Shown: piece after piece, positions 1 to 64,000 of the stretch
Numbering within the stretch: position 1 is the first letter of the stretch
Layout: each line of letters starts with the position of its first letter
Origin: Emiliania huxleyi CCMP1516
Lineage: Eukaryota
NCBI RefSeq assembly: GCF_000372725.1
Contig: NW_005201287.1
Location: 589,081 to 653,080 of the forward strand
Direction of reading: 5' to 3'
Length of the DNA stretch: 64,000 nucleotides
Made by a program: the position numbers and the translations under genes
The notes under the pieces: generated by a model
Told to the model about the DNA's origin: nothing
The model's input: the letters and a program-made list of their open reading frames with translations, nothing else
Database searches by the model: none

Positions 1-439
1 CGACACAGAGAGCGCCCTCCTCGGGCAAGGGGCCAAGGTAGGCCACTTTGCGGTCATGCTGCGACGTCTGAGTGAGATCCCGCAAGCGCAGGACAAGTTC
101 TGGCGCTACATGGAGCTCGATCCTGAACATCCAGAACGAGCTCTACTTCCGCTCGCCCGAGTACAAGCTCACCTCCCACATCCTCAAGACCGGCACGACG
201 GCCTTCCCCACCCAGATGGCCGAGTCTGACGTTACGGACAGTTGGTCGCTCACGCCCTAGGTGGGGACCTTTGTCCTCCTCCCATCCCTCGAGCCTCGTT
301 TGGTTTGTCTGTTTTCTTTCTTTCTTTTACCCTCCCTAAATGGGTGATCTGGTGCTTGTCGGGCTTGAGAGTGGCCTGCCATGTCACAGGAAGGACTGTG
401 GTTGGTTGCAGGAGAGTACCACCAACCATCACTTTTTTG

Positions 440-785
440 TTAAGGTTCTTCGGGCCAGTTTGGGGGGGCAAACCCTGCCCGCCCCCTAGAACCCCAGGTA
501 AGGCCCAGGTGTGGCCTAGGGCATCAGAAGGGACCAAGAGGAGTCCAGTCTGAGCCATAGAGCCCATGTCTTTGCCCACGAAGGTCGCGTTCAAACGCCC
601 GGAACGGACGTTACAGTGGTGTCCGGCCGGCGCGATCACCGAGCTGTGACGCTCAGGGAAGCCGGTTGAGGTGCTGGTTTCTTTGCCCAGGGCTGGCCTT
701 CCCCCCAGGCTGGATCAGCTGAGCAAGGTTTGGGGAGAATCCCCCATTCAGATCTTCAGATATTTTGACGGATGACCGAAAATGG
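440..785. repeat. Dispersed ~345-bp repeat, copy 1 (copy 2 at ~46738-47088); probable internal part of a non-autonomous transposon
   Basis: Near-identical run GGGCCAGTTT...CCCTAGAACCCCAGGTAAGGCCC...GACGGATGACCGAAAATGG occurs at both loci in the same orientation. Confidence 0.9.
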
Positions 786-911
786 GCAAAAACGGGGTGA
801 TTTTGGTGTGGCGAGGGCCGAGGCGGTCGAAGACAGTTTTTTTCTTTTTAGCGGTTATGTGCTGTGCCGCCCGAGGATTAATAATTAATAATTATTACCC
901 GATTATTAATA

Positions 912-912
<1 letters not shown>

Positions 913-965
<53 letters not shown>
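913..965. repeat. (GT)n microsatellite
   Basis: Perfect GT run preceded by an AT-rich tract. Confidence 0.95.
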
Positions 966-969
<4 letters not shown>

Positions 970-1383
970 CCGATGGCAGGGAAGGGCAAGGCAGCGGCGA
1001 GCGGCAGGTGGCGTCGGTGACGCAGTCAGGACACGATGGTGAAGCCCACAGCGCAGGAGCCCCGCAGCAGCGCCGACCGCGGCTCCGCGCCGCGTCGGCG
1101 GCGGTCTAAGCGAGGCAGCCTGCACTCCACAACCTCCTTGGCATTCCCCCGACGAGCGGCGCGCTATGCGGGCCCGTCGCGGGCGCGGGCGGCGAGCCGA
1201 CGTGCGTGTCGTAGTCGTAGGCAGCGCTGTCGAAGCGAGGGCCGAGGCGGTCGGCGCAGGCCCCCGGACGCGGTCGCAGCGAGAGAAGCGAGACAGAAGA
1301 TGCTGTTGGAAGGGTGGGGAGCAGCCTGCCGTCGAGCGGCGCGCCGAGCAAGCCCGCTGCCGCGGCCCGATCGGCAGCGCTTG

Positions 1384-1436
1384 CACTTGGAGCACTTGGA
1401 GTGCAGTCAGTAACCGCACATCAGGGCCGGGGAGCT
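1384..1436. repeat. CACTTGGAGCACTTGGAGTGCAGT repeat family, short copy 1
   Basis: Same motif plus CACATC(C)AGGGCCGGGGAGCT as at 6675 and 7365; motif also at 5776. Confidence 0.85.
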
Positions 1437-1524
1437 CGGTTTTTTTCTTTTTAGCGGCCCTGCGATTTTGCTCCGCCGCTCGGGCGCGGAAATCTCCCCG
1501 CTGAGGTTTTGATCTCGTGCTGCC

Positions 1525-3397
1525 ATGGACTTGTCCGACCTGGCTCAGCTATCCGCTGCCGGCCACCCGCTCCCTGGCGTGGCGATGGCGCCTCCCGGTG
1601 ACCCGTCTCTCCACGTGCCGGTGCCGGTGCCGCTGCCCTTCCCGCTCGGCGAGGAGGAGGCGTCTCCGCGGCGCAGCGCGGCAGCGCATCTCCGGCTGGT
1701 CGATGCGTTGCAGCAGCACCACCTCGCTGACGACCTAGAGCCGCCCAGTGAGGTGCGATCACAGCCTGGCTCTCTCTTCTCACGCGACGCGATCAATTGA
1801 GAACGCACGCGCACGCACAGCGCAGCCCGTCTGCGTCTCAGTCAGCGAGCTGGCCCGCCGACCTGCTCGCGCACTGGTTCGAGCACGGCGGCCGCCTCCT
1901 TCCCCACGAGCGAGCGGCCGCGCAGTTCAACGCGCTGGCCGGATCGGTAGGGTGCGCCTCTCGGCAGCCTCTCGGCTGCACCTCGGCTGCACCTCGGCTG
2001 CACCTCGGCTGCATCTCGGCTGCACCTCGGCTGCATCTGGCTGCACCTCGGCTGCCTCTCGGCTGCCTCTCGGCTGCACTTCGGCTGCACCTCGGCTGCA
2101 TCTCGCCTGCTTGGCGGGGAGCGCCGCGGCCGGCCTGCTGCGGACGCGAGGCCTGCTGCTGGCACACGCGACTAACTCAGCGCTGGCCTCTCGCTGCCGT
2201 GTGTAGCATGGCTCACGAGTCAGACGCTGCCTCTCCCTCGCCCCGCCACCTCGCACCTCGCACGGCCGCCAGGTGGCAGCGGCGCGGCTTCTCGCTCGAA
2301 GACGTGCACGCGACGCTGCCGGTCCGGCTGGCGGCGGCGCCTCGCCTCGGCAACGGTGCCGACGGCTGGAGCGAGGAGGGCAGAGGGGAGGGCGGCGGAG
2401 GCGGGCGGCGAGGGGAGGGCGGTGGGGTGGTTGTCGGCGGCGTCCGGATCGGCGGCTCCCCCCGGGCATCGCCCTGCGGCGGGTTGAGTTGCGGGGGGCT
2501 CCTCGGCGCCATCGCGGCGGGGGCGGGCGAGCCGCTCGACTCGCTGGCCACTCAGTTCGGCGAGCGGGGCTGGGTGGCTGTGCGGCTCGGCATCGGCGCC
2601 GACGTGTGGAGGCAGGTGCTCGCTGCCGGCAAAGAGCTCACCGACCGTCTCACGCCGACCACCCTCGCCATACCTCTCGCGCTGAGCTTCGCCGCAGCAC
2701 CCCCAGCCCCCGACTCGTCGCCCCGAGGTGTGCGACGAGGGGCGGCGCGCCTACCCGCACATGAGGCCGGGCGAGCTCGTCGGAGGCAACGGCGCGCGCG
2801 CAAACAGCGGCGAGTCCCCCTCGGGAGCGGCGCGGGGCGACCGGTTCATCTTCTCGCACGAGCTCGACGCCGTGCCCCTCCCCGCCGTCCACGCCGTCGT
2901 CACCGCCGTCGGCCTCGTCGCCGGCGCGCTCGCCGCGCCGCTCGCCGCGCGCGCGAAGCTCCGGCTGCTGCAGCGGACGCAGTCGCTCTTCGCGTGCTTC
3001 CCTGGCGGCGGCGCGAGGTGCGGCGCAGAGGGGAGCGAGCGAGCGAGTGAGAGAGGGAGGGGGTGACTCCGCCACACCGTGCTGCCCGCTCACATGGTAC
3101 ACACCCTTCCCCCTCTCCCGCCCCTCTGCCAGGTACGGGCCCCACTTCGACGGCGGCGGCACCGACGGGCGACGGATGACGGCGATCGCGTACGCCAATT
3201 GCGGGTGGCGGCCGGAGCACGGCGGCGCCTTGGAGTTGCTAGAGGAGGAGGCCGAGGGCGGCGAGTGCTGGCGCGCCATCCCGCCCGCCGCCGACACGCT
3301 GCTGCTCTTCCGGTCAGACCGCATGTTGCACAAGGTGGCGCCCAGCCACAGCACGCGCTTCGCGCTCACGACGTTCTTCTACGCGCATGTGCTGTGA
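1525..3397 (+). CDS. EGLN/PHD-like prolyl 4-hydroxylase (2OG-Fe(II) oxygenase), multi-exon; start uncertain
   Basis: RGDRF..., FACFPGGGAR|YGPHFDG...RRMTAIAYAN..W...GGAL...ADTLLLFRSD.MLHKVAPS..RFALT: HxD...H...R motif set across an intron near 3018-3132. Confidence 0.8.
1971..2103. repeat. Intronic 10-bp tandem repeat (CCTCGGCTGC-type)
   Basis: Tandem CACCTCGGCTG/CATCTCGGCTG units; same family at 39257-39436. Confidence 0.9.
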
Positions 3398-3666
3398 GTG
3401 CCACAGTGAGGCAGCTGTGAGGCGTCGACCCGAGAGATATCAATTTATCGTGTTTTTCCCCGCGGGGAGCGCGGGGAGAGGGGTTGCTCCTCCGCTTATT
3501 GAGAGCGAGTTTTTGAGAAAGAGAGTGAGACGACTGACGACCCCACCAGGCGCAACGTCACACCACTTACATGTAAACCACACACCCCACGCAGCTCTCA
3601 AGGGAGCGAGAGAGAGACGGTTGACGGCGAGACCGGGAGAGTGGGGAGAGAGGGCGCGAGAGTGGA

Positions 3667-3697
3667 GAGAGCGAGAGCGAGAGCGAGAGCGAGAGCG

Positions 3698-3748
<51 letters not shown>
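3667..3748. repeat. (GAGAGC)n/(GA)n microsatellite
   Basis: Direct observation. Confidence 0.95.
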
Positions 3749-3752
<4 letters not shown>

Positions 3753-3966
3753 GTGCTAGTGGTCGATGCGCGCGCGTCAAACCCCGCCCCGGGTTACGAT
3801 CCGACCTGGCGGGTGTGGGTGGGTGTCGGTCGACCTGTGGCTGTGCATGCTGATGTAAGAAGAGTGTGCACGAACCGGGCGGAGGGGGGCATCTCTGTCG
3901 AGCGCCGCTGAGCCATGTTTTAGGTTCGGACAAGCAAGCCGGAAGCTTCCCTCTTTCAGAGTCCAA

Positions 3967-4478
3967 TCAGCCCATAAGTCCGGTGGTCGGCATGCAGCCC
4001 GTGGGGCAGGACACCTACAAGAGAACGCTCCTCGCTCAGGGCCCTGCCTCGCGTCATCTCTGCCCTCGACCCGGGTGGGGGCGCGGACCGGTTGCGCCGC
4101 AAAGAGGATCGAGCGGCGGCCACCCACGACCGGGAGAGAGTCGGGCTCGCAACCGTCGGGGCAGTTCGTGAACGGGATGAATGTACTTGTGCACATCTCG
4201 CCGCACCTGCCGGTTGTGTGTTCGCCTTGCTCGTTGTCCCAGGAGCAGCACGACTGCCCCTTCGGGCAGGCTTCTGCACTGGTGCACGTCACCGGGACGT
4301 CCGTTGTGATGAAACCATCGCGCGTGGTCCCCGCGCCATCAGCAACGTTTTGCGAGCAGCACTCGTCACTGCAGGTGTATTTGGATTTATCCGCCCTCAT
4401 CTCATCTGTCGGCGTCAAGCATACCGAGGCTGCCAGATCCAGGGTGGCGAGCGCGAGCACGGCGTGGAGGCCGCGCAT
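3967..4478 (-). CDS. Small secreted cysteine-rich protein (2 exons)
   Basis: Signal-like MRGLHAVLALATLDLAAS, many Cys (CC pairs, CPxGC twice), RRSILFA motif; GT-AG intron then VSCPTGCMPTTGLMG*. Confidence 0.65.
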
Positions 4479-4914
4479 TCTCTTCGGGCCGCAGGTGAGG
4501 GCGTAGGGCGGGCGGTGCCGGATTTTGACAACTGAAAGCAAGCGCTCGGCCAAGCGTTACGGCCGTTACGGAAAATACCGAGCGGCTGACTAAACCTTCT
4601 TCGTGGCTTTTTGGTTTTGAAAGTTCCTGCTGCTGGCACTCGTGTGAGGTAGCGGGGGGGCCACGACTACGTTTACGAAAACATAAGTAGTCCCGCGAGG
4701 TGTGAATTTGGCCGCCCCAGTAGCCCCCTTTTAGCACAGGCGGACTTTTTCGTGGCAAAACTCGTCAATCGCTTTGCGGCGGCAAAGCAGATTTTCACGG
4801 GCGTTCGAAGTGCTGGCTCAAACCCGTCATGCTTTGCTTCGGTCTCGACTTGAGTGCCGCTCGACTGGCCGATGAAGAGCGACCCGTACGACGCGCACTT
4901 GTCGTCCTCCCTCC

Positions 4915-5620
4915 TCATGGCATATGCAGACAGCGCTCATTACTGGCCAGCCGGCCGAGCGCGATGGCGGCGTTCTTCATTGTCTGGCCCTCGCCACGGT
5001 GTGCTAGGTCGAGCAGTGGCGGAACCACCGGTTGCACGGCGAGAACCTGCGGCAGAGGCCACATGTTGATAGCAGACGGGTGGCTCTGGGCTGCGGACAG
5101 GCGCGTGCGCACGCGCACCGCCAGGCAGCGAGGCTCGGTGGCGCACTCGGCGATACAAAGCGCAGCGTTGCCGTGCGAAGCGGCGTGGTCTGGAGCGCGA
5201 AGCAGTGTCGACAGCAGAGGGAGCACGCCTGTGTCGATTGAGCTCCGGTGAGGCAACTACTGGACCATCACTTTCGGCCGGCGTGGAAAGGGCGGCGTTC
5301 CGGCTGCGCATAGAGCGGCCGGCCCGCCGGCGTGGCGCGAGCAAGCCGTGAGGAGGCGCACGCTGTTGCCCACAAAGTCGCCGCTGTCCTCCTCGCCCTC
5401 CGACACCACAACCTCAGACGCCTCATTCGGGACCCCTCCGGCTGATGCTGCGGCCGGCGCTCCCAGTTCCGTGTTGTCGAGGCTGCTCTTGAGGAACTGA
5501 GCGAGCATGGCCACGGGCGGGCTGCCCCCGTCTAGCAGCATCTCGACGATGGCGGTGCAGCGTTGAGCGCCCTTGGCGAGCACCGCGATCAGCCTGCTAA
5601 GTAGCGGGCCCGGGCGAGAC
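4915..5620 (-). pseudogene. TTC12: TTC12-like C-terminal ARM-repeat region, apparently truncated at both ends
   Basis: HGNAALCIAEC...LLDLAH...MKNAAIALGRLA matches the TTC12 C-terminal ARM pattern; no TPR region upstream, where a repeat element starts at 5776. Confidence 0.6.
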
Positions 5621-5775
5621 AGCACAGAGTCCAGCGAAGCAGCGAACCTCTCGTCGTATTGCGAACCCCTCTGCCTCCTCAACGACCGAACGAGCGATCG
5701 CCACTTAGCGCGAGTCTGCAGCGAGTGCCAGGTGCCATCACCACAGTGCTGACTGGAGCCCCGCCACGTGCGCCG

Positions 5776-6188
5776 CACTTGGAGCACTTGGAGTGCAGTT
5801 GTGTCACAAGTTGGCAGCCTCACGGTTAGCCGGACGCTCGGGATCGGGTTACGGGCTAGAGAGCCCTAGCCCCGGGGGTGCGCGGTCGCAGGGCCATAAC
5901 ACGTCTCCGAGGGATGGTTCCGTGTACCGGGTTGCCCCTTAACTGCAGAACGCACCCTCTTCCTCGACCGTGGGGGGGTGCGCGTTCGCAGGGCCATAAC
6001 ACGGGTCTCCGAGGGTTAGTTCTGCGCTCCGGGGTTCCCCCAGCGGCGGAATTTTTCCCTCGCGCTGTGGGTCCCCCTAGCTGCGGAACGCCCCCTCTAC
6101 TCGGAGCTAAAGAATACTCTCCGAGGGTTGGACCCGCGTACCAGGTTTCCCCTTAACTGCAAGGACGCCCCCTCTACTCGGAGCTAGC
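5776..6188. repeat. CACTTGGAG repeat family, copy 2, with several ~65-bp CTCCGAGGG...CCCTCTACTCGGAG hairpin-like units
   Basis: Shared left motif, GGGCTAGAGAGCCC stem-loop, repeated inverted-repeat units. Confidence 0.8.
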
Positions 6189-6674
6189 GATACGTGACAC
6201 GGGAATACGTACCGCCCCCACGCAGTACCTACACTACTGGACGAGAATACAATAACACGCAGCTGCGAGACGCCTTACTCGAAGAGAATACGAGAATACG
6301 CAGCTGCGAGGCACCGCGTTCGCAATGAAGTCGCCTCGGGGGAGGCGGTGAAGGAGAGGATGGCGAGGGAGGTGACGGGAAAGGCGGCGGCAGGGGGGAA
6401 GGAGGAGGAGGTGGGAGGGGGGACGGCAAGGGAGGCGGCGGCGTCGGAGGGGGGGTGGGGGCGAGGGAGAGGGCGGTAGGGGAGGCGGCAATGAGAAGGA
6501 GTCGGCGAGGGCGGAGGCGGTGATCCGGTGATAGAAAGGGCGGCGGGGAAGGAGGCGGCGGGGGAGGCGGCGGCGGCGGAGGGGAGAAGGGGGGAAGGCG
6601 GTGGAGAAGGAGGCGGTGGGGTGGGAGGCCGTGGCGTGGGTGGGGGTGGGGGTGGGGGCGAGGGGCGGGAGGTA

Positions 6675-6915
6675 CACTTGGAGCACTTGGAGTGCAGTTA
6701 GTAGCCTCACATCCAGGGCCGGGGAGCTGAGAAGCGCACCCAGCGGGCCGGATGATCGGGATCGGGCTACGGGCTAGAGAGCCCTGACCCCTAGCTAGGG
6801 GGGGTGCGCGTTCGCAGGGAAAGCGAAAGGGCCGTAAAGTAAACACGGGTCTCCGAGGGTTGGTCTGCGCTTTGGGTTTCCCCTAGCTGCGGAGCGCCCC
6901 CTCTACTCGGAGCTA
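6675..6915. repeat. CACTTGGAG repeat family, copy 3
   Basis: ~120 bp nearly identical to copy 4, then one hairpin unit as in copy 2. Confidence 0.85.
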
Positions 6916-7364
6916 CATAATGGACACCAGACACACGCACACGACGTAAATCCCTACTCGACGTCACCCCTCAGGCCTCTGGGGCTCTCCTATCCTCCCG
7001 GTCCTCCCCCCGGCTCGCTTTCCGCTGGTCGGGCAGCAGTTGCGGAGCCCGCCGTCCCCTCTTATGCCTCTTCGGCCGCGGCCCCGCCACCGCCTCGTCT
7101 TCTCTGTCCGATTCTGTCGCCACCACCGACGGTGATCCCATGCCCGACTCCTCGGGCGAGGGCAGCGGCATTGGATCGCTACGCCGCCCCTCCCCGGGGA
7201 GTGGGGCCAGCTCACTTTGATCGAGGACTCGCGCCCGCCCCCGCGGTCTCCCTATCGTCCTCGGCTCGTCCGTACGTCCCGACTCTACTCGCAAAGGCCG
7301 CGCCAGCTCATCTCTCACCCTCTCCGCTCCAGCTTTGGGGGCGGAGGCGCCACAGCTCCGGGTC

Positions 7365-7497
7365 CTTGGAGCACTTGGAGTGCAGTCATCAACCTCACAT
7401 CCAGGGCCGGGGAGCTGAGAAGCGCACCCAGCGAGCCGGATGATCGGCATCGGGCTACGGGCTAGAGAGCCCTGACCCCTAGCTAGGGGCGGTGCGC
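7365..7497. repeat. CACTTGGAG repeat family, copy 4
   Basis: Matches copy 3 through CCCCTAGCTAGGGG. Confidence 0.85.
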
Positions 7498-7933
7498 ATT
7501 GGCTTTATTTTTTCTCGACATCGCGGCTACGCGGCGGGCCTCCGCGCCAGCGTGCTGGCGCAGCGGCAGAGCAATTATGTCTGTCGACAAGGTCAAATGC
7601 CGCGCGCTTCGTGCCGTCATCCAGCAACCTGAAACCTCCAACGCCGAGCTTCAGAGGTTTCTGGATCAAGCCGCGGCATCTCTGAATAATGCGAGTGATG
7701 AAGAAATCATGAAGCACGCTGCCGAATTGTTCTTCGACAAGCAGAACAGCTCTGGTAGAGCCTCGTCATCAGCGGCGGCGTCATCAGCGGCGTCATGCCG
7801 CCGCCGCCGCCGCTCCACCCGGTGCCCGTGTGTGGTGAGAGTTGCTTTGTGTATGTGTATGTCGTATGTGTGTGGACTTATGTCACACTTGAGCCTCTAT
7901 GTATGATTAGTAGACCGGTACTCGCGGGTTTGG

Positions 7934-10370
7934 ATGGTAGCGGGGGCCACGCGGGAGCCTCAACCCTCATCCCTCAACCCCTCTGGCCGACCGGCAGGCT
8001 GGTTGCTGACTTTCAGCCATCGATCGGCTCGCTCGGCACTTCGCGGCAGCGCTCCTAGCCGGCCTGGCTTGCTACAGCTGGCAGGCGGAGCCATTTGTCT
8101 GGCCGAGCCCTGCCTCGAGTGAACACGTTGCCAGCCTGGCAGACCGGCTCTCCGCCGAGAGCCCTGCTGCCGAGGAGTCAGCTGCTGCCGCGTGCGACGC
8201 GGTCCGGCCGCTCCTGGGCGGCCTGTCGTGCCGCAGTTTCCTCTCCGACCACTGGGAGGTTGCGCCGCTGCTTTCCCGGCCGGGTGCGGCATGGGCACGA
8301 GCTCTCTTCTCGCTGCGCGACGTCGAGCGGATGGCCCGCCTGTGGCCGCTGCGATTTCTTCGCAACCACGGGACTGCCGTGGTCCACACGCCGGGCTCGG
8401 GCTTCCTCGCCGACCCTCGGTGGGAGCGCGGAGCAGCCGTGCCACCGGACATCGTCGAGGTTGCGTTGGCTGCGGAGCGCACCTTTGTGCTTCACAACCT
8501 CGAGGTGTACTCTCCGCCCGTCGCCGCCTTCACTCGCTCCGTCGTCGCCTTCTTCCACGCATACACGCAAGTCAACCTCTACGTCTCTCCCGCCGGCCTC
8601 GAGGTCGCCACCTCGCCCCACCAGGACGCACACTCGGTCTTCATCGTGCAGGTGCCTCCTCCTCCTCCTCCTCCTCCTCCTCCTCCTCCTCCTCTCGCCT
8701 CCTCTCCTCCTCTCTCCTCCTCTCCTCCTCTCCTCCTCTCCTCCTCTCCTCCTCTCCTCCTCTCCTCCTCTCCTCCTCTCCTCCTCTCCTCCTCTCCTCC
8801 TCTCCTCCTCTCATCCTCCTCTCCTCTCCTCCTCTCCTCCTCCTCTCCTCTCCTCCTCGTCCTCCTCTCCTCCTCTCCTCCTCCCCCCGACTCGCGCCTC
8901 CACTGTGCCCAGGCGCGCGGCTGCAAGCGTTGGTCGGTGCACCCGCCCGCGCGCGGCAACTGGACCTTGCGCAGCCTGCAGCGAGGAAAGGCGGGGGAGG
9001 TGCTCTCTCCCTCGGACGGCAGCCTGATGCAGCCGCCCTCCATCGAGGTGGCGCCGCCTCCCAAGCCCTGTGCCTTCCACCACCATCTACTCGGCGGCGG
9101 GCGAGATGGTGTTCGAGTTGAGCTGTAGTCACCACCTCGGCGTCGGCGCTTTCTCGTACTTTTGCCGCAAGCCGTAGAGGCATCATCGCCAGATCCCCGT
9201 CGATCTCGAGCGAGCCGGGAGGACCTGCGGGGGATCCNNNNNNNNNNNNNNNNNNNNNNNNNNNNNNNNNNNNNNNNNNNNNNNNNNNNNNNNNNNNNNN
9301 NNNNNNNNNNNNNNNNNNNNNNNNNNNNNNNNNNNNNCCCCCGCCCCCCCAGCCCCTCTCTCTCTCTCTGCGCAGGCGACCCTCACACCCGGCGACGTGC
9401 TCTACGTGCCGCGCGCATTCTTCCACGCCACCGCAACTGCCGACGCCGCCATCGGCGACAGCTGCGGCGGCGCCGACGCGGGCGATCCCTCCGCCGCCCT
9501 CACGATCTCTGTCCTGTCAGAGGACGTCTTTGCGACTTGGCTCTACCTGCTGGGCGAGGCGCTCGACGAGCTCGCCACCCCGCCTCCCAACCCGCCTCCC
9601 AACCCGCCGACCGCCCCGCCGACTGCCCGGCCGACCGCCCCGCCGGCGGAGCTGCGAGGCGCGGCGGCGAGGCTGGTCTCCGCCTTGCGCCGGCTGGCCG
9701 TGGCGCAGCTTGGGATCGAGCAGAGTCACACCGGCCTGTCGGCGAGCCGCGTGGGCGACCAGCTCAGAGAGGCGCTGCCGCGCGCCTTGATGGCGCCGGA
9801 GGGAACGCCTCCGATCCTGCTGGCGGCCGGCTCCGACCCGCGCGCGCTGCTCTGGCGGCGGCACGCGCTGGGCCTGCTGCGTTCGGTCGCCGCGGCGTCG
9901 TGAGGGCTGCGCCTCCTCGCACGGCGCCTTGCCCTAGCCGTGCCGCGGGGCTGTTGGCTGTAGGCGGCCGAGGAGGCTGGGCAGCCTCGCCTCGCCAGCC
10001 TGTGGTGGGACGGCTCGCCCGCGGCGGCGCTCCTCTGGCCGGTCCTCGACGAGGCGACGAGCCGTGGCGCGGCTGTCTGCCCAGGACGCCGTTCCTCCAA
10101 TGACACGTGCCCGCCGGCGCGTCCCCGCAGGTGCTCCGGCGCAAGCGGGTCCCCGGCTCGCTCAAGCTCGAGCAGCTTGACACTTTCCTGCGCGAGGCGG
10201 CGAGGGGGCGGTCTCCGGCCGGCGCGGCGGACACGGCGGACGGCGGCGTGGAGTGGGGTGATGAGGCGCTGCGCCGGATCGATATCGACGCGGTCTTCAA
10301 GATCGAGAAGCGAGACAAGGCTCATTTGCCGCGCGACCGGGCGTGGTTCAGGCCGGCGGAGTGGACGTGA
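7934..10370 (+). CDS. JmjC/cupin-4 (RIOX/NO66/MINA53-like) oxygenase, multi-exon, spans a gap; start uncertain
   Basis: VNLYVSPAG...SPHQDAHSVFIVQ|ARGCKRW and LTPGDVLYVPRAFFHAT (HxD...H). Confidence 0.85.
8655..8888. repeat. Intronic CT-rich low-complexity tandem repeat
   Basis: (CCT)n and TCCTCTCC units between GT donor and AG acceptor. Confidence 0.9.
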
Positions 10371-10763
10371 GCTAGCTGGGGGGTCTCTTTCCGTACGAGG
10401 GGGTTAAAGGGAGGGTAGTAGATGTGTAAGCGATTTGTATGAATGTGCAGACATAGCGCCACTGCCGTAATGCTTAATAAATAGAATAAAAATCGGGAAT
10501 CCACAGTGTGAGAGGACCGAGATTCGACACAGGGCGGGCGGTCGCGGGTCGCACGCTGGCGCGAGAGCGACATCAGAGAGCCGCGAACCCAAGAGGCCGG
10601 CCGTGCTCACACATCTCGACATTGCACGGAGGGACAAACAGCTCAAAGGGAAGGGAGACGAAGGCAGGGCGATTTGGCCGTGCTGCCGACTGCGCCGTAG
10701 TCGCAGGCGCGAGCGAGCTGTACTCGTCTTGTCGCGGCCTCTTAGCGGGGGCGGGGCTTCATG

Positions 10764-13700
10764 CTAGAGAGAGGGTTGCACGTCCATAGACCAGACGAGG
10801 TCCCGGTCGTGCCCGCAGCCGGTGCCGCGTGCGCAGTCGTTTTGCAGCTCGGCCGCGGTGCAGAGGCGTGCTCCCGCGCTGGCGCAGACGGCCTCAGCCT
10901 CGGCAAAGGATGCGGCATGGTGGCACCCGCCCATCTCCTCGCCGTTCGACTCGGAGAAGACGTTGCATCCAGGCTCCTGGCGCCACCCTGTCGACAGCTG
11001 CGACGGGGAGCAGCACCGCACTTCGTGAACTTCGGAGCTGTCGACCCAAGCGGCCGGCTCAGCGCAACGCCCGACCCTGCCGCACGCGACGAAGTGGAGG
11101 ACGCCGGTGTCCTCGGGCGGCTGGGGTGGCGGAGGCGGAGGCGGCGGCGGCGATGGTGCAGCGGGGGGCGAAGTAGCCAGCGGCGGCGGTGCAGAGAGGG
11201 TGTCGCCCGACCAGATGAGATCGGCGTCATGGCCGCAGCCGGTGCCTAGAGTGTGAGGCGTTTGCGCCTCAGTCACATAGCTCTCTTGCGCGTGGGAGGG
11301 CACTCGGCGCGCCTCGAGTGCAGCCGTCGGCGATCTCCTCTTGGGTGCACATGCGCGCGCCCGCAGCGGCACACACAGCCTCGGCTTCGACAAAGGTGGC
11401 GTCTTCGTGGCAGCCGCCCATCTCGGGGCCGTCTGACTCGGAGAAGACGGCGCAGCCGCCCCAGCGGCGCCACGAGGGGCCGAGCTGCGTCGCGCTACAG
11501 CAGCGCACCTATAGGAGACGAGAGAGCGAGAGTTTGAAGCAGTGGGAGAGGTGGGCGGTGCACGTCTCGTCGGGGGGCGCACCTCGTGCAGCTCCGCAAG
11601 ACTGACCCACCCTGCGCTCTCGGAGCAGCGATTCGGTCGGCCGCACTCGACGAATCCCAGCCCATCCTTGGGCGGCGGAGCCGGTGGCGGCGTGGGGACT
11701 GGTGGCGATGGCGGCGGGGGCGGCGGCGGTGGCGGCGACAGCGGCGAAGGTGGCGGAAGCGACGGAGGAGGCGGCGGCGATGGCGACGGCGGCGGGGCTG
11801 GCGGCGACGGCATTGGTGGCGGCGGCGACTCAGCTAGCAGATCCATCGACCAGACTAGATCGAAGTCGTGCTGGCAGCCGGTGCCGCGTGCGCAGTCGTT
11901 TTGCAGCTCGGCAGCGGTGCAGAGGCGTGCTCCCGCGCTGGCGCAGATCGTCTCGGCCTCGGCAAAAGTCTGGTCGTGGTAGCATCCGCCCATCTCAGGC
12001 CCGTCGCTCTCGGAGAAGACGTCGCAGCCAGGCTCCCGGCGCCACCCGTTTGACAGCTGCGTCGCAGCGCAGCACCGCACCTCGTGGCGCTCAGTAATGG
12101 GCCTGAATCCCTGCGTCTCGGTGCACTGCCCGGATCGGCCGCAGGCGACGAACGCACGCGCTTCCAGCGGTGGGGGGCTGGGTAGGGGCGATGGTGGCGG
12201 CAGGGCTGCCACTTGGAGTGGCGCGTTGATGAGCGTCGGGTGGGCGGCACAAAAGTAGACGATGTCTCCGTCGAAGCTGGGCGGGACGGTGAAGGAGAAC
12301 TGAGAGCCGCTGCCGCTCATGCCACCGGTGGAGCCCTGTGGGTCGAAGCTCGCCGGGAGCGGGCTGGCTGCTGCCGAGCCGATGGCAAACGGGTGAATGG
12401 CGCTGATCCCGTTGGCGCGGAAGGTGTACGTGGTACCCGGGCGGAGGAGGTCGAGGGCCGGAGAGAAGACATAGAAGGGAGGGGTGAAGCTCCCGCCCGT
12501 GACGTCAACAACCGTGGTGGGCGGCGGAGGCGGCGGGGCGGGGGGGGGAGGAGGCGGGGCCCTCGGCGAAGATCCGGATGAGATGCCAGGCACAACGCCC
12601 CACACCGTTCCCCAAGGCATGATCGTGCCCGCGAGGCACTGTGGTGGGTCGGCGTCTGGTGCCCAGAGGCAGCCTCCGCCGGTGCACGCAGGCTCTGTCG
12701 TCGCGGTGGCGCATTCGAAGGTGGCCGGCGTCGGCGTCGGCGCACGGAGCGATGAGAGGCTGCCCTCGTGCCCGTTGGTGGTCGCCCAGAACCAGGCCTC
12801 GGAGAAGGCGTACAAGAAGGAGAGCTCGTTCTTGGCAAACTTTTCGACCGCCTCAAAGGCGGGGCCTCGCAGTGGCCCGTTCTCGTTGTCGCAGTCCTGA
12901 TTGATCCTGCCATTTGCATTGTTCTGGCAGCACTGGCCGCGGCCGCGATCCTGGCCAGCGTTGAGAGGCGAGCCGCACATGTCCTCGATGCCATTCGGCG
13001 TGTCAAAGAGGTCGACGCTCGCGACGTCGCCACGGACCCACGCGCAGCAAGTGCCACCGCGCGAGAAGAGGTCGTTGCCGTTCCGCGTGTAGGCGAGGCA
13101 GAGGTCGGTGTCGAGCATCATCTCGGTGTGGGCAATTAGGTCCGCAGTGTCCCCAAGCCGGTCAGAGCGGATCCACTGATTTTTCTCCGCATTACCGAAC
13201 AGCTCCGTGTCGGGACGCCAGCCCTTGAACAGGAGCGACTTGAAGTAGTCATTGTTGAAGATGCGGCTCTCCAGGTGGTCCGACCACCATCCAAAGTAGC
13301 CCGAGTTGCCGGGCAGAGCACGGCCCAGGGTGTGTGCGCCAGAGATGGCCGCGGTCAGATACCAGCGACGGTCGATGCCGTCGCCGCCGCCGCCGCCACC
13401 GTTGTCGTCGTCATCATCGTCGTCACCTCCACCTCCCTTGCCGCCGCCGCCCTTGCCGCCGCCGCCCTTGCCGCCGCCGCCGTCGTCATCGTCGTCGTCA
13501 CCACCGCCTCCCTTTCCGCCGCCTCCCTTGCCGCCGCCACCCTTGCCCTGCAGCCGCCGCCCGTTGCCGTCGCCACCAAATTGGAAGGGGGGCGTCTCGT
13601 CGCCGGCATACTCACCAGAAATAGGAGCGCTCACGCACGAGTCGTTGTCGCAGCTCGAGGATCGGACCGCTCCCACCGTGCTCGCGGCGTGACGGCTGTA

Positions 13701-14571
13701 GATGTGGTCGGAGAAGACATCGCTCAGGCCGGGGCAGCCGTCCTCTGGGTTGGGCATCAGACCGGCGAGGTTCTCCGGGCAGCTGGTCTTGGTGGTGCGA
13801 CCCCAGGTGAAGGCGGCCTTGAACATCTCGCGCGTCTGCGCCGGGTCGGTCGCCACCTCCGCCATGAGCGCCTCGGCGGCGAGCACCACAAAATCGGCCA
13901 GCGAGATGACCGCACACACCTGTGAGAACGCATTGGCGAGCGACACGTCGTCTCCGGCGAGACATGCGCCAAGGCCGCGGTTGTCAGTGTCGGCAAAGGC
14001 GACACAGCCATCAGAGCCTCCAAACGAGGCCTCGTTGGGGGGAAGTCGGAAGTCCATAAAGTCATGACCGGCGAAGCGGACGATGCAGCCGACAAAGTCG
14101 GAGCGGGGGCAGATCTGAGCGTTGCAGGTGGCGGGAAGCCTGCGAACGGGGAGGAGCTATGAGTGCGTAGTCGTATGTGAAGGGAGTGTGGTGTGCGAGT
14201 GCGGGGCTACACTAGGAGACATGGGCGCGCCGGTTCATCTCAGCGACAACGATGGAGGAAATGCGGTCGTACTCGGACTCGGAGAAGCTAGAGGTGGTAA
14301 GGACTGGCGCGGTTGCGCATGGCATCACGTCGTACGGGTAGACGGTTCCCTCCTCATACACGCCCGGGATGGGACCGCCGGGAATGGGGTTGCCTGCCAG
14401 CCAAGCCGTCGTGATCTGGCCGATGTTTTGCTGGAGCCGACGGCCATTCGGCCCAGCCTTGCCAGGGCACTCGACGCCCTTGCCTGCCGTCCGTCCGCTG
14501 AATGGGCATGCGCCAAAGGTGCCACGACTGGCCGCAAGAGCGAGAGCGAGGGTAACGCGCGTGGAGGACAT
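10764..14571 (-). CDS. Secreted heme peroxidase (APX/CcP-like, non-animal superfamily) + Pro-rich linkers + cupredoxin-like domain + three Cys-rich repeats
   Basis: Signal peptide MSSTRVTLALALAA; GC-AG intron 14230-14140; distal VRFAGHDF, SLADFVVLAA, proximal GAHTLGRA, FNNDYFKSLL, MLDTDLCL, FLYAFSEAW; HPF...YFCAAHPTL; 3x HEVRCC...GARLC...C.RGTGC.HD.DL.W. Confidence 0.85.
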
Positions 14572-15208
14572 CTCTCGGTTCGCTCGATGTGGGTGCGTGC
14601 CGGCTGCCGTACAAGCTGCGTCTGAAGCTGCTTCAGAATGAAGCGGACGACGCAAGTTACAAGGTTTGATCGACAGAAGACGTTACGACGCTGGAAGATG
14701 CTAATGGGAAAAGCGAGCGCGGGGTGGGGGTGGGGTGGGGGGGGGGGGGCTCTGGTTAAGACCCCTCTCTGTGCATAGTTCGTAAAAAGATAACAGTGGT
14801 CCCAGTGCGCTGTGCGGCCCCGAAGGCCGATGCGCAAGAGCGGCGGTGTGGCCCATATGTATTATGTTTGTTCTTTTGAGCTCGAAACAGCCAAATAGGT
14901 GTCACATCGTGCATCGTGCATCGTGCATCGTGAGCATATGTGTCATGCACATGCATGTGCGCACATACTGACGTACCGGCTCATCTGGCTAGTCTGGCCG
15001 AGAAGAGTAGACACCCGCACCCCGCCTCGTCCCTCGATGTCTGGGCAGACACGCTCCAGCGCAACTCGATCGTACAAAGCGGTGGATGCAGATCCACATC
15101 AGAGACGCCCCACCAGGCAAGAAGACCGCGCAAGAGCCCCACGGGGAGCACAGACCGCAGCCATATGTGGACGTGGAAGGCACGCGCGTGTCGCGAATGC
15201 GTGCTCAC

Positions 15209-17190
15209 TCACTCATCATGCATCTTGAGCGCCCCGCGGAACTGGCGCGCCCAGCTCAGCTGCCGCCGCAGCATCGTCAAACCACCCTCCGCCCCGCTGC
15301 GGCCGGCCTCCCCAGGGCGGCTCCCTTGCTGCCCTCCGGCCCGCTGCCGCTCTGGCGGTGAGGCTTCCGGCGGGCCGCGCGAGCCGCCGCGCAGGAGGCG
15401 GCAGAGCTGTGCGGCGAGGCCTTCGGGGCCGGAGCCGTCGGCCGTGAGAGTCGACTGCAGCGCCTGCGGAGAGGACGGAATGGGGTGTGGGGAGGGGAGG
15501 CACGAGGAGGGCGGCGGGGCGCTCTGCACGGTGTGTGGCAAGCGGCGTGTGGGAGGAGAGGGAGGGAGAGGTAGGGGGAGGGGGCGGCGGCCGCCTGCAG
15601 CGAGAGGAGGTACGCGTCGAGCAGCGACTGGAAGAGCCCCTCCGCCCTCCTCCACTGCAGCAGCAGCGACGCGAGCTCCGCCTAAGGGGGTTGGTGTGGC
15701 GAGCCCGACGGGTGAGGTCGCGAGCGGACGCACCAGCCCGCGCCACGGCTCTCGCCCCGCCTCCGAGTACTCGAGGTTGCGCAGCGACTTCCACGCGCTG
15801 CGCAGCGCGAAGCGGCCGAAAGAGGCGCCGTGCGCCGCCGCGACGGCGACGGCGACGGCGCGGCCGGCGAGCGGCCGCTCGTCGAAGAGGAGCGGCGAGC
15901 CGTCTTGCTGGTAGTGCGGCACGAACCACGAGGCGGCGGCGGCGAGAATCATCAGCTGCGCGAACATGCGAGCGGCGGCGAACTCGGCCCAGAAGCCCTT
16001 GTAGAAGGCGGCGGAGGAGGCGAAGTTCGGGTTGAGGAAGCCGGAGTAGAAGAAGAAGAGGAAGTAGTTGAGGCAGCCGGCGATGCAGCCGATGTGCAGC
16101 AGCCGGACAGCGGCCAGGGCGGACCACGCGAGCGCCTGAGAGAGAGGCGAGAGGTAGCCGAGAGGCAGCCGAGAGGCAGCCGAGGCGGACCAGGCGCGCG
16201 CCCACGGCGAGCAAGCTCGGATGGCTGGGGCGAAGGAGTGCGCGTCCCAGAGCAGCACGATCAACTCGAGTGCGGGGAGCACCTGTGGCGTGGCGGGAAG
16301 GGAGGTGGAGGCGAGGGAGGCGGCGCTGTCGTGGCTGGCGCGGCTGCGCGGAGTCGCCGACAGCATCAAGAATGCGAGCACCATGTGGATCATCCCGGCG
16401 ACGGCAGTCCGGGTGAGTAGCTCGCGCCGCTCGTCGGAGAGCGCCTTGGGCGGTGAGGGCGGCGGCGGTGAGGGCGGCGGCGGTGAGGGCGGCGGCGGTG
16501 AGGGCTGCGGCGGTGAGGGCGGCGGCGGTGAGGGCGGCGGCGGTGAGGGCGGCGGCGGTGAGGGCGGCGGCGGTGAGGGCGGCGGCGGTGAGGGCGGCGG
16601 CGGTGAGGGAGTCGCGTCGCCTTCAGCTGCGCGTCGTCGATCCACGCGCCGATCCACGGCACTGTGTCGCGCAGGTGGCGGCTGCCCCGCTGCAGCTTTG
16701 CTGAGCGCGGGCTCGCTGCCAGCTCGTCCCGGAGCTGAGACACGTCGTAGTCGGGCCCTCCGGACGGCGCAAACGAGAAGCCGACGACGCTGCAGATCGA
16801 AAAGGTGCGGAGGGCGTGCACCGTGCCGAGGAGCAGGGCGAAGCCGCCGCTCGCAGGCGCTGACAGCTGCCCGAGCCGTGTGCCGGTGGCGGCGAGGCCT
16901 CCCGTCACCATCAGAGCGCGAAAAACCATGCCGTGCGCAGAGGCGGAGTCCTCGACCATCTCGGAGACGGTGGCTGGATAGCATCGAAAGGCGTCCAGCA
17001 TCACAGACGCCATCTCGGCCTCGCTCGCCTCGGCCGTGTTCACCTCGAAGAAGCGGGTGTTTCGGAGCCGCTTTCGAAAGCCAGGGCTGAGCTTGTACAT
17101 CTGCCGAGTGAGCATGATCGCGCTGAAGCAGAGCCAGCTGCCGCCGTAGAGAGGGACCCAGGCCCAGTCCGCTTCCGAGGTCTCCAGCAT
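15209..17190 (-). CDS. Multi-pass membrane protein, possibly Frag1/DRAM/Sfk1-like; 3' end uncertain
   Basis: Several hydrophobic segments over multiple exons, YPATVSE and IHMVLAFLML motifs; intronic 15-bp repeat at 16450-16608. Confidence 0.5.
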
Positions 17191-18051
17191 CGGGTCAGAG
17201 GGAGGACGTGAGGTCGTCGAGGGCGGCGACGAGGCTGCTGTGCGCCTTGACGCAGGGCCACCGACGTGGGCCGCTGGGGGCAGCTCCGCGGCGAGGCGCG
17301 CGAGTTTTTTCTTGTTGCAGAGTTGTCCCGTTTTGCCAATAACATAATCCTCATTTGCCAACAACATACGTAAATGTTCGCAGAAAAACAAACACAACAG
17401 CGGAACCAAGAAGAAGGACAATTCACCGACACGATCGCCGGCTCCGCTCGGTTACCGCCGGGGCGGGCGCCTGGCAGCATTGCTGCAGCTTTTTTAACAG
17501 CGTTCTAGATGTCGCACGACTACACCGCGTACGGTGGAGTCAAGGAGCCGCTGTGACAGCGTGAGCAGCCGCACTCCTGGCGCGAGTTTTGGAGGCGCTC
17601 GCATCCCGACTTTGGCGGGACGCGAAGCGCCTCAGAGTTCTGCTGCGCGGAGATTCGGTGATATAACCAGTACATTGCGCCGATCGTGCTCACCAACGCG
17701 CTCATCGTTGTCGCACTGATCGTACTTCTCTAGCTTGGACCGCCTCCCGTTCGCCGCTATGACGCTCTGCTTCCTAAAGCACCATGGTTCTGTGGCGCGA
17801 ATCACTGCAGAGCGGCTTCATCGGGCGGCGTGCCATCCGTTGTATTATCCTCGGGCTTCTGCTCGGTGCTCGCCGTGTCCCATGCATATGTGTATCTCTC
17901 CCTCGTGCGTCGCCGCGTCGTGGGGCGTGTGGGGGCGCGGCTTTTTCACTGTTAACGTGGATGAGTCTGTGATGGGGAGGGAGATGTAACCCCCTCTCTA
18001 GCCTTAGATATCCTCTTTTCTCTCTCGACAAGCCGTGCAATCCCAGCATAC

Positions 18052-18753
18052 TCATCTCTTGATCTCCACGCCATGCACCGTCAGCTCAAACGGCCCGTCT
18101 CCAAACTCTTTGTTCGGCTTCCCGTCTGCGGTGTAGAGCGAGAGCGAGAAGCCAACGCCCGTTACCGCCGCAGGGCTGAGCGGCGGCGCCTTCACAACGC
18201 GGCCCTGGCGCGTCGGCACGAAGGAGCGGAGCGGCAGCCGGAACGTCTGCCTGCCGCCGCGCGTCACAAAGTCGGCACCCCAGACCGGCAACGACATCGC
18301 CCAGCTGTCGGCGACGTGGAGGGTCACCTTGTAACGCCGGCCGTCCCCGGTGGCCGCCACCTCGACCGTGGCGCATTCTGCGGGCAGCCCGAGCGGCGCC
18401 TCATCGTCGGAGCCTGCTGACCGCGCGCCGAGCGTGCGAAAAGAAGCAAACCCGCCTCCGTTTGTGTTGATCACACCGGAGAAGGTGACGTCGCCGCCCT
18501 TCGCGGTAACAGAGCTGGTGGATCGACCACCCATCACCTCGTCGTTGATCTTGAAAAACTCGAGGCGGCGAACGGGCGCCGAGCCCGCGGGGAGGCTGAG
18601 AAAGGTCCGCGGCGCCAGGCAGCGATCCGCCTTTGTTTTCTCACGGTACGCGCGGATGCTGTGGATGAAGACGCCTGTTCGTGCCGCGACGAACACGGCA
18701 AGCAGGGCGAGCGCCGCTTTAAGCGGAGCGGCGGCGACCCACTGCGTGAGCAT
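18052..18753 (-). CDS. CIA30/NDUFAF1-domain protein
   Basis: INDEVMGGRS, FSGVINTNGGGFASFRT, GDGRRYK, FVPTRQGR, GPFELTV. Confidence 0.9.
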   Translation of the reverse strand: MLTQWVAAAPLKAALALLAVFVAARTGVFIHSIRAYREKTKADRCLAPRTFLSLPAGSAPVRRLEFFKINDEVMGGRSTSSVTAKGGDVTFSGVINTNGGGFASFRTLGARSAGSDDEAPLGLPAECATVEVAATGDGRRYKVTLHVADSWAMSLPVWGADFVTRGGRQTFRLPLRSFVPTRQGRVVKAPPLSPAAVTGVGFSLSLYTADGKPNKEFGDGPFELTVHGVEIKR

Positions 18754-18915
18754 CTACGTGCGGTCGACTGCGGATGCTTGCGTGCAGCCCACCGCTTTCT
18801 TTAGTCACTTTAGGCTTAGACTAAGAATTTTTCAAAAAAGAAAGAAAGAAGGGTGTCGAAGTCGTACTCCCCGTGCACACATCGAATTGTGGCGGCTTCC
18901 CGAGCACTTCCGCCA

Positions 18916-20193
18916 ATGGCGCTCGCCCTCATTGTGCGATTGTGCCCGATCGTCGGTCCTCTCGTGCTCGTGCCTGCCTCGCCAGCACTCGCACTGTCGC
19001 TATCGCCCCATCCAGTCTCTGCAGTCGGCCTGCCTCGCGCTGCGCCCACCATGCTAGCCCAGCGCACGATCGAGCCGCTCAAGACTGAACATCGGCAGAC
19101 ACTGACCCGCAAGACTGAGGACCGGGCCGACCACGTCCTGAGCGGTTCGGTCCACCTTGCCAACCGGCAGACCGAGCCGGAGGAGGAGAAGGGCTGGGAG
19201 TGGGCGGCTCCCCGCCTCGCGCTGCTTGCGATGGCCGGAAGCTGTGGAACCAACTTCCCGCTCATCCACATCGTCGAGGAGTCCATCTCTCCGTCTCAGG
19301 CCACCTTCCTGCGCTTCACCTGCGCGACTCTGCCCTTCCTCCCGCTGCTCGCTCAGCGCCTGTCCGCACTCGAGTGGGACTTGCGTGCAGACAAGACGAT
19401 GCTGCCAGGGCTGGAGATTGGCGCCTGGTGCGCGCTCGGCTACGTCACGCAGGCCATCGGCCTCGCCCAGACGGCACCGGCCAAGGGCGCCTTCATCTGC
19501 GCGCTCTTCATGGTGATCACGCCGCTCATCAACGGGCTGGCGGGCCGGCGCGTCGAGCTGCAGGCCTACCTCGCGGTCGCCATCGCCCTGGCCGGCACGG
19601 CGGTGCTCGAGGGGCTCGTGCCGGGCGTGGGCGAGGCGTCGGCGGGCGGGCTCAGCGCCTTCAACGCCGGGGACGCGTGGTGCTTCGGCACGGCCGTCGG
19701 GTTCGGCGCCATGTTTGCGCGCATGGAGATGCACATGGAGCGGCTCGACGACGCGGACCTCGCGCTGCCGCTCACCGCGTGGCAGCTGGTCGCGATGCTG
19801 GTCGCGACGGCGGCGTGGCACGCGGCCGACGGCGGCTTGGCCGGGGGGGCGGAGCAGTGGCTGCAGCAGGTGCAGGCGGCGAGCGGCGCGCAGCCGCTGC
19901 TCCTCTCGGCGCTGCTTTGGATGGGGCTCGTCACGGGCGCCGGCGTGCTGTGGGGCGAGACGATCGCGCTCAAGAAGGTCCCGTCGACAGAGGCGGGCGT
20001 CATCTTCGCCACCGAGCCGCTCTGGGCGGCGGGCTTCGCCGCGCTGCTGCTGCACGACGCGATCGCGCCAAACGAGCTGCTCGGCGGCGCCGCCATCGTC
20101 CTCGCCTGCCTCTGCCTCCAGCTCCCCGAGGCGACCCTCCTTGCGCTCGGCGGCGGCGGCGAGAAGGACGCCGAAGCGGGTGGCGCGAGCTAG
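18916..20193 (+). CDS. EamA/DMT-family transporter with N-terminal targeting peptide
   Basis: GTNFPLI, LRFT, GLEIG..C..GY.TQAIGL..T...KGAFI, GD.WC, EAGVIFATEPLWAA; about 10 hydrophobic segments; intronless. Confidence 0.9.
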   Translation: MALALIVRLCPIVGPLVLVPASPALALSLSPHPVSAVGLPRAAPTMLAQRTIEPLKTEHRQTLTRKTEDRADHVLSGSVHLANRQTEPEEEKGWEWAAPRLALLAMAGSCGTNFPLIHIVEESISPSQATFLRFTCATLPFLPLLAQRLSALEWDLRADKTMLPGLEIGAWCALGYVTQAIGLAQTAPAKGAFICALFMVITPLINGLAGRRVELQAYLAVAIALAGTAVLEGLVPGVGEASAGGLSAFNAGDAWCFGTAVGFGAMFARMEMHMERLDDADLALPLTAWQLVAMLVATAAWHAADGGLAGGAEQWLQQVQAASGAQPLLLSALLWMGLVTGAGVLWGETIALKKVPSTEAGVIFATEPLWAAGFAALLLHDAIAPNELLGGAAIVLACLCLQLPEATLLALGGGGEKDAEAGGAS

Positions 20194-20969
20194 ATCGGCC
20201 CTTGCACGGCCTTTCGCTCATCCCTCCAGGACGAGGAGGCGGGGCACCGCAAGTGCCACGTAGCACCCCTATCAGACTATCTAGATATTATACCATGTCC
20301 TGAAGATGTTGCATGTCATTACTCCATGGTTCTGCTGTGTGCGTGGGTCGTTGTGGGCATGGGGAGGGGAGCGAGACGGTGCTCTCTCAGGGGTATCAGC
20401 GTTAATTACGGCTCTATGGGATGATGCGGTTGGTTGATGCGATTGCGATGTCGTTCCGAATCTGCGTAGAGCGTACTGCGATACTCGAACTCGTTTTTCA
20501 TGCGGTCTCTCGTCTCGTCACATTCTCTCATCATGTTACTCATCAGATAGGCAGCGTCCAGCGAGCTAGCAGGACCCCGGAGAGACGTGGGGGACACGAG
20601 ACAGGATCGACAGAGACACAGAGTGTAGAGAGAGACTCTCACCCCTAGAGATTGAAAATGACGCGAAAATACCTAAATAGCGAAAAACTAAATAGCGAAA
20701 AACGATGAAAGCGGTACGCGGGCAGGGGGTGCTCTGGCTCTCTCGGTCTCGCTCTCTCAGTCTCGCGCTGCATGCTCTCTCGATCATGCTCTCGACATTC
20801 ATAGCTCATTCCAGCCTCATGTCTCTCACGTCTCAGCACTCAGCTACTCAACTGCAGCGTGGACGGAGAGGACAAGGGTGGTCAAAGCGTGAGGCGAAGT
20901 GAGCGCAAGCTCAAGTGTGGCTGTGGGTGGGAGGGAAGTATTGCGGGCCTGCTCCCTGTCAACGTGTCA

Positions 20970-21845
20970 TCAACGGCAACTCGGCCTCTCGGGCTCGGCT
21001 CGGCTCGGCTCGACTGCTAGTCGCACGTCTTCGTGCTTTGGACGTGGGGCGTGGACGCGCAGCGTCAGTCGAGTCGCGACAGCCCGATTGAAGAGGCGCC
21101 CAAAGCGCCAACGCGCGAGCAGTACCAACAGCCCAAATGCCGCAACGCCCCCCATGGCAGCGCCGACATTGACAGCTAGCGGCGGCGTGGGTCTCTCGGG
21201 TTGCGACCCTGCCACCCCTGGGTTGGTGGCGACGACAATGCGCGCGGCGAGGAAGGCCGAGGCGGCCTCGGTCGTCGACAGCACCCCCGCTGCTGTGGCC
21301 TCGATGGCAGAGATCGCCGTCGCGGACGGCTGCTTGAGGGCAACCGTGATGGCGATGACGCCGTCGAGAGCGGTATTAGATCTATCGTCAGCTAGACCTG
21401 CCCTCCCAGCCGCCGCTCGCGCCTCCGCATCGGCTCCCACGTTGGTGGAGTTTGGCAGGACCATGCTTGGTGGCAGCTCAGCGCCCGGCGGCAGCTCAGA
21501 GTTCGGTGGCAGCTCCGACGGAGTCAGTAGCAAGTCGCTGCTGTGGCACCACGCACTGCATGCCTCTGGCTCCATCCCAGCCTGACTCACAAACAGGCGG
21601 CAGGTCGACTCCTCCAAGGCGACATTGCACGCCGTGGCGGGCAACGCCGCTCGGAAGGTGATGAGCAAACACGACTCCTGGCTCGAGGGGGCGCACGCGC
21701 GGCGCCGAACCGTCGCGCCGCAAGGGTAGTGCGGGGGCCAGTACATCTTGCACCTCCAGTTGTTCTTGTCCAGTCGCTCCATCACGCACTCAGAGACGTA
21801 CGCGGCTGTGCCGATATAGACGCCCTCGCCGCTGTACCGCCGCAA
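20970..21845 (-). CDS. Hypothetical Cys-containing single-pass membrane protein; start and exon structure unclear
   Basis: Cys-rich N-terminal part, Pro/Ser linker, hydrophobic segment VGAAMGGVAAFGLLVLLA followed by basic residues. Confidence 0.35.
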   Translation of the reverse strand: MRRYSGEGVYIGTAAYVSECVMERLDKNNWRCKMYWPPHYPCGATVRRRACAPSSQESCLLITFRAALPATACNVALEESTCRLFVSQAGMEPEACSAWCHSSDLLLTPSELPPNSELPPGAELPPSMVLPNSTNVGADAEARAAAGRAGLADDRSNTALDGVIAITVALKQPSATAISAIEATAAGVLSTTEAASAFLAARIVVATNPGVAGSQPERPTPPLAVNVGAAMGGVAAFGLLVLLARWRFGRLFNRAVATRLTLRVHAPRPKHEDVRLAVEPSRAEPERPSCR

Positions 21846-21947
21846 TAGGCGTCAGGCGCACGATCGCGTCAGCGATGCCCCCGTGGCGCGTTGGGAGCAT
21901 CAAATAGCGCTTCGTGCCACTTGCATCTCGACAAGGTCACACGCGGA

Positions 21948-23556
21948 CTCTCCAGCGTCTCAGCTCACCATCTCGCCTTCTCTGTCGCCCTCCTGGCCCA
22001 GGCCCATCAGTATCAAGCCTAAGCCGTCCCAGACCGCACTTACCTTGGGTCTGCAAGCTCACACCGGCTCGTGATGCCACGGAGAGGGCTCGAGATTGTC
22101 TCCGGTGGACCCCATCCGAGGCGATTGCGAGGGCTTTCCGGAGGCCAACACCGGCGCCACCGACCGTGAAATGTCCCGACCCGCAGCCCTCATGCACCAG
22201 GCGCAAGGATTCAGTCATAATATGTAGGCCTTGTCTCCCGAAGTTTTGAGCAATAGCCGCAAATAGTACTTTTCGGCAGTTCATCGCGACACGTCCAGGT
22301 GCCGATGAAGCGGCTTCCCAGCTCAGCTCACCTCGCCTTCTCTGTCGCCCTCCTGGCCCAGGCTCATCAGTACCAAGTCTGAGCTGTCCCAAACCGTCCT
22401 TATTTTGGGTGATGAAGCCCACTCTGGCTCATACCACGGCTCTTACGGCCTCACTCACGCCCGTTTCACCCACAGACACGCCGCCGGCACGCACTCCCAC
22501 TTCACACATGCTCAAACACAACCCCACCAAAGCACAGCCCTGATCAGAATGGGCAAGGGCTACCACTTGGTGACCCTGGTAGCCTCTGGCTCGCCACTGC
22601 ACTCGGCTCCTCTGCAGCGGTCTCGCGCTCTCGCCACGACAGCACGCCGACGGCAAGCTTTGAGGTCCGTCTGGTGGACCTGCTGTGGCCAAAGCCGCCC
22701 CTCGCATGCAGCTCGCACCAGACCTCGACACTGGGCTCGCTCAGCTTGGTTGTGGCAGCGTGTGTGAAGGATGCGCGGCCGAGCCGCTGGCGCTGCTACA
22801 GCGGCGCGAGAAGCAGGCAGCGGCGCGACACCCGGTCGGTCGAGTCTGGCCGTTCTCTCGACGCCGGCCGGCGAGGGTGGCGGCCTGTGGCCGGCTGGTG
22901 GGCGGAGAGCAGCCACAACCGGCGTGGGGGTGCTCAGGAGGCAGCGGCGGCCAAGTGTCGACACTTGCTCAAAGGCGAAAGGGGGCGTGGAGTGGGCCTT
23001 TAAGTTGTTCTGTATGCGCTCATGCGCTCTACACGCATGTTTCAGAAGGGGGGGGGGGGGGGGCTCGTATCTCACACCCCGACACAGAGAAAAGCGGCGG
23101 AAGTCAAAAAAGAAAACTCGCGAGTTTCTTTTTTCCTCTAGTTACCCGTATTGGGTAGCCTTTTCTTTTTTCTTGAGCGGCGCTGGCGCGGCCCGGTTTA
23201 GCTAGCCTGGAGCCTCGCTGCGCGATCAGCAAGGCCCACCACCGCCTGGCCACGAGCCACTCCCACGCTGATGCTGCCCGGCCCGCTCGAGGACGACGAG
23301 CGCTTCAAGGGGCACGACGGCAGCGCGGCACGCGTGGCGGCGCTCTACCTGCGGCGGATGACGCGGCTGCGGCACATGGACTTTGACCAGGCTCTCTGGC
23401 AGATGCTGTGCCTCTGCTCGGACCCGCGGCGCGTGTACAGGTCGGCGACGTACCACCGCGGTACCAAGCACCAGTGGGCGCGCGACGACCCCGCCTTTGT
23501 CGTCCTCATCGCCTATCTGCTCCTCGTGTCGACCGCGGCGTGGTGCATCGGCTTTG
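21948..23556. repeat. ~1.6-kb segment duplicated at ~24188-25794
   Basis: Essentially identical sequence (identical ORF translations) with one small indel near 22325/24565; second copy lies between two N-gaps. Confidence 0.95.
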
Positions 23557-26358
23557 GACGCGGCTCGCCGCTCTCCGTCCTGTCGCTCGCGCTGTACGTG
23601 CTGCTCGTCGACTTTGTGGTCCTTGGCGCCGCGCTCTCCACCCTCGCGTGGACCGTCGCCAACACCTACCTGCTCCTCCCGTCGGGCGGCCGCGGCGGGC
23701 GGAGCGGCGGCAGCGGCGGCGGCGACGAGCGCGTGGAGTGGCTGTACGCATTCGACGTACACTGCAACGGCCTCTTCGTCCTCTCGCTGCTGCTCCACGT
23801 CCTCCAGTACCTCCTCTTGCCGCTGCTGCTCCGGAGGGGCTTCTGGCCCGCGCTGCTCTCAAACACGCTGTGAGCCGCGGCCCGCCTCTCCTCCTCCCGC
23901 CTCCTCCCTCTTCTAACCCCCCCTGGTCTCCCCTCCCTCCCTCCCNNNNNNNNNNNNNNNNNNNNNNNNNNNNNNNNNNNNNNNNNNNNNNNNNNNNNNN
24001 NNNNNNNNNNNNNNNNNNNNNNNNNNNNNNNNNNNNNNNNNNNNNCCGCGACACGGAGTCTTTGTCTCGTGCTGCAGGCGGGTGAACGGACGCGCCCTTG
24101 TCAGGCTGCAACGAAGCAGGAGAGGCTCCTTGGCGCAAGCTAATATTAGGCGCCGGCACGAGCATGCGTGACATGGTCACATGTGGCCTCTCCAGCGTCT
24201 CAGCTCACCATCTCGCCTTCTCTGTCGCCCTCCTGGCCCAGGCCCATCAGTATCAAGCCTAAGCCGTCCCAGACCGCACTTACCTTGGGTCTGCAAGCTC
24301 ACACCGGCTCGTGATGCCACGGAGAGGGCTCGAGATTGTCTCCGGTGGACCCCATCCGAGGCGATTGCGAGGGCTTTCCGGAGGCCAACACCGGCGCCAC
24401 CGACCGTGAAATGTCCCGACCCGCAGCCCTCATGCACCAGGCGCAAGGATTCAGTCATAATATGTAGGCCTTGTCTCCCGAAGTTTTGAGCAATAGCCGC
24501 AAATAGTACTTTTCGGCAGTTCATCGCGACACGTCCAGGTGCCGATGAAGCGGCTTCCCAGCTCACCACCTCGCCTTCTCTGTCGCCCTCCTGGCCCAGG
24601 CTCATCAGTACCAAGTCTGAGCTGTCCCAAACCGTCCTTATTTTGGGTGATGAAGCCCACTCTGGCTCATACCACGGCTCTTACGGCCTCACTCACGCCC
24701 GTTTCACCCACAGACACGCCGCCGGCACGCACTCCCACTTCACACATGCTCAAACACAACCCCACCAAAGCACAGCCCTGATCAGAATGGGCAAGGGCTA
24801 CCACTTGGTGACCCTGGTAGCCTCTGGCTCGCCACTGCACTCGGCTCCTCTGCAGCGGTCTCGCGCTCTCGCCACGACAGCACGCCGACGGCAAGCTTTG
24901 AGGTCCGTCTGGTGGACCTGCTGTGGCCAAAGCCGCCCCTCGCATGCAGCTCGCACCAGACCTCGACACTGGGCTCGCTCAGCTTGGTTGTGGCAGCGTG
25001 TGTGAAGGATGCGCGGCCGAGCCGCTGGCGCTGCTACAGCGGCGCGAGAAGCAGGCAGCGGCGCGACACCCGGTCGGTCGAGTCTGGCCGTTCTCTCGAC
25101 GCCGGCCGGCGAGGGTGGCGGCCTGTGGCCGGCTGGTGGGCGGAGAGCAGCCACAACCGGCGTGGGGGTGCTCAGGAGGCAGCGGCGGCCAAGTGTCGAC
25201 ACTTGCTCAAAGGCGAAAGGGGGCGTGGAGTGGGCCTTTAAGTTGTTCTGTATGCGCTCATGCGCTCTACACGCATGTTTCAGAAGGGGGGGGGGGGGGG
25301 GCTCGTATCTCACACCCCGACACAGAGAAAAGCGGCGGAAGTCAAAAAAGAAAACTCGCGAGTTTCTTTTTTCCTCTAGTTACCCGTATTGGGTAGCCTT
25401 TTCTTTTTTCTTGAGCGGCGCTGGCGCGGCCCGGTTTAGCTAGCCTGGAGCCTCGCTGCGCGATCAGCAAGGCCCACCACCGCCTGGCCACGAGCCACTC
25501 CCACGCTGATGCTGCCCGGCCCGCTCGAGGACGACGAGCGCTTCAAGGGGCACGACGGCAGCGCGGCACGCGTGGCGGCGCTCTACCTGCGGCGGATGAC
25601 GCGGCTGCGGCACATGGACTTTGACCAGGCTCTCTGGCAGATGCTGTGCCTCTGCTCGGACCCGCGGCGCGTGTACAGGTCGGCGACGTACCACCGCGGT
25701 ACCAAGCACCAGTGGGCGCGCGACGACCCCGCCTTTGTCGTCCTCATCGCCTATCTGCTCCTCGTGTCGACCGCGGCGTGGTGCATCGGCTTTGNNNNNN
25801 NNNNNNNNNNNNNNNNNNNNNNNNNNNNNNNNNNNNNNNNNNNNNNNNNNNNNNNNNNNNNNNNNNNNNNNNNNNNNNNNNNNNNNNNNNNNNNTTTAAA
25901 GATTTTTATAAAGGAAGTCGGACTGTAAAGCATAAGGTATACCACCTTATAGAACTTTCTTATGAGATTAATCAATAGGTACATAAGATAATCCATACCT
26001 GAGTCCGTAGATGCATACTGGCGTTCTAGCTAGCCGCCGTCACTGCCTCCTTCCCTAAATAGCTACCTCCCTGCCTCCCTCCCTCGATCTCTCCTCTCCC
26101 GTCCTCCGGTCTCCACCCCCTTCCCCTCCCGCCAGGTATGCTGCCGCCCTCAGCGCCTACTGCTACCTCACCTTTCTCGGCTACAACGAGCTCCCCTTCC
26201 TCCGATCCACCGAGGTCTTTGTTTTCCCCGTCGTCGCTATCGGCGGCGCTTACCTCGTCTCCGTCGTACTGGCGGCCACCTCTGGCTTCTCGTGCACGTG
26301 GCTGGTGGCGTCCATCTACTTTACGGATGCAGAGGTGGCGACCACGTGGGGCGTATAG
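23271..26358 (+). CDS. UNC50: UNC-50 family Golgi membrane protein (exon 1 23271-23869, last exon 26136-26358; partial second copy of exon 1 at 25509-25794)
   Basis: MDFDQALWQM, TKHQWARDDPAF, VEWLYAFDVHCN, and YCYLTFLGYNELPFL in the last exon. Confidence 0.9.
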
Positions 26359-26598
26359 CCGTGCGAGGTGTCTCTGTGAGCGTGTGTAGAGAGCCTCTGT
26401 ATGAGTTTTTCAGGGAGCGCCATTATAATAGGATTAATCGTGTGAAACTGAAAGCTGTAATGTGCTTATAAGCCGTATTGGAACCACGTTAGTCGTTAGG
26501 TTACTCTTTTCACAGTCTTTCCCGGTGGAGTCAGTCACGAGTCAGAGAGTCAGCTTACCGACTAACGGCACGGAACGGAGGCGCGGTGCGGCTGAGTG

Positions 26599-27834
26599 TT
26601 ATGGCGGCATACAGCCGCCTACATCAAGACAACACCACAACAGCGAGATCCCCCCGAGCCCTCGCCATCGGCGCCACTGCCTCCCACGCATCCAACCTTC
26701 CAACGCCGGGTCGTACCGCTCGACCGAGCTGAGGTAGCCGTCTTCGTTGCGCCCGCCCACAGCGTATAGCTTGCCGTCGAGCACCGCGACGGCGTGATCA
26801 AACCGTTCCTCCATCATCGGCGTCACCGCCTCCCACTCATCAAGCGCCGGATCGTACCGCTCGACCGAGCTGAGAGGGGCACCGTGGTCATGTAGCCTCC
26901 CACAGCATACAGCTTGCCGTCGAGAAGTGCGGCTACCGCGTCGTCTCGCGTCGACGCCATCGGCTGCACCACCTCCCACGCGTTTGCCGAGGGATCGTAC
27001 CGCTCGACTGAGCTAAGGCAGTCATGAAAACCGTTGCCCCATCCGCCCACAACGTACAGCTTGCCGTCGAGTACCGCCACGGCGGGACTCTGCCGCCCCG
27101 AACCCATCGGCGCCACCTCCTCCCACGCGTTTGTCGCGGGATCGTACCGCTCCACCGAGCTGAGGCGGACTCCGCCGTCGTCGCGGTTGAAACCTCCGAC
27201 AGCATACAGCTTGCCGTTGAGCACCGCCACGCCGGGCTGATACCGAGCCAACGCCATCGGCGCCACCGCCTCCCATGCCTTTGTAGCGAAATCGTACCGC
27301 TCCGCAGAGTTGGAAGGATCGTCTTCATCGATGAAACCTCCCACCGCGTACAGCTTGCTATCGAGCACCGCCATGCCGGCATTCGTGCGAAAGTATGCCG
27401 GCATGGCCATGCTGGCATTCGTGCGTGCCGGCGGCATCGGCGCCACAGCTTCCTCCGCCTCCCACGCGCTTGTTGACGGGTCGTACCGCTCCAGCGAGTT
27501 CACGGAAAAGCCGTTGACGTTGCCACCGATCACGGTCAGGCGCGGCCTCTCGCGCTTCTTCAGCGTCTCCTTCCATCCGCGGCGCCACGCGCGGCACGTC
27601 CCCTTGATGGGAGGCGTACTCCTTGGTCGGCAGCTGGGCGAGGATGTGCGGGGCGAGGTCCGGCGAGAGGAGGACCTCGGAGAGCACCCACTCGGGCTGC
27701 TCCACGAGCCGTGCGGTGTGCTCCTCCGCCACGCGCAGCGCGGCGTCGCTCGCGCCCGCCTGCGCCTCGATGATGGCGCACAGCTGCGCTGGCGAGAGGC
27801 CCGCGACGCGCGCGCCGATGCGGTGGGAGGCCAT
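26599..27834 (-). pseudogene. F-box-like/kelch-repeat gene with frameshifts
   Basis: LSPDLAPHIL...CRAW F-box-like start; repeated VAVLDGKLYAVGG...SSVERYDP...WE units; frame breaks near 27610 and 26890. Confidence 0.8.
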
Positions 27835-28259
27835 CGGTGCGGCGGCGGCGGGCAGCGTTGGGCGAGGCCATGGTACAGTTCGGTATAACGCGCGGGCCCT
27901 CAGCGGAGCTGGGAATAGGACCGCCGCAAGCGGCGTGGCGTGGAGCGGTTGAGCATCCCTCCGGGGGCCCCTCTGCGCCGGGGAGGCGTTGTTGGAGGCT
28001 GGACGCAAGCGTCCGTCGCCCTGGTTTCAAACTCGGGGCCCTCCGCTACGCTCCGACCCGAATTCGGAGGGCCTGAAAGTTTAAGGTGTTGCTGCGCAAA
28101 AGGGGTCGGACACAGGGCGCAGCTCATGCCAAGAGCTAGAAGGGGAGCTAGAGAGAACGACTACCCTGTCCCGTTATTGCGTACACCAACACCACAAAAG
28201 CCTCTCTCTCTCCTGTCCTCACTCAGGGGGGTCACAACTACCGAGTCCCTCGACTAGCT

Positions 28260-28400
28260 GCCACGTTGCCGACCGAGAGCGGATATCCTCCTGCTCCGCA
28301 AGGAGGGTGGCCAAGGCTAAAGTCTTGCCGGAGCCGCCGGGCGCGTTGACGACTTGGAGAAGGTCGCCCTTGTACTTGTACTTGTAGAGATGCTCGAGGG
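28260..28400 (-). mobile_element. Possible Helitron PIF1-helicase remnant (motif I)
   Basis: VVNAPGGSGKTLALATLLAE...IRS resembles the Helitron helicase (D)APGGTGKT...LLA..RS motif; no other motifs seen. Confidence 0.4.
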
Positions 28401-29350
28401 GGTGCTTTGTGGGGCGGTGCGCAGCCAGGCCAGCAGTGAGGGGAGGCGCACCCTCACTCTCCTCGGTTGCAGAGCTCGTCGGAGGCTGCGGCACGACGGG
28501 AGGGTCGCGATAGCAGTCCTCGGGCGAGCCGACGCGCATGTCCAACCAGCGCTGGGACTCGTTGTGACGGCAGGCGCCGGCTGCCTCTCCAGCCGCTTCT
28601 GCAGCGTCCTTCTTTGCCCGGTGCATGGGCTCGATCCGATTCCGCAGCGTGTCGTCCCCAGCGGCGGTGCTGCGCGGGAGGCGGCCGCGGGCACGCTGGG
28701 CTCGATCAGCTTTCCCTAGCACGGATTTGGCCGACGTTCTTGCCCCCGTCCACGGCCGAGATCACATGGTTTCTGCACGGTATTCGGATTTTGCTATTTG
28801 TTCGTGTGGGGGTATATTGCAGATTTGTCAATGGTAACCGCGTCTGCGACGCGGGCGCCTTGCGGGCAGAGCCCTTAGCCACCCTTCATATCTTGCGCGG
28901 TCAAAAAGATTTGGCGAATCCCTCGCACAAAGAAAGAGCGAAATTATTTTTAGCAATACCCAATACCAATACCAAACAACTCTAACACTCACACATCATT
29001 TGGGGCCTGGAAAAACTTGCAGCGTGTTCTGGGTGGGTGGTGGCGGCGCTCCAAGAGCGGTGGTGCTCTTGTTGGGAAAAGAGCCCCCCCCCCCCCCCCC
29101 AAATGCAAAAACGCCCAAGGCGCGAGACACACCGACATGAAACAACTCTCTCTCGAATGGTCACAGCAGACAGTCCGGAAGCCCCCTAGCCTACAAAAAG
29201 GAACAGGTGCCCCCCCCGCCCCGCTCCCGCTTGGACTCTTTTTTTGGGCAGGAAAATAATTCTAGAATCAACAGTCACGCAATAGACTTACGTACATGCA
29301 CACGCAGAGAGAAGCAGTCACGTTTACCCCGTCTCCCACCGAAGAGCGTC

Positions 29351-32300
29351 TCACTCGCAGCGGGGGCGCGGCACTGGAGGCTCGACGACAGCCCACCCGC
29401 GCGGCAGCCCAGACTCGGCGTCGGTGCCGAGGAGGGAGGCCCAGAGCGACGCGGCAGAGTACCAGGCGGGCGGGGTGTGCGGCCACACGTTGAGCACGAG
29501 GTAGCGGTCAGACCGGGCGTGGTAGGCGGCGAGCGGCGAGAAGTGGCCTCCGAACGGCCGGTGGCCAAGGACACCCTGGAGGGGAGGGGGAGGGGAGGGC
29601 AGAGGAGGGGAGGGGTGAGGCGGCTTGGGAGATGCAAGGTGTCGCGGACAGGTCGGGATCTCGGCTTCGCACCTGGTGAAAGTTGGCGACGACGAGCCTC
29701 CGCGGCGCCGCGCGCAGCTCGGCTAGCAGCTGCTCGAGCCCCGCGCCACGCTCCGCTTTGAGAGCGGCCCACGCACCGCCGCCGCCCTCGCCGCCACCGC
29801 CACCGCCAACGCCGCCCTCGCCGCCACCGCCACCGCCCTCCCCACCGCCCCGCATCACAGGCGCCGCGTGCCACGTGCCGTGAGCGCCGGCGGAGAGGGG
29901 CGGCGACTCACCCTTCCCCGACTCACCCTTCCCCGACTCACCCTTCCCCGACTCACCCTTCCCCGACTCACCCTTCCCCGACGGCTTCGCGACTGGCGCG
30001 GGCGGGCTGGCTGGAACGACGCCCGCCGGGGCGGCGGCGGCGGCGAGTCCGAGGGAGTGGAGGAGCCGGCCCAGCTCTGGCAGCGTGATGCCGCCGCTGC
30101 GCACCTTTGCAAGCGGGAGGGCGGCGGCGGGAGGAGAGAGGGCTCCGTGCGCGCGCAGGACGACCTCCTCGTCGAGATCGCACCCGCCCTCCCCGCACTC
30201 GCCCTCCCCGCCCTCGCCAGAGGCGGCGGCGGCTTGCACCGCGGCCGCGGCAGCCCGCAGCGAGCTGTGCGCGGCGTGGCTCGCCGCCGCCCGCAGCAGC
30301 ATCGCGACCGAGGCGGCTCCGCACATCGTCGGGCCGGCCTGGCAGCGGAAGTGGGGCCAGAGCAGGTCGAAGGCGGCCCGGTCGGCGGGCGCGCACTCGA
30401 GCAGCAGCCGCCGCCCCTCCTCCGACGAGAGCAGCACTGCGGCCTCGCTCAGCGCCGCCGGCGGCGGCAGCGCGCCAAAAGGAGCCGCCCACGCCGGCGG
30501 AGGGGCGGTGACGGAGAAGGGGCGGCCCTCGCTCGCACAGCTGTACGACCAGGCGTGCAGCCACATCGCGTCCTCCCCCTCCGCCTCTCCTTCGTGGCCG
30601 TCGGAGAAGCGGGCGCGCGACGACCGCGACCGCTCCGAGAAGGCAACGCCGCCCTCGCCGCTACAAGGCCGCGGCCGCTTCCGCGCGCCTCCTTCGCCCG
30701 CCTCCCCGCCCTCCCCGCCCTCCCCGCCCTCCCCGCCGAGGCGGTAGAGGGGGTCGTTTGCGATGGGGTGTCCCGCGTACAGCAGGTGGAGGCGCACCTG
30801 CGGGACATGTCTCGGACATGTCATGGACGTGTCCCGCGTACAGCAGGTGGAGGCGCACCTGGCGAGGTGCAGGTGCAGGCCGAGGTGGAGCCGAGGTGGA
30901 GCCGAGGGGCGGCCGAGGTGCGCGTTCGAGGTGCGGCCGAGAGTGCGGCCCGAGGAGCTGCCGAGCGAGGCGCCTGGTGGGTTCGCCCCGTCAACGGCTC
31001 GCACAGCACCAGCGAGGTGTGGGAGGCGGCGTCGTACTCGACCCCCACCAGCACCGTCTCCGCGGGCTTTCCGCTCGCGTGGAGGCCGCAGGTCGTGCCG
31101 CCGTGCGCGCTCGCCACGCGGATCGGCACCTAGACTCGGGGAGATGTGGGGAGGTGTGGAGAGGTGTGGGGAGGTGTGGGGAGGTGTGGAGAGGTGTGGG
31201 GAGGTGTGGGGAGGTGTGGGGAGGTGTGGGGAGGTGTGGGGAGGTGTGGGGAGGTGTGGAGAGGTGTGGGGAGGTGTGGGGAGGTGTGGGGAGGTGTGGG
31301 GAGGTGTGGGGAGGTGTGGGGAGGTGTGTGGGGAGGTGTGTGGGGAGGTGTGTGGGGAGGTGTGTGGGGAGGTGTGATGGGAGGTGTGGGGAGGTGTGGG
31401 GAGATTGGCACCTAATCTCGCGCCGTCGCAGGCCATGTCGGGTCATCTCGGGCCAGCAGTGCACGCTCGTCCCGCATGTCGGCGCCGCCACAGTCACCGC
31501 CCCCCCGACCGGCACCGAGCCAGCCACGCGAGCGAGGTACTGCTTGCGCATGCCGCCGCCCTCGAGCGCCGCGCCGAGCCTGCTCGCCGCCGCCGCCGTG
31601 CGGGGAAGCAGCAGCACGCCAGACACCTGCGGCACGGGAGCAGAGTCGAGGCCGGGGCGAGGGCCAGGGCGAGGACCGGTCGGAAGGGCATCCCGATGGG
31701 CGCTGCACCTGCCGGTCGAGACGGTGCAGCACGTGCAGCCCGCTCCCTCCCCCTCCCCCTCCTCCTCCTCCTCCGCCTCCTCGCCCGCTCCCTCGCCCTC
31801 CCCCTCCTCCTCCTCCTCCTCGCCCTCCGCCTCCTCCTCCTCCTCCTCCTCCCCCTCCACCGAGGTTGAGGTCGGGTCGCTCGTGCGGCAGGATCTCGAC
31901 CAGCGTGTTGCGGCGGTACCTCCCCGCGTGGTGCACCGGCACGCCTGCAGGCAGACACGTCCAAGTCTGCTCCGGCCAGGCTGCTGCTGCCCGTGCTGCT
32001 CCCCCCCCGCCCCCCCCTCTCTCTCTCGCTCGCTCGCTCTCCGTCCCGCTGGCACGCCTGCGGGCTTGTGCAGGACAAGGAGGTCGTCAGCCTCGAGCAG
32101 CAGCCCGATCGGCGCAGCGGGCACCGACGGCTCCGTCCGCACCACCTCATGCACCAGCCGGTCTCCGTGCCGGAAGACGGTCTCCGCTCCACACGGACCG
32201 CCATTGAGGGTGAGCCGGCCCGCCGCTACCGCCTCCTGAGACGGGCAGCGTGTGCGATCGGCGAGCGAGGCGCGGGAGTTCAGGAATTAGGCTCGAGCCT

Positions 32301-32457
32301 GCAGGTACTCGGCGGAGCAGAGCATCTCGTCGCGCATGACGTCGAGCACCTTCCGGCCGACCCACCGCCCCTTTGTGTTGGAGACAAACTCATGCGTGTA
32401 CGGCACGACGTGCCTGCGGCCATCGCGTATCTCGTACCAGGTGGCGCGCAGAGACAT
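29351..32457 (-). CDS. RluA/RPUSD2-type pseudouridine synthase fused to a C-terminal phytochelatin-synthase-like (papain-fold) domain; about 7 exons
   Basis: PYTHEFVSNTKGRW, LHKPAGVPVH..GRY..NT, HRLDRQVSG, K.YLARV, PLTGRTHQVRLHL..AGHPIANDPLY, WLHA; then SSEEGRRLL, HFRCQ..PTMCG.AS, GGITL.ELG, VANF, GGHFSPLAAY...DRYLVLNV, DAESGLPRG*. Confidence 0.88.
31139..31402. repeat. Intronic 10-bp tandem repeat (GAGGTGTGGG)n
   Basis: Direct observation. Confidence 0.95.
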
Positions 32458-32678
32458 GGGTGGACAGGATAGCTGACTCGAGCCCCACCGAACCCAGAAG
32501 CCGCGAAGGCAGCGTGAAAAAGAATGATTACTGGGTAACGCGCATGAAAGACAAACGCGTTTCCTGTAACAGATGCCACGTGTGCACAAGGATCCGCCTG
32601 CGTTGGCTTTCGATTGGCTTGTGCCCGGGCCGCCACGGCTCCTCGTGCTTGTCGCGCCAGGACGTGGCAGTGCAGGAA

Positions 32679-35600
32679 ATGACCGCCGCGTCGCCCGGGC
32701 CACGGCGGTGGCGCCTCACTCCCAGCAGCACGCGATCGTCGACTGGCACGGTTCAACGGTCCTCGCCTCTCTTGGGACTCTCGCGCGCCATCGTGCAGGA
32801 ATGCACCTCTGGCCCTCTTGAGGAGCCGCGGCGTTCCTCGGTGGTCGAGGTCTTGGGCGCGGAGGGCGGCGGCGCGGAGGGCGGCGGCGCGGAGGGCGGC
32901 GGCGCGGAGGGCGGCGGCAGAGAGGGCGGTGGAGAGCAGGAGTTCATGCCAGTGCAGGCTGCGCCAGTGCCGCCTCGCCGGACCGAGGTGGAAAGCGGCA
33001 GAACCATGCCTGAGCCGCACCTGGAGGCACGGAAGCAGCAGCCAAAAGACCCTTTTGAGCGGCCAAAGGTGAAGGACGAGCATGTGCCTTGGCATAAGGA
33101 GGCGCCAGAATATGCGCCGCGCAGCACCAACTTTCCCCTCGTGAGGATGGACGAGCAAGGAATGGATTGGACTGCGACTCTACGCGAAGCAGGCGGGCTC
33201 GGCGTGATTCTCTCCGGCGAGAAGACGCACCGCCTCAACCCAGGAGGGCGGACCGGCCTCGTCGGTGGCTGGTCCGAACACGCGCATGCGGGCGCCAACC
33301 GGGCAGTCGACCCAATAATCACGCGTTTCCGGCCGGATGCAAAGGAGCCGACGCTGCAGCTTCTCGCCGGCCTGCGGCGCGACTGCAATGCTTGGGCTCT
33401 GCCCGGTGCGATGATACGGACATCTGAGACCGTCGAGACTGCGATGCGACGCGGCTTGGCCGAAAAGGGAGTAGACAGCAAGATTGTCAGTCTATTGCGC
33501 TTTGACCTGCCGGAGGCATCCGACAGCGGATACATCTACATCGACGACTCGCGCAACACCGACGACGCTTGGATCGAGAGCACGGTGTACAAGTTCCACC
33601 TAGAGGACCAGGACACCACTGTCAGCTGCCCGGGGGTGAAGTGGGTCGATATCTCCGGAGCTGGCGGTGTCAACATCTTCAAGCCGCACCGCCTCTGGGT
33701 AAAGGAGGTGGCCGACGAGCTACTCAACGCGCCTATGCTTGAGCGCAAAATGCGAGGCGTCCGTCTCAAGCTCCTCTTCCGGCCCTTGGAGCTCAACCTC
33801 ACCAAGGGGGTACGGCTCGTCCGATGCGCTCCGGAGAGCAGCCCTTCCTTCAACCGCTTGCTCGCTTGCAGCGAGAAGCAGAGTGAGGCGCTCACCATCA
33901 ACGAGAGCGGGGCCATTTCGAGCGTGACGCACGTGGAGCTGCGGCTGGATATCCATAAAGGGCGGCTGCGCCCCGAGGTGGAGGCGCAGATGAACCCAGC
34001 GATCCTGCGCAAGGAGGCGCAGATGAAGTGGGTGCGGTGTCGCTGCGCTCCTTTCGCGCCGATCGCTGTTGGATGGGAGTCGCGCAACCGCTTCTCAATA
34101 CCTCAAGATGCGACGCACCAAGCGTTCGTCTACGGGCCACTAGACGCCGCGGACGCCGCCTTCGCAGGAGAGGTGATGTACCCTGACCCCAAGACTGCGC
34201 ATTTTGAGCAGCTGCTGGTGAGTGGCGGCTTCGTGTACGCCAAATGCGAGGGCCAGCAGGTCGACGTGCTGCGTGTGACGCACGTCGATAACGTCGACGA
34301 GAACGACCTGTACTCGAAGAACCACGTCGTCGAGTTCAAGGGCCCACACCGGATGGAGGAGGGCCCGCTTCGGCACGCACAGAAGCAGGAGCACTGGACA
34401 CCGGTGTCGCTCTCGTTCCTCCTCGCGGCGGGTGCGCACTCCTTCATGTGGCTGAACCCGGGCGAGCACGCGGGCACGCACCCCATCAAGTTTGGCGCTT
34501 TCGCGTACTCCTCACACAAAGCGTCGGCTGGGGGGCCGCGGGCGGCACGCGCCGCCCCCCCGGTCGCCGCAGACGGCAGCGCCAACGCCGTCTACTTTTT
34601 TCTAAGGTCGGAAGACAACTCGTGCGGGGCAGCTGCTGATATGGACCTCAAGACCGCCGGCGTCATGGCGCCCGTCGAGGTGGCCCGAGAGCATTCATCT
34701 AAGAAGAACAACGCCGTGGACGCCAGCGATGCCGCACATAAGGCCGCCGCCCACAACTGGTTTTTGTTTCACGATGCCGTCGCGATGGGCAATGCCTCGC
34801 TCGTTGAGTCGCTCATCAAGGATGACAGGTTGCTTCCTGAGGAGATGGTTGAGTCCCAGCTCACGAGACGCGAGCTCAAGGCTGCGCTTTCTCGCACGGG
34901 GACGAGCTCTGCCCTCCCTCGCTCCTTCTCTCCGGCGGAGCAGTCAAGCAGAGCCTCCTCCCGAAGTGTGGATATCAGCCGCGTGGACGTGCCTGATGGC
35001 AGCAGCTCGCTTACACCACTTATGGTGGCAGCGGAGTACGGCCACGGCGACGTGGTGCGCACGCTGATACGTCGTGGCGCATCTCCCACGGCGCAGGCAA
35101 AGGACGGCGCAACGGCGATGGACCATGCGTTGCGCGTCCCCGCATCCGGCATCCCCGTCGAGCAGTTGCTTTGCAAGCTCGACGCCGCCATCGCCCTGCT
35201 GCCGGCGCTTTTCCGCCACTCTGCTGGCGAGGCACTGTGCTACGTCACCAAGATTGCGGAACGCGCGCACATCGAGCGCGAGCGGCGCGAACGCAGCAGC
35301 CCCGCGGAAGCCGAGAAGCTTCAAGCGACGGCGGACCGCGCGGAGCGCTTGGGTGTCGAGCTTATCAAAAAGCTCTCGGTGCTGCAGCGCACGCTTCTCC
35401 TCGAGCGCGAGAAGCGCAAGGAGAGTCTTTTCCTCGAGGGCGGGACGTCCAAGGAGATCAAGCGGCCCCCTGGCTTCGTGGCTCGGCCCCGCGGCTTCGT
35501 GGCTCGCGCCGTCAACGTGCCGCGCCAGAAGAAGTTGCTGGGTGACCCGACGGTGCAGGCTGCCATCAACTACCGTTGGATGGGCCCACTGATCAACTCC

Positions 35601-37109
35601 GTCGTCAACGGCTACGTCGTCACGCCAAACGGGGACGAGGAGAGGGTGCGCCGGCCGTTCGCGCGAGTTGTCCTCCTTCTGCTCGCTGCCGCCGTCAACT
35701 TACTCTTCCTGCCGCTCGTGGCATTTATCCCTCGGCTGCGGCGGCTGCTGATGTGGACCCTCGATTTTGGTTTTGAGCTCGTCTCGTCGGACCGCACACC
35801 CTACAGCGAGGGCTTCCAACGCAAGTGGAGCCCGTCGGCGCAGCTCTACACCCGCTCCCTCTACCTGCTCGACGCTCCCTTCTTTCAGTTCTTCATCTCG
35901 TCTGTGAGCTGGCTGCTCCTCTCTCTCGTGCTGACGCGCACGGCGACGCCGAGTTTGCGTGGGGCTGTGGCCGACGCATGGGCTCTGCTCTCGTCCGAGG
36001 GGGCTGATGGCATCGCCCCTGCGTTGGCTACTGTGGTGGAGGAGGTGGGGAGCTTGGCGCTGAACGCATTGCTGCTCTCAGGCTTGCTGCTCTGGCTGCT
36101 GGCACACTTCATCGACGAAATCGAGACCTTTTCTTGGAGCGACCCGATCAAGAAGGGCGAGCTCCTCGGGATCAGCCTCGCCCTGTCCTCCAAGCTGGCG
36201 CCCATGTTCAACAGGCACATGCTCGCCTTTGGCCTACTCCTCATGTGGCTCTCGTGGTTCATGCGCGTCTTCTCGCTGGGCGGACTGGGCACTTTGACCG
36301 TGATGCTCGAAAAGATGCTCTTCGACACGGTCAAGTTCCTAGTCTTTATGGTTGGTTGCGCCGTCGCCTTTGCCGCCGCACTGCACCAGCTCTTTCTCGA
36401 GGCACACGTCCTCGACGTTGAGGATTGCGACAAGTTCAGTGAATTTGGTGAGGGGTTGCTGGTGTCGCTGAGGCGGCTGCTGCTGGTTGCCATAGATCCG
36501 GCAGAGAGTATCGACTGCGCAGGCACGATTGCAGAGGCGCTGCAGGACTTTCACTTTACGGCGCCATTCATCATGAGCGTGTACGTCATCCTGTCGGTGG
36601 TGCTGCTGCTCAATATGCTTATCGCGATCATGGCGAAGACGTTCGATACCGTGTGGGACGACGCCGAGACGGAGAATCGCTACCTCAGAGCGCAACTCGC
36701 GGTGCAGTATTTTGGCGATGCGCCGCCACCGCCCTTCAACCTCCTGCGGCTCCCGGCCCGCGTGCCGGAGCTGCTGGAGAGGTGCTGGGCCAAGGTAAGC
36801 CACGCGTGTGGGCTGGCCGCCACCTGCTGTTACGGCGCTGGGAAGTGGCTCGTGTGGCTCGCCTGCCTACCTTGCCTCGCGGTGTGGGCCGTCCGACGGG
36901 CGTGGGCCCTCCCCCGGCAAGACAAGTCTTCGCAAGAGGGCCTGTTTTTGAGCGAGGGGCTGTCGACCGACGGCGACATGGACGACCTCGATCCGTCGAA
37001 CGTGCGCTATGTCGACGGGCTAGGCCAGCTGTGGTCGGAGCGGAACACCGTCGAGGAGCTGATGAAGCTCGAGGCGGAGGGTAGATCGAAAGAGGAGCGA
37101 AAGGAGTGA
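32679..37109 (+). CDS. Intronless TRP-family cation channel with N-terminal NUDT9-like domain, unknown domain and ankyrin repeats (start taken as first plausible ATG; frame open from 32373)
   Basis: NUDT9-like: ERPKV....VPW, LNPGGRTGL, GANRAVDPIITR, RRDC..WALPG, GYIYIDDSRNTDDAWIES; ANK: TPLMVAAEYGHGDVVRTLIRRGA; channel: APFFQF, LGTLTVMLEKMLFD..KF, LLLNMLIAIMAKTF...PPPFNLL. Confidence 0.92.
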   Translation: MTAASPGPRRWRLTPSSTRSSTGTVQRSSPLLGLSRAIVQECTSGPLEEPRRSSVVEVLGAEGGGAEGGGAEGGGAEGGGREGGGEQEFMPVQAAPVPPRRTEVESGRTMPEPHLEARKQQPKDPFERPKVKDEHVPWHKEAPEYAPRSTNFPLVRMDEQGMDWTATLREAGGLGVILSGEKTHRLNPGGRTGLVGGWSEHAHAGANRAVDPIITRFRPDAKEPTLQLLAGLRRDCNAWALPGAMIRTSETVETAMRRGLAEKGVDSKIVSLLRFDLPEASDSGYIYIDDSRNTDDAWIESTVYKFHLEDQDTTVSCPGVKWVDISGAGGVNIFKPHRLWVKEVADELLNAPMLERKMRGVRLKLLFRPLELNLTKGVRLVRCAPESSPSFNRLLACSEKQSEALTINESGAISSVTHVELRLDIHKGRLRPEVEAQMNPAILRKEAQMKWVRCRCAPFAPIAVGWESRNRFSIPQDATHQAFVYGPLDAADAAFAGEVMYPDPKTAHFEQLLVSGGFVYAKCEGQQVDVLRVTHVDNVDENDLYSKNHVVEFKGPHRMEEGPLRHAQKQEHWTPVSLSFLLAAGAHSFMWLNPGEHAGTHPIKFGAFAYSSHKASAGGPRAARAAPPVAADGSANAVYFFLRSEDNSCGAAADMDLKTAGVMAPVEVAREHSSKKNNAVDASDAAHKAAAHNWFLFHDAVAMGNASLVESLIKDDRLLPEEMVESQLTRRELKAALSRTGTSSALPRSFSPAEQSSRASSRSVDISRVDVPDGSSSLTPLMVAAEYGHGDVVRTLIRRGASPTAQAKDGATAMDHALRVPASGIPVEQLLCKLDAAIALLPALFRHSAGEALCYVTKIAERAHIERERRERSSPAEAEKLQATADRAERLGVELIKKLSVLQRTLLLEREKRKESLFLEGGTSKEIKRPPGFVARPRGFVARAVNVPRQKKLLGDPTVQAAINYRWMGPLINSVVNGYVVTPNGDEERVRRPFARVVLLLLAAAVNLLFLPLVAFIPRLRRLLMWTLDFGFELVSSDRTPYSEGFQRKWSPSAQLYTRSLYLLDAPFFQFFISSVSWLLLSLVLTRTATPSLRGAVADAWALLSSEGADGIAPALATVVEEVGSLALNALLLSGLLLWLLAHFIDEIETFSWSDPIKKGELLGISLALSSKLAPMFNRHMLAFGLLLMWLSWFMRVFSLGGLGTLTVMLEKMLFDTVKFLVFMVGCAVAFAAALHQLFLEAHVLDVEDCDKFSEFGEGLLVSLRRLLLVAIDPAESIDCAGTIAEALQDFHFTAPFIMSVYVILSVVLLLNMLIAIMAKTFDTVWDDAETENRYLRAQLAVQYFGDAPPPPFNLLRLPARVPELLERCWAKVSHACGLAATCCYGAGKWLVWLACLPCLAVWAVRRAWALPRQDKSSQEGLFLSEGLSTDGDMDDLDPSNVRYVDGLGQLWSERNTVEELMKLEAEGRSKEERKE

Positions 37110-37730
37110 AGCTCGAGGCGGCGATCAAAGAGGAGCAAATTCTGAGGAGGAGCGGCGGCGGGGGTGGCGGGGAGGCAACAGGCAACGGCACTCCAATGGA
37201 CCGTTGCGCCGTCTGTCCTGTAGTGCGGGCGGCGGCGTGGCCTACATTCCATGCATGATTTCAGTCTCTGCCATGGAAGAAGAAACCGCGCGTTGGCAAC
37301 AGGGTTCCGGCCTAGCCGGATAGGGGTCTGTTGCCCCTGCACTTAGCCACTGACACTCGCGCCAAAACGATCCTAACCTACCTATCCCAAGTCCGCGCAG
37401 CGCAGCGAAAAATGTGAAAAATGGAGAAAACAGGGGTACCTATATATATAGCTAATCCCGCGCCCTTTTGGGCCAAACACAAGATCTGCACCGGGTACCC
37501 ATCTCACACAGGTCCGCGCTACATTCTGGTAGCACTGACAGGCACGTACAGGGGTCCACATTTACACGGGGGACCCCTGGACTGTGTCACTGCTCCCACA
37601 CGTTCAGCGGGAGCCTGAACCCTTTTGCGCCAAACAACGCGACGCGTACCTTATCTCTCTGCCGGAGCCTGAACCCAGCTCGCGCGCCGAGAGCGTCGGC
37701 CACACGCAGAAGCTCACGGCTCGCTGACGC

Positions 37731-39759
37731 ATGGGCGGCCGGGTCGTTTGCTGCGTGCTCATCTTTTGCGCTCCCGCGCTTCCTCTCTCGCTGCACCGAC
37801 AGCCGTCGGGGGTAAAACAGCTGCACGCCCGTGCTGCCTCGCCACTCCGGAGGGCTGCGCTGGTCGTCGCGTCTTCGTCGCTCTCCCTGAGGCGGTTCGA
37901 GAGCGACGAGGGCGGCGGCGGCGGGTCCGGTGTCGACGCGTGGATTCCCACCTCGCTCGTCACCACTGCCGCGAGAGACCCGTACAAGGTCGCTCTGCGC
38001 GTGCTGCCGATGCTCCTAGTGCACGTGGCGTGGGCGAGCCTCATCGTCGCCGTCCGGCACTGCGTCCGCTTCAGTAAGCCGTGGGCGGTCTCGCCGCTGC
38101 TGCACACGCTGCTTGGCGGCGTCCTCGGGCTGCTGCTAGCCTTCCGGACCAACCAGGCGTGGAATCGGTACTGGAGCGCGGCACAGGCGTGGTCAGACGT
38201 GCACCGCGGCTGCCACAGCCTGGCGAGGCTCGCGTCTCAGCTGTCGGTGGCGCTCGACCCGATCGTGTACGCCTCGATGATGAGGCGATTCCGAGGGGCG
38301 GGGCCGACAGAGAGGAGGGAGACGGACGAAGAGGGTAGCATCCGTCGGAGAGAGCAGATAGGAGAGCAGACAAGAGCCTCGACCACCTCTCCGCACCTCG
38401 GCAGGCAAGAGCCTTGCCCTCCCCGCCTCAGGCACCTCGTCGCGCTGCCCGTCGCCCTCAAGCAGCGCGTGCGGCGCGCGCCCAACCCTCGTGAGTACTT
38501 CGAGGCGCCGAGATAGGGGAGATACGGGGAGATACGGGGAGATACGGGGAGATGTGGAGCACGGGCCCTCGCAAGTACTTCGAGGCGCGACCCTCTCCCT
38601 TTACAGCCGAGATCGCGCGAGGTCGCAGCCGAGAGCGCGATCTCTCGTAGGCTTGGCCGGTGCTCTCGCCGGCCGAGGCTGACGCCGTCGCACGCTCGCC
38701 CGTGCCGCACCTGCTCCTGCTCACCTCCATCTCGCTGCTGCTCCGCCCGCTGCGCGCGCGCGACGACGGCTCCGGCAAGGACATCGCGCTCTGGGGGCAG
38801 TGCGAGATGAGGCTCGCCGAGCCGCAGGCGGAGCAATGGAAAGAGCCCATCATTCATCAGCCATCACGTTGTTCTTTAGGCTCGCAGAGCTGCAGTCGGC
38901 GGCTGCGACCCTCGACCTCGTCGCGCGGCTGCCTCCGCCCGCTTCGTACTGCACCCACACGGCGAGATACAGCCGAGATACAGCCGAGATACGAGAGAGC
39001 CGAGGTATTCACTGCCTCCCGCCCGCTCCTCCCTCCCCCTCCTCCCTCCTCCTCCTCTGGCTCTCTGGCTCTGGCTCGCCGCCCGCGTTAGCAGCGTCGC
39101 TCCACGCGCCCCGCGGTGAGCAGGCGCGCTTCCTCCTCCTCTGGCTCGCCACGCTGCCCCTCGTCCTCGTCGACCTCTTCTCCCCCCTCGTCATCCCGCC
39201 AATCATCTTCGGAGTCGGGTGGGCACTCTACTCGACCGAGGCGCACCTCGGAGGTCTCTCGGCTACTCGGCTACATCTCGGCTATATCTCGGCTGCACCT
39301 CGGCTACATCTCGGCTACATCTCGGCTGCATCTCGGCTGCATCTCGGCTACATCTCGGCTACATCTCGGCTGCATCTCGGCTATATCTCGGCTACATCTC
39401 GGCTACATCTCGGCTACATCTCGGCTATATCTCGGCAGAGATGTCTCTCGGCTGTGTATCGGGCGGGCCATCTACTCGACCGAAGCGCGGCGGGCGGCGT
39501 GTGCGGGGCGGCGGAGACAGACAGACGCGCAGACGCAGCTGCGCGGAGCCGCCGCAGAGAGATGGCGAGAGGGAGGCGCACACAGAGACTGCAGGGGCGA
39601 GCGTCGTCTCGCTCACGCCCGCCGCCCCCTCCCCCGCCGCAGGAGCTCGCCAAGCTGCTCGACGAGCCGTTCGGCCGCGCATCAGACACGCAGACGGTGC
39701 GCCGCCGCCGGCTCCAGCTGCGGCTCTGGCGACGGCGGCTCGTCTCTACTGTCCGGGGG

Positions 39760-39796
<37 letters not shown>

Positions 39797-40134
39797 GCGG
39801 CGGCGACGACGCGGCGGCGGAGGGGGAGGGTGTCGGGCGGAGCGGTGGGCGGTGGGACGCGATGTGGGAGCTGGTGGAGGGAGGCGGCAGCATGCCCGAG
39901 GCAGTGCCGGTGGGCGCTTACTGCGACCGGATCGTGACAGAGCTGCAGCAGCAGATTGGGATCACGCGGATGCTGCAGCGGCGCGTCGACGGCGACAAGT
40001 GGGCGGTCACCGCCGACGATCTCGAGTACGACGTGTCGTGGAGAGTGCCGGGCGGCGGCGAGGACGCGGACGCGGACGCGTTGGACGCGGACGCGCTGGA
40101 GGACGACGATGACGAGGTCGAGGAGGAGGATTAG
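37731..40134 (+). CDS. Bestrophin-like (YneE/VCCN-type) anion channel with N-terminal targeting peptide, multi-exon
   Basis: LGLLLAFRTNQAWNRYW.A...W, PPASYCTHT|ARFLLLWLATLP, E|ELAKLLDEPFG. Confidence 0.88.
39257..39436. repeat. Intronic 10-bp tandem repeat (CTCGGCTACA/CTCGGCTGCA)n
   Basis: Direct observation. Confidence 0.95.
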
Positions 40135-40479
40135 AGTAATGAGAGAGCCAGGCGAGAGCCGGGTTTAGAGGTGCCCCAGTTTGTTGCGGGCCGCACCGCC
40201 AGAAAGCGAAAGGTGAGATCCTTCCAGTAGTTCTCATGTGTGTAAACACAGAGGTCTTCACAACCCACACGACTCACGAGGCGCAACCTGAACCACGCGT
40301 CCTCCCTTCTCTCCGACCCGTTAGCGTTAAACGCGGTACCCGGTAGAGTATACCTTATCGCGTCTGTTTTGTCAAGTCCGTTTCTCTGTTCAGTGTACAC
40401 GTAAAACCTCTGGCCTCCGAACAATGGGCATTGCTCGCGGCCCTTGTCGAGGCAGCAGGCCGATGTATCGCTCATCGTG

Positions 40480-40870
40480 CACAAATCCCTCCGCACAGAG
40501 GAGAGAGGTTTCCCATTCCGTGTGGTCAACGGGCGTTTCGACCACACACCACCGGCCAAGGCTACGTCAAGTCACAGCGTGGCCACTACCATGACGGGAT
40601 CTTCACCAAACGAAACAAGTTCAATCTGCTTCTCCACGAGACATTCGGCGGCGGCTTCTCGCCGCCTGCAGTTGCAAAGATCAACCGCCTTGCGCGCAAG
40701 GCTCAACGCTCAGGGCGTTGACCGCACCGCGTACCCTCCCCACTCCCGCCTCTCGTTTGTGTCACACCACGCGGAACGCATCTCCATCGCTTCGGTGAAG
40801 GGGGTGAACCGCGCCATCCTCGATTGCCGTGCAAAGCTCGCTTCCGACCTCTCTCACGCCGCGCGTAGGG
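40480..40870 (+). mobile_element. Degenerate 3' fragment of an RLE-type non-LTR retrotransposon ORF
   Basis: GHYHD...LLLHETFGGGFSPPAV...LARK then, in another frame, DRTAY...SFVSHHAERISIASVKG..AI; resembles the C-terminal restriction-like endonuclease region. Confidence 0.5.
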
Positions 40871-41165
40871 CCCTTAGGGGCCTAGAGAACACAACCCCCT
40901 CTCCCTTTTCTCCCAGCAGTCGCAGCCAACAACATCGTGTGTGGCGGCCGGTGCCGTAAAGAAAGAAATAGAAACCCAACAACCGCCAAGGGCCAGGGGG
41001 GGGGGGAGGTAGGTGCCGGTCTCCCATTTTGTTCGCCGTTCGTACCTGTGCGCGCCAGTCCCGTGCCTACGGTTTAAAATTCTTTCCTTTCGTTGGCCAC
41101 GGCCGCGTTATTGGCGCCCTAAACCGCTTCGAATCTTGGTGACGCTAATCGGCGAAGAAGCGATT

Positions 41166-42083
41166 ATGTCACCAAGGTGGCTCTCCGAGGCGGCGCCTGC
41201 GGTGCCGGATTTTTGCTCACGGGAGGGTGTGCTCGCGCTTTTTCGGCTGGTGGCGGCCAATCATACCGATGGCGCTAATTTGGGGGTGATTAGATTCAGC
41301 AATGCCAAGGCGAAGAACTTGCGCCTGAGCCTGAGTTGTCCGCGTGAGAAGGCGCAAAAAGCCCATCGGAGATCGAGGCCGACAAAGCCATACAGTTTAA
41401 GCGAGCCATTGGAAATCGAATACCCTGACAACGGACGGGTGCAGCGGCTCACTCCTCGGAGCTACTTGAAGTTTGAGCAGCTCAGGAGCACCCCGAAGAG
41501 CAGAGGCCGAGATGCCCACGGCAACAACATTGGTCCCTCCCCTTTCAAAGGCATCCAGGTGTGGAGGAGTCATATCAACCTTTCACCTGCTGCGAATCAT
41601 ACACTGATCGAGGTTTACCGGGTTCCCCACCCCAAGGAGGGGCTGATCGGATGCTGGTTTTACCCACTCCTCGCGCCCTTCTCAACTGGCACGGGCGTTT
41701 TCCTCGACACGGGGCGGACGTGGGTCTTCCGCACCAGAAGGGAGGCGAACGAAGCCATGTCCGCACTGGGCCCACAGCAAGGTGATCAGACCTGGGCGAT
41801 TACTGCTCGCCAGCACGGCATCGACACTATGCAAATCCTCGAAGGCCCCTTCCGCATGCCTGAGCTACTGCACACGGCCGACGCGTGCACAAGCCAAACC
41901 AGTGTGATTGGGGTCTGTCCGCCGGTAAAACTCACGGCCGCGGGAGGGCATGAGTGCCGCTGTGATGATGCGGCGAACGTCTTGCGATGCGCTCACAGAG
42001 TCAGACACCAGTCAGAGTCACCACTCAGAGACCAGCACTCTCGTCAGTCCCCGAGCGTCACCGCAGCTAGACCTAACTCCTAA
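41166..42083 (+). CDS. Intronless hypothetical protein with C-terminal Cys cluster
   Basis: 305-codon ORF with ordinary globular composition; GCWFY...GTGVFLDTGRT, ARQHGIDTMQ, ELL, CPP...CRC...C. Confidence 0.6.
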   Translation: MSPRWLSEAAPAVPDFCSREGVLALFRLVAANHTDGANLGVIRFSNAKAKNLRLSLSCPREKAQKAHRRSRPTKPYSLSEPLEIEYPDNGRVQRLTPRSYLKFEQLRSTPKSRGRDAHGNNIGPSPFKGIQVWRSHINLSPAANHTLIEVYRVPHPKEGLIGCWFYPLLAPFSTGTGVFLDTGRTWVFRTRREANEAMSALGPQQGDQTWAITARQHGIDTMQILEGPFRMPELLHTADACTSQTSVIGVCPPVKLTAAGGHECRCDDAANVLRCAHRVRHQSESPLRDQHSRQSPSVTAARPNS

Positions 42084-42295
42084 GCGCAGCTCGACGAAGT
42101 CGAAGCAGGGCGCCATGATGGGGATGCGGGGGCCCCAAACTTCGATTTTTGTAACCTCAAAAGAATAGACCCCCCACAAGCTCAACATACAGTCCACACG
42201 CGTCCCACCATCCAGTGCTGCACACCCCAGCGCCCCCGCCGCGAGGATCCAGCGTCCACAGAGAGCGAGACCTTCTAAACCTTCGCACACGCGGC

Positions 42296-43598
42296 TCACT
42301 TGAAGTACTTTTTGAGCCAGCCCTGCAGCTCGGCGCTGGTGAAGCGGATGTGGTCGCCGTCGAAGGACTCGAAGAAGTTCTTGCCCGCCTTGCCCGCCGT
42401 CTGCAGCCCGAAGGTGTCCTCGGTGTACCAGCGCGTCTCGTTGTACGGCACGGGCGAGAGCTGCTTCGGGTAGCCGGAGGGCACGTCGCCCCACTGCTCG
42501 CCCTGCCGTGGCCAGACCATCGAGTCGCGCGAGCCTTCCACCCAGACGAAGCGCTCCACCTTTGCCCACCGCGCCTTGCGCGCGCTCATGTCGACGCCGG
42601 GCCGCTCGCCTGCCAACAGCTCCCGAGAAGGTTCCGAGAAGGGTCCGACCAGGTCCCGAGAAGGCATGTCCAGGAGGTGTCTAGGAGGTGTCCGGGAGTG
42701 CTCGCCGTTCCAGAGGGCGAGGCGCGAGTGCGACAGGTACTCGCTCGAGTTGCGGCGCGTCGGGTCGCGAAAGTAGTTTGCCTGGAAGAGGATGTCTTGC
42801 ACAATCGGGTTGTACGCGAGCTTGCCGAGCACCTACGCTCGCGACCGCGACGCGTCGAGGACGTGTCCCGCGGCCAGGCCGCCGCCAGTCCTGCGGGCAA
42901 GGCCTCGGTCAGCGCCTCGCAGATGCTGCCGAGCACGGGCGTCGAGGGGGCGCAGTGCGGGAAGGCGGCGACGCCCGCGTTGATCCCGCAGATCGACAGA
43001 AAGTTGCGGACGGGCGGGTCGTTGTACGCCGCGATGTAGCCGCGGATGATCTGCACGAGGGGACTTGCGGGTGGGACCAAACTTCCGGAAGTTGCGGTGG
43101 CGGGCGCGGAGGCGGGGGCGGCAGCACGTTGTTGCCCTGCGAGAGGCCGAAGGCGTCAAAGCCGCCCGAGAGGCGCTTGTCGGACTGGACGCGCTTGGCA
43201 AAGGCTTCGACGGACTTGTCCATGTTCATCAGAAAGCCGTTGATCGTGTCGCTTGCCTGATTGTCGCCCGTTGGGACACATACAGCCTCGACGCCGAGCG
43301 TCTTGCCTGCAAGCGCCACCACCGACTGCATGCCCGGGTTGAAGCAAGAGTCGCCCATGCCGTGAGTCACCACGATGGGCAGGTCCCCAGCCGCCGCCGG
43401 GTCTGTCGGTGCGACGTCGGGCAGCGCAAAGGTCGGCGCGATCGCGGCCAAAGGCGATTCCGAAAGCTCCGCCGCGAGCGCCTCGGGTTCGGAGACCGCG
43501 CGCTCGACGAGTGCGAGCAGTGTCGGCGCCACGGCCGCGAGCTCGTGGCTGCTCGGCGGCGAGTAGGTGGTGGGGAAGAGAGAAAGGGCGAGCATCAT
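42296..43598 (-). CDS. PPT1: Palmitoyl-protein thioesterase 1, multi-exon
   Basis: HGMGDSCFNPGM, GLSQG, QANYFRDP, DSMVWP, YTEDTFGL, GDHIRF: Ser-Asp-His triad present. Confidence 0.93.
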
Positions 43599-44301
43599 GA
43601 GCCAAAAGCGGTCGCAGCCGAGTGTGCGGGTCTCAGCCCAAAGCGGTTCGACTGATGATGAGGGCCCGAGGGAACCCGTTGGAGGCATATTATACTGTGT
43701 CAGCGTTCTCAATCTTACGCCCCCCAGCAAATCGGTTTTTGCCCTTAAATAGTGCGATCGTCAGCGCCACGCGCGAGAGCATGTGTCCAATGTGCAACGC
43801 GGCGGCGCGATCAGTCACGGGACGACCGACGGAAGCCGTGGTACTCTTCTGCAACCATAGTCCTTCCTGTGACATGGCAGGCCACTCTCAAGCCCTACAA
43901 GCACCAGATCACAACAACAACAAAACACTCTCTCTCAACAACAACCAGATCACCTCACTTGACTATCGCCGCTGCAGCGGCCGAGGAGGCTGCTGCAAAG
44001 GCGGCTGCTCAGGCGGCCGCTCAGGCCGCTCAGGCGGCCGCTCTCGGACGGTACAGGTTGGTCAACGCTTTGGTTCTACCCCCGCGGCGACTGGTATACC
44101 TTCTACTGGGATGGCAGCTCGGCCGACAAGGTCGCAAGGCGCGCTACCTACCCGACGCTCGAGCACGACGACCACGACCCCGGCCCCCTCGCAGAGCGCA
44201 TCAGGCGCGACAAGCGCGAGCGGTCCGACCGCTCCTCCGACGACTCCTCCTCCGACCGCGACTCATGCGGCACCGGCTCCACTAGCGAGAAGGAAGAAAG
44301 A

Positions 44302-44487
44302 ACTCTGTGTGACACATTTCTTGTTGGCTTCTAAAAATCTGAGAAATCTAGCGAGGCGAATGACATATTCGACACCCTCGAAGACCATCTCGGCTACGGT
44401 TCCGACTCCGGCTCCGGCTGGTAGTCGACAAGCTGCCGAGCGCAAATCACTCTGTGTGACACATTTCTGGTTGGCTTCTAAAAATCT
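44302..44487. repeat. 39-bp direct repeat pair (44302-44340, 44449-44487)
   Basis: ACTCTGTGTGACACATTTCT(T/G)GTTGGCTTCTAAAAATCT twice. Confidence 0.9.
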
Positions 44488-44734
44488 CCCTCACTTGGGA
44501 GGGTTGACATCGTGATTCCGCGGTAAATTCTTTTTTTGAAAATTCCAGCATTAAATAGGGGGAACCCCGAGGGCCCAGACCTACCCTACAGTTGTACCAT
44601 CCATCAAGAGGGCATGTATGTAGGAAGGTGAAGAACAGTCAGGCTCGGACTGGACACTAGAGGGCCGCCCCAAGCAAAAAGAAAAACCCGGGGCAACTCA
44701 ACTCTCGATCGCCTGCCGCAGCGCAGTAGGCAGT

Positions 44735-45118
44735 ATGGCTGCCAAGGTCTCTGCCCCTGTGCCCCTCGCCATCTCGACGTCCCACGAGAGCCCTCCCGAG
44801 ACGACGGGCCTCACGCCCATGCTCATGTCTTCGCAACTCGCGGACATGCCCTCGGACCTCGCGCTGCCGTCCGCGGTCGTGCCCACGCCTCGGCGGAGCG
44901 GTAGCTCTTCGCCCAAGCGGCCGCAGGGCAGGGGCATGGGAGGCGGGCGCGCGTCCAAGACGCCCAAGCTCGGCGCCGGCCACGACGCCGCGCGGGCGGC
45001 ACACGCGGCGAGCGCCGCCTCGAGCAGCAGCGCGGAGGGCGAGGCGCCCGCGTCGTCCGAAGAGGACGAGGATGACTCGCTGCAACGGATGGTGGCGATG
45101 CGCACGCGCTCGCAGACC

Positions 45119-45204
<86 letters not shown>

Positions 45205-45430
45205 CAAGCCCGCCGACCGCAGCGCGCCTCAGGCAGGCTCTTCGCACGCCGGCAGCCGCGCCCCGCCGCCCGCGCCGGTGCCCGAGGAGGAGAGCGGGTG
45301 GGAGGCGTCGCGAGGGAGGCAGCGAGCGGAGCGGTCCCAACCGTCCACCCCCGCGCGCAGCGGCGGCGGCGGCGGTGCGGAAGCGGCGAACGGCAGCGCC
45401 GCGGGCGGCGGCAGCGGCGGGAATGCTTTG

Positions 45431-45463
<33 letters not shown>

Positions 45464-45616
45464 GAGGAGGACGCCGACTGGGGGGTCATGTACAGCGGCG
45501 CCAAGGACGCGTCGCACCGCTCGCGCGGCAAGCACGGCCGCAACGCCAAGCAGGCGATGAGCCGCCAGTACGCAATCGAGGCGCGGCAGGCGCAGAGGGA
45601 GGCGAGCAGGCGGTGA
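44735..45616 (+). CDS. Low-complexity hypothetical protein with poly-Q tract; possibly the first exon of a longer gene
   Basis: Open 293-codon frame, ~27 CAG codons at 45122-45202, Gly/Ala/Ser-rich. Confidence 0.4.
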
Positions 45617-46101
45617 GGGGGGCGGCAGCCTGTCTCGCGCTGCCGCCGGTGTGGGAAGGCGCCGCAGCGCTGCGTGTGTGTGTGTGCGGGCGCGACTGTG
45701 GCGCGGGTGTGGACCGGGGGTTGAAGGACGGGGCGTGATTCGTGGGAGGGTGGCGAAGAGACGATGCAAGCACCCCGTCAGTCGTCTCGATTTCGTCGGT
45801 TGCTGTCGTTTGAAAGGCCGCGGTCGGGTTGGTTGACACGAGCGTCCAACCCACGTCCACTGCGCCGATGCACTTGACGGTTGGGTTGGGAAGGCTGCCG
45901 CCGTTGCCGCCGCCGCTCCGTTGGAGCCAAGGCCCCTCTGGGATCACCGTCGACCCGGGCTCGGCAGGGTGGTAGTAGCGAATGTGGTTGTCGTTGCCCG
46001 ATTCCAGATGCCACTTCCATCCAGTCGTCATCCTTGTGCCCACCGCCAAATCCAAAGTATGCATTCCTTTCATTGACGTAGCCCTTCCAGCTGAGCCCTG
46101 G

Positions 46102-46350
46102 TCTGACAGCCTGACAGCAAACCCCGGACAGCGCCTGACAGTGCCCGACAGCCTGACAGCGCTGACAGCACTTTCTCCGACAGTCTGACAGCACGTATCT
46201 GACAGCCTGACAGCAGAGCCTGACATCAGAGGCGTCCCGTCGCTGTCAGGCCCTAACGTGACAGCCTGACAGCTGCCCGACAGCCCGACAGCACACAGCG
46301 GCCTGACAGCAGCGCTGACAGCCCGACAGCCCGACCAGCCCGACAGCAGC
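46102..46350. repeat. Irregular (C)TGACAGC/CCGACAGC motif array, probable transposon subterminal repeat
   Basis: More than a dozen GACAG-core motifs, one inverted. Confidence 0.75.
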
Positions 46351-46737
46351 ACAGACCGTACTTAGGCCGTGCAGCCTCTTTCTTGTGCCCCATGAGGGTA
46401 TAGCAAAACTATTACATGCAAAGACTTTCCTCTACCCGGCAACGGAAGAGCGCAGGCTGAAGGGCGTGCACCACATGCGAATTGCGATGTGCGTGACTGT
46501 GTGTGCTTGCGCGAATGGAGTCAGTGGCCACCGCCGGCGTGTCATAATTCAGTTATCATGCTCAAATAGTTACGATGGCAGAATCTGGTCTCATACCACA
46601 TACGGGGTGTGGAGACCCTCTGAGAGTTGACCAGGGGCGGGGTTGTGCTTAGGGTACCCCTAGGCGCTAGGGTTCTGAAGGCCGGATTTTTTAAGACCTT
46701 TTAAGAAATGAGGAGATTTGGGGGCTGTAATTACCAT

Positions 46738-47088
46738 TTAAGGTCCTCCGGGCCAGTTTCGCTTTCGGGGGGCAAACCCCGCCCGCCCCCTAGAACCCCA
46801 GGTAAGGCCCAGGTATGGCCTAGGGCATCAGAAGGGACCAAGAGGAGTCCAGTCTGAGCCATAGAGCCCATGTCTTTGCCCCCGAAGGTCGCGTTCAAAT
46901 GCCCGGAACGGACGTTACAGTGGTGTCCGGCCGGCGCGATCACCGAGCTGTGACGCTCAGGGAAGCCTGATGAGGTACTGGTTTCTTTGCCCAGGGCTGG
47001 CCTACGGCCCGTGCTGGATCAGCTGAGCAAGGTTTGGGGAGAATCCCCCATTCAGATCTTCAGATATTTTGACGGATGACCGAAAATG
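46738..47088. repeat. Dispersed ~345-bp repeat, copy 2
   Basis: Matches 440-785. Confidence 0.9.
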
Positions 47089-47834
47089 GCCCATTCTGGA
47101 AACTCGCGAGTTTTCCTGAGTCTGAGAGCTGGTCTGGGGCAAAATCTGAGGCAAAATTGAGGAAATCGACAAAATACCCAGGCGGTCGCAGGGTAATTTC
47201 CAGGTCTACACGGGTTCTCCGCAAAATTCCCGGCATTTTGCCGATTTGGCCTAAAAATTGGCTGATTTTGGGCCCAAACCAGCCTCAGACTCGGCTCAGA
47301 GCCCAAAATTTGACGATTTCCACGGAGTTTTCCCGGGAAAATAGAGAGGAGAGGGTGCTGTAGAGAAAAAAGGTTAGGAAAACAGACGGGGTGCGAGAGG
47401 AAAACCTCGTACAGCCTAACCGAGACGGCCCGCTCTGGCCCTGTCGGCCTTCCCAGACACCTTGTCGAGAGAGAGATTTTTAGCAATACCATGCCTTGTC
47501 GAGGCTGTACAGAGTGCCGAGAGCATGCTGGGCAGGCTCCCGTCGAGCGACGAGCCATGCTGGTTCGTCGCGGGTCGCGAGCTCGAAGACCCGCGTAGAG
47601 CGTCGCCGAGTGACCGAACGAAGCGGCACGCCTCGGCGCCGCGAGAGCAGCCGGTCGCCGTCGGCACCAAGCGCGCGGCCGCCGGGCGCCTCCGAACCGA
47701 CAGGGGCGCCGCGGCAGTAGAGAGCACTCCACCTGCCATACCGTTGACTGAGGCGCCGTGGAAGTCAACTGACAATAAGGTTCACAGCCTTGTTATTGAG
47801 AAGAAAATACCTCGTATGGCGCTGTGCGCTGGCC

Positions 47835-48174
47835 TGTGAGAGGTTAAAGAAAGAAAGAAAACAGACAACCCAAGGGAGGGATGGGAGGACGGCACGCCGC
47901 CACCACACAGGGATTTTAAGGAGAGGTGTGTGGTGCGCTAGCCGTCGCCCACCCTAGGGAGTCTGCCTCTTCCTATCTCTCTTCGCAGTCTCTCTCCGAT
48001 TCTCGCTGCAACCTTCATTGTGAGAGGTTAAAGAAAGAAAGAAAACAGACAACCCAAGGGAGGGATGGGAGGACGGCACGCCGCCACCACACAGGGATTT
48101 TAAGGAGAGGTGTGTGGTGCGCTAGCCGTCGCCCACCCTAGGGAGTCCGCCTCTTCCTATCTCTCTTCGCAGTC
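47835..48174. repeat. 156-bp direct repeat x2 (47835-47990, 48019-48174) containing the TIR-like AAAGAAAGAAAACAGACAACCCAAGGGAGGGATGGGAGGA motif
   Basis: Direct comparison, one visible mismatch. Confidence 0.9.
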
Positions 48175-48257
48175 GAGGTGCGTTCACACCGAAAGGATTT
48201 CTCGAAGCCAGATGCCCTTTGTCTCTGAGGGCCACGCACACGTTGACTTTCGCATAT

Positions 48258-51200
48258 ATGAGCCTCAGACTCGTCGCGCTCGCGGCGCTGCTCTCGCAGG
48301 CGGCCGCCGCGGTGATTGGGATCGACTTTGGCGCGCGCTTCGTCAAGGTCGGCATCATCCAGCCGGGCAAGGGCATCGACCTTGTGCTCAACGAGGCGCC
48401 GCCACGCCGCCACGCCCGAGCCGAGACGCGGCCCCACGAGATGGATCCTCGTTCGGACTCTGGCCCACCGCGCCGCACGCGAGCGGCCGCACAGCTGGCC
48501 GCGGCCTCGTCCTCGCTCCGCTCACCTCCGGCGCGCCCTGGTGCCGCGCAGGCCTCCAAGCGCAAGTCGTCGACTGCCGCCGGCTTCAACTCGGCAGATG
48601 AGCGTGTGTACGCGGACGAGTCCTTCAACCTGCTGGGCAAGCTGCCGCAGAAGCAGTTTGTCTACTCAAAGATCATGCTGGGCAAGGCGCCGCTCCGCCG
48701 CTGGCCCGTCGCGACGCGTCGCCACACCGCGCCGCACCTGCAGCCACGCTGCCCGCCGCCCGCCCGCCACACTGCCCGGCCTGTCTGCAGAACGTGTCGC
48801 ACCCCGACATCCTCTCGTTCGGCGAGCTCGGCTACCCGTACGAGTTCGTGACCGACCCCGTCACCGGCGCGGCGATGATCCAGTTCTCCGAGGCGCGACC
48901 ACACCCTCCCGCGAGGGCTGCTCCTCGAGAGCATCCCTCCGACCCGCCGGTGGCTTCGCCGCCCTCAGGACATTAGCTACCGCGCCGAGGAGGCGGTCGC
49001 CTTCGTCCTCTCGTACGTCAAGCAGATCGCCGAGAAGGAGGCGGGCTCCTCCGTCAAGGAGGGGGTCATCACGGCGGGAGAGCACGCCCCCCCCCCCACC
49101 TCCACCCCACCTCCTGGGCCACTTGCCAGGCGGTCCTCGACATCCTCGCCCAGGAGTTCACCAAGCAGTACCCGTCCGTCTCGCCGCCTATCACAAAGTC
49201 GGCGCGCGCGATGGGCAAGCTGCGCAAGGAGGCCGAGCGAGTCAAGGAGGTCCTCTCCGCCAACAAGGAGTTCAAGGTTGCCATCGAGGCGGTCCACGAC
49301 GACCGCGACCTCCGCCTCGTCATCTCGCGCGCAGACATGGAGGCGCGCTGCGAGGGCCTCTTCCCGCGCCTGCTGCCGGCGCTGCAGTCCGTCCTCGACC
49401 AGGCAAACATGACCAAGGAGGACGTGCACAAGATCGAGCTCATCGGCGGCGCGACGCGCGTCGCCCGCGTCAAGGAGGCGGCCAAGGACTTCTTTGGCAA
49501 GCCGACCTCGGCCCTCCATCAGCGCCGACGAGGCGGCCGTCCCGAGAGGCGCGTCCATGACACGTCCGCGACATGGCTCTACAGGCCTCGATCAACGCCG
49601 ACGAGGCGGGCGCGCTCGGCGCGACGCTGTACGCCGCAAAGCTCTCCACCTCCTTCCGGCTGCGCGACTTCAACATCGTGGACGCCTTTCCGCACGCGAT
49701 CAACGTCAAGCTGGGCGTGGACGGCGACAAGGAGGCCGAGGCTGACAAGGAGGACAAGGGGGACGAGGAGGAGGGCGATGGCAAGAAGAAGAGCAAGGAC
49801 AAGGTGCTCTTCAAGGCGAACACAAAGTTCCCGCACAAGAAGCTCATCACCATGTCGCGCACCGAGGACCTGCAGATCCTGCTTTCGTACGGCGCCACCG
49901 GCGCGCCCATCTCCTCCTTCAACGTCTCCGGCGTCGGCGCCGCGCTCAAGCGGCTCACCAACGAGAAGCGGACGCCGATCGGGAAGCCAAAGGCGCACGC
50001 CGCCCTCAGAGGTTTAGGCAGGGAGGGAGGGAAACCCCTGCCCGTCCGGCTGCCCCTGCCCCTCCCCTCCCCCGCGGCATTAGAGTCGGCGAGCCCCAGC
50101 CTCCTCCATTGGGCGCGCGCTGCTTTCGCCCGCGGCACATGAATCCAGTCGCGCGCGCCTCACGGCCGCGATCTTCTGCCGGTCGCTCGAAACGCTGGAT
50201 GCGCTCTCCCATCCCTACCAGTCACCCGGCGATCGACATCTTCCGAGCCCCTCCCGAGCCCCTCCCTCTCGACGAGTCGGGGGGAGGAGCATATGCCGTA
50301 CCAGTAGGGACCCAGAGCATATGCCACCTCCCGCACCGCCCTCCGCCGCCCTCCGCCGCCCTCCACCACCCTCCGCCCCCCCTCTTCTCAGGTGAGTGTC
50401 ACGTTTGGCCTCTCGCCGTCCGGGCTGCTGCACGTCGCCAAGTCGGAGGTCGCGCTCGAGATGCAGGAGCGGTACGACGACTACGACGAGGCGCCGCGCC
50501 GCACGCGCCCGCCACCCAGCGGGCCCTCGCCACGGGACGACACCCCCCCCCCCCCTCCCCCCCTCCCGTGTGTCCTGCAGGTGCCGCTGACTGAGGAGGA
50601 GGTCGCCGAGGCGATCGCCAACGAGACGGCGGCGGCGGCGGCGGCGGCGGAGGCGGCGGCGGCCGCCAAGGCGGAGGCGGGCGAGGCGGCGGCGGGCGAG
50701 GGCGAGAAGGAGGAGGCCAAGGAGGAGGCCAAGGAGGATGAGACGCTGGAGGCCGGGGATGAGCCGGAGGAGGACGTGAACGGGACCGCGGCCGGCAAGA
50801 ACGCGACGGCGAAGAATGCGACGCGCACAAAGATGGTGAAGGTGGAGAAGGAGCGGAAGCGGGTGCACTACGCGACGTTGAAGGCGGAGGAGGCGACGCT
50901 CTCGCCGGTGCTGCCGCTCAACGCTTCGCAGGTTGGCGACTGCGTCGCGCGCAACCTCGAGCTGCTCAAGGCGGAGGGGATCCGGAAGGCCAACGCGGCG
51001 GCCAAGAACGACGTCGAGTCGTACGTCATCAACACGCGCGACCAGCTCTCGTCGGACGAGGCGTACAGCGCCGTCTCGACCGAGGACGAGCGCGCGTCCA
51101 TCTCGGCCGAGTTCGAAAAGGCGGAGGACTGGCTGTACGAGGAGGGGCGCGACCTCGCGGCCAAGGAGTACAAGGAGAAGCTCAAGGACCTGCAGAAGAT

Positions 51201-51789
51201 GGTCTCGCCGATCGCACTGCGCGCCACGGAGCTCGAGGCGAGGCCCAAAGTCGTGACGCAGGCGCGCACGGGACGCCTTCAGCCCCGCGGGGCGCGCCGC
51301 CTCCCGCCCCCTCCCACGACCGCGTGCCGCGTGTGTGCGCTCGGTCAGGCGCACGAGGCGGTCAATTGGACCACCAACATCCTGCAGACCTGGGCGACGG
51401 AGCGGCCCGAGGTGACCGAGGCGGAGCGCGAGAAGGTGGCGGGCATGTGCGCCAACTTCACGACCTGGCTCGCCGAGCAGGAGGAGAAGCAGGCCGCGCT
51501 GCAGCCGCACGAGCCGCCCGCCTTCCTCTCGAGCGACGTGTCCGCCAAGCTCGAGCCGATCGAGCGCGAGGTGCGGAGGCTGATCAAGAAGCCGAAGCCG
51601 AAGCCGCCGAAGGTGAAAAAGGCGGCCAACGCGACCGCCGCCAACGGCACCGCCGCCAACAGCACCGCCGCAGACTCAGACGCCGCCGGCGCGGCCGGCG
51701 CGGGCGAGGGCGAGGGTGATGCCGCGGCAGGCGAGAGCGAGCCGGCGGCCGGCGAGAGCGCGGAGGGTGAGGCGAAGGAGGAGCTGTGA
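48258..51789 (+). CDS. HYOU1: ER Hsp70-family chaperone HYOU1/GRP170, multi-exon; part of the nucleotide-binding domain not found
   Basis: Signal peptide, IGIDFG, LNEASKRKS, KLRKEAERVKEVLSAN, IELIGGATRV, INADEA, AKNDVESYV, EDWLYEEG, C-terminal KEEL. Confidence 0.9.
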
Positions 51790-52539
51790 GGGACGTCGCG
51801 AATGAGGCTTGCGGCGTCGGGCCGCTCGTTTCGATCCTATGGCGGAACCTGCGCGGGGATCGGTTGCCGCGCCGGGTGCCCAGCGATGGAAGAGGGGCGC
51901 ACAGAGTCTTCATAGCTGTGGTGGCGTGTGAGGAGCGGAGCAGAGAGGGGTTTGGTCTGTGCTACACTTCGGTCGGGGATGATGCGAGTTTAGAACATAA
52001 ATCATAATTGCAGGAGACGTATATTTTCTCGGTGCACCCTGGTGCCTGGACGCGCGGGAGCGCGGGGCGAGAGCTCCCGCCCGCGCGCCCCGGTCCACCC
52101 GGAGAGCGCTGCGGGACCGGATCGATGCGGGAGAGAGCCATGCAGCCAGAGAGACGGAGCGGAGAGCGCGCCCGGGGGGGCGCGGTGCTGGAACGTGGAA
52201 GCAGCATAAGCCCATCGCATAAGCATAACCATAATCCATGTCCATAAATAAAAGACGGGACACTATCCGAACGGAGGACACACTGTGTGAGCATTGCCGT
52301 GAGACTCTCTCTCGCAGCGACTGTGCATGCAACATGTGTATCTCGTATCTCTGCGCCTGCTCCCATGCCACGGCTCACACTCCCGCGGCCCGCGGGGGGG
52401 TCGGCGGTGTTCTCAGCAGGGCGCTCTTTTGAGCGCGTGCAGTCAGGGAGATCTACTGGTAATCTCTTCCGTGACCTCGAAGTCGCGGCGGCGCACGGAC
52501 GACGCCGGAAGCCGGGCGATGCACGGCCCGCAAAGTCGC

Positions 52540-53817
52540 TCAAACCGGGTCCGACGCCTTGGAGGTAACGGTGACGGTCCCGCTCTCCTTCTCGTCGCCC
52601 TTGCTCGGCTTGCAGCAGCAGGCAAGGATGCCGCCGTCGCAGCAGCAGAGGCCAGCGCGGCAAGCGCCGCAGCACGGCGCCTCCCCTTCGAAGCACTGCC
52701 GCCAAAAGTCGAGGCGCCAGCCGATGCAGCAGCCGGCGCACATGGTGGTCAAGTCGAAGCAGAGGCACGGGAGTCGGTTGCAGCAGATCGGGAGCAGGTT
52801 GCAGCAGATCGGGACGGGCTTGACCTTTGGCTTGTCGGTCCAATGGAAGCGCCCCTCCGTGAAGGTTGCCGACACAGGAGTCACCTCGGTGAGCAAGTTG
52901 GCGACGAGTTCCTGCGGCAGCTCGTTGGTGAGGAAGGACGGGACCGGCAGATTGATGAAGAAGGCGCTCAGGGAGAGAGCCCAGGCGACAGTCGGAGGGT
53001 GGGGCTCCTCGAGGATGTCGAACGTCATCTCAAACTCGCTGTTGGCCAGGTTAGAGCTGTCAACCTTCGTGAAGTCGATGGCAAACCTCGCGCGCATGTT
53101 GGAGACCTCGATTGGCGTCTCGTTCCACTTCGCTGTCAGGTCCGGGAAGAGAAAGTTGGGGCTGTCGAGCACCAGCTTGACGCCGCTTTTGAGAGTGATC
53201 CTCACACCGAGGGTGGCCTCGAGCACAAAGCTGGGCAGCGTGGCAGGGCCGTCACCCGCCGCGGAGGTGATCCACTTCTCTGGATCGAGAATGTCCTCGC
53301 GGTTGATCGCGGAGTTGCCCATCACGTTTTTCATCTGGAACGAGAGCTTCTCAATGAAGTCGTCCGGCTCCACCACGTCACTGCCCTTGACCTTGAGCAC
53401 GTACCCTGTGTTGATTGGGCCCTTCCTATCGATAGCGATGCCACCGCCGATCTCCGCCTTGCCGCCCAGGGCCTCCAGCTTCTTCTTGAGCGCCTCCGCC
53501 GCCTGCTTGCTCAGGTTGTGCTTGACGACCTTGCCCTTCTTGACAATCTCCCGCGCGTGCTTCTCGAGCTTATCGTACTTCATGACGAACTTGACGAGCG
53601 CGTTGAAGGCCTTGTCCGTGGGATCCGTCGGCAGGAGGCGAACGTTCGTCGTAAGCTGCTGCACGAGGAGTTGACTCAGATTGGTCCGCACGCTGCCCTT
53701 GGTGAGGTCGAGCACGGTCCGGAAAGTTTTGCCAATGTAGGGAAGCGCTACCAGCGGGTCGTCGGGATCGAAAGAACCCTCCGGCGCTACCGCCGGAATG
53801 GGGACGACGGACGCCAT
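52540..53817 (-). CDS. Intronless hypothetical protein, possible SMP/TULIP-like lipid-binding fold, Cys-rich C-terminal tail
   Basis: 425-aa ORF with strong GC3 codon bias; beta-rich middle ending LPVPSFLTNELPQELVANLL; multiple CC/CCC motifs. Confidence 0.7.
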   Translation of the reverse strand: MASVVPIPAVAPEGSFDPDDPLVALPYIGKTFRTVLDLTKGSVRTNLSQLLVQQLTTNVRLLPTDPTDKAFNALVKFVMKYDKLEKHAREIVKKGKVVKHNLSKQAAEALKKKLEALGGKAEIGGGIAIDRKGPINTGYVLKVKGSDVVEPDDFIEKLSFQMKNVMGNSAINREDILDPEKWITSAAGDGPATLPSFVLEATLGVRITLKSGVKLVLDSPNFLFPDLTAKWNETPIEVSNMRARFAIDFTKVDSSNLANSEFEMTFDILEEPHPPTVAWALSLSAFFINLPVPSFLTNELPQELVANLLTEVTPVSATFTEGRFHWTDKPKVKPVPICCNLLPICCNRLPCLCFDLTTMCAGCCIGWRLDFWRQCFEGEAPCCGACRAGLCCCDGGILACCCKPSKGDEKESGTVTVTSKASDPV

Positions 53818-53918
53818 CTAGTACCGCGCGCGGGCAGGCTACTGCGATGAGAGCGCAAAAGCGGCGGCCCTTACGACGGGCTTCTCAAAAAAGAAATCAC
53901 GCGTACGGCGGCGTGCCG

Positions 53919-54072
53919 TTCTCCCATCCCTCCCTTGGGTTGTGTGTTTTCTTTCTTTCTTTCTGCTCGTGCAGGTGGGGACCTTGTCCTCCTCCCATCC
54001 CGCGTTTGATGTTCTTCTTTCTTTCTTTTTCGATGGGTGTGTGTGTGTGTGTGTGTGTGCGTGTGTGTGTGA

Positions 54073-54167
<95 letters not shown>

Positions 54168-54214
54168 TGAGTGTGTGGTGTTGTTGTGTGTTGTGTGTTG
54201 TGTGCTTCTGTCGA

Positions 54215-54246
<32 letters not shown>

Positions 54247-54280
54247 AGAAAACACACACCCCAAGGGAGGGACGGGAGGA
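53919..54280. mobile_element. MITE-like element: ~45-bp terminal inverted repeats around a (GT)n tract
   Basis: Left TTCTCCCATCCCTCCCTTGGGTTGTGTGTTTTCTTTC; right end reverse-complements to TCCTCCCGTCCCTCCCTTGGGGTGTGTGTTTTCTTC. Confidence 0.6.
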
Positions 54281-54345
54281 CTTCTTTCGTAAGATTGCTA
54301 ATGTTTTCACCTTTCTTTTATTTCAAGGCGTTACATCGGGGCAAC

Positions 54346-55582
54346 ATGGCAGCCGTCCCGCCACGGCTCACCAACGTCGAGGCGCAGCGCGTGATGGCGG
54401 TGCTGAGCGATGCGCTGTCAAAGTTGGACCTCCTATCTCGCGTCCCGCAGTGTCGTCTTCCCCACTCGGCGCGTGTCTCCCTCTTTTGCACTGGAACGCC
54501 ATCAGACAGCTGCGCTAGCCGGGATCACCCCCTCCTCCCGCACGCAGGAATCAATGCGCGACTCGCTTGGAGTTGACGTGACGCAGCTGCTCGACGAGCA
54601 CGTTGCGCTTGAGCGGCAGTATGTGGCCGTGACGGCGACGCCAGAGGGTTGCTTGGGCGGCACCCTTCCGGATCTCGAGACGGCGGACGATGAGCTGAGG
54701 CATTCCACCCGCGTGGTGTGTCGCTTGCTGCGCGAGGCGCCCGGAATCGTGACGCAGCTACAGGCGGCCCGCGCCACGGAGGCAGGGGGCGGCGAGGCTA
54801 TCGTGAGCGAGACGATGTCGCGCTTCCTCTCGGCCCTGCACGCGCTGCAGGAGCAGGCGGGTGCGCGGCTCTCCACGACGGTGGAGGAGGATAAGGAGGG
54901 GAGGGAGACGTTCGAGGAGGTGAAGGCGCGCGACGAGAAGGCAGGTCAGCAGGTTAAGCAGCTACAGAAGGAGTTGCGCGCCGAGCGGGCCAGCCGCGAG
55001 GCTGACGTCTCCTCGCGGGACGCGGTGTTGCGCAAGCTGCGCGCCACGCTCGACACCATCACCAACACAGCGGCGGACGAGGTGAAGGCGATCGAGGCGG
55101 AGGGCAAGGCGCAGGAGCAGGCGGACCACGCCACGGGCGCGGAGCGCGAGGCAGCTCTGCGAGCGGAGCTCGCTGGGCTCAAGGGGGAGCTGGGGTCGAG
55201 GCGGAAGGAGCACCGTGAGTCGGAGGAGGCGCTGCGCAAGAAGAAGGCGAGGTGCGAGGGCGAGGTGGAGCAGTGGATCGCAAAGTACGACGCTGAGGTG
55301 GGCGAGCGGTACGAGGAGCTCAAGGCGCTCAAGGCGATCTATGCCGAGGAGACGGCGCAGCTCGCCGAACTCGAGGCACATTTTGCGCGACTCGCGGCTG
55401 AGAGGGAGGCGGAGCTGGAGGCGGAGAGGAGGGTGGCGGAGGAGCTCGCGCGGCAGCAGGCGCAGGAGCGGGCGCTGCACGATGGAGCGGCGAGGATTCA
55501 GGCAGTCTTCCGAGGCAAGACGGAGAGGCGCCTGCTTGAGAAGCGAAAGGCGGGTAAGGGTGGGAAGGGCAAGAAAAAGTAA
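54346..55582 (+). CDS. DRC10: Dynein regulatory complex protein 10 (IQCD), 2 exons
   Basis: LTNVEAQRVMAVL, LRHSTRVVCRLL, RLSTTVEE, LRKKK...EVEQWIAKYD, IQ motif IQAVFRG, GKGKKK tail. Confidence 0.88.
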
Positions 55583-56132
55583 TGAGAACACTTGTGGGGT
55601 GAGGGTGGGAAGCGCGGTAGGGGGAAACGAAGCGGGACCGTGACCTCGGCCCCTGAGCCCTGATGTCGTGGTGTCGAGGTCCAGTGTCGAGTCTGGAGGC
55701 TCGCGGGGGCCAAAGGGTTACCCATCCTCTGGGCCCCTTTTTGACGGTGGGGTGTTAAACCCGGGGGGGGACCGGGGACCCCCCCAACCCCCCCCCCCCC
55801 GGTTACCCCCCCCCCCCCCCCCGCGACGAGACCGTGTTGGATTCGTACATGCTACAATGAAGATACACTGCTATCAACCGTATAGTGGACCCCCCGACCA
55901 CCGCGCACACACAGCCGCAACGTACACGATCCGCCCTTCCGCCGCGCCGCCGGTCATCTGACATCTCTACTCTTCTCTCCGGCGCTCTCCGCGCTCGGCT
56001 AGTACCGTTCAAGTTGGGCTTGAAGGGCGGGCGGCTCTGCCGCCGCCGCCGGCTTCGCGACGGCGTCCGCTTGCGCCACACCGGCCGGTGTCTTCTCCAG
56101 CAACTTTGGCGTGATCCACTTCCCGACGAAGA

Positions 56133-58979
56133 TCACGCAGGCGGGGAAGAGGACGAGGCCAGCCAGCAGACCGAGGAGGACCTACTCTCATCGACAGTAA
56201 GGGGGTTCGTAAGGGTATGCGAGGGTCGGAGCCCGACTTGAATCGAATGGGGCGCGCACCGTCGAGAAGAGCATCTTGAAGAACGTGCGGAAGATTTCGG
56301 AATCCGCACCCGCGAGGGCGACCACGCCAAGGAAGGTGGACCCACCGCCCTTGAGCACCGACCAGCCGATGCCTATAGCGCACAGCGTGGGTGGGTGATT
56401 CGGGTCCTGGAGGGTGCTCCCTTCGCACACGCGTGAGTCGCTCCATGGAGCGCGGCCTTGATGCGCTGCTCCGGCGTCCCCTCCTCGTGCTCAAAGGCGT
56501 GCGCCACGTGCACCACGTAATCGACCGACAGGCCGATGGACATGGCGAGGCAGATGAACGCTACCGCGTCCAGGGGCACCGCCCAGAGGTACATGAGCAG
56601 AAAGATACCGCCGTCGATGCTTGCGATGGCGAGGGCAATGACCGCGACGGAAAGGGGGTGAAGGAAGAAGACGAGGGTGCCAAGCACAGCCGCTGCTGCA
56701 AAGGCGAGGGTCTCGAGGACGAGCCGCACCACGATCTGAGGCGCAGAGGGGGGGCAAGCGGGTTGTCATTTCTCCTCCCTATTCTCTCGACGCCACTGTG
56801 GACCTCACCCGGTCGCGGTCCGAGAAGAGCATAAAGTACGACCATACGACCGCGTCGATGGAGCCGCGGTTGGCGTCTGCAGTCGCCCTGTGCTCGTTCA
56901 TGAGCTCGACGCGGCCCTTGACCTCGTCGGGCACCGCCAGTGTGCACGAGAAGCGCGTCGCGGTAATCGGCGACGCCCCGGCCTCGCCAGCCCAGACCAC
57001 CTCCTTGGAGTACCTCGCGGGGATGATCTCGCGCAAGCACTCCCCTCCCAGCTGGCGATCCACGCACTGTGGGTCCGTCTCCTTGAGGAAGGCGGCCACG
57101 TCGGCAAGGAAGCCGTCCCCGCTCTGGCGGAGCGGCGGGGCGGCGGAGGCCGTCGCCCCTCTGTCGGCGGCAACCGCGCGGTATGCGGCGAGCCAGTTGT
57201 TGGTGCTGTACGGCGCGATGACAAAGTCGTCCGACTCCAGCGCCGCGAGGAGGCTGTCGACCGCTGTCTGCGCGCTGGCGTCCTCCCACTTGACGTCCTG
57301 GAGGACGAGGTAACCGGGCGTGTCGAGGGCGACAAAGTTCTCCTGCGTGTCCGCGGTGTATGCCACGTACGGGCTCCCGTCGGGGAAGTAGGATGCAAGC
57401 TCAGCGCCGAGCGGGATGTTCCCGATCGCAAACCCAAAGCCGAGCGGTATAAGCGAAGTGAAGGCGAGGATCACGACGAGTGCGACCGGCTTCGACGCGA
57501 CGAAGCAATCATACGCCCGCGCCGCCGACGAAACGGCGGCGCGGAGTCCGCTGTGCGCCCGCTTGTCATCCTCCTTGTGGGAAGGAGACGACGGTTCTGC
57601 GTCGCCCGTCTCGCTGTCGCCAGCGCCAAACCCGATGCAGCAGAGGCAGTCAAGGCGCATGGCCCCGCGGCGGCGCTCATCAAAGGTGAGGAGCGCGGTG
57701 AAGAGGGTAGTGGTGAGCAGGAAGAGGGCAAAGAGGGTGAAGCCGGCGGAAAGGCAGAAGTAGGAGACGCCTGGGAAGTCCACCGTGGCCGCGATGAGGA
57801 AAGCGATGAGATTGGTTAGCGAAGTCAGCTGAATGGCTGGCCCCGCGCCGCCGAGCGCCCCGCTGATGCGCTCGACGATGCTCAGGTGCGGCGGCTGCCG
57901 CTGAAGGAAGTCGACGACGACAATGACGTCGTCGACGCCGACGCCGACGATGACAAACACCATGAGCAGCGAGATTTCGGTGAGCGGGACGCCGACGAGC
58001 GAAGAGAAGCCGAGCCCTGCGCCGACGGAGAGGAGGATGACCGCCACCGCGCCCGTTCCCAGCGTCAGGCGCGAGTTGCGCAGCGGCCGGCCGCCGAGGG
58101 CGAGCCACATCAGCACCAGAATCAGGTTGATGGAGACCACCATCCACTTGGTCGACGTCGTGGCATTCGCGGCGATCTCGTCCTGGATGAAGCGTTGCGC
58201 CGTCCCGGTGACGGACAGCCCCTCGCCCAGCGACAGCGAGTCCCGCTCGACATCAGAGGCCTGGCGCACACCAGCGCGAGGAAGGCCGACTCCCACTCGA
58301 GGGTAGCGCTGGCTAGCGCGTCGTTCGACGTCCCCGTCACGAATTCAACGAAGGACGGGCGCCCCTGGCCGCTCGGCTCTCCAAGGTAGCGGAAGCGGAG
58401 GGAGGTGGCTGAGAGCTTGCCGTCGGTGAGGGTCAGCCCGCCGAGGAGGGAGCCGAGCCCGCCCGCGTTCGAGTTGTACTCCGCCAGCAACTTGCTGTCC
58501 AGCTCTTCTTGGCTGAGCGCTTCGACCTCTTCGCGGCCCAGACCGAGACGGTACATGGCCGAGTCGACTGTGCATGCGCCGCCGAGGTATGGGCGAAGGC
58601 ATACATCCTCGAAACGGGTGCCCTTGTAGGTCAGGCCGAGAACCGCTTCGTCAACCTCCAGTGCCTTCAGGATGGCCTGCTTGGTGAGGACGTTCGATCC
58701 GTCGGAGGAGCTCATTTTGTACTCGTTGGTTCGCGGCGACCCGCCAAACATGTCGAGGGTCGCATCAAACAGCTTGAACGCTTCACTCCGACTAAGCGTG
58801 TCGCGGTACTCGAGCCGTGCCTCCCAGGAGCCAAGCAGCATGCACGCTGTGAGGAACAGGGTGACGACGAGAGAAGCCACGAGAGACGCCGCTGGCCGCT
58901 TGGCGACGAGCCGTCCCGCTGCCGAGTGGTAGAACTGGCAGGCCCTGAAGACAGCGGACTGGCAGGCCTCGAGGCCCAT
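56133..58979 (-). CDS. Patched/NPC1-like sterol-sensing-domain (RND) membrane protein with an apparent frameshift near 58268
   Basis: GVGVDDVIV, AGPAIQLTSLTNLIAF, FDERRR, SIGLSVDYVVHVAH, GGSTFLGV, FRTFFKM. Confidence 0.88.
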
Positions 58980-58983
58980 TGAC

Positions 58984-59070
58984 AGACGCACGAGCTGGAC
59001 GCGTCTCGAGTATAGACGCACGAGCTAGGACGCGTCTCGAGTATAGACGCACGAGCTGGACGCGTCTCGA
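58984..59070. repeat. ~30-bp tandem repeat x3 immediately upstream of the Patched-like ATG
   Basis: AGACGCACGAGCT(A)GGACGCGTCTCGAGTAT units. Confidence 0.9.
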
Positions 59071-59402
59071 TGTCGATGCTCTGAACAAGGTCTCCGAGAG
59101 CTTCACCGAGCACACAGGTCGGCGGCGCAACGAGAATATTCATTGGCTCTTCCGAGCGTGCGCCGACCCGCACTTTCTTCTTTTCAGAGTCGACCCTTTT
59201 GGGTGAGAGTGACCACTGGGTTCGGGCTGGACCCGCCAGTTTTCATTTTGTGTGTGTGTGTGTGTGTGTTTAGCGAATGGGGGCTTTCATCACCCGTTGG
59301 AGCTCCCAGGAAGGTAGGTAGACTGGGCTTGTTTCAGTATGTTGGCGCTGCCAACATACTGAACCCGAGAATAGCGCGGCCGGTTTTTTCCTTGGCTCCC
59401 CA

Positions 59403-60146
59403 ATGGCGCGCTCCCCGTCTTGGCTCTTGCTGCTTCCTCTTGTCACCGGCTCACGCCACGCCGAGTCGCCACGAGTTCCCTGCCCCGCTGCAGAGCCGCC
59501 CGAGGTTGCCGACATCACGCCCCTCGAGTTTGACGCGGCTCTCCAGGCGGCGCGTCGGCGGCTTGGAGAGGCGTGCGAGACCGAGGCGGCGCTGGCAGAG
59601 GCGTCGCGAGTGCTCAACGACGAGCCAGGCTTCGAGCCTCTCCCGAGCGCGTGCGGCGAGCCTGCGGGGAGCGCTGTCGCCGTCGGCTGGCTTCCAGAAG
59701 ACGCGGCGCCGCTCCTGCAACACGAAGTGGTGAGGGAGGCGGGCTGGGAGGTGCTGCCGACACAGCGGCTCCTGCGGCCGTCTCCGTCGGCGCCGCTTCC
59801 AGCGTGGGCTTCCGACGTGGCGCGCCGCGTCTGCGCCTCCTGCAACTTGCCGCCGCCCGACTCCTTTGAGGTGCACGCCTGCGAGGCGGGGCAGCAGGCG
59901 GCGGCGCTGCGGCTCGGCGGCACCTCTGAGACGGTGGCGATCCTATCGCTGGGAGAGGTCGCTTCGCTCGTATCGCCGTCGCCGGAGTTTGCGCCCCTCG
60001 CGCTCTCGCACCGCTCCCTGCTGTTGTTGCAGCCCCGCGCCGCCGGCCGGCAGGGTGAGAGGACGGCGGTCGCGCGGCGGCGGCTGCAGGCGTCGGGCAG
60101 GCACCTCGCCATCGTCTTTCGGTTTGGCTCGAAGGAGGCGAGGTGA
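59403..60146 (+). CDS. AlkB-like 2OG-oxygenase-fold protein with signal peptide, metal ligands apparently missing
   Basis: PLPAWA, PDSFEV..EAGQ, VAILSLG, L.HRSLLLL, R..IVFR spacing as in ALKBH6/8; no HxD. Confidence 0.55.
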   Translation: MARSPSWLLLLPLVTGSRHAESPRVPCPAAEPPEVADITPLEFDAALQAARRRLGEACETEAALAEASRVLNDEPGFEPLPSACGEPAGSAVAVGWLPEDAAPLLQHEVVREAGWEVLPTQRLLRPSPSAPLPAWASDVARRVCASCNLPPPDSFEVHACEAGQQAAALRLGGTSETVAILSLGEVASLVSPSPEFAPLALSHRSLLLLQPRAAGRQGERTAVARRRLQASGRHLAIVFRFGSKEAR

Positions 60147-60719
60147 AGGGGAAGGAGGAGAGCGGGACGGGGGGGCAGGAGAAGAGCAGCGATGGGCATC
60201 GAAGAGACAGCACAGCGATCACACGCGTGTGTTCCAGCTTCCACTGTGTGTGTGTGTGCTGTGCGCATGTTTTTGCGACTTGTGAGTGACGAGCTATCAG
60301 CATTTACGTACGAGCTGTTCAAAATAAGGACACTCGAATTGCCGCGCGGAACAGTATTGTACACGTTCACATCCTCTCGCAGCTCTCACTGCCTCTCGCC
60401 CAATACGTAGCCATCTGCATCTCTCTCGCTCTCGCGGCGTCTCCGACACGCCGCGCGTGGGGCGTGGGCCGTCTCTCTCGCTGGCTGCCGCGGTACTGGG
60501 GATGACGACAACCCTTCATGCCACGCCCAATGATGCACATGGAGCCATTGGGAGCCCGCTCTGCACGCGGGCTCCGTGAATGGTGTCTCCGCTGGAGGCA
60601 AGCAGCGCGTACTCTGCGCACCGGAACCGGCACGGTGGGGCCTATAAACTCTCTGCGCGGCCGGCGGGGCAATCCACCGAGGTGGCCGTTCGCCCGAAGC
60701 TGGCTCCTACTGGACGCGC

Positions 60720-63288
60720 TCATGGCTCGACGAGGCTCACGCGCTGCTCGGCGAGGCTCACACGCCGCCCGCTCGTCGCAGAGGCGCGCGAGGCGCGGCC
60801 GATGGAGGCGATGGACGCTCGGAGGTCTTGGATGCGGGGGGTCGCGTTTCCGTCGGCGTTTCCGTCGGCCTTGAACCCCTCGGGCCGCTCCTCGACGGTG
60901 CCCTGCGCAAAGGCGAGCTCCGGCGGAGGAGGCTCCGCGCCGTACCAAAAGTGCGTCCTCAGCCAGCGGGTCACGCCGGACGAGCCGCCCATCAGGGCAA
61001 AGGCCCAGCAGAGCAGGACGAGGAAGACGAGGCCCACGATGAGGAGGATGATCCACAGCGGGAACTCATCCTCGTCTCCGGCCTCCTGCCCGAGGATGCT
61101 GTCCCCGACAAAGTCACCGCCACCACGGTCCGCCGCGAGGGTGCAGTTACACGTCTCGCAGCAGACAAAGTCGGCGTACTCGCAGAACGCGGCGCAATTG
61201 TCGGTGCTCTTGATGTAGCTGCAGGTCACCGGCGGCCCGGGCGGCAAGGGGGGGACCGCAGGCTGGCCGGGCAGCTGGACGTTTTGCAGCTGTTTCGCAA
61301 TCTTCCCGAGCAGAAACTCGTTGTCGCCGAGGCAGCCGCCAGGCAGCGCGGGCGGCGAGGGCGGAGCATCGTTGCAGCCGCACGAGGCACAGCAGAGGCC
61401 CTTTGGGCACGCGAACAAACTGCACTGCTCATCCGCGAACGGGAGCGTCGCGCAGTCCAGCCCGTTGATGTCCTCGCTCAAGTCGAGCCCGGGCAGCGGC
61501 GGCACCATCCCGCGAAGCTCGGCGCGGAGCGCCTCGTCGTCGTCCTCGCAGGGGGCGCTGGGTGGGCTCAGCGCGGCCACCGTGCCCGGGGGCCACGACG
61601 GCGACGGAGGGAGGGCGGGCGGCGCCGGCGGAGGGCCGGGCTGCAGCCAGGGAAGCTCGCACGAGCACGTCTTGCAGCAGGCCTGATGGGCGGGCGGGGC
61701 GGGGGGTTGGTGGTGTGTGTGCGACTAGGCGGGCGCGACGGCCGAGGAGGGGCACGAGGCGGGGCCGTCGGGCGAGGCGCACCGTCGGGAAGAGCCTGCA
61801 GATGGTCCCGCAAACTCCTTCGCCCGCGACCGCCCCGCAGTCCTCGAGGCCGGCGGCGGCGCCGTACTCGGCGAGCAGCTCGGGGTGGTCCACGCAGGTC
61901 GCCGCGGGAGGAGGGAAGGGGGGCCTCGGCGGCAGGCGCGGGGAGGCGCGCAGGTCGTCGCAGCAGTCGCAGGTCGCGGGGCACGCCTCGACCGCCTCGG
62001 CGCAGATCTTCGGGCACAGGCTGAAGGTCTTTGCGAAGCCGCAGCTCACCTCGTCGGTGCCGAGCAGCCGCTTGAGGATCTCCTCCTGGTCGACGCACTC
62101 GAGCGGCGCGGGAGGGGGAGCCGGCGGGGCCGGCGGCGCTGGAGGCGCTGGAGGAGGCCGCGGCGCATCGTCCGGGGCCGCGGGCGGCGGCGGAGGTGGC
62201 AGCGGCGAGGTGGGCGGCGGGGGCGGCAGCGGCGGAGAGGCGAGCGAGGGGCATAGGCAGGCGTTGCAGCACATCTCGGGCACAAAGTCGCAGACGAGGC
62301 CGCAGACGTCGATCTCGAGGGTGACTCCGCTGGCCAGCTCCAGGTCGCTGCACTCGATGTCGTCCGTCCCAAGCAGCTCCTGCAGCTGCCGGTCCTCGGC
62401 CGGGCCCGGCTGACCGGAGGAGCAGTAGAAGCCGGGGGGCGGCGGCGGCGGCCGCGGCAAGGAGAGGTCGCAGCCGCAGGTGCTGCAGCACACGTCGGGC
62501 CGTTTGTCGCACGCCGCCGGGCAGAGCTCAAAGGTGGTCGAGGGGAAGACAGCCTCGAACGGCGATTGGAAGTAGAGGGACTTGACGTCGGCGCACGTCT
62601 TGCTCGCGTCGCCGAGCACCTCGCCCACGTAGTCGTCGTCGTCGACGCACGGGGGGGCGGGCGGCGAGGGTAAAGAGGGCGGAGCGGGCGGCGGACTCGG
62701 CTCCGATGGCGGCGAGGGCGGCAGTGGCGGCGGCGACGGAGGCGACGACGCCCCGCAGCAGTAGTCATGGCAGGCCGAGCCGTCGTCGGTTGCGTACCAC
62801 CCAAAGTTGCCGCCGTTGGGTGCGCCGGGGCACGCCCACCAGTCGGTCCACCCGCACCAGCATTCGTACGGTGGTGCCGGCGGCGGCGGCGGAGGCGGAG
62901 GCGGCGATGGTGGAGGCGCCGGCATCGTCGAGCAGCAGTACTCGAAGCACTTTGTGCCGTCGTCGTCCGCCCACGGCTTGAGCCAGCTCGACCCTGGGCT
63001 GTCCCAGCCGGGGCACGCGTGCTCCGCGGTCCAATCGCAGCTGCACTGGTACGGGAGCCAAGGCGGGAAGGGAGGCCTCGACGGTGCCGGCGGCGGCGGT
63101 GGGCTGGGAGACGGCGTGAGGCAGCAGTACGTGTAGCACTGGGAGCCGTCGTCCCACGCATATCGGCCCGACGTGCCCGGCATGTCGGCAGACGGGCAGG
63201 CGTAGGTTGCGGTCCAGCCGCAGTTGCATGCGTAACCAGCAGGGAGCGCCGCGGCAGCGGCGAGGATCGGAAGGGCCATACAGACCAA
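60720..63288 (-). CDS. Type-I membrane surface protein with two kinds of Cys-rich repeats and Pro-rich linkers (intron ~61683-61781)
   Basis: Signal peptide; 3x CxCxWT..ACP...DDG..C..YCC; about 6x C.D...C...C...CC.(T)C.C; TM WIILLIVGLVFLVLLCWAFAL. Confidence 0.8.
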
Positions 63289-63658
63289 GCAAGGTGTGCC
63301 GCGGCCGGCGACTAAGGAAATTCCAGCCAGCTGAAGGGAGGGCCCGAAGGCGCGTTTTCTTTTTATGGCGAAGCATCGGCGCGACTTCGCCTAGGAATTC
63401 GCCGCGAGCTGCGAAAAAAAAGCCCTCCGACCCCCACCGCCCCCACCCACACCCCACCTCACACCCACCCACCACCAATGTCAATGGCGGGCCGTCAGCA
63501 GGGTCGCAACAGACAATCCGGACGCCCAACCCGCCTCGCGAGAATGGACCGACCTTCTCAGCGGGCCAGGGCGGGATTTTGATTCTTTTCGCAATGTGAG
63601 AGAGGCTGTCGCAAGAATTCTTTTCGCAATCGGCTGTGGCCAAGGGAGCAGCGGTCCA

Positions 63659-64000
63659 ATGGCCGCCTCATCCAAAGACGGCGCTGTGGTCGTAAAGATC
63701 CCGACCGTCCCACGTCCACGCGCAGAGTACATCGCAGCCGAAAAGCGGCGCAGCGAGCAGAGCAGGGCAAAGTCCGCCTCGCAAGCGAGCGGTGGGAGCT
63801 CGAGCGCTGCTGCGCCGCCCTCGCGCTTCTTCTGCGAGTGGGCCTTCATCTGCTGGGCCCTGCCGCTGAGCGCGCTGGGCGGCTTCGTCCTCTACCTCGT
63901 CGCCATACCGCTGCTGGCGGCGGCCGGCCTCTTCGCGTTGCCCGCTCTCTGCTTTGCGTACCTGTACATCTCCCACTTCATGCCGCTGCACGACTGGGCC
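63659..64000 (+). CDS. 5' part of a membrane protein running off the window end
   Basis: Open frame MAASSKDG...WAFICWALPLSALGGFVLYLVAIPLLAAAGLFALPALCFAYLYISHF with two hydrophobic segments. Confidence 0.55.
   Translation, partial: MAASSKDGAVVVKIPTVPRPRAEYIAAEKRRSEQSRAKSASQASGGSSSAAAPPSRFFCEWAFICWALPLSALGGFVLYLVAIPLLAAAGLFALPALCFAYLYISHFMPLHDWA

What the first reader, a model, noticed from the sequence alone, without database searches (positions are those of the whole stretch)
29351..32457. Pseudouridine synthase fused to a phytochelatin-synthase-like domain
Seen: a complete RluA-type motif set including catalytic HRLD. The last synthase motifs (GHPIANDPLY, WLHA) continue without stop or intron, within exon ~30798-29673, into SSEEGRRLL...HFRCQAGPTMCG; GGHFSP lies in the final exon. 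Known: phytochelatin synthases are papain-fold glutathione transpeptidases in metal detoxification, normally unfused to RNA enzymes. Inference: possible coupling of RNA modification with glutathione/metal chemistry, or a repurposed papain-fold domain acting on RNA or a modified base. I know of no described example.
Basis: partly seen in the sequence, partly recalled or inferred. Interest (0 to 1): 0.8.

Follow-up and report, generated by a model that had tools for sequence, protein, structure and literature searches.

The report
Haptophyte RNA-modifying enzyme with peptidase tail
This algal gene joins an RNA pseudouridine synthase to a phytochelatin-synthase-shaped domain that lacks the residues needed to build phytochelatins, so it likely makes a two-job protein that modifies tRNA and, probably separately, cuts a small peptide or amide of unknown identity.

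Summary
The fusion is real. A 7-exon minus-strand gene (32457-29351, 739 aa) joins an S4-like/RluA pseudouridine synthase (HRLD, Asp189) to a PF05023 domain inside one stop-free exon. RNA contigs show five of six introns and bridge the junction. The locus matches Emiliania huxleyi EMIHUDRAFT_201067, whose public model is mis-spliced. The same fusion occurs in Prymnesium parvum, Chrysochromulina and about a dozen unnamed relatives, several as intronless ORFs. The synthase half is structurally closest to the yeast Rib2/Pus8 group. The second half is probably not a working phytochelatin synthase: it keeps Gln/Cys/His and Asp (Asn here and in P. parvum), but lacks the Arg152 and Lys185 equivalents that Arabidopsis PCS needs. 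The domain also occurs apparently alone and fused to dephospho-CoA kinase in Parmales, and a Tisochrysis synthase lacks it. Best reading: a Rib2-style bifunctional protein, with a tRNA pseudouridine synthase and a retuned papain-fold cysteine hydrolase working independently. Coupling to metal chemistry or action on RNA is unsupported but not excluded. No description was found in the searched literature; nothing is assayed.

The parts
32299..32457 (-). Exon 1, ATG at 32457; N-terminal segment of the synthase; no obvious targeting peptide
   Evidence: intron 1 joint in 4 of 4 runs
32058..32235 (-). Exon 2: S4-like segment and HKPAG motif
   Evidence: RNA contigs skip 113 nt (table 8); the S4-like label rests on Atlas clusters and recall
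31709..31944 (-). Exon 3: poly-Gly insert and HRLD with catalytic Asp189 (31717-31715)
   Evidence: intron 3 joint in X5 and X6
31486..31626 (-). Exon 4 (KQYLARV); in-frame GC donor at 31485
   Evidence: donor inferred from alignment to P0002 and from contig ends
31412..31485 (-). Extension used by an alternative GT donor at 31411; shifts the frame, stop at 30993-30991 (308 aa, neither domain complete)
   Evidence: joint 31124/31407 in X5 and X6
30974..31129 (-). Exon 5 (GRTHQ)
   Evidence: intron 5 joint in X5
29673..30797 (-). Exon 6: end of the synthase (GHPIANDPLY, basic KRPR insert, WLHA), linker, and first part of the PCS-fold domain (Gln443, Cys449, Gln665 at the Arg152 position)
   Evidence: X4 contig 29953-30700
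29351..29575 (-). Exon 7: His676 (GGHFSP), Asn694 in place of the triad Asp, WPHTPP in place of the Arg-aromatic-Lys-Tyr loop; stop
   Evidence: intron 6 skipped in 4 of 4 runs with no variant listed at the Asn codon

Best explanation
The gene encodes one polypeptide with two enzyme-like halves that likely work independently: an RluA-family pseudouridine synthase predicted to modify tRNA (likely anticodon-loop U32, as Rib2/Pus8 does) and a papain-fold cysteine hydrolase that likely cleaves a small peptide or amide instead of polymerising phytochelatins. Shown: the gene structure, the joined reading frame, both folds in models of relatives, the residues present and absent, and conservation. Inferred: Asp189 isomerises uridine. 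Cys449, activated by His676 and Asn694 with Gln443 as oxyanion hole, forms an acyl-enzyme that water resolves. The cationic pocket for a second glutathione is replaced (Met/Gln for Arg152; Trp-Pro-x-Thr for the Arg-aromatic-Lys-Tyr loop). Removing glycine from glutathione or a glutathione conjugate is the nearest candidate reaction, but the substrate is open. The fusion looks old, is inherited vertically, and is dispensable in some lineages. A basic motif in a disordered insert may be a nuclear import signal.
For: Fusion: 8 of 12 hits and 12 of 13 hits carry PF00849+PF05023, including P. parvum; intronless full-length ORFs in L001/L002, L005, L007. Folds: the AF2 model of P0009 matches RluD/RluA (E 7e-18, 1e-13) and Nostoc Alr0975 (E 6e-13). 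Synthase group: Atlas structure neighbours are a chordate cluster and two Ascomycota clusters named tRNA pseudouridine(32) synthase and DRAP deaminase, TM 0.87-0.88. Residues: the Arg173/Lys206 positions of NsPCS were mapped with numbering from PMC3855540. At the Arg position 0 of 73 motif matches have Arg (69 Met, 2 Gln, 2 Leu). Lys follows the triad residue in 1 of 73, and that one is the canonical PCS P0035. The triad residue is Asp in 71 and Asn in 2 of 73 (many rows are near-identical cluster members). In AtPCS1, R152A and K185A leave 0.02% activity. Q, C, H and D/N columns are at least 93% conserved in A3, and PCS-domain dN/dS is 0.20-0.58 in five pairs. Independence: CoaE fusion in Parmales, apparently stand-alone copies, synthases without the domain (P0046 Tisochrysis, P0045, P0030). 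Precedent: Pus8/Rib2. K[RK]x[RK] in the insert in 14 of 16 fused representatives.
Against: No activity is measured for either half. The mutant data concern phytochelatin synthesis only, in one plant enzyme, so they do not show what the retuned site accepts. The window's own copy carries Asp-to-Asn and long low-complexity inserts, and could be weaker or dead. The PCS half evolves faster than the synthase (dN/dS 0.58 against 0.22 in L005/L007). Whole-protein pTM of 0.70, 0.66 and 0.71 is higher than I would expect for two freely moving domains, a weak hint of docking. The unfused synthases may be paralogues or cut by introns, the synthase tree has no outgroup, and Emiliania groups with Prymnesium instead of Tisochrysis (expected kinship recalled). 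No RPUSD2 or Rib2 sequence was in the tree, so U32 specificity rests and recall. A frameshifted splice form is present in two studies.
Confidence: 0.55

Rival explanations
1. The PCS-fold half is a non-catalytic or decaying appendage (ligand binding, dimerising or scaffolding), at least in the Emiliania/Prymnesium branch.
For: Asp-to-Asn and Arg-to-Gln occur together in the window and P0003; the domain is absent in some relatives; it evolves faster. AtPCS1 has a role that survives catalytic-site mutation (10.1101/568113, abstract).
Against: Gln, Cys and His are kept in the window and across the family at about 48% mean identity. Asn is the usual third residue of papain-clan proteases (PMC3101182 passage).
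Confidence: 0.2
2. The halves are coupled: the papain-fold domain hydrolyses or transfers an acyl or amino-acid group on the bound tRNA or a partner protein, or regulates the synthase in response to thiols.
For: The fusion is kept across at least 13 sequence clusters, with correlated distances (rho 0.68, 14 sequences; this shows shared inheritance only). The distance from WLH to the PCS start is 44-49 residues in 8 of the 15 fused sequences measured. pTM is 0.66-0.71. The glutathione acceptor pocket is gone.
Against: The domain also occurs with dephospho-CoA kinase and apparently alone, and synthases lack it. The linker is stretched to 56-90 residues in the other 7 as measured; one of these, P0041, is over-counted by my motif search. 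No direct evidence of RNA contact.
Confidence: 0.13
3. It is a true phytochelatin synthase that happens to be fused to the RNA enzyme.
For: PF05023 is above the cut-off; UniRef auto-names it glutathione gamma-glutamylcysteinyltransferase; E. huxleyi makes phytochelatins (review passages).
Against: Arg152, Lys185 and Tyr186 equivalents are absent, and Asp180 is Asn here. Whether E. huxleyi has a canonical PCS elsewhere could not be checked, because no genome is held.
Confidence: 0.07
4. Two adjacent genes or an assembly chimera mimic a fusion.
For: No single RNA contig spans the gene, and RNA libraries can hold DNA. The public model differs.
Against: The junction lies in one stop-free exon that is spliced to synthase exon 5 and to PCS exon 7. 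Intronless full-length ORFs exist in relatives.
Confidence: 0.02

Closest known systems
Yeast Pus8/Rib2 (tRNA U32 pseudouridine synthase + DRAP deaminase); Pus9 and RPUSD2 group
   Same: S4-like + RluA synthase at the N-terminus with an unrelated enzyme at the C-terminus (PMC5699540 passages); nearest predicted structures, TM 0.87-0.88.
   Different: The partner is a papain-fold PF05023 domain, not a deaminase; RNA target untested.
Phytochelatin synthase (AtPCS1, EC 2.3.2.15) and Nostoc NsPCS/Alr0975
   Same: Fold, oxyanion Gln, Cys and His; Asp in most members; about 27% identity in the structural alignment of a relative's model.
   Different: No Arg152, Lys185 or Tyr186 equivalents; Asn for Asp in this copy; no Cys-rich C-terminal domain; fused behind a synthase.
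Papain clan CA proteases (Cys-His-Asn)
   Same: The window's triad has the papain-type Asn (passage).
   Different: Sequence and fold remain PCS-like; no evidence of protein substrates.

Membership tests
RluA-family pseudouridine synthase | HRLD catalytic Asp and flanking motifs (KP.G, K.Y, GRTHQ.R.H, GHPI..D..Y, .LHA) | tested here: met
   All present in the spliced model; PF00849 96 bits in P0003.
RluA-family pseudouridine synthase | NCBIfam TIGR00005 curated cut-off (192.7 bits) | tested here: inconclusive
   Relatives score 166-178 bits, below the cut-off of this prokaryote-based model; the spliced window protein itself was not scanned.
Rib2/Pus9/RPUSD2 subgroup | Grouping with these proteins | tested here: inconclusive
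   Nearest predicted structures only; no such sequences in my tree.
Rib2/Pus9/RPUSD2 subgroup | Forms pseudouridine at tRNA U32 | not testable with these tools
   Needs an assay.
PF05023 / PCS fold | Profile match and papain-like fold | tested here: met
   the fold was modelled on relatives P0009 and P0016, not on the window protein.
Phytochelatin synthase | Cys-His-Asp triad | tested here: not met
   Cys449-His676-Asn694 in the window; Asp in 71 of 73 motif matches overall.
Phytochelatin synthase | Arg152, Lys185, Tyr186 acceptor pocket | tested here: not met
   0 of 73 with Arg; Lys only in the canonical control P0035.
Phytochelatin synthase | Oxyanion Gln50 | tested here: met
   Gln443.
Phytochelatin synthase | gamma-Glu-Cys transpeptidation | not testable with these tools
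   Needs an assay.

The most novel reading that the evidence does not exclude
The retuned papain-fold domain docks on the synthase and acts on the same tRNA, adding or removing an acyl or amino-acid group near the anticodon loop, which would make it an RNA-directed enzyme evolved from phytochelatin synthase.
Probability: 0.1. Interest if true: 0.88.

Novelty: new variant of a known kind. Interest (0 to 1): 0.55.

Why it matters
It defines an apparently undescribed eukaryotic subfamily of the phytochelatin-synthase fold with a rebuilt substrate pocket. Small intronless members (199-220 aa) make it easy to test what PCS-like proteins do besides metal detoxification. It adds a second independent case of a Rib2-type synthase carrying an unrelated enzyme, in major bloom-forming algae. 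It shows that database names of 'glutathione gamma-glutamylcysteinyltransferase' for these proteins are doubtful, and it corrects the E. huxleyi gene model. The same domain appears to have moved recently from a haptophyte-type lineage into Parmales and fused to dephospho-CoA kinase.

Tried and rejected
Prokaryotic members of the subfamily: GTDB scan, 75 pattern hits, 0 confirmed (one pattern, confirmed against a 74-aa first sequence, so weak). Viral contigs: 18 pattern hits, 0 confirmed. Atlas feature search of P0021 returned only generic, mostly bacterial PCS-family clusters at 0.94-0.96, with no functional lead. The first homolog search was crowded by low-complexity words and gave 2 hits among 7984 scored. 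P0024 and P0031 match only a short helix of repeat proteins and were dropped. L014-L016 were weak or partial and were not used. P0002, P0028 and fragments were left out of the PCS tree; P0020 is frame-garbled and was left out. Earlier scan findings: none. Domain docking, a canonical PCS elsewhere in the genome, and a direct view of the in-frame intron-4 joint therefore stay open. Bins without RNA cover in single runs were not used as evidence. Neighbouring genes differ among the window, L001, L005 and L007 and give no functional clue. My first mapping of Arg152 to His was wrong and was corrected to Met/Gln/Leu.

Full report
Gene and transcript. The minus strand gives seven exons (32457-32299, 32235-32058, 31944-31709, 31626-31486, 31129-30974, 30797-29673, 29575-29351), 2220 nt and 739 aa, with four GC-AG and two GT-AG introns. 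The end of the synthase and the start of the PF05023 domain share exon 6, 1125 nt with no in-frame stop. I laid 4 of the 16 listed runs, from three studies. Introns 1, 2, 3, 5 and 6 appear as joints or split contigs. One X4 contig runs 29953-30700 through WLHA and the catalytic Cys at depth 140, comparable with that run's spliced contigs, while 32556-32800 has none. An intron-free stretch cannot by itself exclude DNA, and no contig spans the whole gene. The in-frame intron-4 joint is not listed, but contigs end at 31485 and begin at 31130, where that splice predicts branching. A competing donor at 31411 shifts the frame and stops at codon 309. The locus matches E. huxleyi CCMP1516 EMIHUDRAFT_201067 at 83-100% in its clean segments; that model lacks HRLD and the last exon.

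Distribution. Exon 7 as query gave 12 hits among 77 candidates, 8 with both PF00849 and PF05023. A profile search of 490-2000-aa proteins gave 13 hits among 7992 scored: 12 with both domains and one with CoaE + PF05023. Named fused members are Prymnesium parvum AB1Y20_020773 and a Chrysochromulina model that lacks the middle of the synthase. The others are unnamed, and their haptophyte identity is inferred from similarity. L001/L002, L005 and L007 encode the fusion as single uninterrupted ORFs. Ten representatives average 55% identity in the synthase and 48% in the PCS part. Distances of the two halves correlate (rho 0.68, permutation p 0.0002, 14 sequences), which shows shared inheritance, not co-function. 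Against an obligate link: Tisochrysis P0046 and unnamed P0045 and P0030 end shortly after the synthase and fall among fused members in a midpoint-rooted tree. L009-L012 show the PCS-like domain with no synthase match in 1.0-1.6 kb upstream. A Parmales protein carries it on dephospho-CoA kinase. The unfused cases could be paralogues or intron-cut predictions. No prokaryotic or viral member was confirmed (limited sensitivity).

Synthase half. All RluA motifs are present. An AF2 model of relative P0009 (pLDDT 72, pTM 0.70) matches RluD and RluA. The Atlas model of P0003 residues 55-335 is closest to a chordate cluster and to Ascomycota clusters named tRNA pseudouridine(32) synthase and DRAP deaminase, TM 0.87-0.88. 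Yeast Pus8/Rib2 modifies cytoplasmic tRNA U32 and carries a riboflavin-pathway deaminase (PMC5699540, passages). U32 specificity here is an inference. A K[RK]x[RK] motif lies in the low-confidence insert in 14 of 16 fused representatives; reading it as a nuclear signal is inference.

PCS-fold half. The same model matches Nostoc Alr0975 (E 6e-13). The alignment of P0008 to Alr0975 and the numbering in PMC3855540 (passages and Table 1 text) place Gln64, Arg173, Lys206 and Tyr207 (Arabidopsis Gln50, Arg152, Lys185, Tyr186). Among 113 sequences screened (112 held plus the window model), 73 matched the His motif: 69 Met, 2 Gln, 2 Leu and no Arg at the Arg152 position. A nearly identical set of 73 matched the third triad residue: 71 Asp and 2 Asn (window, P. 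parvum), with Lys following only in canonical P0035. These rows include many near-identical cluster members. In AtPCS1, R152A and K185A keep 0.02% of activity. Gln, Cys, His and the new NYH..G..PFGGHFSP and LVL[DN].WP.T.P motifs are highly conserved. dN/dS is 0.20-0.58 over five pairs; one rests on 8 changes, and high GC may understate dS. Asn is the usual third residue in papain-clan proteases (PMC3101182, passage), and RNA contigs from three studies list no variant at that codon. So the domain is under selection with a catalytic core but a rebuilt pocket.

Mechanism. Most likely (0.55) a Rib2-style bifunctional protein: the synthase makes pseudouridine in tRNA, and the second domain forms a Cys acyl-enzyme with a small peptide or amide and hydrolyses it, without the transpeptidation that yields phytochelatins. 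Glycine removal from glutathione or its conjugates is the nearest known reaction, but the substrate is unproven. Rivals are a non-catalytic appendage (0.2), coupled action on RNA or regulation of the synthase (0.13), true PCS (0.07) and artefact (0.02). pTM values of 0.70, 0.66 and 0.71 weakly hint at docking; no controlled complex prediction was obtained.

Literature. Full-text searches for phytochelatin synthase + pseudouridine synthase, and for phytochelatin synthase + fusion + haptophyte, gave 0 papers. Phytochelatin + pseudourid gave 4 papers, 3 listed, unrelated by title. Searches listed nothing describing the fusion (listings only, except as noted). A 2024 survey of algal PCS (PMC11314372; part 1 of 7 plus passages) has no occurrence of hapto-, Emiliania, Prymnesi- or Chrysochromulina. 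PMC3239186 (passages) mentions only the yeast deaminase fusion. PMC7216689 and PMC9917255 (passages) report phytochelatins in E. huxleyi. PMC7718762 (passages) lists RUSD2, RIB2 and PUS9 as closest homologs of the fly RluA proteins. 10.1101/568113 was seen as abstract and outline. No supplements were read and subscription journals are mostly absent, so absence from print is not proven; the domain pair is already visible in automatic database annotation.

Verdict. A real, conserved and transcribed fusion; a new variant of the bifunctional Rib2-type synthase with an apparently undescribed, retuned PCS-fold partner. Interest 0.55, or 0.88 if the domain acts on tRNA (probability about 0.1).

Noticed in passing
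L004:3104-4672 (+); P0053, P0055: The same PCS-like domain is fused behind dephospho-CoA kinase (PF01121); the 13-member cluster includes a Parmales sp. scaly parma record. The domain nests with fused members P0011/P0013 (support 1.0), has dS 0.245 to L008 and GC3 0.75 against 0.58 in the kinase part. This suggests a recent transfer between eukaryote lineages; direction is inferred, with no formal clade test.
   Followed up: partly
window 31412-31485 (-): An alternative GT donor at 31411 gives a frameshifted transcript with a stop at 30993, seen in two studies (contig depth 7.85 in X5, 21.9 in X6); a likely decay target.
   Followed up: partly
window 32340-37109 (+): A divergent 1589-codon stop-to-stop ORF with ankyrin and Ion_trans matches. 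Its N-terminal part looks by eye like a Nudix/ADP-ribose pyrophosphatase (recalled; no Pfam hit), a TRP-channel-like layout.
   Followed up: partly
window 26823-27899 (-) and 26599-27012 (-): Kelch-repeat gene continuing across a frame change.
   Followed up: no
window 30798-30862 (-): Intron 5 contains a duplicated copy of the acceptor and the first bases of exon 6, giving a decoy acceptor near 30858.
   Followed up: no
P0015 against window 28797-32457: The public model EMIHUDRAFT_201067 omits HRLD and the His/Asn exon and ends in downstream sequence at 28995-28797.
   Followed up: yes
P0050, P0028, L013:170-270: Some apparently stand-alone members begin with a hydrophobic stretch resembling a signal peptide; not tested.
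   Followed up: no

What the first reader, a model, noticed from the sequence alone, without database searches (positions are those of the whole stretch)
32679..37109. TRP channel with an N-terminal NUDT9-like domain plus ankyrins: candidate independently evolved ADP-ribose-sensing channel
Seen: one uninterrupted ORF contains, in order, NUDT9-like motifs (~33050-33720), an unknown domain, ankyrin repeats (~34765-35130) and a TRP pore region with LLLNMLIAIM and PPPFN (~35870-36745). No splicing is needed, so the fusion is not a gene-model artefact. Known: TRPM2 carries its NUDT9-homology domain at the C-terminus and has no ankyrins, while ankyrin-bearing TRPs (TRPA/C/N/V) have no Nudix domain. 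Inference: this inverted architecture could be a convergent ADPR-gated or ADPR-modulated Ca2+ channel linking NAD+/oxidative or infection signals to ion flux in an alga. I do not know of a description of it.
Basis: partly seen in the sequence, partly recalled or inferred. Interest (0 to 1): 0.9.

Follow-up and report, generated by a model that had tools for sequence, protein, structure and literature searches.

The report
Algal TRP channel with dead Nudix
A coccolithophore (Emiliania huxleyi) ion-channel gene carries, at its front end, an ADP-ribose-cleaving enzyme domain that has lost its catalytic residues but kept its binding residues, so it likely acts as a nucleotide sensor and would be an independent parallel to the human oxidative-stress channel TRPM2.

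Summary
One intron-free ORF (32679-37109, 1476 aa; EMIHUDRAFT_201068) encodes, in order, a NUDT9-like domain, a Pfam-dark domain 'X', 2-3 ankyrin repeats and a group-1 TRP pore closest to TRPC4/5 and crTRP1. It has no SLOG/MHR domain. One probable-RNA contig spans 32897-37430 unspliced.

Three additions. (1) The NUDT9-like domain looks like a pseudo-enzyme. In 6 of 6 family members the Mg-binding glutamates (REFGEE to RGLAEK-type) and the catalytic-base loop are gone, whereas 77 of 80 bacterial homologue domains keep all three glutamates. The ribose/phosphate-anchoring Asp, Arg and His are mostly kept, and dN/dS is about 0.3. (2) It is a small paralogue family, with four genes showing the full architecture, so far seen only in E. 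huxleyi-type sequence. (3) Domain X is an unnamed, mobile protist domain with no PDB match, also fused to K2P channels, other TRPs, nicotinamidase-like, ART, TIR, kinase and RING proteins.

ADP-ribose binding, gating and Ca2+ permeability are untested, and the donor of the NUDT9 domain is unresolved. No description was found in 10 literature searches, but one key survey could not be read.

The parts
32679..37109 (+). Intron-free ORF, 1476 aa from the first ATG (alternative start 32946); EMIHUDRAFT_201068
32679..33056 (+). Low-complexity N-terminal stretch with a GAEGGG repeat; not conserved in paralogues; may be partly 5' UTR
33057..33713 (+). NUDT9-like domain (cap and core), predicted catalytically dead
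33450..33467 (+). Degenerate Nudix box RGLAEK (canonical REFGEE)
33894..34616 (+). Domain X: unnamed mobile alpha/beta domain with a core of about 180-200 aa; no Pfam, NCBIfam or PDB match
34734..35378 (+). 2-3 ankyrin repeats (one interrupted by a disordered insert) followed by a helical linker
35652..36740 (+). Pre-S1 hydrophobic segment, S1-S6 pore region, TRP helix and PPPPFN motif; filter region VAIDP
36984..37061 (+). C-terminal motif conserved in the four full-length paralogues; function unknown
37110..37439 (+). Probable 3' UTR; contigs of 4 of 4 runs end at 37430-37439

Best explanation
The gene encodes a TRP-family cation-channel subunit whose N-terminal NUDT9-like domain has lost its catalytic residues and likely serves as a non-catalytic binding site for ADP-ribose or a close adenine nucleotide, which would regulate pore opening through domain X and the ankyrin/linker helices. 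Shown: the domain order, a single open frame, transcript-like coverage, the residue pattern, and purifying selection on every domain. Inferred from known enzymology: no hydrolysis, since the equivalents of srTRPM2 E1386, E1390 and D1460 are all absent. Inferred: ligand binding, since the equivalents of D1330, R1360, D1426 and R1428 and of NUDT9 H324 are kept. Untested: tetramer formation, ion selectivity, gating, cellular location and the physiological ligand.
For: Catalytic positions in 6 family members versus 80 bacterial NUDT9-like domains: first Nudix Glu is Gly in 6/6 versus Glu in 77/80; last Glu is Lys/Gln in 6/6 versus Glu in 77/80; PGG becomes PGA in 6/6 versus Gly in 78/80; the catalytic-base loop has no acidic residue in 6/6 versus Asp/Glu in 77/80. 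Binding positions: D172, the DD-x-R aspartate and R273 are kept in 6/6; H324 is kept in 6/6 (for L003 read from the next exon, P0088); R204 is kept in 4/6; position 321 is aromatic in 6/6. Residue roles come from PMC11479946 sections 8 and 11, PMC5473349 passages and PMC6461439 passages (RILGEE and REFGKK mutants of NUDT9 are inactive). dN/dS against three paralogues is 0.29-0.33 for the NUDT9 domain and 0.23-0.37 for the pore. Precedent: the same enzyme-to-sensor change occurred in vertebrate TRPM2, and catalytic loss in TRPS; Nudix-domain ADPR sensors of the NrtR type are known.
Against: There are no binding or current data. The adenine-stacking pair (srTRPM2 W1264/F1372) has plausible equivalents in only 3 of 6 members, and the Trp aligns one column off. 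R204 is His in 2 of 6. The retained Asp/Arg/His may be kept for folding. In every studied TRPM2 the SLOG/MHR1-2 site is needed for activation, and this protein lacks it. The filter region (AIDP/SLDP) and the S2-S3 calcium site differ from animal TRPs (my reading against recalled motifs). The AlphaFold model of the membrane part is poor (pLDDT 55.5, pTM 0.36), so no coupling path is shown.
Confidence: 0.5

Rival explanations
1. The NUDT9-like domain is a structural or protein-interaction module. The channel is gated by something else (membrane lipid, mechanics, temperature, or a ligand of domain X), and ADP-ribose is irrelevant.
For: X-ankyrin-TRP proteins without a NUDT9 domain in the available sequence exist (P0025, P0030/P0099, P0052). 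Domain X is also fused to K2P channels (4 of 37 scanned hits). Adenine-site residues vary among paralogues.
Against: Pocket-lining polar residues are kept in most or all paralogues at 55-60% overall identity, while catalytic residues were all lost on the family stem.
Confidence: 0.3
2. The protein is a slow chanzyme: the domain still cleaves ADP-ribose or another NDP-X and shapes a local nucleotide signal beside the pore.
For: The middle Glu (E262) survives in 5 of 6 members, and substrate-anchoring residues are kept. Invertebrate TRPM2 proteins are chanzymes.
Against: Both Mg-binding glutamates and the catalytic-base loop are missing in 6 of 6; loss of either set inactivates NUDT9.
Confidence: 0.1
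3. The protein does not conduct on its own; it is a regulatory or heteromeric subunit that assembles with its paralogues.
For: The filter sequence is unusual, the S2-S3 region is divergent, and there are at least four paralogues.
Against: S4, the S4-S5 linker, S5, S6 and the TRP helix are intact and under purifying selection (dN/dS 0.23-0.37).
Confidence: 0.1

Closest known systems
TRPM2 / TRPS (SLOG-MHR-TRP-NUDT9H)
   Same: A NUDT9-homology domain and a group-1 TRP pore in one chain. Vertebrate TRPM2 and TRPS also lost the catalytic Nudix residues.
   Different: Here the domain is N-terminal, there is no SLOG/MHR1-2 ADPR site, ankyrins and domain X are present, and the pore scores higher to TRPC5 (49.8 bits) than to nvTRPM2 (32 bits).
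TRPC4/5 and Chlamydomonas crTRP1 (PDB 6pw4)
   Same: A short ankyrin array, helical linker, pre-S1 segment, 6TM region, TRP helix and PPPFN; these are the best sequence matches, and TRPC chains fill the listed Foldseek rows.
   Different: They have no NUDT9 domain or domain X; the TRP box here reads ENRYLR. Orthology was not tested.
NUDT9 ADP-ribose pyrophosphatase and bacterial NUDT9-like proteins
   Same: Cap and core motifs NPxGRTG, DP, W-x-x-PG and DD-x-RNTD-x-AW.
   Different: The Nudix box is RGLAEK, the catalytic-base loop is deleted, and the domain is fused to a channel.
P0055-type SLOG-(NUDT9)x2-TRPM-like protein (ENA, unnamed, truncated)
   Same: NUDT9-like domains, also degenerate, placed before the membrane region.
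   Different: It has SLOG and the TRPM2-like PF25508 domain, no domain X, and no detectable similarity to P0001 outside NUDT9. Its relationship in the tree is unresolved.
NrtR-type Nudix ADPR sensors
   Same: A Nudix domain used as an ADPR sensor on another effector (PMC9503650 passage).
   Different: Those are bacterial transcription factors; their relation to the NUDT9 subfamily was not tested here.

Membership tests
Group-1 TRP channel | Six-TM Ion_trans region with TRP-type S4-S5 linker and S6 | tested here: met
   Pfam Ion_trans E 5.9e-7; TRPC5 E 1.7e-12; hydropathy finds pre-S1, S1, S2, S4, S5 and S6, with S3 under the threshold; paralogue P0003 matches TIGR00870 trp at E 1.3e-20
Group-1 TRP channel | TRP helix and proline-rich box after S6 | tested here: met
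   aa 1326-1354, PPPPFN at 36723, conserved in paralogues
Group-1 TRP channel | Tetrameric cation conductance | not testable with these tools
   needs electrophysiology
TRPM2/TRPS | N-terminal SLOG/MHR1-2 domain | tested here: not met
   No LSDAT hit at E<=1, while the same library finds it in P0055 at E 2.8e-23; the N-terminus is accounted for by NUDT9 and X
TRPM2/TRPS | NUDT9-H domain at the C-terminus | tested here: not met
   The domain lies at aa 127-345; only 122 aa follow the PPPPFN box
TRPM2/TRPS | Contains a NUDT9-homology domain | tested here: met
TRPM2/TRPS | ADPR plus Ca2+ co-activation | not testable with these tools
   needs patch clamp
TRPC | Short ankyrin array plus linker helices before the pore | tested here: met
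   (low-confidence model, TM-scores about 0.2)
TRPC | Canonical TRP box (EWKFAR, recalled motif) | tested here: not met
   The position reads ENRYLR, ENRYLK, EDRYLR or ENSFVK in the four paralogues
TRPC | Phylogenetic placement within TRPC | not tested
   No reference TRP sequences were held for a tree
Active NUDT9 ADPRase | Nudix box REUXEE with Mg-binding first and last Glu | tested here: not met
   RGLAEK-type box in 6 of 6; consensus
Active NUDT9 ADPRase | Catalytic-base Asp in the GDDA loop (srTRPM2 D1460) | tested here: not met
   Loop deleted in 6 of 6
Active NUDT9 ADPRase | ADPR-anchoring Asp/Arg/His | tested here: met
   D211, R233, D290, R292 and H337 of P0001
TRPW | N-terminal WD40 propeller | tested here: not met
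   No WD40 hit at E<=1; definition from bioRxiv passages

The most novel reading that the evidence does not exclude
Coccolithophores built an ADP-ribose-gated calcium channel from scratch: they grafted a NUDT9 enzyme onto the front of an ankyrin TRP channel and disabled its catalysis once, before a paralogue expansion. This repeats the vertebrate TRPM2 transition without the SLOG site. Domain X, which has no structural match in the PDB and recurs on ion channels and NAD-related enzymes across protists, is a second, undescribed nucleotide-sensing fold, making these dual-input channels for NAD+ breakdown signals.
Probability: 0.3. Interest if true: 0.85.

Novelty: new variant of a known kind. 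Interest (0 to 1): 0.62.

Why it matters
If ligand gating holds, this is a natural experiment on a debated point in TRPM2 biology: whether a NUDT9-type domain can gate a channel by itself, without the MHR1/2 site. It would also be a further independent enzyme-to-sensor conversion of the same domain, and a candidate link between NAD+ breakdown and ion signalling in a globally important bloom alga. Domain X is of separate value: an unnamed, confidently folded module found in cryptophyte, centrohelid, chlorarachniophyte and haptophyte proteins that no library searched here describes. If the domain is only structural, the finding is still an undescribed TRP architecture and a correction to public gene models.

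Tried and rejected
Gene-model or assembly artefact: rejected. There is one open frame, one contig over 32897-37430, and the same order in four paralogues. TRPM2 orthologue: rejected.

The public model's 34-aa intron inside domain X is not supported: contigs of 3 of 4 runs run through it, and run X1 has a break at 34498-34546 with no joint listed. No listed holder run is on record as RNA; that blank was not used as evidence.

A tree of 90 NUDT9-like domains (quick search only; I left out 3 fragments) could not place the donor. The backbone is unresolved, P0055's domains are long branches, and no TRPM2 or protist free NUDT9 was in it. A single origin of X-TRP fusions is not supported by the X tree of 42 rows: TRP-linked copies fall in three places on a weak backbone.

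Fold of X: no PDB sequence match at E<=10, Foldseek best E 0.18, VIA-align best Z 3.2 with 0 of 48,161 chains at Z>=5. This does not prove a new fold. The ESM Atlas gave no usable hit twice, which is uninformative. The AlphaFold model of the membrane part was too poor to use. The viral contig scan found 45 pattern matches and none confirmed. The search for ADPR-producing enzymes in Emiliania returned nothing relevant among the 12 papers listed. Earlier findings of this scan: none. No whole genome was held, so the paralogue count is a minimum. Read support for splicing of paralogues L002 and L003 was not obtained; their fusion rests on predicted introns. No complex prediction was run, since the ligand cannot be scored.
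Full report
OBSERVATION. The + strand frame is open from 32340 to 37109; the first ATG (32679) gives a 1476-aa protein, P0001. Against solved structures, aa 127-345 match human NUDT9 (E 1.8e-16) and the NUDT9-H domains of sea-anemone, zebrafish, choanoflagellate and human TRPM2 (E 4e-13 to 2e-8). Pfam gives ankyrin at aa 777-817, Ion_trans at 1187-1325 and a sub-threshold NUDIX hit. The gene is EMIHUDRAFT_201068 of Emiliania huxleyi CCMP1516, named only 'hypothetical' or 'Ion transport domain'.

EXPRESSION. Four runs from four studies were laid on 31000-39000. Their RNA status is the tool's guess, but they skip introns in both neighbouring genes, depth falls between genes, and all four end at 37430-37439. 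One contig spans 32897-37430, and no joint is listed within the ORF. Of 28 listed in-ORF substitution rows I classed 24 (the 4 rows in the codon at 35805-35807 were left out; 25 further rows were not shown by the tool). Of these, 19 are synonymous, against 25% synonymous sites. The listed in-ORF indels keep the frame. The public model starts at 32946 and removes 34 aa of domain X as an intron, which contigs of 3 of 4 runs retain.

FAMILY. Four genes show the full order NUDT9-X-Ank-TRP: this one; EMIHUDRAFT_199214 (P0004/P0060); L002 (48% identity; its NUDT9 part clusters with CCMP1516 protein XP_005777145, annotated as a stand-alone 'ADP-ribose pyrophosphatase'); and L003. L002 and L003 need predicted introns: one in-frame GT-AG of 114 nt in L002, and one GT-AG plus two GC-AG in L003; these have no read support here. 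Two more NUDT9 fragments (P0107, P0108) belong to the clade. All six NUDT9 domains form one clade (SH-aLRT 98, quick tree of 90 rows). L003 shares a 219-nt stretch at 95% with the window, so every member found is probably E. huxleyi or a very close relative. The protein searches need shared short words (one search scored only the 7,988 candidates sharing most words), so absence from other haptophytes is not established. dN/dS against three paralogues is 0.29-0.33 for NUDT9, 0.39-0.49 for X, 0.28-0.38 for ankyrin and linker, and 0.23-0.37 for the pore (simple counting method on tblastn alignments).

THE NUDT9 DOMAIN LOOKS LIKE A PSEUDO-ENZYME. PMC6461439 (passages) gives the box as REUXEE and reports that RILGEE and REFGKK mutants of NUDT9 are inactive. 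PMC11479946 (passages and sections 8 and 11) assigns E1386 and E1390 to Mg binding, D1460 as catalytic base, D1330/D1426/R1428/R1360 to ribose and phosphate, and W1264/F1372 to adenine. PMC5473349 (passages) lists NUDT9 D172, R204, R273, Y321 and H324. I mapped these by hand and by alignment column. In 6 of 6 family members the first Glu is Gly, the last is Lys or Gln, PGG is PGA, and the GDDA loop is deleted. Of 80 domains from 79 of the 80 bacterial loci (found with patterns outside the box; one locus gave no domain and one empty row was dropped), 77 keep all three glutamates. The ribose and phosphate anchors are kept: D211, D290, R292 and H337 of P0001 in 6 of 6, and R233 in 4 of 6. The adenine pair is plausibly kept in 3 of 6, including P0001. 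Loss of catalysis on the stem, with retention of the pocket under purifying selection, is the main argument for a sensor. It is an inference, not a measurement.

DOMAIN X. A full-library search with aa 346-654 gave 40 representatives at E<=0.001. They align over a core with a GGF-x-Y motif and a W-x-x-PGE...GAF motif. Pfam on 37 of them found partners, but never the domain itself: zeta-like P-loop kinase (4), K2P channel (4), isochorismatase/nicotinamidase-like (2), RING (2), ankyrin (2), ART (1, with two X copies), TIR (1) and endo/exo/phosphatase (1); 20 had no family. P0020 has three copies, and P0052 is X-Ank-TRP by alignment. Named carriers among 30 proteins looked up include Rhodomonas salina, Pterocystis and Bigelowiella natans. 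AlphaFold gives a confident alpha/beta model (pLDDT 79.8, pTM 0.79) with no match in the PDB. Only 4 of the 37 partners are NAD-related by family, so a nucleotide ligand for X is a guess.

CHANNEL BODY. The linker-to-TRP region matches TRPC5 (49.8 bits), TRPC4 (48.7), crTRP1 (44.4), TRP-gamma, TRPV3 and TRPC6 ahead of nvTRPM2 (32). Foldseek on a low-confidence model also lists TRPC chains over about 700 columns. There is no SLOG or WD40 domain. So it is a group-1 ankyrin TRP and not a TRPM; it is not filed as TRPC because the TRP box differs and no tree was made. Calcium selectivity cannot be read from the sequence.

MECHANISM. Most likely (0.5), cytosolic ADP-ribose or a close nucleotide binds the dead NUDT9 pocket, and the change passes through X and the ankyrin/linker helices to the gate. 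Rivals are a structural domain with another gating input (0.3), a slow chanzyme (0.1) and a non-conducting subunit (0.1). The strongest caution is that activation of studied TRPM2 channels needs the MHR1/2 site, which is absent here.

NOVELTY. Ten literature searches listed no paper describing an N-terminal NUDT9 on an ankyrin TRP; (TRP channel + NUDIX + ankyrin + Emiliania) gave 0 papers. Passages of PMC13143021, PMC7306681, two 2026 bioRxiv papers on choanoflagellate TRPs, PMC5389931 and PMC11085791 mention Nudix on TRPs, where at all, only with SLOG-bearing TRPM, TRPS or one TRPW-clade protein. I read passages, not whole texts, and opened no supplements. Burroughs et al. 2015, which surveys SLOG and Nudix fusions, is not held, and it or its supplement may list this architecture. 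Independent assembly of the fusion is well supported by domain order and channel type, but the donor of the NUDT9 domain is unresolved, and P0055 shows another N-terminal placement in a TRPM-like protein.

VERDICT. Real, expressed and conserved; a new variant of the Nudix-linked TRP theme, with a testable pseudo-enzyme sensor and an unnamed domain. Its breadth so far is one species group and its function is untested. Interest 0.62.

Noticed in passing
window 33894-34616; P0020-P0054: Domain X is an unnamed mobile protist domain with a confident model and no PDB, Pfam or NCBIfam match, repeatedly fused to K2P and TRP channels, kinases, nicotinamidase-like, ART, TIR and RING proteins. It merits its own study.
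   Followed up: partly
P0055 (ENA, 1716 aa): SLOG followed by two degenerate NUDT9-like domains and then a TRPM2-like region: NUDT9 placed before the membrane part of a TRPM-like protein. The organism is unknown and the C-terminus looks truncated.
   Followed up: partly
L002:3300-4450; XP_005777145 (P0123): The E. huxleyi protein annotated as a stand-alone ADP-ribose pyrophosphatase is probably the first exon of a paralogous channel gene, and it lacks the catalytic residues.
   Followed up: partly
window ~34512-34613: The public model EMIHUDRAFT_201068 removes 34 aa as an intron that contigs of 3 of 4 runs retain. The paralogue model EMIHUDRAFT_199214 lacks about 140 aa, including S1-S2, that are present in P0060.
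   Followed up: yes
window ~29500-32456 (-): An intron-rich RNA pseudouridine synthase gene lies head to head with the channel gene, about 220 nt from its first ATG; a shared promoter is possible.
   Followed up: no
window 37728-~40130 (+): A Bestrophin_2 family gene (E 1.7e-14), a likely anion channel, lies directly downstream; no evidence of functional linkage.
   Followed up: no
L004-L083: NUDT9-like proteins with intact Nudix boxes occur in many bacterial phyla (Patescibacteria, Chlamydiota, Planctomycetota, Bacteroidota, Endozoicomonas, Nocardia); L034 has two in tandem, and L010, L063 and L074 are degenerate.
   Followed up: no
window 40581-40796; L003:1-218: A 219-nt stretch shared at 95% identity, probably a dispersed repeat.
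   Followed up: no
window 36837-36893 and 36984-37061: An extra hydrophobic segment after the TRP box and a conserved C-terminal motif are shared by the paralogues; their role is unknown.
   Followed up: no
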